DNA of 40,364 nt from Candidatus Eiseniibacteriota bacterium (GTDB taxonomy: Bacteria > Eisenbacteria > RBG-16-71-46 > JABDJR01 > JAWXBZ01): the NCBI GenBank assembly GCA_034440375.1, contig JAWXBZ010000152.1, positions 1-40,364 of the forward strand, written 5' to 3'. This document shows, piece after piece, positions 1 through 40,364 of the stretch (position 1 is its first letter; the number at the start of each line of letters is the position of its first letter). Both the position numbers and the translations under genes were made by a program. The notes below the pieces were generated by a model. It worked only from the letters and a program-made list of their open reading frames with translations. It ran no database searches and had not been told where the DNA came from.

Positions 1-1
1 C

Positions 2-166
2 GGGGGGGAGGTGCTGGTAAGGATCGTGGGGGAGCGGCCGGCTGACGAGGCGGTTCCGACGACGGCTACGCTGGAGGATGCGTACCTGCTGCACGTTGAA
101 TCGTCGTCGAGTGCGGCTCGGGGCACCACCGCGGCTCGCGCCGCGGCGGGTAGTTTGGGTAGTTAG
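2..166 (+). CDS. ABC transporter ATP-binding protein, C-terminal fragment (5' truncated by window edge)
   Basis: Frame 2 reads GGEVLVRIVGERPADEAVPTTATLEDAYLLHVE...* (TAG 164-166). The 'VRIV...P...TLEDAYL' ending is typical of ABC-2 type ATPases, and it lies 5 nt before an ABC permease. Confidence 0.75.
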   Translation, partial: GGEVLVRIVGERPADEAVPTTATLEDAYLLHVESSSSAARGTTAARAAAGSLGS

Positions 167-171
167 CCCGC

Positions 172-1785
172 TTGACGCTGCTTCGCTTCGTCCGCGGCGA
201 TTTTCTCGAGCGCACCCGGAGTTACAGCTTCCTGGTGACGCTGATCGTCATCCTGAGCGGGGCGTCACTCGGCTTGCCGACGAACACGGCCAGCTACGCC
301 ACCGTCGACATGGACGGCTGGCGCGGCCGGTACAATTCCGCCTGGGTTGGTGCGTCGGTGTCGCTTCTGACCAGCCTGTTCCTCTCCCTGGTTGGTTTCT
401 ACCTGGTCAAGAACTCGCTCGAGCGTGATCGACGGACCGGCGTCGGACAGGTCCTGGCCGCAACCCCGCTCTCGCGCTACGGCTACCTCCTGGGCAAGGC
501 GTTGAGCAATGCCGCCGTCCTTGGCGTGCTGGTCGTGGCCGTGATGCTCATGGCCGGCGTCATGCAGGCGCTGCGGAGCGAATCCCGGGTGATCAACCTC
601 GTCGATCTCACGGCGCCGTTCCTGCTGGTGACCATGCCGTTCATGATGCTGGTCGGCGCCCTGGCCGTGCTCTTCGAGGCCGTGCCGTTACTCCGCGGAT
701 CGTTTGGCAACGTGGCGTGGTTTTTCTTCTGGGTCTTCATGCTCGTGGGGCCCGGTGCCGGCAATTCGAACCTTGACCGGGACACCGCCCCCATCTGGAC
801 CGATCCGATGGGCGCCGTCTTTCTGATCGGCGAGATGATGCGTGGAGCCCGCGAGGCGGTGCCGAATTTCAACGGGGACAACATCTCGGTCGGCATCAAT
901 ATCTCGCAAGGCCGGACCCTTCAGACATTCGACTGGCAGGGTATTCGCTGGACCTCGTCGATCCTGGCCGCGCGCTTCCTCTGGCTGCTCTCGATCCTGG
1001 GCGTCACGGCCGCGGCGGTGCCGTTCTTCGATCGCTTCTCAGGTGATGGCACCCGGCCGGGACGGCGCCGCTGGTGGGGTGGTCGTGGTCCGGTAGAAGC
1101 GGCCGGTGACGCGACCGCGACCGATGCCACCGCTCACGCCGCGTTCGCCGCGACGTCACTTACGCCGCTGACCGGGGGAAGGGCGGCGCCCAGGCTTCCC
1201 GGCCTTATTCGGGCCGAGGTGGTACTTCTCCTGAAAGGACAGCCACGCATCTGGTATCTCGTGGCGGCAGGGCTCTCCGTGGCGTGCCTCCTGGCCCCGC
1301 CCGACGCGCGCGCGATCCTGGGCCCGATCGCCTGGATCTGGCCGCTGGCGGTCTGGTCGACGCTCGGGTGTCGCGAGCGGCTCCATGGTACGGAGGCGCT
1401 GCTCGATTCCTCGCCGCACCCGGTGGTGCGGCGGCTCCTGACGCAATGGCTGGCCGGGGCCGGAGTCTCCCTCGTGGCCACGATCGGCCCTGGATTGGCC
1501 GTGATGGGTGATCCATCGCGCCTGGCCGCGTGGTTGGTGGCCGCTCTGTTCGTGCCGGCGCTGGCGCTGGCGGCCGGGGTCATGAGCGGCGGACGTCGAT
1601 TGTTCGAGGGGTTGTACATCCTCCTCTGGTACGTCGGACCGATGAACAAGTTGGCCGACCTGGATTACACTGGACAGACGGAAGGGGCGCTGGCTGCCGG
1701 CACACCGGTCAGGTTCGCCATTGCCGCCATTCTGCTTCTGACCGCGGCCGCGGCCTTCCGTGCGCGCCAACTTCGCTCACGCTGA
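172..1785 (+). CDS. ABC-2 type transporter permease (two-module membrane protein)
   Basis: 537 aa with many TM segments. Motif 'ERDRRTGVGQVLAATPLSR..YLLGK' and a second copy 'RERLHGTEALLDSSPHP'. TTG start is uncertain. Confidence 0.8.
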   Translation: MTLLRFVRGDFLERTRSYSFLVTLIVILSGASLGLPTNTASYATVDMDGWRGRYNSAWVGASVSLLTSLFLSLVGFYLVKNSLERDRRTGVGQVLAATPLSRYGYLLGKALSNAAVLGVLVVAVMLMAGVMQALRSESRVINLVDLTAPFLLVTMPFMMLVGALAVLFEAVPLLRGSFGNVAWFFFWVFMLVGPGAGNSNLDRDTAPIWTDPMGAVFLIGEMMRGAREAVPNFNGDNISVGINISQGRTLQTFDWQGIRWTSSILAARFLWLLSILGVTAAAVPFFDRFSGDGTRPGRRRWWGGRGPVEAAGDATATDATAHAAFAATSLTPLTGGRAAPRLPGLIRAEVVLLLKGQPRIWYLVAAGLSVACLLAPPDARAILGPIAWIWPLAVWSTLGCRERLHGTEALLDSSPHPVVRRLLTQWLAGAGVSLVATIGPGLAVMGDPSRLAAWLVAALFVPALALAAGVMSGGRRLFEGLYILLWYVGPMNKLADLDYTGQTEGALAAGTPVRFAIAAILLLTAAAAFRARQLRSR

Positions 1786-1795
1786 GAGAGACGCC

Positions 1796-2968
1796 ATGGC
1801 TGAACCGAGCATCCGGATTGCCACGCCCGAAGATGTGACGATCCTGTCCGAAAATTCCGCGTGGGCTTTTGGCTCCACGGCCGCCGAGATTGCCCCCTGG
1901 TTCGAACGAATCGGACTCGAAAACATCCGATTGATGACCGAGAACAAGCGCCTTCTGGCCCAGATGGCCTTTGTCTGGATGGGGCAGTACGTCGGTGGTC
2001 GATCCGTTCCGATGGCCGGTGTGGCCGCCGTGGCCGTGCCGCCGGACGCGCGCGGCTACGGTGCCGGCACGAGGATCATGCAGGCCGCGCTGCGGGAAGC
2101 CCGCGCCGCGGGGATGCCGCTGTCCGGCCTGTATCCAGCCACGCAGCCGATCTATCGGAGCGTTGGCTACGAGCAGGCCGGAACGCGCTGGCGGATGAAA
2201 GTTGACGCGGCGAAGATCGACCTGAAAGATCACGCCCTGACAATCGAGCCGATCCGGACTTCGGACGAGCCGGCCATTGCCGACGTGTACCGGGCCAAGG
2301 CCCGCCGTCACGAAGGACACCTGGAACGCAACGAGTACATGTGGCGGAAGATTTTCAAGCCGAAGGGAGAGCCACCGCGCCCCTACAAGGTGATGAACGG
2401 CGATCGAATCGAGGGGTACGTCGTACTATCCAAGCAGACCCGCGAAGGGATGAAGGCGGATTTCAACATTCTCGACATGGCCTCGCTGACACCGGCCGCC
2501 GGGCGACGCATCCTGACGCTCTTCGCCGATCACAAGAGCCTGGCCAACGAGTTCATCTGGTGGGGCGGACCGGATGATCCGCTCCAGTACCAGCTCCGTG
2601 AACAGGAGGCGGATATCGAGGCCTTCATGTTCTGGATGCTGCGGATCCTCGACGTGCCGAAGGCTCTTGAGATGCGTGGGTGGGCCCCGGGAAGGTCGGG
2701 TGAGCTGCACCTCGCGGTAGTGGATGAACTCTTCCCGGAGAACAACGGGCCGTGGCTGCTGTCGGTTGAAGATGGCCGGGCGCAGATGACCCGTGGGGGT
2801 CGTGGTTCGTTCAAGACCACGATTCGTGGATTGGCGCCACTCTATTCCGGCTTCCTGTCGGCCGGCGTGCTGGCCTCGATCGGCTGGATCGAGGCGCCCG
2901 AGGATGAAATTCGAATGGCGGGAGCGCTCTTTTCCGGGCCCGCCCCCTGGATGCCGGACATGTACTAG
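1796..2968 (+). CDS. eis: Eis-family GNAT N-acetyltransferase with C-terminal SCP2-like domain
   Basis: Acetyl-CoA motif 'VAVPPDARGYGAG', 'LYPATQPIYRSVGYE', 'MLRILDVPKALEMRGW', 'VVDELFPENNGPW', 'LAPLYSG'. ATG 1796 follows GAGAG; the ORF track extends to 1760. Confidence 0.85.
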   Translation: MAEPSIRIATPEDVTILSENSAWAFGSTAAEIAPWFERIGLENIRLMTENKRLLAQMAFVWMGQYVGGRSVPMAGVAAVAVPPDARGYGAGTRIMQAALREARAAGMPLSGLYPATQPIYRSVGYEQAGTRWRMKVDAAKIDLKDHALTIEPIRTSDEPAIADVYRAKARRHEGHLERNEYMWRKIFKPKGEPPRPYKVMNGDRIEGYVVLSKQTREGMKADFNILDMASLTPAAGRRILTLFADHKSLANEFIWWGGPDDPLQYQLREQEADIEAFMFWMLRILDVPKALEMRGWAPGRSGELHLAVVDELFPENNGPWLLSVEDGRAQMTRGGRGSFKTTIRGLAPLYSGFLSAGVLASIGWIEAPEDEIRMAGALFSGPAPWMPDMY

Positions 2969-4473
2969 CGCCGCTGCGCCGCCTCCGTCGCCCGCGCGAT
3001 CCCCCGCAGCATCCCCTGAAACACGATGCCGTGGAACGGCGATACCACCCACCAGTAAAGAAGGCCAAAGAGGCCGCGCGGCCGGAAGCGGGCGATCTGT
3101 GTGAGGCGGGAGCACCCGCCGTCAACTGGCTCGACCAGGAATTCCAGGAGTGCCTCACCAGGGAGTCGCATTTCGGCGCGGAGGGCGATCCGCCGGTCGG
3201 ATTCGACGCCGGTCACGCGCCAGAAATCGAGCGCCTCCCCGTAGGCCAGCTGCGTCGGATTGCGCCGACCCCGCCTGAGACCGGGCCCCCCCACCATGAG
3301 GTCCAGCCAACCGCGGGCACGCCAGAGCCAGTGAGAGGAATACCAGCCATTCTTGCCGCCCAGACGGCTCAGGGTGCCAAAGAGCTCGTGCGGCGTGGCG
3401 CGGACTTCAATTTGCCGTTGATCGACGAACGTCTGCCCGCCGGCCCAGTCCGGATCGCCGGGAATGACCCCGGCCGCCGACCAGCTGGTTTCAACCTCCC
3501 CACGCTCGAGGTGCACCAGAGCCGCCTGGATTGACTCGCGCACCGTTAGCAGTGATTGAGGCATCAGCCGGTGAGCCTCGTCGTCGCCCGCCACGACCCG
3601 ATTCTTCAACCCTTCCGCCAGGGGGCCTGCGATTTGCCGGGAAAGCGGGGTGATCAGGTGGATCCAGAGCGAGCTGAGCTTCGGCGTCAAGAACGGCACC
3701 GGGATGACCAGGCGGCGGGCCACGTGCAGTTCCTCGGCCATGATCCGCATGATGTCGTGATAGGAGAAAATATCCGGGCCACCGATATCGAGTGTCCGTC
3801 CGGATGTGGCCGGCACATCGGGCGCCGCCACGAGGTAGTGGAGGACGTTTCGAATGGCGATCGGCTGGCACTCCGTCCGCACCCAGCGCGGCGTGATCAT
3901 GACCGGCAGCCGTTCCACGAGGTAGCGAAGGATTTCAAAGCTGGCCGAGCCGGAGCCGATGATCATGGCCGCCCGGAGCGTGGTGACCGGTGTCGGTCCA
4001 TCGGCCAGGATCCGCGCCACCTCGATGCGCGAAGCGAGGTGGCGGGAGAGACCTTCTCCGGTTTCGCCGAGCCCGCCGAGGTAGATGATCTGCCGGACTC
4101 CGGCGGCGCCGGCGGCTGCCGCAAATCGAGCCGCCATCTGCCGATCCTTCTCGACGTAGCCGGCCCCGGCCGAGATCATCGAGTGGATGAGGTAATAGGC
4201 TACCTGGCAGCCGCGAAGGGCTTCGGTGAGGAGGTCGGGTGGTGCTGGGGCGGGGGCCGTGAGAGGGGTGCCGGTCGCGGCGTCCAGGCCCCCGGCGATG
4301 AGGGTGACTCGCGGATCCCGTGACCAGGTCCGATCGGCCAGCTTGGCCGGTGAGCGTGCCAGGCACCGGACCGACCAGCCGGCATCGAGCAACCGGGGGA
4401 CCAGGCGGCCACCGATGTAGCCGGTGGCGCCGGTGACGAAGGCGAGGCGGGAAGATTCAGTTGTCATGCGCAT
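2965..4473 (-). CDS. ybjT: YbjT-like atypical SDR (NAD(P)-binding) with C-terminal DUF2867 domain
   Basis: 'VTGATGYIGGRL' Rossmann motif, 'YYLIHSM', 'LRAAMIIGSGSASFE', and C-terminal 'LDFWRV...LRAEMRLPGEA.LEF...GLFGLLYW'. Confidence 0.88.
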   Translation of the reverse strand: MRMTTESSRLAFVTGATGYIGGRLVPRLLDAGWSVRCLARSPAKLADRTWSRDPRVTLIAGGLDAATGTPLTAPAPAPPDLLTEALRGCQVAYYLIHSMISAGAGYVEKDRQMAARFAAAAGAAGVRQIIYLGGLGETGEGLSRHLASRIEVARILADGPTPVTTLRAAMIIGSGSASFEILRYLVERLPVMITPRWVRTECQPIAIRNVLHYLVAAPDVPATSGRTLDIGGPDIFSYHDIMRIMAEELHVARRLVIPVPFLTPKLSSLWIHLITPLSRQIAGPLAEGLKNRVVAGDDEAHRLMPQSLLTVRESIQAALVHLERGEVETSWSAAGVIPGDPDWAGGQTFVDQRQIEVRATPHELFGTLSRLGGKNGWYSSHWLWRARGWLDLMVGGPGLRRGRRNPTQLAYGEALDFWRVTGVESDRRIALRAEMRLPGEALLEFLVEPVDGGCSRLTQIARFRPRGLFGLLYWWVVSPFHGIVFQGMLRGIARATEAAQRR

Positions 4474-4480
4474 GAGAGTG

Positions 4481-4486
4481 AATATA
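4481..4486 (-). promoter_or_regulatory. Candidate sigma70 -10 box (TATATT) 7 nt before the ybjT-like ATG (leaderless type)
   Basis: Minus strand reads TATATT-cactctc-ATG(4473), with no SD sequence. Confidence 0.5.
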
Positions 4487-4651
4487 CGTCATCGGGATTC
4501 CGGTGATTCGCCCAACTCGTTCCGGAACGAGTTGAAGCGGCGCAACCCGCGGGTTCTTGTCTCCACCAGATGCGTTATCATTCCATGTCCGCCGACTCTC
4601 CAGTTCGTCCGGGCGGATGACGATGATGACCTATCTAGGGGAGCGAATGGC

Positions 4652-5797
4652 ATGGTCAAGGACAAGAACGACATCACGGTCGACAAGCTTCGGGAATGGC
4701 TGGAAAAGGGGAAGGCTGTTTCCGTGCTCGATGTTCGACCGACCGCGGAGTGGGCCGAGTGGTCGATTCCTGGCAGCATTCATCTCGATGCCTACCAGAA
4801 GCTCTGGGACAGCGATCCTTTGGCCCTGGCCGGCGTGGCCTTGCCGGCCGACGTTCCCGTCGTGGCGGTCTGTTCCAAGGGGAGGACCAGCCAGCTGGCC
4901 CGCGAGCGCCTCGAAGCCGCGGGGTACAAGGCCTATTCGCTGGTCGGCGGAATGAAATCGTGGAGCCTGGCCTGGAACATGGCCGAGGTACCGGTGAGCG
5001 CCGGCCGGGGCGAGGCGTCGAACGGTTCGGACGACGTCACCGTGCTTCAGTTCCGGCGGACGGGAAAGGGTTGCCTCTCGTACCTGGTCGCCGCGGGCGG
5101 GCGCGCCGTGGTCATCGACCCGTCGCTCGATCCCAAGGTGTACCTTGAGGCGGCGGCGAAACGGGGCTGGAAGATCGCGGCCAGCCTGGACACGCATGTC
5201 CACGCCGATCACCTCAGCCGGGCCAGGGCCATTGAAAAACTTACCGGTGCGCCGGTTGCCCTGCCGGAAACAACCCGCGTCAGCTATCCCCACCAGGCCG
5301 TCCGCGACAGCGACGCCCTTCCGCTAAGTTCCGCGGTGGCGCTCACCGCGATGCGCACGCCAGGCCACACGCCGGAAAGCGTCTGCTGGCGGCTCGATAA
5401 TCGCATCCTCTTTACCGGCGACACCCTCTTTGTGGATGCCGTCGGCCGGCCCGACCTGGCGGCCAACGCGAAGGGTGCCGAGCAGCGGGCGCATGCCCTC
5501 TGGAGAAGCCTTGAGCATCTCTTCACGCTGCCGCCGGGCCTCCTGGTGCTGCCGGCTCACACCGACCGCCCGGTGCCGTTTGACCGCAAGCCCATCATGG
5601 CCACGCTCGGTCAGGTTCGGGAGGCGGTCTCGAGCCTCCCCAGAGGCGAGAAGGATTTCGTGGCGGCGCTGCTCAGCCGGATTCCGCCGCCGCCTCCCAG
5701 CTATGATGAGATCGTCAAATTCAACGAGAAGGGGACGTTTCCCCCCGGCGATCCCACTGACCTGGAAGCCGGCGCCAACCGTTGCGCGGTGAAATAG
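4652..5797 (+). CDS. Rhodanese / metallo-beta-lactamase-fold fusion (persulfide dioxygenase-like, YrkH type)
   Basis: N-terminal rhodanese ('LDVRP..EW....IPGS', active loop 'CSKGRTS', 'SLVGGMKSW'). MBL motifs 'THVHADH', 'TPGHT', 'FTGDTLF', 'LPAH'; C-terminal 'EAGANRCAV'. ATG 4652 follows AGGGGAG. Confidence 0.88.
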   Translation: MVKDKNDITVDKLREWLEKGKAVSVLDVRPTAEWAEWSIPGSIHLDAYQKLWDSDPLALAGVALPADVPVVAVCSKGRTSQLARERLEAAGYKAYSLVGGMKSWSLAWNMAEVPVSAGRGEASNGSDDVTVLQFRRTGKGCLSYLVAAGGRAVVIDPSLDPKVYLEAAAKRGWKIAASLDTHVHADHLSRARAIEKLTGAPVALPETTRVSYPHQAVRDSDALPLSSAVALTAMRTPGHTPESVCWRLDNRILFTGDTLFVDAVGRPDLAANAKGAEQRAHALWRSLEHLFTLPPGLLVLPAHTDRPVPFDRKPIMATLGQVREAVSSLPRGEKDFVAALLSRIPPPPPSYDEIVKFNEKGTFPPGDPTDLEAGANRCAVK

Positions 5798-6017
5798 GGC
5801 TGTAAGCCCCCCGCGACCGTCGTCCGCGGGTCACGATAGTCCGCGGATTCGCTGCGACTTTTTTCGGTCGCCGCGTGTCTCCGGGTCGGACTGGACGGAT
5901 CGACTATTCCAATCCCGCGATGCAGAACCTGAACTCCGAGTGACCATCCGTGACATCCGACGACCAGACCGTCCGTTGGGAACGACTGCTCGCAGCCCTC
6001 TCGCCATTCCCTGACAT

Positions 6018-6050
6018 CGGGCGGCTCGCGACGCGGACCGCCCGTTTTAT
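6018..6050 (+). terminator. Intrinsic terminator-like hairpin between the convergent rhodanese-MBL gene and ispH
   Basis: CGGGCGG (6018-6024) pairs with CCGCCCG (6038-6044), followed by TTTTAT. Confidence 0.5.
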
Positions 6051-7106
6051 TCAGCCCCCCGAAGGTCGGGCCCGCCCCCCGGCGGAGCGTCCTGCCGAGA
6101 GGAGCAGCATCTCGCCGCGCGGATCGTGCTGGAGATCGTCCAGCAGATTCTTCGGCAGGTTGAAGTTGACCGCCTCGGGGATGACCTCGATCTCGAGCAC
6201 CTGGCCTCCCTCCGAGCGAAGGCGCGAGAGGACCTCTTCCACCAGGTACTCGGGCGTCGAGGCACCGGCGGTGACTCCGATGCGGCCGACGCCTGAGAGC
6301 CACTCCGGCTGAATGTCCAGGGCGGTGTCGATCAGGAAGGAGCGGACGCCCCGATTTTCGCCCACCTCGCGCAGGCGATTGGAGTTGCTGCTCTGCCTCG
6401 AGCCGACCACCAACAGCAGGTCGATCTTCGGGACCACCGCCTTGACCGCATTCTGGCGGTTCTGCGTGGCGTAGCAGATGCTGTCGGACGACGGGGATCG
6501 AAGGCTCGGAAATCGCGCCTTGAGGGCGAGCACCGTCTCGGCGCACTCATCGAGCGACAGCGTGGTCTGCGTCAGGTAGGCCACCCGCTCCGGGTCGGCG
6601 ACCACAAGGTCCGCCACCTCGGCGGCACTCTGCACCAGGACGACGGAGCGGGGCACGTGCCCCATCGTTCCCTCCACCTCGGTATGTCCGCGATGACCGA
6701 TCAGGACGATGGTGTAACCGTCCTTCTCCATCCGGAGCGCCTCGAGGTGGACTTTCGTGACCAGCGGACAGGTGGCGTCGATAACCCGCAGGCGCCGCGC
6801 GGCAGCCACCTCGCGCACCGAAGGCGACACCCCGTGGGCCGAGAGGACCAGGACCGACTCTTCCGGGACGCCCGTCAGCTCTTCCACGAAAACAGCGCCG
6901 CGTTCGCGCAGGGCACTGACGACGTGGCTGTTGTGAACGATCTCATGACGGACATAAACCGGCGGACCATAGAGCTCGAGTGCCAGATCGACGATGTCGA
7001 TGGCCCGGTCGACACCGGCGCAGTAGCCGCGTGGACGCGCCAGAATGATTTCCACCCGGGGTTCGGTGGTTGGCATCGAGGTGTCATTGGAATCCGGTGT
7101 GGTCAT
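6051..7106 (-). CDS. ispH: 4-hydroxy-3-methylbut-2-enyl diphosphate reductase
   Basis: 'PRGYCAGVDRAI', 'HEIVHN', 'SAHGVSP', 'DATCPLVTKVH', 'HTEVEG', 'TQTTLS', 'ICYATQNRQ', 'SSNSNRL', 'TAGASTP'; all three Fe-S cysteines are present. Confidence 0.97.
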   Translation of the reverse strand: MTTPDSNDTSMPTTEPRVEIILARPRGYCAGVDRAIDIVDLALELYGPPVYVRHEIVHNSHVVSALRERGAVFVEELTGVPEESVLVLSAHGVSPSVREVAAARRLRVIDATCPLVTKVHLEALRMEKDGYTIVLIGHRGHTEVEGTMGHVPRSVVLVQSAAEVADLVVADPERVAYLTQTTLSLDECAETVLALKARFPSLRSPSSDSICYATQNRQNAVKAVVPKIDLLLVVGSRQSSNSNRLREVGENRGVRSFLIDTALDIQPEWLSGVGRIGVTAGASTPEYLVEEVLSRLRSEGGQVLEIEVIPEAVNFNLPKNLLDDLQHDPRGEMLLLSAGRSAGGRARPSGG

Positions 7107-7115
7107 GACACGGGG

Positions 7116-7124
7116 ATGATATCA
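7116..7124 (-). promoter_or_regulatory. Candidate extended -10 (TGaTATCAT) 9 nt before the ispH ATG
   Basis: Minus strand reads TGA-TATCAT-ccccgtgtc-ATG(7106), with no SD. Confidence 0.5.
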
Positions 7125-7212
7125 GGCCGACCCGCGCGGCGGCAGTCGCCGGTGGATCCAGGCGCAGGTCTCGCGCGAGCGGGCCCTCCAGTGGTCAACC
7201 CGGTGGGGCATC

Positions 7213-7221
7213 TGCTACTTT
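7213..7221 (+). promoter_or_regulatory. Candidate extended -10 (TGcTACTTT) for the TPR gene
   Basis: TGn-TAnnnT match about 70 nt upstream of the GTG start; no convincing -35. Confidence 0.3.
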
Positions 7222-7292
7222 GGAACAGGTTGGGGCGATGCCTTCGGCGGACGTGATGGTCGCGCCCCTGTCTCTTGATCATCGAGGTCGCT

Positions 7293-8951
7293 GTGTCGTT
7301 TCTCACCCGGATATTCGGTTCACGAACGAACGAGCACTACACGCGTGGCATCGTTCACTTCAATCGCCATGAGTATGACGATGCGGTCCGTGAGTTCGAG
7401 CAGGCGGTCACCGAGATTCGTGACCACGCCGACCCCGATTACGAGCTGGCCCGGTTCTACTCGGCTGAAGCCCACGCCAAGCTGGGCCTGGCTCGCCTGC
7501 GCACCGGCGACCGTGCGGCCGCCGAGATCGAATTCCGGCAGGCGCTCGAGGTCTCAGACCAGTTTCCCGACCTTCACTATCACCTGGGCGTTCTGGCGGA
7601 GCAGGACGGCCGGCCGGAGGAGGCCGAGCAGCGGCTGCGCCACGCCCTCGATATCCACCCTGATTATGTCGAGGCCCGGTGCTACCTGGGGCTGACGCTG
7701 CTCAGCGTGGGACGATCCGACGAGGCGCGTGCGGAGATCGAGGAAGCGGCCCGTCGGGGATTGCCGCTGCCGGAGGGCTTTTCGCTGCTTCCGGCCGTCG
7801 ATGTACCGGCGGCGCTGATCGACGACCTGCGCGAACAGATTGAGAAGCAATCCATCGGTTCCATGGTTCTCTCGAATGCTCTCGAAAGCTATTCGGTCGG
7901 ACAGGTGACCTCGGCCATCGCGGAGTTGGAGGCCGCTGTCCGGGAACACCCGACGTACGCGGATCTGCGTTGTCGGCTCGGGCGCCTCCTGGCCGAGACT
8001 GGCCGCCACGAAGAGGCGCTGACGGAATTCGGAGCCGCCCTCGACATCAATCCCGCATACGGCGAGGCTCTGCTCAGCGAGGGAATTGCCCGTTTGCGCC
8101 TCGGGCAGTTCGGCCCCGCGGTCGATTCCCTCTCCCGGGCCGTGGCGGTGGCCCCTCGCTTCGCGGATATCCACTATTACCTTGGCCTGGCCCTCCTCAA
8201 GCATGGTGATCCGATCGGGGCCCGCGCCGCATTCGCCGCAGCCCTGCTCATCAATCCAGGGTACCAGCGCGCGCGTTTTTACCAGGGGCTGGCGGCATTT
8301 CTGTCCGGTGACGAGGCATCCGGCCTGGACGACGTGCGCGCCTCGATCGATGGACAGATGCGATTCCTGCCGGGCGCGGTCGATCTCGGATCGGTCCTCC
8401 TGAAACGCGGCGAGTACGACAGCGCGGTGCAGCATTTCGAGCGGGCTGTTTCGATCCACCCGGATTTTGCCGATCTCCAGTTCGGCCTGGGTGCGGCCTG
8501 CCTGGGGGCCGGAAAACTGGAAGCAAGTGTTGTCGCGTTTCGGCGCGCCATCGAGATCAACGGGCGCTTCATGCAGGCGCATCTGCACCTGGGAAAATCG
8601 CTGGCGGCGTTCCAGGACCTGGCCGGCGCGAAGGCCGCCTTCGAGCGGGTACTCGAACTGGATCCGAAGCTGGCTGATGCCTGGTGCCTCCTGGCCCAGA
8701 CGGAAGTGCGACTGGAGGGTCTGCGGAGCGCCGAAGCGGCCTACCGTCGGGCGCTGACCATCAACGCCAATTACGTGGCGGCGCTCCTGGGGTTGGGGAG
8801 TCTGCTGTCGCGACGGGGGGAAATGATTGAGGCGGAGCAGGTGCTGTCACGGGTTCTGACGATTGACCCGCTGAATTCCGCGGCGCGGACACTGCTGTCG
8901 CCGCTGCCGCCCGAGGCTTTGGATGGTGCCTCGGGGGCATTGGAAATCTGA
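7293..8951 (+). CDS. Tetratricopeptide repeat protein (many tandem TPRs)
   Basis: Repeated 34-aa units such as 'PDLHYHLG....G..EEA....RHALDIHPDY.EAR.YLG' and 'FADIHYYLG'. Likely GTG start at 7293 after GAGG; the ORF track starts at 7275. Confidence 0.88.
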   Translation: MSFLTRIFGSRTNEHYTRGIVHFNRHEYDDAVREFEQAVTEIRDHADPDYELARFYSAEAHAKLGLARLRTGDRAAAEIEFRQALEVSDQFPDLHYHLGVLAEQDGRPEEAEQRLRHALDIHPDYVEARCYLGLTLLSVGRSDEARAEIEEAARRGLPLPEGFSLLPAVDVPAALIDDLREQIEKQSIGSMVLSNALESYSVGQVTSAIAELEAAVREHPTYADLRCRLGRLLAETGRHEEALTEFGAALDINPAYGEALLSEGIARLRLGQFGPAVDSLSRAVAVAPRFADIHYYLGLALLKHGDPIGARAAFAAALLINPGYQRARFYQGLAAFLSGDEASGLDDVRASIDGQMRFLPGAVDLGSVLLKRGEYDSAVQHFERAVSIHPDFADLQFGLGAACLGAGKLEASVVAFRRAIEINGRFMQAHLHLGKSLAAFQDLAGAKAAFERVLELDPKLADAWCLLAQTEVRLEGLRSAEAAYRRALTINANYVAALLGLGSLLSRRGEMIEAEQVLSRVLTIDPLNSAARTLLSPLPPEALDGASGALEI

Positions 8952-8952
8952 A

Positions 8953-9168
8953 TCAGGCCGTGGCGGGCGCCGATTTCCGGGTGTTCTTGGCCACGAGGTT
9001 CGAGCGCAGGCAACGGGTGCAGACCCGCATGCGGACCGGTGTCCCTTCCTTCAGGGCCCGGACGCTCTGCAGATTCGGGTACCAGCGGCGGTTGGAAACG
9101 TTGTGGGCGTGGCTGACCTTGTGGCCCCACTGGGAACCCTTGCCGCAGACTTCGCAATTTCTAGCCAT
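8953..9168 (-). CDS. rpmB: 50S ribosomal protein L28 (zinc-ribbon, four-Cys form)
   Basis: [34 protein letters not shown]...[11 protein letters not shown] 9168 with a GGAG SD. Confidence 0.97.
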
Positions 9169-9264
9169 TGAGTACACTCCTACGGTGCGCCGGGCCGGAG
9201 ACAGAAACCGGCGAACTCGGACGATTTTGAATCGACCGGCGCCTGGCCGGTTCAAAGCCCGGAA

Positions 9265-9293
9265 AATCTATCACAACCTTCACTTACGATCAA
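9265..9293 (-). promoter_or_regulatory. sigma70-type promoter for rpmB
   Basis: Minus strand TTGATC-N17-TAGATT with an extended TG (TGaTAGATT). Confidence 0.6.
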
Positions 9294-9300
9294 GCTGAAC

Positions 9301-11406
9301 ATGCCTCCGACATCCCCCCGCCCGCTACCGGCCGAACTCGGCCCGGAAACGCCTGTCCAGTACCTGAAAGGCGCCGGGCCCCGCCGGGCCGAAACCCTGG
9401 CCCGCCTCGAGATTCGGACCGTCCTGGATCTATTGAACCACTTCCCCCGGGCCTGGGCCGATCGGAGCCGGCTCGGATCCATCGCAATGGCGGAGGTCGG
9501 ACACGATTTGACGATCCTGGCCACCGTCCGCCGGGTCGACGTTTCTCGCCGCGCCAGCCGGGCGGACACGGTGGTTACGCTCGAGGACGGGACGGGCGTC
9601 CTCCAGGCAATCTGGTTCGGACAGCCTTACATGAAACGTCACTTCGAGGCCGGCCAGCAGCTGATGGTTTCCGGCACGGTCGGCTTTCACGAGCGGAAGC
9701 GGTTGTCGAACCCCGAGTGGGAAATCTGGACGGAGGATGTGGACTCGGCAAACGTCGGGCGGATCGTGCCGATCTATCCGTCCACCGCGGGCATGAGTCA
9801 GCGAGTGCTTCGCGGCCTGGTCCGCCAGGCGCTGGAACTATGCCTTGATCAGCTGGAGGAGACGCTTCCCTCGGCGGTTCTGTCCGCCGAACAGCTTCCA
9901 GGGCGGCGCGAAGCGCTGCGAGTCATTCACTTTCCCGAACAGATGGAGGCGATCGACGCCGCCCGTCGACGCTTCATCTTCGAGGAAGCACTCGAAATCC
10001 AGATGTTGCTGCGCTGGCTTCGGCTCGAACGCGAAAACCGCCGCCCCGGCATCGCGTTTCCGGAATCGTCGGCGCTGGCGGATCGGCTGGAGGCTTCCCT
10101 GCCGTTCCGACTGACGGAGGATCAGCAGACGGTGCTGGCCGAGATCCGGGCCGACATGCGTCGCCCCACGCCCATGGGTCGCCTGCTCCAGGGGGATGTC
10201 GGCAGCGGCAAGACGGTGGTGGCCCTCCTGGCCGCCGCCCGGGCGGTCGATGCCGGCTACCAGGCGGCGATAATGGCCCCAACCGAGGTGCTGGCCGAGC
10301 AGCACCTCGTCACATTCGAAAAGCTGGCCACCCCGCTCGGCATCCGGGTCGTCCGGTTGACGGGGCAGCTCAAGTCGGCGGAACGGGTCCGTGTCCTGGC
10401 CGAAATTCGCTCCGGTGTTGCCGGGATCGCCGTGGGTACTCACGCGCTGATCCAGGAGGGGGTGGAGTTTCATAACCTCGGGCTGGTGGTCGTCGATGAG
10501 CAGCATCGCTTTGGAGTCCTGCAGCGGGCTGATCTCAAGACGAAGGGACGAACTCCCGACCTGCTGGCCATGACCGCCACACCGATTCCGCGGACGCTCT
10601 ACCTGACCAGGGCCGCTGACCTGAAACTCAGCCAGATCCGGAGCCGCCCGGCGGGACGCGGCAGGGTCGTCACCCGCGTGGCCGGCGAGGCGAGCCGCGA
10701 GAAGGTTTACGATGTCCTCCGACGGGAGATTGACAAGGGACGGCAGGTTTACGTGGTCTATCCGCTCATCGACGAGTCCGAAAAAATCGACTTGAAGGCA
10801 GCCACCGTGATGTTCGCCACCCTGACAGCCCACCCCAGGCTTTCGGGCGTGCGGGCGGGACTTCTGCACGGACGGCTGAAGGCAGCGGACAAGTCGGCAA
10901 TTCTCGATGCGTTTCGAGCGGGGACGATCGATCTGCTCGTGACCACCACGGTCATCGAAGTCGGTATCGATGTACCGAACGCCACCGTCATGGTCATCGA
11001 GCACCCGGAAAGGTTCGGACTTTCGCAGTTGCATCAGCTCCGGGGGCGAATTGGGCGGGGTTCCGAAACTTCCTACTGCATCCTGATCGAGGAGTCGGCA
11101 GGCGGTGCCGGCCACGAGCGTCTTCGGCTCTTCGAGACGACGCTCGACGGCTTTATCCTGGCCGAAGCCGACTTGCGGTTCCGTGGTGCCGGTAGCATAC
11201 TGGGCGTTCGCCAGAGTGGTCCGGCAGGGTTCGGCCTCAACATTCTCGATCCCATTCGCGATGAAGCGGTGCTGGAGCGGGCCCATGCAATGGCCAATCG
11301 ATTGGCGAACGAGGATCCGCAATTGCTCGACCCCGCGTGGGGCGGAATGCGCACGCGACTCAAGAAGACCATCGACGACAGCCGGCGGTTCCTCGATGCC
11401 GGCTGA
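9301..11406 (+). CDS. recG: ATP-dependent DNA helicase RecG
   Basis: Wedge domain, Walker A 'GDVGSGKT', 'MAPTEVLAEQH', 'DEQHRFGV', 'MTATPIPRTL', 'TTVIEVGIDVPNA', 'ERFGLSQLHQLRGRIGRG'. Confidence 0.97.
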   Translation: MPPTSPRPLPAELGPETPVQYLKGAGPRRAETLARLEIRTVLDLLNHFPRAWADRSRLGSIAMAEVGHDLTILATVRRVDVSRRASRADTVVTLEDGTGVLQAIWFGQPYMKRHFEAGQQLMVSGTVGFHERKRLSNPEWEIWTEDVDSANVGRIVPIYPSTAGMSQRVLRGLVRQALELCLDQLEETLPSAVLSAEQLPGRREALRVIHFPEQMEAIDAARRRFIFEEALEIQMLLRWLRLERENRRPGIAFPESSALADRLEASLPFRLTEDQQTVLAEIRADMRRPTPMGRLLQGDVGSGKTVVALLAAARAVDAGYQAAIMAPTEVLAEQHLVTFEKLATPLGIRVVRLTGQLKSAERVRVLAEIRSGVAGIAVGTHALIQEGVEFHNLGLVVVDEQHRFGVLQRADLKTKGRTPDLLAMTATPIPRTLYLTRAADLKLSQIRSRPAGRGRVVTRVAGEASREKVYDVLRREIDKGRQVYVVYPLIDESEKIDLKAATVMFATLTAHPRLSGVRAGLLHGRLKAADKSAILDAFRAGTIDLLVTTTVIEVGIDVPNATVMVIEHPERFGLSQLHQLRGRIGRGSETSYCILIEESAGGAGHERLRLFETTLDGFILAEADLRFRGAGSILGVRQSGPAGFGLNILDPIRDEAVLERAHAMANRLANEDPQLLDPAWGGMRTRLKKTIDDSRRFLDAG

Positions 11407-11425
11407 ACCGGGCGGAACGACACCC

Positions 11426-11842
11426 ATGTACCTGCGCTGTCCCGACTGCAAGACTCGCTACGAAATATCAGCAGCCCGCATCCCCGATGGCGGCGCGCGG
11501 GTTCGTTGCCCCCGCTGCCGGACAGTCTTCCAAGTCTCGCGTCCCCTGAACGGCAACGGCACCCCGCCGCCGGCGGCCCGCACCGTGGAACCGGGAGCAC
11601 CGGTCGACGCGGAAACCGCCCGCCGAATTGCCCGTGCCTTGATCGGCGATCTGGTGAATCTGCGCCATCAATCGCTGGACGACGCCCGTCGGGACGGCCG
11701 GGTTCTCTCGACGCTCGGCAATGAGCTGCTTGAAGTCTGGGACGACTATCGCCGGAAGGTCGGCGAGGATCAGCCGGAGGATGGCCGGATCTTTCGCGAG
11801 GCGGTCAACGACCTGCTGGGGCAGGGGCAGGCGATTCTCTAG
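11426..11842 (+). CDS. MJ0042-type zinc-ribbon protein with C-terminal helical domain
   Basis: 'CPDCKTRYEI.....PDGGARVRCPRCRTVFQV' zinc ribbon, a Pro-rich linker, then 'ARRIARALIGDL...FREAVNDLLGQG'. Alternative ATG at 11396 overlaps the recG stop. Confidence 0.82.
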   Translation: MYLRCPDCKTRYEISAARIPDGGARVRCPRCRTVFQVSRPLNGNGTPPPAARTVEPGAPVDAETARRIARALIGDLVNLRHQSLDDARRDGRVLSTLGNELLEVWDDYRRKVGEDQPEDGRIFREAVNDLLGQGQAIL

Positions 11843-11878
11843 TCGCCGCGGGGCGCCAGCCCCGTGGCCACGGCGTTG

Positions 11879-12817
11879 CTAGCGCGGGCAGCCGTCTTCC
11901 ACTTCCAGGGCCCCGATCAATCCGCATCCCCCGGAGTTCGCCGCGGTCAGACCCGAGGCTTCGCTCAACCGATAACTCCCGAGGCAGAACTGTGGATTGA
12001 CCGCGAAATTGTTTTCCCCCGGCACGCCGATCTCGTTCACCGTACCGTAATTCGCCGTGCCGCTCAGGAAGGCGTTGTTGCAGAAGACCGTCGGCGTGCT
12101 GCTGGCTTCGTCAAAGTAGAGGCCGTGTAACCGCGCCCGAATGATGTTGTTGTTGGCGACAGTGTCGTTCGAGCCGATGTGCATGCCACAATCGCCGGCA
12201 TCGACGATCGTGTTCTTGTCGATCGTCAGCTGCGATCGATCACCGGTCAGGACGCCGAACCGGCCGCCGAAGCCGCCGGCTGCCACCGGTCTGAACTCGA
12301 TGAGGCAGCCGCGGACCCGCCCGGTGGAGCGCTCGCCCATGGCCTCGACCCCATCACGTGCCGGATTCCGGATTTCGAGTGTATCGATGAGGACACGCGA
12401 ATCGGCCATGACAATGGTCGTGGCGCCGCCCTTGAAAGAGAGGCGCGTCAGCCGGGTGCCGTCATGCCCCCGAAAGGTCAGGGCGTTCACATTGGGCGGA
12501 AAAACGATCTCTGGCCGGGTGGTCGAACGGGTTGTCGAGCGGATGAGGATCGGGCTGACATCCGCCTCGAAGACATAGCCCTGTGACATGACGAACTGGG
12601 GGCTGGCAAATCCGCCGTCGATCTCGATCGTGTCACCGGAAGTGATGGTCCGGAGGGCTGTGTCCAGCTCCGCGGCGGTTCGGACGACCCGCAGCGTCGG
12701 GAACTCCGGCGGGGGTGGGACATCGTCCTCACTGCAACCCGTGGTTTCGATCAGGGCGCACAGGCCAACCAGCAACAGGATCGGGGACAGGGAAAAAAAA
12801 CGGCCGGCACCGGGCAT
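11879..12817 (-). CDS. Right-handed parallel beta-helix lipoprotein
   Basis: Hydrophobic signal ending in lipobox 'TTGC'; beta-helix-type repeats ('IDKNTIVD..DCGMHI', 'VANNNII....HGLYF'); C-terminal 'NFAVNPQFC...YRL...S...GCGLIGAL'. ATG 12817 follows GGAAGG. Confidence 0.75.
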   Translation of the reverse strand: MPGAGRFFSLSPILLLVGLCALIETTGCSEDDVPPPPEFPTLRVVRTAAELDTALRTITSGDTIEIDGGFASPQFVMSQGYVFEADVSPILIRSTTRSTTRPEIVFPPNVNALTFRGHDGTRLTRLSFKGGATTIVMADSRVLIDTLEIRNPARDGVEAMGERSTGRVRGCLIEFRPVAAGGFGGRFGVLTGDRSQLTIDKNTIVDAGDCGMHIGSNDTVANNNIIRARLHGLYFDEASSTPTVFCNNAFLSGTANYGTVNEIGVPGENNFAVNPQFCLGSYRLSEASGLTAANSGGCGLIGALEVEDGCPR

Positions 12818-12867
12818 GGAATCCTTCCACCGGGCGCCGGCCGAATTATCACTGGAAATGGGTTGCG

Positions 12868-13485
12868 TCAGACACCGGCCCCGGCCAGAAGGGATTGGAC
12901 CTCCGAGCCGATGAGGGTGCCCTGGCTGACGAGGATGGCCTGGACGGGGCCGGCGCCCACGTTCTTGATCCACTGCTCCCCTCGGGCCTTCACGTAAACG
13001 GCATCGTTGGCATCCAGAATGTGCGACTCGTTGCCGACGCGAAGATTACACTTTCCCCTGATCAGGTACATGACGTATTCGTCCGACGAATGAGGCATCG
13101 GGGCGATACGCAGCTCTCCGCTTCCGATCTCGACGAACAGGGTGTTCACCCCGCCCTGTCGTCCACGCTGGGTGAGCACCTCGACCCGGACGTTGTCATC
13201 GGTGCCGGAGATCCGACGCCCCCGACCCGTTCGAATGACCTGCACATCGCCAGCCGGCTCGTCCTCGAAAAACTCGGCCATGGAAACCCCGAGAACCTGT
13301 GAGATCTTGTGAAGCGAGGCGATCGACGGCGATGAGACACCACGTTCGATCGTGGAAATCTGACCATTGGTGATACCTACCTGCACCGCCAGATCCAACT
13401 GGGTCAGATTTTGTGCCTTGCGAAGGCGTCGCAGCTTCTGGCCAATGTATCCGACAAAGCCCGTATCCTCGACATGTTCCAGCAT
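12868..13485 (-). CDS. XRE-family HTH transcriptional regulator with cupin domain
   Basis: 'IGQKLRRLRKAQNLTQLDLA..VGIT.GQISTIERGVSSPSIASLHKI..VLGV', then cupin 'PHSSDEYVMYLIRG....VGNESHILDANDAVY'. AAGGAG SD upstream of ATG 13485. Confidence 0.9.
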   Translation of the reverse strand: MLEHVEDTGFVGYIGQKLRRLRKAQNLTQLDLAVQVGITNGQISTIERGVSSPSIASLHKISQVLGVSMAEFFEDEPAGDVQVIRTGRGRRISGTDDNVRVEVLTQRGRQGGVNTLFVEIGSGELRIAPMPHSSDEYVMYLIRGKCNLRVGNESHILDANDAVYVKARGEQWIKNVGAGPVQAILVSQGTLIGSEVQSLLAGAGV

Positions 13486-13546
13486 GTTTGTTTGCTCCTT
13501 CCAACAGATTCGCCAGACCCATCTGGCGCTTGATATCACTGTCTAT

Positions 13547-13563
13547 TACAAGGAGCGTGCCAA
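13547..13563 (-). promoter_or_regulatory. Candidate sigma54 (-24/-12) promoter for the XRE-cupin / beta-helix lipoprotein genes
   Basis: Minus strand TTGGCACGCTCCTTGTA versus consensus TGGCAC-N5-TTGCW: perfect -24 element, -12 reads GT instead of GC. Confidence 0.6.
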
Positions 13564-13633
13564 GCGCGTGGTCAACGGCTGATAAGTTGCCGTGTTTCGA
13601 ACCAGGCATGGGTGTCGCCGGGACGTGATCCCG

Positions 13634-13658
13634 TAACATATAAAATGACTATGAGTTA
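13634..13658. promoter_or_regulatory. AT-rich 25-bp TAAC-N17-GTTA dyad (possible IHF/architectural-protein site)
   Basis: TAACATATAAAATGACTATGAGTTA lies between the candidate enhancer and the sigma54 promoter; same length and ends as the dyad at 19626-19650. Confidence 0.35.
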
Positions 13659-13766
13659 GGTTGGGCGCCAGTCACCGCGACAGCATTTCGATTGCGACGG
13701 TCATTCCAGTCATGAGCCATTGAAATTAGGCGGGTAAGGTCGCGTAGACTAGAATGAGTCAAGACA

Positions 13767-13803
13767 TTTCTCAAATTGGGACACAATTTCTAGAATCTGG
13801 ACA
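13767..13803. repeat. Tandem 17-bp imperfect palindromes (candidate upstream activating sequences)
   Basis: TTTCTCAAATTGGGACA (13767-13783) and TTTCTAGAATCTGGACA (13787-13803) are 13/17 identical with a 20-bp period. The second overlaps the activator's stop codon. Confidence 0.55.
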
Positions 13804-15145
13804 AGTGATGATTCCAGCGTTTCAATTTATTGTAAAGCGAGCTCCGGGGAATCCCGAGGCGTCGTGCGGCACTTTCAACCCGGCCACCCTCCTCCAGCAG
13901 CACCTGCTCCACATACCGTTTCTCCATTGCTTCCAGGGTCAGGTCGCCGGCCTCGGCCAGCACGACCCGCGCCTCGGGGAGTGGGTTGAACGGAATGTCC
14001 TTGCGGGCGAGCTGGCCCTCGCCGGCCAGGAGCACCGCCCGCTCGAGCACGTTGCGCAGCTCGCGGATGTTTCCCGGCCAGGCGTACTGACGCAGGGCGT
14101 CCACGGCATCCGGGGCGAGTTCCATGGCAGGGCGGCCACTCTCCCGGGCGAAACCATCGAGGAACTGCCGGGCCAGGATCGGGATGTCCTCCTGACGATC
14201 GCGCAGGGCCGGAACGGTGAGGGGAATGGCGTTGATCCGGTAGTACAGATCGTCCCGGAAGCGCCCCTCCTGGACCGCGCGCGCCAGATCCTGGTGGGTG
14301 GCCGCAATGAGTCGGATATCGACCGAACGATCCTTCACATCGCCCAGGCGACGGAACCGTTTCTCCTCCAGAACTTTCAACAGTTTCGGCTGGAGGTCAC
14401 GGTCGACATCCCCGATCTCGTCCAGGAAGACGCTGCCCCGGTCGGCCACCTCGAGCAACCCTTTCTTCGCGGCGATGGCGCCGGTGAACGATCCCCGTTC
14501 GTGGCCGAACAGTTCGCTCTCCAGAAATTCGCGCGACAGCCCGGCGCAGTTCAGATCGACAAACGCCTCGTCGCGCCGTGGACCACTCTCGTGGAGCCAT
14601 CGGGCCAGAACCCCCTTGCCGACGCCTGTTTCTCCGAGGATCAGGATCGGGCTGTCGGAAGTCAGCATGCGGCCGGCCTGATCCCTCAAGCTCTCGATGA
14701 TCCGACTCTCGCCGGCAAACGGATCTATGGGAGGATGACGGGTGGCGTTGGATCCGGCCACCTCGCGGCGCACGCGGCGATGCCGGTCGATGGCGCGCTG
14801 AATCAGAACATGAAGGGCCGGCAGCTGGACCGGCTTCGTCAGGAACTGATCCGCTCCCTGCTGGATGGCTGTCACCGCCAGGTCGATGGTCCCGTGGCCG
14901 GTCAGTATGAGTATCGGGACATCGCTGTCGATGGCCTTGAGACGGGGGAGAAGTTCGAGTGCGTTACCGTCCGGGAGCCGGTAATCGAGGACGACGACGT
15001 CCGGACGTGCGGTGCGGAAAACCTCCACGGCCATCCCGGCCGTCTCGGCCTCGAGCACCTCGTAACCCTGGATCTCCAGGTACTCCCGAACCGCCGCGCG
15101 TGCGGCCGGATCGTCATCAACCAGCTGGATGCGATGTCGAGACAT
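13790..15145 (-). CDS. sigma54-dependent response regulator (NtrC family; REC-AAA+-Fis HTH)
   Basis: REC 'LVDDD...VLDYRLPDGN...LTGHG...FLTKP', Walker A 'GETGVGK', 'ESELFGHERGSFTGA', Walker B 'FLDEIG', 'WPGNIREL', HTH 'AARRLGIPRSSLYNKLK'. Confidence 0.95.
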   Translation of the reverse strand: MSRHRIQLVDDDPAARAAVREYLEIQGYEVLEAETAGMAVEVFRTARPDVVVLDYRLPDGNALELLPRLKAIDSDVPILILTGHGTIDLAVTAIQQGADQFLTKPVQLPALHVLIQRAIDRHRRVRREVAGSNATRHPPIDPFAGESRIIESLRDQAGRMLTSDSPILILGETGVGKGVLARWLHESGPRRDEAFVDLNCAGLSREFLESELFGHERGSFTGAIAAKKGLLEVADRGSVFLDEIGDVDRDLQPKLLKVLEEKRFRRLGDVKDRSVDIRLIAATHQDLARAVQEGRFRDDLYYRINAIPLTVPALRDRQEDIPILARQFLDGFARESGRPAMELAPDAVDALRQYAWPGNIRELRNVLERAVLLAGEGQLARKDIPFNPLPEARVVLAEAGDLTLEAMEKRYVEQVLLEEGGRVESAARRLGIPRSSLYNKLKRWNHHLSRF

Positions 15146-17063
15146 GCGCTCCTTCCATGATCAGTTCGCCGGCGGCCACGGCGGCGGGGGACGTTGGGAA
15201 CCAGAGGAGAACCTTTGCCCCCCCCTCGGGCCGATTGCCGGCCTCGATCTGTCCGCCGTGCAGCTCGACGATGCGCCGAACAATGGAGAGGCCGAGCCCG
15301 GTTCCACCGTAGCGCTCACTGACGAATGGCTCAAAGATACGGCTGATCGGACCGGGATTGAAACCCGGACCCGAGTCATCCACGTGAGCCGTGACGCCGT
15401 CACGCCCATCCCTCGCCGCGGGGACTGCGCCGACAACCACCCGCCCTCCGGCCGGTGAGTGTTGAACAGCGTTCTCGATCAGGTTTTGAAAGACCTGGAG
15501 AATCATGTGTCCGTCGAGCAGAAATCGCGGCAGGTCCTCCGGCACCCGGTTCTCGATCACGACGCCGAGATCGCGCAGCGGTGCCGGCAGGAGTTCAATG
15601 GCCCGCTCGACGCACTCGTGGAGCGAGGTCAGCTCCAGATCGATACGGGGCGGCTTCCCGTAGTCGAGCAGCTGATTCATCAACCGGGAGAGGCGTACGA
15701 CCGATCCGCGCAGGGCACCCAGGTAGGACTGATACTCGGGCCTGGCGCCAAAGCGGGCTTCGAAGGCATCGAGGGATGCCGAAATGGTGAACAGCGGGTT
15801 GCGAACCTCGTGGGCCACGCCGCCGACAAGGCCGCCGATGGCCGACATCGCTTCGCTTTGGGCGAGCATGGCAAGAAGCCGATTCCGTTCCGCCTCGGAT
15901 TCCAGGCGGTCGGTAACATCGATTGAGCTGCCGACAATTTCGGTGGGTTGGCCGCCCGGACCCGACAGGACACGCAGTTCAATCGAAAGGGAGCGAAGGC
16001 GGCCGTCCCGATGTCGGAATCGAAGGACATCGCCTGTGTGTCCGGTGACGAGCAATTGCTCGCGCCAGCCGCGGTGACTTTCCAGATCCTCCTCGGCAAG
16101 GAGATGTTTCCAGAGATGTGGGTCCGCAAGGAATCGGCCCGATTCAAAGCCAAGCTGGTCGACCACGTTGGAACTGAGGAAGGTGGCCTCGAACGGGATC
16201 TCCGGACGGAAACTGAACAGGACGGCCGGGCTGGTCGACAGGAGGCGATCAACGCGCTGGAGCGATTCCTCGATGGCCTGTTCGGCGCGACGGGATTTCG
16301 TGACGTCCCGAAAGCTCCAGACCCGTCCCACAATCCGCTCACCGATCCTCTGCGGCCTGGAATAGCGTTCCACGATGCGTCCGTCCCGAAAGAGAAGGGT
16401 TTCGAAACTCTCGTCGGCCGGATGTTCGTACAACTCGCGAACACGATTCTGGAAGGCCACCGGGTCGACCAGCTGCGATAGGACAGCACCCACCAGGGCC
16501 TCGTCCCGGCGCTCGTGGAGCAGATCGGCGGAAATGCCCCAGATCTCCGCGAACCGGCCGTTGACGCTCGACACGCGCTGGTGCTGGTCCACAACGAGGA
16601 TCCCGTCCGCGGTTGACTCCAGGGTGGCCATCAAGAGGGAGAGCGACTCGGAGAGGTCGCGACGGTGTTCGATATCGCGCTGGCGGGCATTCGACAGGAT
16701 TTCCCGCTCGCGACTCGCCACCCAGGTACCGACCGCCCCGGCGGCGACCATGCCGAGGGCCGCGGGCAGATGGAGGTTCGAAAGCGGCTCGCCCCGGAGG
16801 AGTCCGGTGACGATCGTCACCACGACGCAGATCCCCGTCAGGACGACCGTGGTCATCGGCCCCGCGAGCATGGCCGCGAGGATCGGGACCAGCATCAGGA
16901 GCTGAATGTAGTGGTAGTCAGTTCCGGACAGGTAATCGATCAGGGCAACCAGCGGGATGATCGCGAGCAGGAGGATCGTCCGGGCACGACGATCCTCCGG
17001 GGGGGGAACGTCCGGATCGGCCGGTCGGTTGGGAAACGGGTGGAGCGCCGCTCGGTTGGTCAT
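15117..17063 (-). CDS. Membrane-anchored PAS-PAS sensor histidine kinase
   Basis: Four N-terminal TM segments, two PAS/PAC domains ('VWSFRDVT', 'GSSIDVT'), H-box 'GVAHEVRNPL', N-box 'NLIENAVQH', 'DSGPG', 'FEPF', 'GTGLGL'. ATG at 17063; the ORF-track extension to 17810 is antisense to the MglA gene. Overlaps the cognate regulator. Confidence 0.92.
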   Translation of the reverse strand: MTNRAALHPFPNRPADPDVPPPEDRRARTILLLAIIPLVALIDYLSGTDYHYIQLLMLVPILAAMLAGPMTTVVLTGICVVVTIVTGLLRGEPLSNLHLPAALGMVAAGAVGTWVASREREILSNARQRDIEHRRDLSESLSLLMATLESTADGILVVDQHQRVSSVNGRFAEIWGISADLLHERRDEALVGAVLSQLVDPVAFQNRVRELYEHPADESFETLLFRDGRIVERYSRPQRIGERIVGRVWSFRDVTKSRRAEQAIEESLQRVDRLLSTSPAVLFSFRPEIPFEATFLSSNVVDQLGFESGRFLADPHLWKHLLAEEDLESHRGWREQLLVTGHTGDVLRFRHRDGRLRSLSIELRVLSGPGGQPTEIVGSSIDVTDRLESEAERNRLLAMLAQSEAMSAIGGLVGGVAHEVRNPLFTISASLDAFEARFGARPEYQSYLGALRGSVVRLSRLMNQLLDYGKPPRIDLELTSLHECVERAIELLPAPLRDLGVVIENRVPEDLPRFLLDGHMILQVFQNLIENAVQHSPAGGRVVVGAVPAARDGRDGVTAHVDDSGPGFNPGPISRIFEPFVSERYGGTGLGLSIVRRIVELHGGQIEAGNRPEGGAKVLLWFPTSPAAVAAGELIMEGAHVSTSHPAG

Positions 17064-17121
17064 TGGCTGATTTGCTTCGGCCGGCCGCGCCCCCATCCGG
17101 GGCCGCGGCAGGGTCGATCGG

Positions 17122-17130
17122 AGTCTACCA
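17122..17130 (-). promoter_or_regulatory. Candidate extended -10 (TGgTAGACT) for the kinase/regulator operon
   Basis: TGn-TAnnnT match about 58 nt upstream of ATG 17063. Confidence 0.35.
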
Positions 17131-17243
17131 ACCAGCCTCGGACCCTGTCGAGATTCCCCTAAACCGGGAGCGACATGGGGTCGATACCTCCTGAACTGGA
17201 CATTAACGATCTCGGAATCACCCTCTCGGGAGGTCAATCTTTC

Positions 17244-18515
17244 ATGGTGGTCGTGAGCTATTCCGGCAAGGAAATCAACGCCAAGCTGGTCTATTACGGT
17301 CCGGGCCTTTGCGGCAAGACCACCAACCTCGAGCATGTCTACGACAGTATTCCGTCGACTCATCGCGGGAAGATGGTTTCCATGAAGACCCGCACCGAAC
17401 GAACACTTTTCTTTGATTTCCTCCCGGTGGATCTGGGCGAGCTGGGCGGCTTCAAGACCCGATTCCTCCTGTATACCGTGCCGGGGCAGGTCTATTACAA
17501 CGCCACGCGAAAGCTCGTTTTGCGTGGCGTTGACGCCGTCGTTTTTGTGGCCGACTCCGCCCGGGGCAAGATGAACGAAAACCTCGAGAGTCTTGAGAAT
17601 CTCAAGGAAAATCTCCGTGAGTACGGCCTCGACCTCGCTGTGATGCCATGGGTCCTGCAGTTCAACAAGCGTGACCTTCCCGACACCTATACGATCGAGG
17701 AGATGAACCAGGCACTCAACCCGGGCGGCGTCCCTCACTTCGAGGCGGTGGCCACCAACGGCACCGGTGTATTCGATACGCTGAAGGGGGTCTCGCGACT
17801 CCTTCTCCAAAAGCTCTCGAAGGAAATCAAGCTGTCGCCGAAGGTGGCGGAAGCGCGGGCCGAGGACCAGAAGTCGGCCCCGGCTGATCCAAGGCGGCCC
17901 GAGGTCGGCGTGCGCGGCCCGGTGTCGGCTCCCGTGGCCGCATTAACTCCAAGACCGACGACGGCACCGGTCTCCACCACGCCGGGCGTTCGCGTCTGGT
18001 CATCGCCGCCCGCCGCGCGTCCCCCCGCGGTTTCGGCCGTCCCGGCCCCGGCCGCCGTCGCCCCGAGTTCCTTCGAAGCCGGCGCGGCCACCGCCGCGTC
18101 ATCTGGCACCCCCGAGAAAGCGGGCTTCACGCGCAAGCTGGCTCAAATTTTTGGATTCAGAAAGAAGGACGAGGACGCCTTCGACATGTCGTCGCCGGCA
18201 AAGGCGAGGGTGGAGCCACCGGCCGCCGTTTCGGCTCCCCCGCTCGCCGCATCCTCCCCGCCTCGCGCGGCCGTGGTGACCAACGGTGCCTCCACCCGGA
18301 TTTCGCGGGTCGATCCAGTGCCCACCCGGGAGAGCGAAACCACCGCGAGCCGGACCTCGCCGTCCATAATCGAGAAGCGAATCACAGTTCCGGTGTCGCT
18401 GGAGCTGACGCCCGAGGAGATCCAGTCCGGATCACGCCTCAGGCTTGTCCTGGATATCGACCTGACGACGATGACGGCGACGGTCGAACGGGAAAGACGA
18501 ACCGGCACCCGCTGA
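17244..18515 (+). CDS. mglA: MglA-family small Ras-like GTPase with long C-terminal extension
   Basis: 'KEINAKLVYYGPGLCGKTTNL' (G1), 'ERTLFFDFLP' (G2 with intrinsic Arg), 'LYTVPGQV' (G3), 'NKRDLP' (G4), 'EAVA' (G5), followed by about 230 extra residues. ATG 17244 follows GGAGG. This is a family-level call; it may be a paralogue rather than the canonical mglA. Confidence 0.92.
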   Translation: MVVVSYSGKEINAKLVYYGPGLCGKTTNLEHVYDSIPSTHRGKMVSMKTRTERTLFFDFLPVDLGELGGFKTRFLLYTVPGQVYYNATRKLVLRGVDAVVFVADSARGKMNENLESLENLKENLREYGLDLAVMPWVLQFNKRDLPDTYTIEEMNQALNPGGVPHFEAVATNGTGVFDTLKGVSRLLLQKLSKEIKLSPKVAEARAEDQKSAPADPRRPEVGVRGPVSAPVAALTPRPTTAPVSTTPGVRVWSSPPAARPPAVSAVPAPAAVAPSSFEAGAATAASSGTPEKAGFTRKLAQIFGFRKKDEDAFDMSSPAKARVEPPAAVSAPPLAASSPPRAAVVTNGASTRISRVDPVPTRESETTASRTSPSIIEKRITVPVSLELTPEEIQSGSRLRLVLDIDLTTMTATVERERRTGTR

Positions 18516-18557
18516 TTCCGTGATCCCGGGGAGGGAGGCTTTCCTGTCCACCCGGGG

Positions 18558-18586
18558 TTGACGGTGGTGGGGGGCTTCTCTACCGT
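18558..18586 (+). promoter_or_regulatory. sigma70-type promoter for uppP (near-leaderless)
   Basis: TTGACG-N17-TACCGT; ATG 18596 follows 9 nt after the -10 box, with no SD. Confidence 0.6.
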
Positions 18587-18595
18587 GCGGCGCCT

Positions 18596-19420
18596 ATGTC
18601 GCCGACCACCGGTTTCCTGCTCGGGCTCATCCAGGGACTGACTGAATTCCTTCCGGTGTCGTCTTCCGGGCATCTGGTCCTGGCCGAGCATCTCCTCGGG
18701 CTCCGGAACGGCACCGCAGTTTTCCGGGTCGTGCTGCACGCGGCCACGCTGCTGGCAACCGTCATCGCCCTACGGACGGAGCTCGTTCGCATCCTGGCGT
18801 TCCTGGCATCCTCGATGGGAATCCGCTGGGTATCACTCCGCTCGGACGAATTGCGCGAGGGGCGCCGCCTGTTCCTGGCGATGGTGATAGGCACCATTCC
18901 GGTGGTTGTGGCCGGGTTGCTCTTCCGGGAGTCCATCGGGGAGTTGTATGAGAGTCCGCGCCTCGTCGGCTTCCTGCTGCTGCTTTCCGGGCTCGTTTTG
19001 ATCGCGACCCGGCTGGCGCCGAATGGCGGGGCCCAGCTCGACGCGACTTCGGCGCTGGCAATCGGGCTGGCACAGGCAGTTTCACTGCTGCCGGGCCTCT
19101 CGCGAACGGGCATGACCGTCGCGGCCGGTCTCCTGGCGGGAGTGAGACGGGAGCGCGTCGTTCGGTTCTCGTTTTTGCTCTCGCTCCCTGCGGTGGTCGG
19201 TGCGTCAATCCTTGAGCTCAATCGGGAGGTGTTGCCGGGGGGGACGCCGATACCCGCGCTGACACTGGTCGTCGCGTTCCTCACGGCCCTCGTCAGTGGC
19301 CTCCTGGCCATCCAGGTCATGTTGCGGGTGGTGACATCCGGACGACTGACGCTGTTTGGCCTTTACTGCATCGCGATGGGGGTCGCGGCGCTCGTGCTGT
19401 TGCCGAACGCCTCGCGCTAA
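18596..19420 (+). CDS. uppP: Undecaprenyl-diphosphate phosphatase (BacA family)
   Basis: 'LGLIQGLTEFLPVSSSGHL', 'LHAATLLA', 'IGLAQAVSLLPGLSRTGMT', 'FSFLLSLPA'. Confidence 0.95.
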   Translation: MSPTTGFLLGLIQGLTEFLPVSSSGHLVLAEHLLGLRNGTAVFRVVLHAATLLATVIALRTELVRILAFLASSMGIRWVSLRSDELREGRRLFLAMVIGTIPVVVAGLLFRESIGELYESPRLVGFLLLLSGLVLIATRLAPNGGAQLDATSALAIGLAQAVSLLPGLSRTGMTVAAGLLAGVRRERVVRFSFLLSLPAVVGASILELNREVLPGGTPIPALTLVVAFLTALVSGLLAIQVMLRVVTSGRLTLFGLYCIAMGVAALVLLPNASR

Positions 19421-19451
19421 CCTGGCGCGCCCGCATGGCAGCCCGCGGAAG

Positions 19452-19505
19452 CTAACGCTTGAGCCACCAGAAAAAATCAAACCCCAGCACCAGGAACGGA
19501 AGCAT
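19452..19505 (-). CDS. Putative 17-aa hydrophobic micropeptide MLPFLVLGFDFFWWLKR
   Basis: ATG 19505 to TAG 19452, preceded by TGAGGAGG-GACC, downstream of a sigma54-type promoter in an otherwise empty 306-bp gap between convergent genes. Too short for the ORF track. Confidence 0.5.
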   Translation of the reverse strand: MLPFLVLGFDFFWWLKR

Positions 19506-19583
19506 GGTCCCTCCTCAGTTCGGAATGGCCGCCGGGCGGGATTGCCGGCCCTTGCCGGCTCCCATACCCGGTGGGGATGGGAA

Positions 19584-19600
19584 TGCATAAGCCGTTCCAA
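19584..19600 (-). promoter_or_regulatory. Candidate sigma54 (-24/-12) promoter
   Basis: Minus strand TTGGAACGGCTTATGCA gives an exact GG-N10-GC spacing (TGGAAC-N5-ATGCA). Confidence 0.6.
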
Positions 19601-19625
19601 CTGCCGGCTTGGAGAGGCATCAGTC

Positions 19626-19650
19626 TAACCTGTTGTTTGTTAACAGGTTA
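19626..19650. promoter_or_regulatory. Perfect 9-bp inverted repeat (IHF-like or regulator site)
   Basis: TAACCTGTT-gtttgtt-AACAGGTTA, an AT-rich island 25 bp upstream of the -24 element. Confidence 0.55.
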
Positions 19651-19690
19651 TGAAGAGTGACGCAAGGTACTCGCGCGCAGCTGGCGGCGT

Positions 19691-19720
19691 GACTTGATCT
19701 CAGCCGGCTGAAAACCGACC
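19691..19720. promoter_or_regulatory. Adjacent 15-bp imperfect palindromes (candidate enhancer sites)
   Basis: GACTTGATCTCAGCC and GGCTGAAAACCGACC both resemble GGCTGA-N3-TCAGCC, about 120-150 bp upstream of the predicted start site. Confidence 0.35.
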
Positions 19721-19726
19721 AGCTGC

Positions 19727-22150
19727 CTAATAGAATCGAGCCACCACCAGCGTGACATCGTCGTCCGACACCGTGCCGTCGGGCGGTTGTGCGTTGGCCA
19801 TGATCGTGGCCTTGATTTGATCGGCGGAGGCGCCGGGCGATCGCCGGACCATGTCGACGAGATGATGGCGATCAGTCAGGGCTTCCTCGGGAATGCGGGC
19901 ATCCACCAGCCCATCCGAGAAGACGAGCAGTACATCTCCGGGCTGAACGCGAACCCGTCCCGATTCATAGGTGGCGCCCGGAATGACGCCGAGGATGATG
20001 CCCCCCTCCTCGAGGTCTTTGACCGTGCCGTCCGCGCCGATCAAGAGGGGCGGTTCTATCCCCGCATTGACGTAGGCCAGTTCACCGGCCACCGGGTCGA
20101 TGGCGGCGTAGAAAAAACAGACAAACCGATCCGGTTCGTTGATCTCCAGCACGCGTCGATTCAGCGCGGCCATGAGCGCGGCCGGCTCGATATCGGTCTC
20201 GGCCAGGGCCCGAAAGCTGGCCTGGACGCTGGCCATCAGGATGGCTGCCGGAATGCCCTTGCCGGAAACGTCCGAAACGGCCACGCCCAGCCGCCCGTCG
20301 GATAGACGCAGAAAGTCGTGAGCATCGCCGCCGACGGCCTCGCCCGGGAGTGTGACGCCGGCCAGTTCAACCAGTGGGGAGAGAGGCGGTTCGTCGGGGA
20401 GCAGGTGGCGCTGAATGCCGCGGGCCACCTCGAGTTCGCCCTGCAGCCGCTCCCGTTCATGCTCGTCTTCATTGCGCCGGGCCTGGGCCAGCGCCTCGGA
20501 TGCCGATCGTGAGATCCGCCGGAGGACCGCCAGTTCGCGGCTGTCAAGGCCGCCAGCCTCACGGGCCAGTTCGAACACGGCCACGGCCTGGAGCGCATGA
20601 CCATCCCGGATCGGGACAAAGAGTTCCCATCCACACTCGGCAAGTCGTTCGGCCACGACGGCCTTGAGCTCGGATGGGGCTCGAAACAGGATATCCGCCC
20701 GGGTGGCCGGCCGATCAATCTGCTCGAGGACTTCCGCAAGCGGTGACGCCAGAAATGCCGGGGTCGGGACGCCGTTCACCTTTCCATTTCTGGAAAGGTG
20801 GAGAATCGACGAACGGGCCGCTCCCAGACGTTGGTCCAGCTCGAGGACGAGGGCCTCGGTCAGGCGCGTCGAATCAAGGAAGCCGCTGATCCGACCGGAC
20901 AGTTCCTCCAATCGCCGCCGCCGCGAGAGATCCGCGCGAAAGAGGGTGCGATCGACAAACGCCTGGGCAACGTGACGGGTGCCCGAGAAAAGGAACGCCG
21001 CCAGAAGCAGGCCAAGTGCGGCCACGACCGGGTGCCCTCGCGCCGGATCGAGCCAGGGGCCGAGCCAGGTGACAGCGGCCAGCCATATCGAAGCCAGGAC
21101 CGTGGTGACGAGAAAGGCCACGGCGCCGCGTCGGAGGAGAAGTCGAATGTCGAAGATCCGGTGGCGAACGATGGCGTACATCCAGCACAGGGGAAGGAAC
21201 GCCACCGCGAGCACGGCGAACTGCTCGCCGGGAATGACCGGCAGACGCGTCAGGTTTCGAAGGATCAAGAGCAGCGTGATCGGGGTGAGTCCCACGATGC
21301 CGCCCCACAGGACCACGCGAAGTCGGAGAGACTCGGCTCGATCTCGTGTCCGGGCCAGCGTGAGAAGCAACCGGAACAGCGCACCGATCAGGCAGGAGAC
21401 GATGACGAGCAATGCCGCCATCGAGACCACCTGCTCGGCACTTTCGGAAACAGGCAGCGGGAGCTGGAGGCCGATCGCGGCGAGGGCAAGAAGCATGGAG
21501 ATGATCCAGGCCGTCAGGACGAAAGGCCTGGCTGCTGCCGAAAGCCGCCCGACGGGGAGACGAACAACGAATTCCACCAGCGCCGCTGCGAGTGTCAATC
21601 CGGCCAGATTGGAGAGCAGCGGATCGAGCGCTGCCAGCCACGTGGGTGATGGGGGGAGCGGTGGCCTCAGGATCAGGGCCAGCGCCAGGCCAATGAACAG
21701 AAAGGCACGACTCATGCCGCCGGGCCGCAGGTGCCAGGTGAGATAGCCGGTGCCGAGGCAGATCAGGGCCACCAGGAGCGACAGCCACCGCCGCAGATTC
21801 TCCCCGAGCGGCGGCGCGATCAACTCGAACGATACGACGCGGGCCGGCGATCCGGCCGGGGGTGTGACGAGCAGGCCGGCGAGGGTGCCCCGGGGGAGAG
21901 TCGAGATTTCGGCTGGCTGACACTCTTCAATCCGCACGCCGAGCGAATCGCCCGGACGATGCACGAAGACGCGTTGAATCCTATCGTCGACCGCAAGGCC
22001 GGCGCGCGCGGCAGGGCTGCCGGGGTCGACCGCGGCGACCTGGTCCGCCCGCATGGCGAAACCGAGGTACGGTCGGCGGGTCAGATCCGCGGCGCCGGCC
22101 AGGACGAGGGCCGCCGTGAGGGCGGCCAGAAGCGGAGCAAGGATGCGCAT
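19727..22150 (-). CDS. Membrane PP2C/SpoIIE-family serine phosphatase with N-terminal PDZ and degenerate GAF-like region
   Basis: PDZ 'VAAVDPGSPAARAGL.VDDRI', about 9 further TM helices with 'YAIVRHRIFDI', coiled coil 'ELEVARGIQRHLLP', PP2C metal motifs 'VGGD', 'DVSGKG', 'FSDGL', 'DDVT'. Start ATG 22150 or GTG 22153. Confidence 0.9.
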   Translation of the reverse strand: MRILAPLLAALTAALVLAGAADLTRRPYLGFAMRADQVAAVDPGSPAARAGLAVDDRIQRVFVHRPGDSLGVRIEECQPAEISTLPRGTLAGLLVTPPAGSPARVVSFELIAPPLGENLRRWLSLLVALICLGTGYLTWHLRPGGMSRAFLFIGLALALILRPPLPPSPTWLAALDPLLSNLAGLTLAAALVEFVVRLPVGRLSAAARPFVLTAWIISMLLALAAIGLQLPLPVSESAEQVVSMAALLVIVSCLIGALFRLLLTLARTRDRAESLRLRVVLWGGIVGLTPITLLLILRNLTRLPVIPGEQFAVLAVAFLPLCWMYAIVRHRIFDIRLLLRRGAVAFLVTTVLASIWLAAVTWLGPWLDPARGHPVVAALGLLLAAFLFSGTRHVAQAFVDRTLFRADLSRRRRLEELSGRISGFLDSTRLTEALVLELDQRLGAARSSILHLSRNGKVNGVPTPAFLASPLAEVLEQIDRPATRADILFRAPSELKAVVAERLAECGWELFVPIRDGHALQAVAVFELAREAGGLDSRELAVLRRISRSASEALAQARRNEDEHERERLQGELEVARGIQRHLLPDEPPLSPLVELAGVTLPGEAVGGDAHDFLRLSDGRLGVAVSDVSGKGIPAAILMASVQASFRALAETDIEPAALMAALNRRVLEINEPDRFVCFFYAAIDPVAGELAYVNAGIEPPLLIGADGTVKDLEEGGIILGVIPGATYESGRVRVQPGDVLLVFSDGLVDARIPEEALTDRHHLVDMVRRSPGASADQIKATIMANAQPPDGTVSDDDVTLVVARFY

Positions 22151-22161
22151 CACATCTGCTG

Positions 22162-22167
22162 TATAAT
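22162..22167 (+). promoter_or_regulatory. Consensus -10 box TATAAT 8 nt before GTG 22176
   Basis: TATAAT-cccccgcc-GTG in the 25-bp gap between divergent genes. Confidence 0.5.
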
Positions 22168-22175
22168 CCCCCGCC

Positions 22176-23765
22176 GTGACCACCTTCGGCAAGTTCCCGA
22201 AACGCGCCGTTTCAAACGTAACCCCGGGTGGGCACCGGAAGGGAGACCCACAATTGGTCCAGGGGCGAATCGAGCCGTTCCGTACGTCCCGGATGGCCTG
22301 GGTTTTCTACGGCATTCTTGCGATGGCTGTCCTGCTCAGGGCGATCGTGGCACTCCAATTCTACCGCTACTTCATCGACGACGCCTCCATATTCATGCGT
22401 TTCGTCGAGAATTTCGTGGCCGGTCACGGATTGGTTTTCAATCCCGGAGAACGTGTCCTCGGCTTTACCTCGCCCCTCTTCACGCTCGTCCTGGCAGGCC
22501 TCAAGTCGGCCCTGCCATCGGTCGGAATCGGCGCGATCATCAGCGCCCTCAATTTCACGCTCTTCACCATGACGGGGGTTATCCTGGTCAGGCTGACTCT
22601 GACTGACAAGCCGGTGTCATGGATGCTCCCACTGGTGTTCCTGTTCTATTTTCCCTTCGTCGACGCCAGTTTGAACGGCATGGAAACGACACTCATGCTG
22701 GCCACGCTTGTCGGAACCCTCTACCTGCTGCAGCGGGAGCGCCGGGATCTGGCGGTGGTGGTGGCCGGGTTCGCCGCGCTCACCCGCCCGGAGGGCGTTC
22801 TCTTTTTCGGCCTTGTCCTGGCTTATCTCATCTTCCTGAAGAAGGGTCCATTTCCCGTCAAGGGCTTCCTCATCGCGTCGCTCCTGGGCCTGGCCTGGGC
22901 GGGGGCGGCAAGTTCCTACTACGGCACGTTTGTCCCGCAATCGATGGTAGCCAAGTCCTCCCATGCCTGGCATGGCCTCCGAGAAGTCCCGAACTCTCCC
23001 TATTCCATCCATATCTTCCTGTCACTGGCACTCACCGATACGCTTTACCAGGGGCTTTCGCAGCACGTGAGGCTTCTGATTCAGGTCGTGGCCGGGCTTC
23101 TCACTCTTGGTTTTGCCCTGGGTTTCCGGCGGTTCCTCCGCGAACGGTCGCCGCTCGTCCTGGCGCCGATTTTCTACGTGGTCATTCTGCTCCTTTACAT
23201 CATTGGCAACCCGGTTGATCTGGCCAGCTGGCACACGATTCCGCCTTCGGTGGCTTTTTTCATTGCCCTGTTCGGGGGGCTTGAGGAGGTTCTGAGCCGG
23301 GGGAATGCGCGGTGGCTCCAGCGGTTCGTGCTGGCCGCAATTTTTCCGATACTGATCGCTTCGGTGCTCTGGGGATTGCCGCGAAGGGCCAGGACCATCA
23401 ACGATGTCCAGGGAGCACAGCGACACATCGTGACCTACGTGAGGGAGCACGTACCCGCTGCCACCTCCGTAGCGACGGGGCACATCGGACTGATTGGCCA
23501 CGAGTCGGGGCTCCGCATCGTTGATCTCGGGGCTCTCGTGACTCCGGCGGTCATGAAGGACCTCTACCTGAGCGACACGCTGGCGCGGGAAAAGCCGAGC
23601 GTGATCGTCCTGAATCCCACGATCCTGGAAGACGGATTGGATCCCATCTACCCGCACCCGTTTCGGACCCCGGCAGAAAAACAGGCGTTCCTCGAAACCT
23701 ACACACCGGTTTCAGAAGCCGGCCGGACGCACCTTTTCGTCGACCGGAAGCTCCTGGTTCAATAG
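22176..23765 (+). CDS. GT-C fold integral-membrane glycosyltransferase (AftB / arabinofuranosyltransferase-like)
   Basis: 'IDDASIFMRFVENFVAGHGLVFNPGERVLGFTSPLFTL', 'NGMET', 'LTRPEG', 'YYGTFVPQSMVAK', C-terminal 'IG.IG..SGLRIVDLGALVTP'. Start may be 22176, 22254 or 22293. Confidence 0.8.
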   Translation: MTTFGKFPKRAVSNVTPGGHRKGDPQLVQGRIEPFRTSRMAWVFYGILAMAVLLRAIVALQFYRYFIDDASIFMRFVENFVAGHGLVFNPGERVLGFTSPLFTLVLAGLKSALPSVGIGAIISALNFTLFTMTGVILVRLTLTDKPVSWMLPLVFLFYFPFVDASLNGMETTLMLATLVGTLYLLQRERRDLAVVVAGFAALTRPEGVLFFGLVLAYLIFLKKGPFPVKGFLIASLLGLAWAGAASSYYGTFVPQSMVAKSSHAWHGLREVPNSPYSIHIFLSLALTDTLYQGLSQHVRLLIQVVAGLLTLGFALGFRRFLRERSPLVLAPIFYVVILLLYIIGNPVDLASWHTIPPSVAFFIALFGGLEEVLSRGNARWLQRFVLAAIFPILIASVLWGLPRRARTINDVQGAQRHIVTYVREHVPAATSVATGHIGLIGHESGLRIVDLGALVTPAVMKDLYLSDTLAREKPSVIVLNPTILEDGLDPIYPHPFRTPAEKQAFLETYTPVSEAGRTHLFVDRKLLVQ

Positions 23766-23776
23766 CCGGACAGCCA

Positions 23777-25042
23777 TCAAACGGGGATGCCGGATGCCCG
23801 CGGGCCGGTCGCGGAGTTCCGACGCAATCGCCGGAGGACGACGGCATCAAGGAAGATGGCGGCCAGCATGATCAATCCGTAGTCGAACGGAAGCCGGTAG
23901 CGGATTCGGGGGAGAAACATGGAAAGGAAGAGACCATTTCCGACATAGAGGGCCAGGAGCAGAAGTTCGAAGTGACTTAAAGGAAACCGGAAACTGAGCG
24001 CAAGGCGAACGATAACCAGAAACAGGAGCGGCCAGTACGTGAAGAGCATGACCAGGTTTCTGGCGCGCGATTCCTCGCCGACCGTCATGATCCTGTTCGT
24101 GTAGTGAAACCAGTTCAGGAATTTGAGGCCGTAGAGCTTGAGGGTCCGGGCGGGGTTCTCCCGGATGTGCTCGAGGGCCCGATCCCGAAAGTAACGGTCG
24201 CGTTCGACCTCATTCATGTGGCGAAGAGCGTCGATGTCGCTGACATGACGCGAGGCATCGAAATAGCTGCTGTTCGGGTCGGTCGTCGATGAGTTTCCGT
24301 TCAGGAGGGTGACGCCGCCGTTCGTGCTCAACGGAATGAAGGCATGAAAGACTCCGTAATTGCGGACGGCCCATCCGCCCAGGAGAATCATGGTGGGGAG
24401 CAGGAGACAGAGAATGGCCATGGGGGCTCGCCGCCTTTCTCTCAGGATGAGCCAGGCAGCCGTGATCGCGAGCGTGAAGATGAAATTCGGCACCATCATG
24501 ATGGCCACCCCGAGGAAGAGCCCTGCCATCAGATAATTTCTTCTATTGATCCGGCCCGTTCCGGCCAGAATGGCGAGTGTGCCGAGAAGCAGCACGGCGC
24601 TGAGCGTCTGAGGATAGAAAGTGCCCGCCGTGTAGAACAAAACCGGATAACAGGCCACCAGCATGGCGCCGATCCAGGCAGCCCTTCTCGTTGCGGTCCG
24701 TTCCAGGACAACGAAAGTGAGACAGATCGAAGCGGCCAGCGCCAGAAAGCCCGCCAGCCGGAGCACGAAGAGGCCGGCTCCGGCGCTCAGGATCAGGGCC
24801 AGAAAGAACGGGTAACCCGGGGTCCGGACGGCGGTGGGATCCACCCCGTTGTAGCTGTACTTCCAGGTCGAAGCCAGATTTTGCGCCAGCTTTAGATAAT
24901 CGTGCTCGTCCGTGTATCGAACCTGGTTGCCAAGCGTGTGCGAATAAATGACGCCGGCCAGGAATACGAGAAGCGCAACCAGCAGGAGCCGGCCGGGAAG
25001 CGTTGGGCGCGGTGGCGTGGTCGCCCGAGGCGGATCAGTCAT
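23777..25042 (-). CDS. ArnT/PMT-like (GT39/GT83 type) membrane glycosyltransferase
   Basis: 'DEHDYLKLAQNL....YS..G..PTAVRTPGYPFFLA', 'WAVRNYGVFHAFIPLSTNGG..L.NGN', 'RYRLP'; multiple TM helices. Confidence 0.8.
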   Translation of the reverse strand: MTDPPRATTPPRPTLPGRLLLVALLVFLAGVIYSHTLGNQVRYTDEHDYLKLAQNLASTWKYSYNGVDPTAVRTPGYPFFLALILSAGAGLFVLRLAGFLALAASICLTFVVLERTATRRAAWIGAMLVACYPVLFYTAGTFYPQTLSAVLLLGTLAILAGTGRINRRNYLMAGLFLGVAIMMVPNFIFTLAITAAWLILRERRRAPMAILCLLLPTMILLGGWAVRNYGVFHAFIPLSTNGGVTLLNGNSSTTDPNSSYFDASRHVSDIDALRHMNEVERDRYFRDRALEHIRENPARTLKLYGLKFLNWFHYTNRIMTVGEESRARNLVMLFTYWPLLFLVIVRLALSFRFPLSHFELLLLALYVGNGLFLSMFLPRIRYRLPFDYGLIMLAAIFLDAVVLRRLRRNSATGPRASGIPV

Positions 25043-25062
25043 CGGTCCTGGGGGGCTTCGGA

Positions 25063-25803
25063 CTAGCGGCGAAAGCGATAGCGGAGAAGGGTGTAAATAC
25101 CTTCGAAGCCGTCCTTCCAGCCAATCTTCTTGCCTTCCTCCACCGAACGGGGATTGTAGGAGATCGGAACCTCGAGGATCTCGATGCCGTTTCTGGCCAC
25201 CTTGGCGGTGAACTCCGGGCAGAATTCAAATCGCTCGCACTCGAGCTCGAACTCGTCCAGCACATCGGCACGGAAGACCTTGTAACAGGTCGGCTCATCC
25301 GTCAGACGCAATCCATACAGCATGTTGGCCACCCAGGTGATGACCTGGCCGCCGACGAAAAAGAGCATGCTCGAGTGGCGGTCATGATCTTCTCCCTTGA
25401 ACCTCGAGCCGTACACGACCCGAACCTGTCCGCTCAAGATCGGACCCAGGAGCGATGGATATTCGTCCGGGGAATATTCAAGATCGGCGTCCTGAACGAT
25501 CAGGACATCCCCCGTGGCGTTTTCGAAACCGGTCCGGAGAGCCGCTCCCTTTCCGCGGTTCCGAGGATGTCTGATAACGCGGACTCCCGGCCCCTCGAGC
25601 TGTTTCAGAATTTCAGGAGTGCCATCGGAGGATCCATCATCGACCAGGATGAGTTCGCGCTCGAGCCCCAGCACGGGTGCCTCAAGCACCCGGCGGACGA
25701 TTTCGCGAACCGTCTTCGACTCGTTATAGACCGGGATGATGATGGAAACCCTCTTGAGCTCGGCCGAAACGGCGGGAAGAGGAGCAGGAGCGGGTGGGGT
25801 CAT
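25063..25803 (-). CDS. GT2 polyprenol-phosphate glycosyltransferase (DPM synthase / ArnC-like)
   Basis: 'SIIIPVYNE', 'VDDGSSDGT', 'NRGKGAALRTGF', 'QDADLEYSP', 'VYGSRF', 'TCYKVFR', 'EGKKIGWKDG'. ATG 25803. Confidence 0.92.
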   Translation of the reverse strand: MTPPAPAPLPAVSAELKRVSIIIPVYNESKTVREIVRRVLEAPVLGLERELILVDDGSSDGTPEILKQLEGPGVRVIRHPRNRGKGAALRTGFENATGDVLIVQDADLEYSPDEYPSLLGPILSGQVRVVYGSRFKGEDHDRHSSMLFFVGGQVITWVANMLYGLRLTDEPTCYKVFRADVLDEFELECERFEFCPEFTAKVARNGIEILEVPISYNPRSVEEGKKIGWKDGFEGIYTLLRYRFRR

Positions 25804-26136
25804 CCGTGGTTGTCCATTCCGATCCTGGCTCAGGATCAGCACACCTGAAAATGGCACCGAAATCGGCGCTGGAGTGCTGCTCCCAAGAAGGGGGCCTGAA
25901 GAAAACAACACAGCCAGCCGCAGATCGACCGACGTAAGTATCTTTATTGCTGGGCAATTATACCGATTGACTGGTGATGGTTCAAGATTTTTGTCACACG
26001 CGATGCGCGCAAAGCATTTTGGCTCCAGAACTTACGTGACATGGAGGCATGAGCTAACACGCAGCACCAGCGCAAGTGTAGAATGCGGCTTCGCGGGCCT
26101 CCCGGCCCGTTCGCCCCCTTGTCGGAGAAAAACCCA

Positions 26137-28551
26137 GTGTCCCGTTCCGGATCTGCCGGGCGCCGCCAGCGCCTGTCGGTTGTCTTGATGGCTACGGTGG
26201 AGGCGCGGCGTCTGTTGCCGTCCATCGAGAGTGTGCGCGACTGGGCCGAGGAAATTGTGGTGCTCGACGAAAGTCCGCAGGGCGTCTGGCGCTCCCTGAC
26301 ACGCCGGCTGGGTGTCCGTTGGTTGTCGCCCGCGGCCGACCTTGAGCCGGCCGAAGCACGGCGGCGTGCCCTGTACCAGACCGACGGCGAATGGCTGCTG
26401 CTTCTCGCCGCCGACGAACGCCTCGACTGGGGGCGTGGCGGTACCATCCTCCGGGACTTGATTCATCCTGACCCTTCGCCGATCGCCTGGAGCCTGGATC
26501 TGTTCGATAATCTCGATCCTCGTGAACCAGGCGTGGCGCGGCCGGCGGCGCGCCTCGTCCGAAAGCGCCCGGGCCTGACGTTTGCGCCCGGCGACGGCGA
26601 ACCATCACTTCAGCTCCATGATCGCCCGCTCTCGGAAATGGCCCGGCCGGCCGCCGTGGCCATCTGGCGCCCGGCCGCCCCCGTCCTTGATTCCTCCGAT
26701 CCGCTGGTGGTGGTGCTTGGCCTGTGGCGATCAGGAGATCCCGCCGCGGCGCTCGAGCGACTTCGGGAAATCGTGGATGCTCCGACCGGTTCCGACCCGC
26801 CGGATCGGAAAGGCGGAGCTCGCGCAGCGCGGCTGCTCTCGGCTCTGCTGCTGGCGGAGCGCCAGCTTGAAGAGGCCGTCGACCGGATCGAAGTGGAACT
26901 CGTAGCGGTCGACCCCCTGACGGATCCTTCGCTGGCGGCCTTCCTGCTGGGCGAACTCGGCCGCGCCGAGATGTTCCACAGGCACCATACGCGGGCGGAG
27001 GCCTGTTTCGAACGGGCCCTGAATCTGGCCCCGCGCCATTTTGCCATTCATGCGGGTCGCGCGGAGTTTCTCGAAGCCACCGACCGAAGGCACGAGGCGA
27101 TCGAAAGCTGGCTCAGGGCCGCCGCACTGCGGCCCGACCTTGGCCAGCCGCGCCGCCGCGCGGGTGAGCTCCTGCGGGAGCGGGGCCGGGGAGAGGATGC
27201 CGACGCGTTGATCCGGGAAGCGGACAACCTGGATCGGGCCACGGCGTTCGCTTCCACCTGGATGGATGTCGAGGACGAAACCGAAACGGCGACGCTGACG
27301 ACCAATCCGCTGGCCGATCTGCTGAAGGAATTCCAGCCCATCGAGACGAGCGAGCCGGAGCCGACACCGGCCCTCCAGACACTGCTGACACCGATATTGG
27401 AGACAGCACCGGCCCCCCCACTCGAAGCGATACTGGAACCGGCAATGGCTCCGGCGCTGACGATTGTGCTGCCGGTCGTCACCGGCCCGGATGAGACGAT
27501 GCCGTCAGCGGACCCGGTTCTGCCGGGTCATCGGCTGTTATCCGATCCGTCGGATCCCAAGGCGCTGGAGCAGCGTCACTGGGAGGCGGTGGCGCACCTG
27601 GAAGAGGAGGTGGCCCTCGATCCGGATGACCACGAGAAGCAGCTGGTGCTCGGTCTCAATCTGTTCTCGCTTCGCGAGTGGTCCCGTGCGGAAATGGCGC
27701 TCCGAAAGGCGGTGCGACAGACCGGGAAACCCCTGCCCAGACCACGCCTCGCGGTGGCCTGGTGTCGACTGGCCGAATGTTCACTGGAACGCGGTGATCT
27801 CACCGAGGCCTCGCGCGAAGCGGGGAGTGCGCTGGCGCTCGATGCGAACAGCGTCGAAGCGCGGCTCGTTCTCGGTCGGATCGCGTTCCGGCAGCATCGA
27901 TTTCATGAGGCCGCCCGCGAATTCCGACGCCTGCTGGCGGGAGATAATGACCGGCTTCCTGTCGATCGGGGGGTTCTGCTGCGGGAGATGGGGATCGCCC
28001 TGTATCGTGACGGTCGGCATGCCGAGGCCGCGGAGGCGCTGGCCAAGGCCGCCGATCGCCTGGACCTGGATGCCATGCTGCAGTTGTTTCTGGGGAACGC
28101 GCAGGCGCACCTCGGCCGGATCGAGGCGGCGCTGGAATCGTTTCGAACGGCCCATCGCCTCGACCCGTCACTGCCCGAGGCACGCAACAACCTGGTGGTG
28201 CTGACCATCGATCTGGGCAATCGCCATGTCGAGGCCGGGAGGCACCGGGAAGCCCTCGATCTGGTAGCCGGTGTCCCGGCGACTCCCGAGGTTCTCTTCC
28301 TGTCCGCGGTGGCCCGCCACGCGCTCGGCGACCTGCCCGCCGCCCGCCGGGAGCTCGATCTTTTGAATGAACTCGATGACAACTTCGCCGAGGCTCATTG
28401 GAACCTGGCGGTCATCTGCCGGGAACTGGGAGATGTCGCTGCGTCCGGCCGCGCGCTGGCGCGTTTCCGCCATCTGGCCCCGGCAGACCCGCGCGGGCGG
28501 ACGCTGGAAGAAGCCCTCGCACGCGGCCCCGCAAAATCCTCAATCTCCTGA
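26137..28551 (+). CDS. Degenerate GT2-like N-terminal domain fused to two TPR arrays
   Basis: N-terminus 'LSVVLM...LESVRDWAEEIVVLD...ARRRAL....GEWLLLLAADERL' follows the GT2-TPR family pattern. TPR repeats flank an acidic Pro-rich linker. GTG 26137 has a GGAG SD; the ORF-track ATG 26083 overlaps a TAGAAT -10 box. Confidence 0.8.
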   Translation: MSRSGSAGRRQRLSVVLMATVEARRLLPSIESVRDWAEEIVVLDESPQGVWRSLTRRLGVRWLSPAADLEPAEARRRALYQTDGEWLLLLAADERLDWGRGGTILRDLIHPDPSPIAWSLDLFDNLDPREPGVARPAARLVRKRPGLTFAPGDGEPSLQLHDRPLSEMARPAAVAIWRPAAPVLDSSDPLVVVLGLWRSGDPAAALERLREIVDAPTGSDPPDRKGGARAARLLSALLLAERQLEEAVDRIEVELVAVDPLTDPSLAAFLLGELGRAEMFHRHHTRAEACFERALNLAPRHFAIHAGRAEFLEATDRRHEAIESWLRAAALRPDLGQPRRRAGELLRERGRGEDADALIREADNLDRATAFASTWMDVEDETETATLTTNPLADLLKEFQPIETSEPEPTPALQTLLTPILETAPAPPLEAILEPAMAPALTIVLPVVTGPDETMPSADPVLPGHRLLSDPSDPKALEQRHWEAVAHLEEEVALDPDDHEKQLVLGLNLFSLREWSRAEMALRKAVRQTGKPLPRPRLAVAWCRLAECSLERGDLTEASREAGSALALDANSVEARLVLGRIAFRQHRFHEAAREFRRLLAGDNDRLPVDRGVLLREMGIALYRDGRHAEAAEALAKAADRLDLDAMLQLFLGNAQAHLGRIEAALESFRTAHRLDPSLPEARNNLVVLTIDLGNRHVEAGRHREALDLVAGVPATPEVLFLSAVARHALGDLPAARRELDLLNELDDNFAEAHWNLAVICRELGDVAASGRALARFRHLAPADPRGRTLEEALARGPAKSSIS

Positions 28552-28698
28552 TCGACCCGCCGATAATTCGGGTGTCTGCCGCGATGGGGCTAAAGGTTCC
28601 TCGCGGTGGATGTCTCGCTACTTGCTCTTCCGGCCGGTCCGCGAGCCACGGGTCGACTCGCTTTGAACGGCGGGTCGACCCGGCCGGAACTTCCCGCC
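28552..28698. other. Structured intergenic element between convergent genes
   Basis: Perfect complementary pairs at 28552-28562/28668-28678 (11 bp) and 28628-28637/28680-28689 (10 bp), plus hairpins at 28578-28607 and 28641-28661. Confidence 0.3.
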
Positions 28699-28708
28699 CC
28701 TCTCGTCC

Positions 28709-30181
28709 TCAGCGCGTCCGGTCCTCCCGTTCGCCAAGCAGACGGATCTCCAACACCGGAAAAAGTTCGCGCGGGGAATAGGCGTAGACCTCGTCGCCGA
28801 CTTCGAGCCGCGTGGCGCCGTGCGGCTGGATCTTGTCGCCGGAGCGAAGAATCATGATCAGTAGACAATTTTCCGGGAGGTTGAGCTCGTTGATGGCGTG
28901 GCCGGCCGCTCTGGATCTCTCGTCGATCTTGTAGCAGGCCATCGTGCCCGGCCCGAGATCGATTGTGTCGACCGGTTCGGGGCGCGCCTTCCAGCTTGCC
29001 GGACGCAACACCGCGCGCGACGTGACCCATGGAATCGTCAGGCCGTGGACCACCGCGGAGACGATGACCACCACGGCCGTCACCCCGAGTATCCAGTCGG
29101 CCTCCGGCACCTGGTGCAAGAGCGGCAGCGTGGCGAGGGCCACCGGCGCCGAGCCCTTGAGGCCGGCGGCCGAGATGAACAGGATGCGCCGCCCGCCGAG
29201 CCGGCTTCCGGCCAGCGAAAGGAGGGTGGCCACCGGCCGCGCCACGAAGAGGAGCACACCGGTCACGACGAGTCCGATCGGCAGTGCCGCCCGGAAGGCG
29301 GACGGCGTGACCAGAAGGCCCAGCAGAACAAAGAGCAGGATTTGCGACAGCCAGGGCAACCCCTCGTGGAAGCGTCGCATCGGGCCGCGATCGGGCAGGT
29401 CGGCGTTACCAATGACCAGGGCGCCGATGAAGACGGCCAGGAAGCCGGACCCGTGAAGGATGGCCGCCAGCCCGTAAAGCAGGAAGCCAGCCGCCACCGT
29501 GAGCAGCGTGTACAGGATCTCCGCATCGGGCTGAAGGTGGTTCAGCACCCAGATCGTGGCCCAACCGATGAGCACGCCGACTCCGATGCCGATGGCGGCG
29601 CTCGAGACAAAACCGATGGCGATGCGCCACCAGACGGTCTCGACGCCGGAAGCCCAGTGCAGCAGCGCCTGGGCCACGAAGGCCGCCATGGCTGCGGCAG
29701 CCGCCGATTCGAAGCGGAGCAGCTCCAGCGGTCGGGCGTCGACCCGTGAGCGGCGGCTCCGGAGCACGGTGGCCAGTGCCACCGGATCGGTTGAGGCCAC
29801 CACGGCCCCGAGCAGCGCTCCGGTGGCGAGCGGTACACCGGCCAGCCGGTGGACCACCCAGGCCACCAGGATGACCGAGACGATGGGTCCGACAATCGAG
29901 AGGGCGAGGGCCGGCTTCATCACCTTTCGCACCGATTCCCATCGGGTGGAAATACCGGACGAAAAGAGGATGCCGATCAGGGCGATGCTGCCGATGAGTC
30001 GGGCCAGCCCCGCGTCGTGGAATGGAATCCGCCCGGGACCCTCGATTCCCGCCGCCATGCCGGCCAGGGTGAAGAGCGCCAATGCCGGAACGCCCAGCAT
30101 CGGAGAGAGGCGCGCAGCCAGGATGCCGAACAGCAGCAGGACGCCGATCAGGAGAAGCAGGTAGTCGGGCGCCGAAACCAT
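28709..30181 (-). CDS. nhaP2: NhaP2/CvrA-like cation:proton antiporter (CPA1) with C-terminal RCK_C (TrkA-C) domain; atypical active site
   Basis: 'GVPALALF..AGMAAG.EGPG.I.F', 'GAVVASTDP', 'GSGFLAVFIGAL..GN', 'FHEGL.WL.QI.LF.LLGLLVTPS', 'LLFVARP', RCK_C 'AAG..I.EL.LP...L...I.R.G..I.PHG.T.LE.GD'. ATG 30181. Confidence 0.88.
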   Translation of the reverse strand: MVSAPDYLLLLIGVLLLFGILAARLSPMLGVPALALFTLAGMAAGIEGPGRIPFHDAGLARLIGSIALIGILFSSGISTRWESVRKVMKPALALSIVGPIVSVILVAWVVHRLAGVPLATGALLGAVVASTDPVALATVLRSRRSRVDARPLELLRFESAAAAAMAAFVAQALLHWASGVETVWWRIAIGFVSSAAIGIGVGVLIGWATIWVLNHLQPDAEILYTLLTVAAGFLLYGLAAILHGSGFLAVFIGALVIGNADLPDRGPMRRFHEGLPWLSQILLFVLLGLLVTPSAFRAALPIGLVVTGVLLFVARPVATLLSLAGSRLGGRRILFISAAGLKGSAPVALATLPLLHQVPEADWILGVTAVVVIVSAVVHGLTIPWVTSRAVLRPASWKARPEPVDTIDLGPGTMACYKIDERSRAAGHAINELNLPENCLLIMILRSGDKIQPHGATRLEVGDEVYAYSPRELFPVLEIRLLGEREDRTR

Positions 30182-30188
30182 GTCAGGC

Positions 30189-30197
30189 ATCCTATCA
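30189..30197 (-). promoter_or_regulatory. Candidate extended -10 (TGaTAGGAT) 7 nt before the antiporter ATG (leaderless type)
   Basis: Minus strand reads TGA-TAGGAT-gcctgac-ATG(30181). Confidence 0.5.
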
Positions 30198-30252
30198 GGC
30201 AGGACCGCCGTGGCGCGACCGCCCGGGATCCGACTGATGCCCGGGCAATTCG

Positions 30253-30282
30253 TTGACACTCGCGAAAGCGGGGTGATACCGT
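30253..30282 (+). promoter_or_regulatory. sigma70-type promoter for the second kinase/regulator operon
   Basis: TTGACA-N18-TACCGT with an extended TG (TGaTACCGT). Confidence 0.6.
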
Positions 30283-30330
30283 GCTCCTGTCGGTCTACCG
30301 CATCTCCGCGGCTGGGTCCGGCCTTATCGC

Positions 30331-31557
<1,227 letters not shown>

Positions 31558-31560
31558 CGC

Positions 31561-32979
31561 ATGACCAATGAACTGCTGCCGCGCGGCGGACACGGGATTC
31601 TGATCATTGACGACGAGCGATCGCTCCGGTTCACGATTGGCGAGGCGCTTCGGGGCGAGGGATTTCGCGTCTTCGAGGCTCCGGGCGGCGAAAGCGGCCT
31701 TTTGGTCCTGCGTGAGGAAGAGATTGACCTGGTTCTCCTGGATCAGAAGCTCAAGGAATCGGGTGAGGACGGCCTGGAAATCCTGAAGCTGATCAAGCGG
31801 GAGTGGCCGGATACGGAGGTGGTCATGATGACCGCCTTCGGCCGCTTCGAATCAGCCGTCCAGGCCACCAAGCTCGGCTGTTACCAGTACCTGGGCAAGC
31901 CTTTCGAAATCGACCAGCTGGTCCTCATCCTCCGGGGTGCGCTGGAGAACCGGTCCCTTCGACGCGAGGTGGAGGTTCTGAAACGCGCCGAGAGCGGCCG
32001 CTACTCCCTGGAGCTGATCGAGGGAGCGAGCCCGGCCATGCGCCGGACCCTGGATGAACTGGACAAAATCGCCGCCGGCTCCACCACCGCACTCCTGCTG
32101 GGCGAGACCGGCGCCGGCAAGGAACTGCTGGCCCGCCGCATCCACGAGAAGAGCCCGCTGGCCGCCGGCCCATTTGTCGAAGTCAACTGCTCGGCCATCC
32201 CCGAGAACCTGCTCGAGAGCGAACTGTTCGGTTTCGAGAAGGGGGCCTTCACGGACGCCAGGGCCCGCAAGAAGGGGCTGTTCGAACTGGCGGACGGCGG
32301 CACCATCTTCCTGGACGAGATCGGCGAGATGTCACTCGGACTTCAGTCCAAGTTACTCCGGGTACTCGAAACGAAATCGTTCAAGCGGGTCGGGGGAACC
32401 ACGAATGTCGTGGTCAACGTCCGCTTCGTCGCCGCCACCAACCGCGATCTCAAGAAGGCGGTGGCCGAGGGGCATTTTCGCGAGGATCTCTACTATCGAT
32501 TGTCGGTCGTCCCGATTTCCATTCCGCCACTCCGCGATCGGGTCGATGACATCCCCTCGCTGATCGATCACTTCATTCAACACTTCAACCGGGAGCTCCG
32601 GCGAAACGTCACCGGCGCCGACGAACGGGCCATGACGTTGTTGACAGGCTATCACTGGCCGGGAAATGTGCGCGAACTCCGGAACGTGATCGAGCGCGCG
32701 TTGCTGCTCGGCAGCGGCACGATGATCGAGGCGGGCAGCCTGCCAACGGAGATGCTGGCCCGGGCCGCCACCGCGTCGACCGGTTCCCCCGACGCCGCCG
32801 GGCTGGCGGCGCTGCCGGCCGGGCCGGCCGGCGTCCTGACGCTGGCCGCCGCCGAGCGATACGCGGTCGTATCCGCCCTGGCTCGTTTCGAGGGCAACAA
32901 GACCCGGGCCTCGGAAGCACTCGGCATCAGCCGCCAGACTCTCCGCCAGAAGATGAAGGACTACGGGTTGGCCGAGTGA
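31561..32979 (+). CDS. sigma54-dependent response regulator (NtrC/AtoC family)
   Basis: REC 'IIDDE...LLDQKL...MTAFG...KPF', 'GETGAGKE', 'ESELFGFEKGAFTDA', 'FLDEIGEM', 'WPGNVREL', HTH 'GNKTRASEALGISRQTL'. Confidence 0.95.
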   Translation: MTNELLPRGGHGILIIDDERSLRFTIGEALRGEGFRVFEAPGGESGLLVLREEEIDLVLLDQKLKESGEDGLEILKLIKREWPDTEVVMMTAFGRFESAVQATKLGCYQYLGKPFEIDQLVLILRGALENRSLRREVEVLKRAESGRYSLELIEGASPAMRRTLDELDKIAAGSTTALLLGETGAGKELLARRIHEKSPLAAGPFVEVNCSAIPENLLESELFGFEKGAFTDARARKKGLFELADGGTIFLDEIGEMSLGLQSKLLRVLETKSFKRVGGTTNVVVNVRFVAATNRDLKKAVAEGHFREDLYYRLSVVPISIPPLRDRVDDIPSLIDHFIQHFNRELRRNVTGADERAMTLLTGYHWPGNVRELRNVIERALLLGSGTMIEAGSLPTEMLARAATASTGSPDAAGLAALPAGPAGVLTLAAAERYAVVSALARFEGNKTRASEALGISRQTLRQKMKDYGLAE

Positions 32980-34139
32980 GGAACGAGAGAGGCTCGGTTT
33001 CGATCGCGACGCTCCTGATCGGCGCCATGGTGATGCTGTTGGCGGCTATCGCCGCCGTGGTGACCCTTCAGGGGCCACGTGACAGCCTGGCGCCGCTTGG
33101 CTCCCAATCGGCCGATTCCACGATCATTCCGATCGAGACCCGATTCGCCGTCGGCCCGTTGGCCATTGGTCCCTTGATACCGCGCACCGACCTGTCCGGC
33201 ATTGTCATTCCCATCGACCCGGCCGACACCGCCCGCGTTCCAGGTGGGCGGGTGGATGAGTTCTGGCTGGCGGACGACAAGGCCAATCGCCTCGAATTCA
33301 TGATCGTTCGCGGCCGCGTCCTCGTGCAGAGTGGCGCCTCTCCCATGCTGGTCGTGCTGCCCATCACCATCAGCAACCCGTCACACCTGCCGGTCGGTGA
33401 TGACATGGAAGACCTGGCGTGGCTGGCTACGACCGGGGCCTCGCCCAGCTTCGTGGCCGCTTCCGGCGAGACCGGGCCCGGGGGGCAGGGCGTGTCGTGG
33501 GTATATCTCTTCGAATTGCGGGATGACGGCCTCACGCTCCGCTGGTCGAGCCTCGGCTCGCCGCCCAACGAGAGCGTGGGGAACAACGGGTTCGAGGGGG
33601 TGGCGTTGATCCGTCTCGGCGCCGACACGCTGGCTCTGCTCGGCTTCAAGGAACGTCCCGATCCGACCTACGTCCGGAGTTTTCTCTTCCGCGAGATTTC
33701 CGGCGTCCGGGGTCCCGTGACATTCGCCCCGGCAGCCGGAACCGACTCGGTCACGCTGGTGCCGCTCGAACGAGTCGGGATGGACCGGATCGAGGGGATG
33801 GCCACCCAGGCCGGTGCGTGCATTGGCCCCGACGGCGACCTGTATGTCCTGGATCGGAGCCGGAGGCTGATCGCGATCGTCGATCGGGCGCGACTCGAGG
33901 CGGCGATACGAGACCCGGCGGAAAACCTGATTCCGGTTCGGGAGCGGCTCGACTACTCGTCCCTCGAAGCGATGATCGAGAACAAGTCGGATCAAGGGGC
34001 CCCACTCTCCCCCTTCGGTACCGCCGAGGGGCTGACCTTCGACCTGGACGGACGCCTGTACCTCCTGGCCGACAACAACGAGGCGGGGCCCTCGACGCTG
34101 TTGACTTTGACTCCCCGGAAGCCTGCCCCGCCGCATTGA
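32976..34139 (+). CDS. Exported or membrane-anchored beta-propeller-like protein (SdiA-regulated / phytase-like)
   Basis: N-terminal hydrophobic anchor; blade-like motifs 'DLSGI', 'DMEDLAW', 'NNGFEGVA', 'AEGLTFDLDGRLYLLADN'. GTG start overlaps the upstream TGA. Confidence 0.6.
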   Translation: MRNERGSVSIATLLIGAMVMLLAAIAAVVTLQGPRDSLAPLGSQSADSTIIPIETRFAVGPLAIGPLIPRTDLSGIVIPIDPADTARVPGGRVDEFWLADDKANRLEFMIVRGRVLVQSGASPMLVVLPITISNPSHLPVGDDMEDLAWLATTGASPSFVAASGETGPGGQGVSWVYLFELRDDGLTLRWSSLGSPPNESVGNNGFEGVALIRLGADTLALLGFKERPDPTYVRSFLFREISGVRGPVTFAPAAGTDSVTLVPLERVGMDRIEGMATQAGACIGPDGDLYVLDRSRRLIAIVDRARLEAAIRDPAENLIPVRERLDYSSLEAMIENKSDQGAPLSPFGTAEGLTFDLDGRLYLLADNNEAGPSTLLTLTPRKPAPPH

Positions 34140-34266
34140 CCCGCCACCGGAACCGAACGGATTAATTGGCGCCGGGGTCGAGACAGGTCAGCCTTCGATG
34201 TGTAATGTCAGGCGGGCCGCATCGCGGTTCCTATCGATCTTTAGACATCCCCAACAGGAGGCAGGA

Positions 34267-34779
34267 ATGTCCGCCAAACGAAATACCAGGAAATCCACCA
34301 GGCGTAACGATGGCGCCGACACGCTGAAAGCCGACCGCAAGGCACTCGTCGCCGCGCTGAATGAGGATCTGAGCCGCGAATACCAGGCCATCATCGCCTA
34401 CGTCGTTTACTCGCAGGTATTGAAGGGGGCCGCGTACATGGCCATCGCGACCGAGCTGGAGGTGCACGCCGGCGAGGAACTGCAGCACGCACTCACCATC
34501 GCCCGACAGATCGACTACCTGGGCGGAATGCCCACGGTGACACCGAAACCGGTCAGGACCTCCGACGACCCGAAGGCGATGCTGAGGTTCGACCTCGAGA
34601 ACGAGACTGAGACGATCCGGGCGTATCGCGAACGAGTCCGGCAATGCGAGGCGCTGGAGGAATACGCGCTGGCGGAGGAGATCCGGGATATCCTGGTGCA
34701 GGAACAGGAGCACCAGATTGACCTGGCCACGGCGCTCGGCATCGAAGTGCCCACGATTGCCCCGAAGCGTCGGCGATAA
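34267..34779 (+). CDS. Ferritin-like (bacterioferritin-type) di-iron protein
   Basis: 'LNEDLSREYQAIIAY', 'HAGEELQHA...A.QIDYLGG.P', 'DLENE.ETI..Y', 'ILVQEQEH'; ATG 34267 after GGAGG. Confidence 0.9.
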   Translation: MSAKRNTRKSTRRNDGADTLKADRKALVAALNEDLSREYQAIIAYVVYSQVLKGAAYMAIATELEVHAGEELQHALTIARQIDYLGGMPTVTPKPVRTSDDPKAMLRFDLENETETIRAYRERVRQCEALEEYALAEEIRDILVQEQEHQIDLATALGIEVPTIAPKRRR

Positions 34780-34942
34780 CTTTCATTCCAGACAGTTTGT
34801 CAGCGCGAGCTGGCCAGCTGCAGGCCGATCACCAGCTGGACTGCGTTCGAGAACTCGGTCTGGCGGCCGATCAGAGCTTCGGCATTGCCTTGCTCGCGCC
34901 GCGAACGAATTACTCTTCGATGAGATCTGCGCCGGGAGCGGG

Positions 34943-35650
34943 CTACTTCTTCGCCCCCGCCTTGACCACCATCGCCACGTAACCGGCCGGGTCGGCATTC
35001 AGCTTGTCGACGCATCCCTTGCAGCAGAGGCGGACGAGACGGCCGGCCACGACCATGTCGATGGGGTCGCCCATGCCGCCGAGCGGTTCGCCGGAGACGA
35101 CGCACTCCTTGGTCGGGTAGGACGCCTTCTGGGCCTTGATGATGGCGTCGTCGATGGACTTCATCGTGGCTGCTGGATCCTTCTCGAGTGTGCCGACACA
35201 GGTCTTGCAGCAGAGGCGGATGAGTCGATTGCCCACGACCATGTCGATCGGATCGCCCATGGAGCCAAGCTCCTCATCGGACACCACGCATGTCTTCGTG
35301 GGATAGAGGGGGCGCAGAACCTCGATCATCGCCTTGTCGATCTTTCCCGTGTACTTGTCCGGCGAGGCCTCGAACGTCTTCCGATTGGCTTCGGTGGCGA
35401 AGCGATATTCGCGATCCTTGATGATGGCCACGACCGGCTTGGCCGGCAGGGCCAGTCCGGTCACGGCGTCCGTCGTCAGAAAGTAGGGCGCGCTGGCGGG
35501 GGGCTTGCCGGCCACCTTGGGTACGGCTCCGGCTTTTTCCTTGTCGGCGCGGGCAATTCCAAGCGAGGCACCGACGAGCAGAACGGTTACGACTCCCAGC
35601 GTCAGAACCCGTGTCATCGGGCGCGCGGTTCTTGAAAGAAGGCTGATCAT
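34943..35650 (-). CDS. Exported YHS/TRASH-type metal-binding protein, last gene of the cus-like operon
   Basis: Signal peptide, a Cys-less YHS-like domain, then two copies of 'CVVS.E.LG.MGDP...RLCCK.C'. ATGA overlap with cusA. Confidence 0.82.
   Translation of the reverse strand: MISLLSRTARPMTRVLTLGVVTVLLVGASLGIARADKEKAGAVPKVAGKPPASAPYFLTTDAVTGLALPAKPVVAIIKDREYRFATEANRKTFEASPDKYTGKIDKAMIEVLRPLYPTKTCVVSDEELGSMGDPIDMVVGNRLIRLCCKTCVGTLEKDPAATMKSIDDAIIKAQKASYPTKECVVSGEPLGGMGDPIDMVVAGRLVRLCCKGCVDKLNADPAGYVAMVVKAGAKK
34985..35305 (-). repeat. Intragenic duplication (two 135-bp copies, 186-bp period)
   Basis: YPTKTCVVSDEELGSMGDPIDMVVGNRLIRLCCKTCVGTLEKDPA (35171-35305) versus YPTKECVVSGEPLGGMGDPIDMVVAGRLVRLCCKGCVDKLNADPA (34985-35119). 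Confidence 0.9.
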
Positions 35651-38600
35651 GATTCGATCCTCTCGGTTGGAGTGGGGTCAGGTTGGCGACCGGAAGAGTA
35701 CCCCAGGTGGCGGCACTCGGTTCGAAGTTTCCAGAGTTTGTAGGCTGCCGGATAGATCAACAATTCGGCCAAAAACGACGTGATGAGGCCACCGATCATC
35801 GGTGCGGCGATGCGCTTCATGACATCCGCGCCGGCCGATGTTGACCACATGATGGGTAGAAGGCCGATGAAGGCGGCGGCCACGGTCATCATCTTGGGCC
35901 GGGCGCGGAGAACCGCCCCGTGCCAGATCGCGTCATCCACCTCGGCGATCGAGTTGAGCCGCCCTTTTTCCCTTGCCTCCTTCCATGACAGGTCGAGAAA
36001 GAGAAGCATGAAGACGGCTGTCTCGGCGTCCAGCCCGAGCAGCGCGATCATGCCGACCCAGGCGGCGATCGATACGTTGTAATCGAGCAGGTGAAAGAGC
36101 CAGATGGCCCCGATGGCCGAGAAGGGCACGGCCACCAGGATGAGCCCGGTCTTGAACATCGATCGGGTGTTGAGATAGAGGAGCCCGGCGATCAGGAGCA
36201 GGGTGATCGGAACGATCAGTCGCAACCGGTCGCCCACCCGCTGCATGTTTTCGTACTGGCCGCTCCACTGGATCGAGTAGCCGGCCGGCAGCTCGACCTG
36301 CTCGCGGACTTTCCGACGCGCCTCGTCGACGAAGCCACCGATATCGCGATCGGTCACGTCGACATACACGTAGCCGGCCAGAAAACCCGATTCGTTCCGG
36401 ATCATCGCCGGGCCGGCCACGATCCGGATCCGCGCCAGCCGGCCGAGCGGTACCTGGGGGCCACCGGGCGTCGCGACGAGGATCCGCTCAATGGCATCCG
36501 GGTCCTGTCGCAGCTCACGCGGGTAGCGGACGTTGACCGGGTAGCGGGCGCGACCATCGAGAACGGTCGTCACGTTTTCGCCGCCGAGCGCTCCCATGAT
36601 GGTCATCTGGAGCGCTTCAATCGTCAGGCCGTGACGGGCCAGCGCCTCACGGTCCGGTTCGATGTCGAGAAACCAGCCGCCGGCCGCCCGTTCGGCGAAG
36701 ACACTGCGGGCGCCCGGGATGTCCCGCACCACGGCTTCGATCCGGCTGCCGATCGATTCGATGATGGCGAGGTCGGATCCGAAGACCTTGATGCCGACCG
36801 GCGTACGGACACCGGTCGACAGCATGTCGATACGGGCCTTGATCGGCATCGTCCAGGCGTTGGTGACGCCCGGGAAGCGGAGGGCCTGATCCATCTCGCT
36901 GATCAGATCCTCCCGGCCGATCCGGTCGGGCCAGATGGGGCGAACGAAACCGGCAAGCCAGTCCGGGAGGCGGCCGGTGTACCAGCGTTTTTGGGGCCGC
37001 CACTCGTCCCGCGGCTTCAGGACGATGGTCGTCTCGATCATGGAAAGCGGAGCGGGGTCGGTCGAAGTGTCGGCGCGGCCTGCTTTTCCGTGGACACTGA
37101 CCACCTCGGGAAATGACTTGATGATCTGATCCTGCCGCACCATCAACTGCTCGGCTTCGGCGATCGAGATGCCGGGGAGCGTCGTCGGCATGTACAGGAG
37201 TGTCCCCTCGTCCAGCGGCGGCATGAATTCCTGCCCCAGCCGGGCGTACAGGGGGAGGCTGGCGATGAGGAGCAACAGAGCCGCCCCGATGACCATGCGC
37301 GGGTGGCGCAACGTAAATCGACAGATCGGGCCATACACCCGGTGAATGGCGCGGCTGATCGGATGCTTCTCCTCGGCGTGGTAGGTGCCGACGAAGAGGG
37401 CCGTGGCGAATTTTGCCAGGAGGCGCGGCCGAAATGTGAACGGGTCCATGCGGGTGAAGAGCATCCGCAGGGCCGGGTCGAGCGTGATCGCGAGCAGTGC
37501 CGCCAGGGCCATGGCCAGATTTTTCGACCAGGCCAGCGGGTGGAACAGCCGCCCTTCCTGCCCCGTCAGCGCAAAGATCGGCAGGAACGACACCGAGACG
37601 ACCAGGAGCGAGAAGAAGACCGACGGCCCGACCTCCTGAAGGGCCTTCAATCGCACCTCGTGGTAATCGCCGATGCGGCCGCCGGCCTGCCATTGATGCA
37701 ATCGATTATAGGCATTCTCGACCTCGACGATGGCGCCGTCCACCAGGATGCCGATGGAGATGGCGATCCCGGCCAACGACATGATGTTGATGGTCACGCC
37801 GAAGTAGTAAAGCGGGATGAACGCCAGCAGCACCGAAATGGGGATCGTCAGGATCGGCACGATGGCCGAGGGGATGTGCCACAGGAACAGCAGGATGACC
37901 AGTGAAACGACGATCATTTCGATGGTCAACTCGTGCTTCAGGGTTTCGATGGCCCGCTCGATCAGATCGGAGCGATCGTAGGTGGTGACGAGACGCACGC
38001 CCTTCGGCAGCGATGGCTCGAGGTCATGCAGACGGGCCCGTACCCGTTCGATGACGTTCAGCGCGTTCTCACCGTGACGCACGATCACGATGCCGCCGAC
38101 ATGATCGCCGGTGCCGTCGAAATCGCCGACGCCGCGGCGAATTTCCGGCCCGAGCGCCACCTGCGCCACCTGACCGAGCCGCACCGGGATTCCGCCCGGC
38201 GACGCCTTGAGGACGATCGCTTCGAAATCGGCCGGCGTCCTGGCATATCCGCGGCCGCGCACCATCAACTCGGCACCGCTGATTTCGATGAGCCGTCCAC
38301 CGATCTCGCTGTTGGAGGCCCGGACCGCCTCAGCCACCTCGCCGATGGTGATGCCGTGGGCCAGGAGCCGACCCGGATCGACGGTCACCTGGTATTGCCG
38401 CTCGAATCCGCCAAAGCTGGCCACCTCGGCCACGCCCGGCACCGATTGGAGGGCGTAACGGAGGGTCCAGTCCTGAAAGCTTCTCAGTTCATCCAGGCGG
38501 TGACTGTTCGAATCGTCGACCAGCGCGTATTGAAAGACCCAGCCGGTGCCCGAGGCATCCGGCCCCAGTTCGGTCCGCACGCCTTCTGGCAGGCGTGGCG

Positions 38601-38949
38601 TGATCTTGGAGAGATATTCGAGCACGCGCGAGCGGGCCCAGTAGATGTCGGTACCGTCTTCAAAAATGACATACACGAATGAATAGCCGAAATCGCTGAA
38701 TCCGCGGACGGCCTTTACCTTCGGGACGCCGAGAAGCGTGGAAACGATCGGGTAGGTGACCTGGTCTTCGAGGATGTCCGGGGATCGATCCCACCGGGAA
38801 TAGACAATGACCTGCGTGTCGGAGAGATCCGGCAGTGCGTCCAGCCGAATGCGCTGCAGGAGCTGGCCGGCAAAGATGCAGGCCAGGGCCACACTGAGCA
38901 GGACCAGGGCCCGGTTTCGGCCTGAGAAGGCGATGATCCGTTCGATCAT
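35647..38949 (-). CDS. cusA: Cu(I)/Ag(I) heavy-metal efflux RND transporter
   Basis: 1100 aa; 'LDALPDLSDTQVI', 'EDQVTYP', 'DIYWARSRVLEYL', 'LVDGAIVEVEN', 'EFMPPLDEG.LLYMP', 'DPAPLSMIET', 'WTMPIKARIDMLSTG', 'RPKMMT', 'MKRIAAPMIGG'. Confidence 0.95.
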   Translation of the reverse strand: MIERIIAFSGRNRALVLLSVALACIFAGQLLQRIRLDALPDLSDTQVIVYSRWDRSPDILEDQVTYPIVSTLLGVPKVKAVRGFSDFGYSFVYVIFEDGTDIYWARSRVLEYLSKITPRLPEGVRTELGPDASGTGWVFQYALVDDSNSHRLDELRSFQDWTLRYALQSVPGVAEVASFGGFERQYQVTVDPGRLLAHGITIGEVAEAVRASNSEIGGRLIEISGAELMVRGRGYARTPADFEAIVLKASPGGIPVRLGQVAQVALGPEIRRGVGDFDGTGDHVGGIVIVRHGENALNVIERVRARLHDLEPSLPKGVRLVTTYDRSDLIERAIETLKHELTIEMIVVSLVILLFLWHIPSAIVPILTIPISVLLAFIPLYYFGVTINIMSLAGIAISIGILVDGAIVEVENAYNRLHQWQAGGRIGDYHEVRLKALQEVGPSVFFSLLVVSVSFLPIFALTGQEGRLFHPLAWSKNLAMALAALLAITLDPALRMLFTRMDPFTFRPRLLAKFATALFVGTYHAEEKHPISRAIHRVYGPICRFTLRHPRMVIGAALLLLIASLPLYARLGQEFMPPLDEGTLLYMPTTLPGISIAEAEQLMVRQDQIIKSFPEVVSVHGKAGRADTSTDPAPLSMIETTIVLKPRDEWRPQKRWYTGRLPDWLAGFVRPIWPDRIGREDLISEMDQALRFPGVTNAWTMPIKARIDMLSTGVRTPVGIKVFGSDLAIIESIGSRIEAVVRDIPGARSVFAERAAGGWFLDIEPDREALARHGLTIEALQMTIMGALGGENVTTVLDGRARYPVNVRYPRELRQDPDAIERILVATPGGPQVPLGRLARIRIVAGPAMIRNESGFLAGYVYVDVTDRDIGGFVDEARRKVREQVELPAGYSIQWSGQYENMQRVGDRLRLIVPITLLLIAGLLYLNTRSMFKTGLILVAVPFSAIGAIWLFHLLDYNVSIAAWVGMIALLGLDAETAVFMLLFLDLSWKEAREKGRLNSIAEVDDAIWHGAVLRARPKMMTVAAAFIGLLPIMWSTSAGADVMKRIAAPMIGGLITSFLAELLIYPAAYKLWKLRTECRHLGYSSGRQPDPTPTERIES

Positions 38950-38952
38950 CGG

Positions 38953-40287
38953 TCAGTCCCCCTCGTGCACGTGGCCAGATGGAATGGCCTTTGCGATGGA
39001 AGCCTTCAGCCGCGATTCCGAGTCGACGAGAAAGGCGGCCTGGCTCACGACATGCTCACCCGGCGCGAGGCCGGACTTGATGATGACCATACCGTCGCTG
39101 GCGGCGCTGACGGTCACCTCGCGCGGCTCGTAGTGGTTGTCCGCGCGATGAACAAAGGCCAGCTTCCGGGTGCCGGTGTCGAGGATGGCGGATGCCGGCG
39201 CAACCAGCCCGGCCTCCGCGGACGATTCGAAGGCCATCTCGGCGTACTGGCCGGGCTTCAGTCGCCCGTCGTCATTTGAAATGGACAGGCGAACCACCAC
39301 GGCCCGCGTGGCCTCGTCGACCGCCGGCACGATCTGGGTGACGGTGGCGATGCCTTCATAGGCGGGGTCGGCGGCCAGCGTGATGTGGGCCGTATGGCCG
39401 ATCGCGACCAATGGCAGATCATTCTCGAAGACGCGGGCCTCGATCCAGACGCGCGACAGGTCACTGATCGTGTACAGCGTCATGCCCGGTTCGACCCGCT
39501 GCCCCTCCACGACGTTCTTGGCCGTGACCGTGCCCGACATGGACGAGAGGACCGGAATGCGGGCCAGTGCCTGCCGGGTGCGGACAAGATCGTCGATTGA
39601 ATTTTTCGGCAGACCGAACAGCTCGAGACGGCTCCTGGCCGAGGCAATCAGGGCCTCGAGGTTACCCCGGACCTCCGGCGGCGCATCGACGCCGACGCGG
39701 TCGAGCGCGTTCGCGGCCGACACGTATTCCTGCTGTGCGGCCAGCATCTCCGGCGATTCGATGACCAGCATCGGCTCGCCGGCCGAGACGCGGCGCCCGG
39801 TGGCGGCCACGTGAAGAAATCGAACCCAGCCGCCGGTGCGTGATTCCACGCTGCGCACCCGTGCCTCGTCGGCGGCCACGTACCCGACCGCCGTGAACGA
39901 GTGGGTCAGCCGCCCGTAATCGACCTCGGTGGTCACGATGCCGCTTCGCGCGGCCATCGTCGGGCTGATATGCACGGCGGAATGGTCGTCCAGATTTTGG
40001 GGCGGCGGCATCCCGTCCACGGTCGACGGCGCGTCGTCGTGCCCCGTCGGACCGCCGACCGGCGCACCCTCACTCCCGGGCACCGGCACCATCGCCATGT
40101 TACAGATCGGGCAATCAGCGGGGCGGTCCGACAGGTAGGTCGGGTGCATCGGGCAGTGGTACTGGATTGATGACTTCGGTTTCGAGGAGCAGCCAGTCGT
40201 AGCCACGAGGCCACGGGCAGAGAGGAGCATCAGGACGATCATCGCGACCCGCCACAGGTGGCGGCGGCCGAACGCGGGCAGCCTCAT
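38953..40287 (-). CDS. cusB: RND periplasmic adaptor subunit with heavy-metal-binding domain
   Basis: Lipobox-like 'TTGC', 'YHCPMHP......P..CPICNMAM', membrane-fusion protein motifs 'SPEM.AAQQEY', 'DLSRVWIEA.VFE', 'LKPGQYA', 'FLVDSES'. Confidence 0.9.
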   Translation of the reverse strand: MRLPAFGRRHLWRVAMIVLMLLSARGLVATTGCSSKPKSSIQYHCPMHPTYLSDRPADCPICNMAMVPVPGSEGAPVGGPTGHDDAPSTVDGMPPPQNLDDHSAVHISPTMAARSGIVTTEVDYGRLTHSFTAVGYVAADEARVRSVESRTGGWVRFLHVAATGRRVSAGEPMLVIESPEMLAAQQEYVSAANALDRVGVDAPPEVRGNLEALIASARSRLELFGLPKNSIDDLVRTRQALARIPVLSSMSGTVTAKNVVEGQRVEPGMTLYTISDLSRVWIEARVFENDLPLVAIGHTAHITLAADPAYEGIATVTQIVPAVDEATRAVVVRLSISNDDGRLKPGQYAEMAFESSAEAGLVAPASAILDTGTRKLAFVHRADNHYEPREVTVSAASDGMVIIKSGLAPGEHVVSQAAFLVDSESRLKASIAKAIPSGHVHEGD

Positions 40288-40364
40288 CGGGAGCCTCCAT
40301 TTGAGTTGTCGCCGGCATTCACCGGGACCACGGGATGAATGAGTGCGTCGAGCATCGCCGCGAG
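40284..40364 (-). CDS. C-terminal fragment of the upstream gene (probably a TolC/CusC outer-membrane factor)
   Basis: Open frame LAAMLDALIHPVVPVNAGDNSNGGSR*, with its TGA overlapping the cusB ATG (ATGA). Identity is inferred only from operon position. Confidence 0.5.
   Translation of the reverse strand, partial: LAAMLDALIHPVVPVNAGDNSNGGSR

Follow-up and report, generated by a model that had tools for sequence, protein, structure and literature searches.

The window, a 40,364-nucleotide stretch of DNA from a Candidatus Eiseniibacteriota bacterium, contains a gene for a membrane phosphatase of the PP2C/SpoIIE type and a convergent uppP gene. The two are separated by a gap of 306 nt (19421-19726), bounded by the PP2C stop codon (TAG, 19729-19727) and the uppP stop codon (19418-19420). 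On the minus strand of this gap we found a short open reading frame that starts with an ATG at 19505 and ends with a TAG at 19454-19452, 31 nt from the stop codon of uppP. A longer reading is excluded because an in-frame TGA lies three codons 5' of the ATG. The ORF is preceded by a Shine-Dalgarno (SD) sequence; an SD-preceded short ORF alone is not rare. Further upstream lie a predicted leader, a sigma-54-type box, an AT-rich dyad and two hairpins (Table 1).

The encoded peptide has the layout of a short hydrophobic helix with one buried Asp, a Trp-Trp collar and a basic Lys/Arg-Arg end, and from the positive-inside rule its C-terminus is expected at the cytoplasmic face. With 15 apolar positions, the peptide of the window is short for a membrane span. 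The phosphatase upstream of it (SpoIIE/PP2C Pfam match, 2.1e-48) consists of an N-terminal TM segment, a PDZ-like segment, about eight TM segments (137-402), a linker and the PP2C domain (590-821). The source organism is metagenome-derived only. No variant positions were listed over 19300-19850 in contigs of four DNA runs (one run partial, with 3 unlisted differences).

Table 1. Genes and sequence features in and around the gap between the PP2C and uppP genes
Feature	Position	Strand	Basis
NtrC-type sigma-54 activator	13790-15145	minus	Pfam, NCBIfam
PAS histidine kinase	15117-17810	minus	Pfam, NCBIfam
uppP/bacA, undecaprenyl-pyrophosphate phosphatase; weaker conserved neighbour	18596..19420	plus	Pfam BacA 2.6e-67
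Micropeptide gene MLPFLVLGFDFFWWLKR, 17 codons and TAG	19452..19505	minus	sequence and orthologous ORFs in relatives
Predicted 5' leader of about 68 nt; contains two GC hairpins, with the SD paired in the second	19506..19573	minus	fold; start inferred
Shine-Dalgarno sequence GAGGAGG, 4 nt 5' of the ATG	19510..19516	minus	sequence
Sigma-54-type -24/-12 box TTGGAACGGCTTATGCA, GG-N10-GC	19584..19600	minus	sequence, rarity, intergenic enrichment
AT-rich perfect dyad TAACCTGTT-N7-AACAGGTTA, 25 nt 5' of the box	19626..19650		sequence
Two GC-rich hairpins directly 3' of the PP2C stop codon	19660..19726	minus	fold
Polytopic membrane PP2C/SpoIIE-type phosphatase, 821 aa	19727..22192	minus	Pfam, NCBIfam, hydropathy, synteny

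Conservation of the micropeptide

A sequence-only reading of this DNA had proposed a hidden 17-residue aromatic micropeptide in the gap. All of its elements are present, and the ORF proved to be conserved across much of the phylum, along with the SD, the ATG, the stop codon and the length class, and with synonymous changes among relatives. It belongs to an unannotated family of peptides of 17-28 aa in which a hydrophobic stretch is followed by D-[ILF]-[FL]-W-W-[LI]-[KR]-R and a stop codon, the invariant D, W and W being partly imposed by the search patterns. Using a strict DNA pattern we found 109 matches in 106 of 206 genomes of the phylum Ca. Eisenbacteria, covering 61 of 83 genera, compared with 4 matches for the same pattern run backwards; a looser pattern gave 23 matches in 22 of 41 genomes, compared with 10 for its backwards control. 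The gene is present as a single copy in 103 of the 106 positive genomes, and no paralogue was found in its own genome by blastn or tblastn. In relatives, orthologous ORFs ending in D-x-[FL]-W-W-x-[KR]-R-stop occur at the same position. One genome (G013) carries a form of the ORF of 44 aa.

By comparison of these ORFs, start, SD, length class and stop are conserved and substitutions spare the amino acids. Of 72 ORFs that passed a filter favouring SD-bearing starts, 63 have an SD-like site before the start chosen. Arg is encoded by both CGN and AGR, Leu by CTN and TTG and Asp by GAC and GAT, and each of the three stop codons occurs; the column entropies of the family codon table are 1.03, 0.35 and 1.15 for the first, second and third codon position. 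This synonymous variety shows selection on the peptide at the protein level. At the DNA level the gap is not conserved, since its best matches in 40 relatives span only 23-37 nt (E >= 1.9e-4). When the gap was aligned globally with that of the sister genus (G001), the end of the ORF alone aligned. The micropeptide gene looks real, above all because its ORF is conserved in other genomes.

Among the 57 aligned members of the family, the eight of 20 aa or more gave no Pfam-A match at E <= 10, and in NCBIfam the same eight gave a sole line, PsbT (E 0.16, 11.7 bits compared with a cut-off of 55). Exact look-ups of ten family members in a collection of 15 billion proteins found eight of them absent and the other two as unnamed singletons. 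Literature searches for small proteins or sigma-54 in Eisenbacteria and for the motif strings of the peptide returned nothing, and among the papers listed for any two of small membrane proteins, PP2C and partner switching, none mentioned small membrane proteins.

Probable promoter and upstream elements

Canonical sigma-54 promoters such as glnAp2 and pspA follow the consensus TGGCAC-N5-TTGCW. In the box upstream of the micropeptide, GG (19598-19597) and GC (19586-19585) lie exactly 10 nt apart, a T precedes the GG, an A follows the GC and an AT-rich tract is found upstream; compared with the consensus there are two departures, A for C at -23 and A for T at -15. With score weights taken from this consensus the box reached 18.5, a score attained or exceeded at 108 sites among the 7,927,362 strand positions of this genome, or roughly 0.003 times in 220 nt. 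Sites in the same score bin are intergenic in 36% of cases compared with a background of 20%, an enrichment of about 1.8-fold. A similar box, TGGAATGGAATATGCA, is found at the same place in the sister genus. The two boxes are identical at 13 of 16 positions, which we did not count as homology because shuffled sequences matched as well (in 14 of 40 shuffles the best match had at least 13 identities).

Across the family, a box scoring at least 17.5 occurs on the coding strand of 19 of 62 members, ending 64-243 nt before the start codon, compared with none of 62 on the reverse strand and about 1.5 expected. The other 43 members have no good sigma-54 box. A different bipartite motif, TCAAG-N15/16-CCGA[TA], is found in 23 of the 62, and in three members the sigma-54 'box' is embedded in it. 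The machinery for such promoters is widely present: 40 of 41 genomes have rpoN, among them that of the peptide itself (Sigma54_DBD at C93, E 3.9e-64), and the genomes carry 19-35 bEBPs each. In the own genome Sigma54_activat has 19 matches, two of them within the window. A promoter scan of the gap gave one sigma-70-like site, on the plus strand (19708-19736), and a terminator scan gave no terminator-like site. Of the earlier proposal that sigma-54 drives the unit, the exact GG-N10-GC box was borne out, and rpoN and the bEBPs are present; dependence on sigma-54 is only plausible. Judging from the sequence, we hold it fairly probable that in its own genome the peptide is transcribed from TTGGAACGGCTTATGCA, with a start near 19573. 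The leader that would result has a predicted fold of -37.3 kcal/mol (z -3.14), and one of 200 shuffles was as stable.

Sigma-54 promoters usually have activator sites about 80-150 nt upstream of the start, often with an intervening site for DNA bending, and to our knowledge no activator motif is known for the phylum Ca. Eisenbacteria. The sequence-only reading had assigned the imperfect palindromes and the dyad to an enhancer and a bend site. Both elements are there; their assignment is not supported, and the palindromes, which are included in the two hairpins after the PP2C stop codon, fold equally well as hairpins at the 3' end of the PP2C mRNA. The fold of 19730-19620 has -44.1 kcal/mol (z -4.49; none of 200 shuffles as stable), and a strong GC hairpin stands at the same place after PP2C in the sister genus. 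These hairpins probably make up a structure at the 3' end of the PP2C mRNA; alternatively they might be an activator site. By chance, 0.058 perfect 9-bp inverted repeats like the AT-rich dyad are expected in 306 nt of this genome, so that the dyad is only mildly unusual. At two further loci of the genome a sigma-54-like box has a look-alike dyad 36-40 nt 5' of it. The dyad of the gap could be a site bound by protein or else a hairpin in the RNA. The PAS kinase and the NtrC-type activator (13790..17810) are a candidate activator pair, one regulator among 19. The activator lies about 4-5 kb from the peptide gene in its own genome (G000) and in G001, and is absent there in G013, G020 and G039.

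The PP2C gene as neighbour and alternative readings

In 18 of 22 related genomes, which are not independent of each other, the peptide gene lies just downstream of the PP2C orthologue on the same strand. Outside these 18, the listed orthologue in G014 is 4.7 kb away and three genomes have no clear placement. Seen from the phosphatase, a peptide ORF occurs within 1.5 kb in 16 of the 30 best PP2C loci of 41 genomes. PP2C is also found upstream of the peptide in MAGs labelled Krumholzibacteriia and Fibrobacteraceae, and the gap from PP2C to the peptide always measures 76-1100 nt. The peptide is present in each of the 14 genomes that have a full-length PP2C orthologue, and in the 19 peptide-negative genomes no listed PP2C match reaches the N-terminal 170 residues. 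In two genomes (L103 and L106) PP2C is divergent from the peptide gene, so that in at least some lineages the peptide gene must have a promoter of its own. The sequence-only reading had named the neighbouring membrane enzymes as candidate targets. For PP2C this suggestion gained weight, and PP2C is favoured over uppP and the GT-C genes because of its conserved linkage (18 of 22 genomes, compared with 7 of 22 for uppP). Taken together, we lean towards the view that the gap contains a genuine gene beside PP2C, transcribed on its own and encoding a membrane peptide of 17 residues, with a start from a sigma-54 promoter and tuning of PP2C as the proposed parts.

The peptide might instead be a general small membrane protein, acting in stress, in another complex or by perturbing membranes, with its place beside PP2C being no more than inherited gene order. 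The tie to PP2C is drawn from gene order and co-occurrence, the downstream neighbours are highly variable (trpA, AhpC, leuS and others, differing by lineage), and in three small low-GC assemblies of uncertain completeness the peptide follows a receiver-domain gene and the SpoIIE domain was not found. However, the adjacency outlasts a complete turnover of the intergenic DNA, across families and in MAGs labelled as other phyla, the peptide stays by PP2C even where PP2C is inverted, and its co-occurrence with the full-length orthologue is 14 of 14 genomes, compared with 0 of 19 peptide-negative ones. We consider such a general role unlikely.

A second possibility is that the peptide acts on UppP or the undecaprenyl-phosphate cycle, the PP2C linkage being secondary. 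uppP lies downstream of the peptide gene in about 20 loci. At 1.2 kb or less it is convergent in 7 of 22 genomes, three more have it at up to 5 kb, and in L103 and L106 it has kept the convergent orientation despite the PP2C inversion. The GT-C and GT2 glycosyltransferase genes of the window use polyprenol carriers as well. Against this, 12 of the 22 genomes have uppP on a different contig or at a distance above 12 kb, and yet the peptide keeps its place beside PP2C. Moreover, uppP is present in 40 of 41 genomes, the 19 without the peptide included, and hence the two do not co-vary. In our view UppP is an improbable primary target.

It has also been suggested, in the sequence-only reading, that the transcript itself is the effector, as an sRNA or as an antisense RNA to the 3' end of uppP, which would make the ORF incidental or a second function. 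The short distance between the two stop codons, the failure to find a canonical terminator and a leader more structured than its shuffles would fit such an RNA. But a search of 18500-20500 against Rfam gave seven matches, all with E >= 1.2 and far below the gathering scores, the non-coding gap is unconserved even in the sister genus while the amino-acid sequence is conserved, and the downstream gene varies. We found no evidence for this suggestion and regard it as very improbable.

A Trp-sensing leader peptide or attenuator resembling trpL is hardly credible: two invariant adjacent Trp codons and a trpA neighbour in six loci might suggest it, but trpA is convergent in all six, here as in most lineages the gene that follows is convergent (the seven uppP cases and 11 of 15 further loci with a downstream gene recognised by Pfam), and conservation covers the entire C-terminal motif beyond the Trp codons, so that a leader peptide was rejected. 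Nor can we give any real weight to a chance ORF with a chance motif match in a spacer, for although SD-like purine runs with short ORFs are common in GC-rich DNA and a dyad like the one seen here is not extremely rare, the pattern matches (109 compared with 4 in the control), the synteny and the synonymous substitutions already refute it. A RiPP precursor was rejected too, as there is no conserved modifying enzyme nearby.

Possible function and relation to known systems

Going by the genes alone, the micropeptide would most likely be a small membrane protein made only under certain conditions, with the neighbouring PP2C sensor phosphatase as the enzyme it modulates. Given the proposed sigma-54 promoter, it would be produced only while an enhancer-binding protein is active. 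More specifically, and tentatively, the peptide might dock in the membrane domain of PP2C and tune its activity in the way MgrB does with PhoQ; gene order and co-occurrence point to this partnership with PP2C. Docking would couple a two-component/sigma-54 signal to the PP2C signalling pathway. A bolder version, which we put forward as doubtful, is that the peptide of about 20 residues could be a switchable subunit of PP2C, inserting beside the sensor helices upon sigma-54 activation, so that a two-component signal would be rerouted to a PP2C-type pathway for envelope stress. Insertion might use the buried Asp and the Trp-Trp collar, possibly by mimicking the juxtamembrane segment of PP2C (IFDIRLLLRR, compared with FDIFWWLRR in the peptide). 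In a 16-row alignment of PP2C that includes three wrong-frame rows, no conserved basic residue was found inside the predicted membrane helices; R406, an Arg that hardly varies in this alignment, is placed just beyond these helices.

Several known systems resemble parts of this proposal. In enterobacteria MgrB (47 aa) and SafA, both small membrane proteins, bind the sensor kinase PhoQ and modulate its activity. The micropeptide shares with them the very small single-helix membrane protein, a probably conditional transcription and the proposed binding to the membrane domain of a polytopic or bitopic signalling enzyme. However, there is no sequence relation (Pfam, NCBIfam), the proposed partner is a PP2C phosphatase instead of a histidine kinase, the peptide measures 17-28 aa, its gene adjoins that of the proposed partner and has a putative sigma-54-type promoter, and it is known here from genes alone. 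PmrR, a membrane peptide of 29 aa, inhibits the undecaprenyl-pyrophosphate-using LpxT. Both are small regulated membrane peptides near undecaprenyl-pyrophosphate metabolism, uppP being convergent here, but they are not homologous, uppP is linked in a minority of genomes and the UppP/BacA family differs from LpxT. The Listeria miniprotein Prli42 anchors the stressosome at the membrane and stands upstream of the PP2C phosphatase RsbU; it is in this sense also a membrane miniprotein in a PP2C-type stress signalling pathway. Unlike the proposed system it acts on RsbR in a cytoplasmic stressosome, whereas here the phosphatase itself is membrane-bound; there is no homology, and the phylum is another one. 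Finally, type I toxins such as Ibs, ShoB and TisB (18-30 aa) are multi-copy, patchy in distribution and paired with antisense RNAs. They resemble the micropeptide in size, in hydrophobicity and in being unannotated intergenic ORFs. In contrast to them the micropeptide is without a paralogue, usually single copy and syntenic across the phylum, and it has a strict C-terminal motif; a type I toxin was rejected on its lack of paralogues, its single copy and the absence of an Rfam match.

In conclusion, the peptide family is new, while a small membrane modulator is a known kind. Gene callers miss proteins of fewer than 30 aa, and comparative genomics alone was able to validate an ORF of 17 codons. 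About half of the species sampled from an uncultured phylum have retained the peptide, mostly beside one signalling phosphatase. Regulators of bacterial membrane phosphatases of the PP2C/SpoIIE type are poorly known, and if our proposal is true, their control by a micropeptide partner of their own would be new and would give a clean, testable case of a small protein driven by sigma-54. If indeed the peptide were a switchable subunit, it would connect signalling systems in a way not described so far, and it would be among the shortest conserved gene products of bacteria.

Conservation of a micropeptide gene in the uppP–PP2C gap

In this study we find that the 17-aa ORF on the minus strand between uppP and the PP2C gene is, judging by its conservation in relatives, very probably a real protein-coding gene. 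All elements listed in the sequence-only reading were present when the minus strand of 19300-19900 was re-read (see table), and an in-frame TGA three codons 5' of the ATG fixes the peptide length. No copy or paralogue of the gap was found elsewhere in the window's own genome (G000, 63.8% G+C), the gap had no Rfam match, and its DNA gave no alignment with 40 relatives.

Features of the uppP–PP2C gap and two further dyad-box pairs of the same genome
Feature	Position	Strand	Detail	Basis
PP2C stop	19729-19727	minus		sequence
uppP stop	19418-19420	plus	gap to PP2C 306 nt	sequence
Perfect dyad	19650-19626		TAACCTGTT-N7-AACAGGTTA	sequence
Sigma-54-type box	19600-19584	minus	TTGGAACGGCTTATGCA; GG and GC exactly 10 nt apart	
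Shine-Dalgarno (SD)	19516-19510	minus	GAGGAGG	sequence
Micropeptide ORF	ATG 19505 to TAG 19452	minus	MLPFLVLGFDFFWWLKR; 17 aa	
Dyad and box, G000	C45:39634-39720		dyad 36-40 nt upstream of TGGCATCAGGTTTGCA; score 19.0; precedes receiver-domain gene	
Dyad and box, G000	C127:5137-5215		dyad 36-40 nt upstream of CGGCACGAATCATGCT; score 18.2	

In G001, a sister-genus genome and the only one of the window's family (UppP 61% and PP2C 49% identical), the arrangement is likewise convergent and the PP2C strand reads ...GGAGGGACATGGA-ATG-MTELIVTILFFDIFWWIRR-stop. When the 30 best PP2C loci of 41 genomes were scanned loosely, 16 had a peptide-like ORF, each with a GGAGG-type SD before a start giving 17-28 aa. 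A wider search with a back-translated pattern, using one genome per species, matched at least 119 stretches; of the 119 listed, 52 passed a filter that required a start codon and a small hydrophobic ORF. Among the matches listed, 31 accepted loci carry a record title: 14 Ca. Eisenbacteria/Eiseniibacteriota, 12 labelled bacteria only, 2 Fibrobacteraceae, 1 Krumholzibacteriia, and 2 Parcubacteria or Gammaproteobacteria. Within the window's phylum 106 of 206 genomes and 61 of 83 genera were positive for the strict pattern, which matched 109 times versus 4 for the backwards control pattern; a looser pattern was positive in 22 of 41 close relatives (23 matches versus 10). Three genomes, G013 (C17:34659-34685), G074 and G104, have two pattern matches each, possibly marking a second copy of the gene.

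In 63 distinct loci, varied synonymous codons encode the conserved residues (Arg by CGN and AGR, Leu by CTN and TTG, all three stops), and entropy at codon positions 1, 2 and 3 is 1.03, 0.35 and 1.15, the second being by far the least variable. The search patterns required D, W and W, so that the invariance of these residues is partly by construction; the Asp was recovered even in the first, looser scan, which did not require it. The expectation that relatives would keep the ORF and its SD was thus borne out, with SD-preceded ORFs showing synonymous changes in synteny with PP2C.

Gene neighbourhood

Pfam assigns the convergent neighbour to UppP/BacA (2.6e-67) and finds a C-terminal SpoIIE/PP2C domain (2.1e-48) in the 821-aa PP2C protein, whose hydropathy shows one N-terminal helix, a PDZ-like stretch and then about eight further membrane segments. 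Its layout recalls SpoIIE (about nine membrane segments, linker, PP2C), but it is not a SpoIIE equivalog in NCBIfam (49 bits against a cut-off of 491).

Of the 22 peptide-positive genomes in the relatives set, 18 have PP2C as the immediate upstream gene in the same orientation; in G014 the peptide gene and the listed orthologue are 4.7 kb apart, and contig breaks or unlisted matches leave three without placement. Every one of the 14 genomes whose PP2C matches the window's over its full length has the peptide, and none of the 19 peptide-negative genomes has, among the matches listed, one reaching the N-terminal 170 residues, although kinship among the genomes makes these co-occurrence counts overstate independence. 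Where the pattern search gave roughly 850 nt of upstream flank, 21 of 31 loci have the PP2C C-terminus there. Five of the other ten were checked: PP2C is divergent and about 0.5 kb off in two (L103, L106), 1.1 kb upstream in one and split over contigs in one more, and no SpoIIE domain was found in the fifth, a small assembly, nor in locus L109. Loci L105 and L015 are one and the same; PP2C lies about 0.85 kb upstream there.

In three loci, L088 (labelled Parcubacteria), L109 (labelled Gammaproteobacteria) and L159, MEREI...LTLIDLFWWLRR follows immediately on a receiver-only gene; all three come from small low-GC assemblies (38-47% G+C, 0.7-1.0 Mb). A search of these possibly incomplete assemblies turned up no SpoIIE domain; as far as it goes, this counts against an obligate peptide-PP2C partnership.

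By gene order, PP2C is the sole constant neighbour. uppP occurs in 40 of 41 genomes regardless of the peptide. In 7 of the 22 peptide-positive genomes it converges on the peptide gene from no more than 1.2 kb away, in three more it lies within 5 kb and in the rest elsewhere. For 23 loci without nearby uppP, 56 of 88 candidate downstream ORFs were run through Pfam and a gene was recognised in 15 loci, convergent in 11 (6 trpA, 3 AhpC/redoxin, 1 YkuD, 1 HNH) and co-oriented in four (leuS, receiver domain, PmbA/TldD, C25 propeptide). The peptide gene is thus usually the last on its strand, which rules out a leader peptide. The convergence of trpA (tryptophan synthase alpha) with the Trp-Trp peptide gene in L021, L026, L080, L090, L091 and L110 is probably inherited synteny within one family. 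In the window, GT-C-like (arabinofuranosyltransferase-like), LA_3751-family and GT2 glycosyltransferase genes (22176-25911) adjoin PP2C, with uppP beyond; the glycosyltransferase genes and uppP form a polyprenol-linked envelope glycosylation neighbourhood.

Promoter and upstream elements

The distance from PP2C to the peptide start is 76-1100 nt, never small, and an independent promoter exists in at least two genomes, because PP2C points the other way there. The sigma-54 consensus is TGGCACG-N4-TTGCW, and boxes were scored against this form with GG-N10-GC obligatory. The window's box scores 18.5, a value reached by 108 sites in the 7,927,362 strand positions of G000 (0.003 per 220 nt). With intergenic calls from a crude GC3-based gene mask, the intergenic share of G000 sites is 19-20% at scores of 16-17 (background), 36% (22/61) in the 18.5 bin and 52-57% at 19 or more. 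From this enrichment, roughly half of the intergenic sites at 18.5 would be real promoters, other evidence aside. TGGAAC variants recur among the intergenic sites.

The claimed -24/-12 box was found again only in part of the family. In G001 the box TGGAATGGAATATGCA ends 150 nt 5' of the start codon, and scores of at least 17.5 occur in 19 of 62 distinct upstream regions on the coding strand and in none on the reverse, with about 1.5 expected from the G000 background; the family's boxes end 64-243 nt before the ATG, and some are near-perfect, for example TGGCACCCGGATTGCT in G020. Of the 41 genomes, 40 encode rpoN, and activator genes number 19-35 per genome. Against sigma-54 control, the other 43 members have no such box, and the box of the window resembles that of G001 no more closely than shuffling would allow. 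A further point against it is another bipartite motif, TCAAG-N15/16-CCGA[TA], which 23 of the 62 loci (for example L021, L026, L027, L095 and L125) have ahead of the peptide gene in the forward orientation and none in the reverse; in three of these 23, GG-N10-GC falls inside it. Strict copies of this motif (CTCAAG-N14/15-GCCGAT) number 7-15 per genome versus 0-2 for the backwards control (G000, G012, G024, G030, G036). The motif resembles a promoter for some further sigma factor of the window's phylum; it was not found in the window's gap. Promoter type thus seems to differ among lineages. The original observation was correct and its central inference of a hidden small-peptide gene holds; sigma-54 dependence of the window's gene is likely.

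The adjacent palindromes had been taken for an enhancer and the AT-rich dyad for a bend site. The stretch 19730-19620, right after the PP2C stop, takes in both and folds into three hairpins (-44.1 kcal/mol, z -4.49), and G001 has a strong GC hairpin at the same place; rather than being activator sites, they may thus delimit the PP2C transcript at its 3' end. Perfect 9-bp inverted repeats are expected at 0.058 per 306 nt, so the dyad alone is not rare. Among 12 AT-rich TGTT-N7-AACA look-alikes, hand-picked from two lists, three (the window's, C45:39634 and C127:5137) have a sigma-54-like box scoring at least 18 that begins 25-40 nt downstream, a hint that the dyad could be a promoter-associated protein site. 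Folding of the putative leader (19573-19506) is stabler than that of shuffled versions (z -3.14), with the SD paired in the 3' hairpin; both results come from this one sequence, without covariation support.

Beyond the peptide gene on its own strand, at a distance of 4-5 kb, come an NtrC-type activator and a PAS kinase; G001 has this arrangement too, and three more distant genomes do not. The window holds two pairs of histidine kinase and NtrC-type sigma-54 activator (13790-17810 and 30331-32979), G000 having 19 activators in total. An 897-aa kinase ORF (15117-17810, minus) overlaps by about 640 nt (17175-17810) with a 446-aa plus-strand ORF of weak GTPase similarity (E 4e-4); either one start or the other must be misassigned.

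Proposed role and relation to known systems

The peptide consists of about 9-20 apolar residues, an invariant Asp, an apolar pair, Trp-Trp, Leu/Ile and two terminal basic residues. Since positive charges stay inside and Trp prefers the membrane interface, the C-terminus should lie on the cytoplasmic side of the membrane, placing the Asp one or two helical turns deep in the bilayer. A lone acidic residue in a mini-helix usually means pairing with a partner protein, and the polytopic PP2C appears to be the only conserved candidate. Hence we propose that the peptide might act as a small membrane modulator of the PP2C phosphatase, produced on demand. A juxtamembrane PP2C motif, YAIVRHRIFDIRLLLRRG (21125-21178, residues 339-356), is conserved in orthologues and resembles the peptide C-terminus (consensus FDIFWWLRR), a likeness that may reflect mimicry or chance.

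Several small membrane proteins are known to modulate membrane enzymes (MgrB, SafA, PmrR, AcrZ, Prli42). The likeness to MgrB with PhoQ lies in the proposed way of working only; the peptide is not a member of that family. In a 15-billion-protein collection exact look-ups missed 8 of 10 members, the other two being unnamed singletons. Since the family is absent from Pfam and NCBIfam and a literature search found no paper on it, we regard the kind as already known and the family as new. New as well is the combination of a peptide of 17-28 aa, a proposed PP2C partner, a sigma-54-type promoter in several lineages and a phylum-wide spread.
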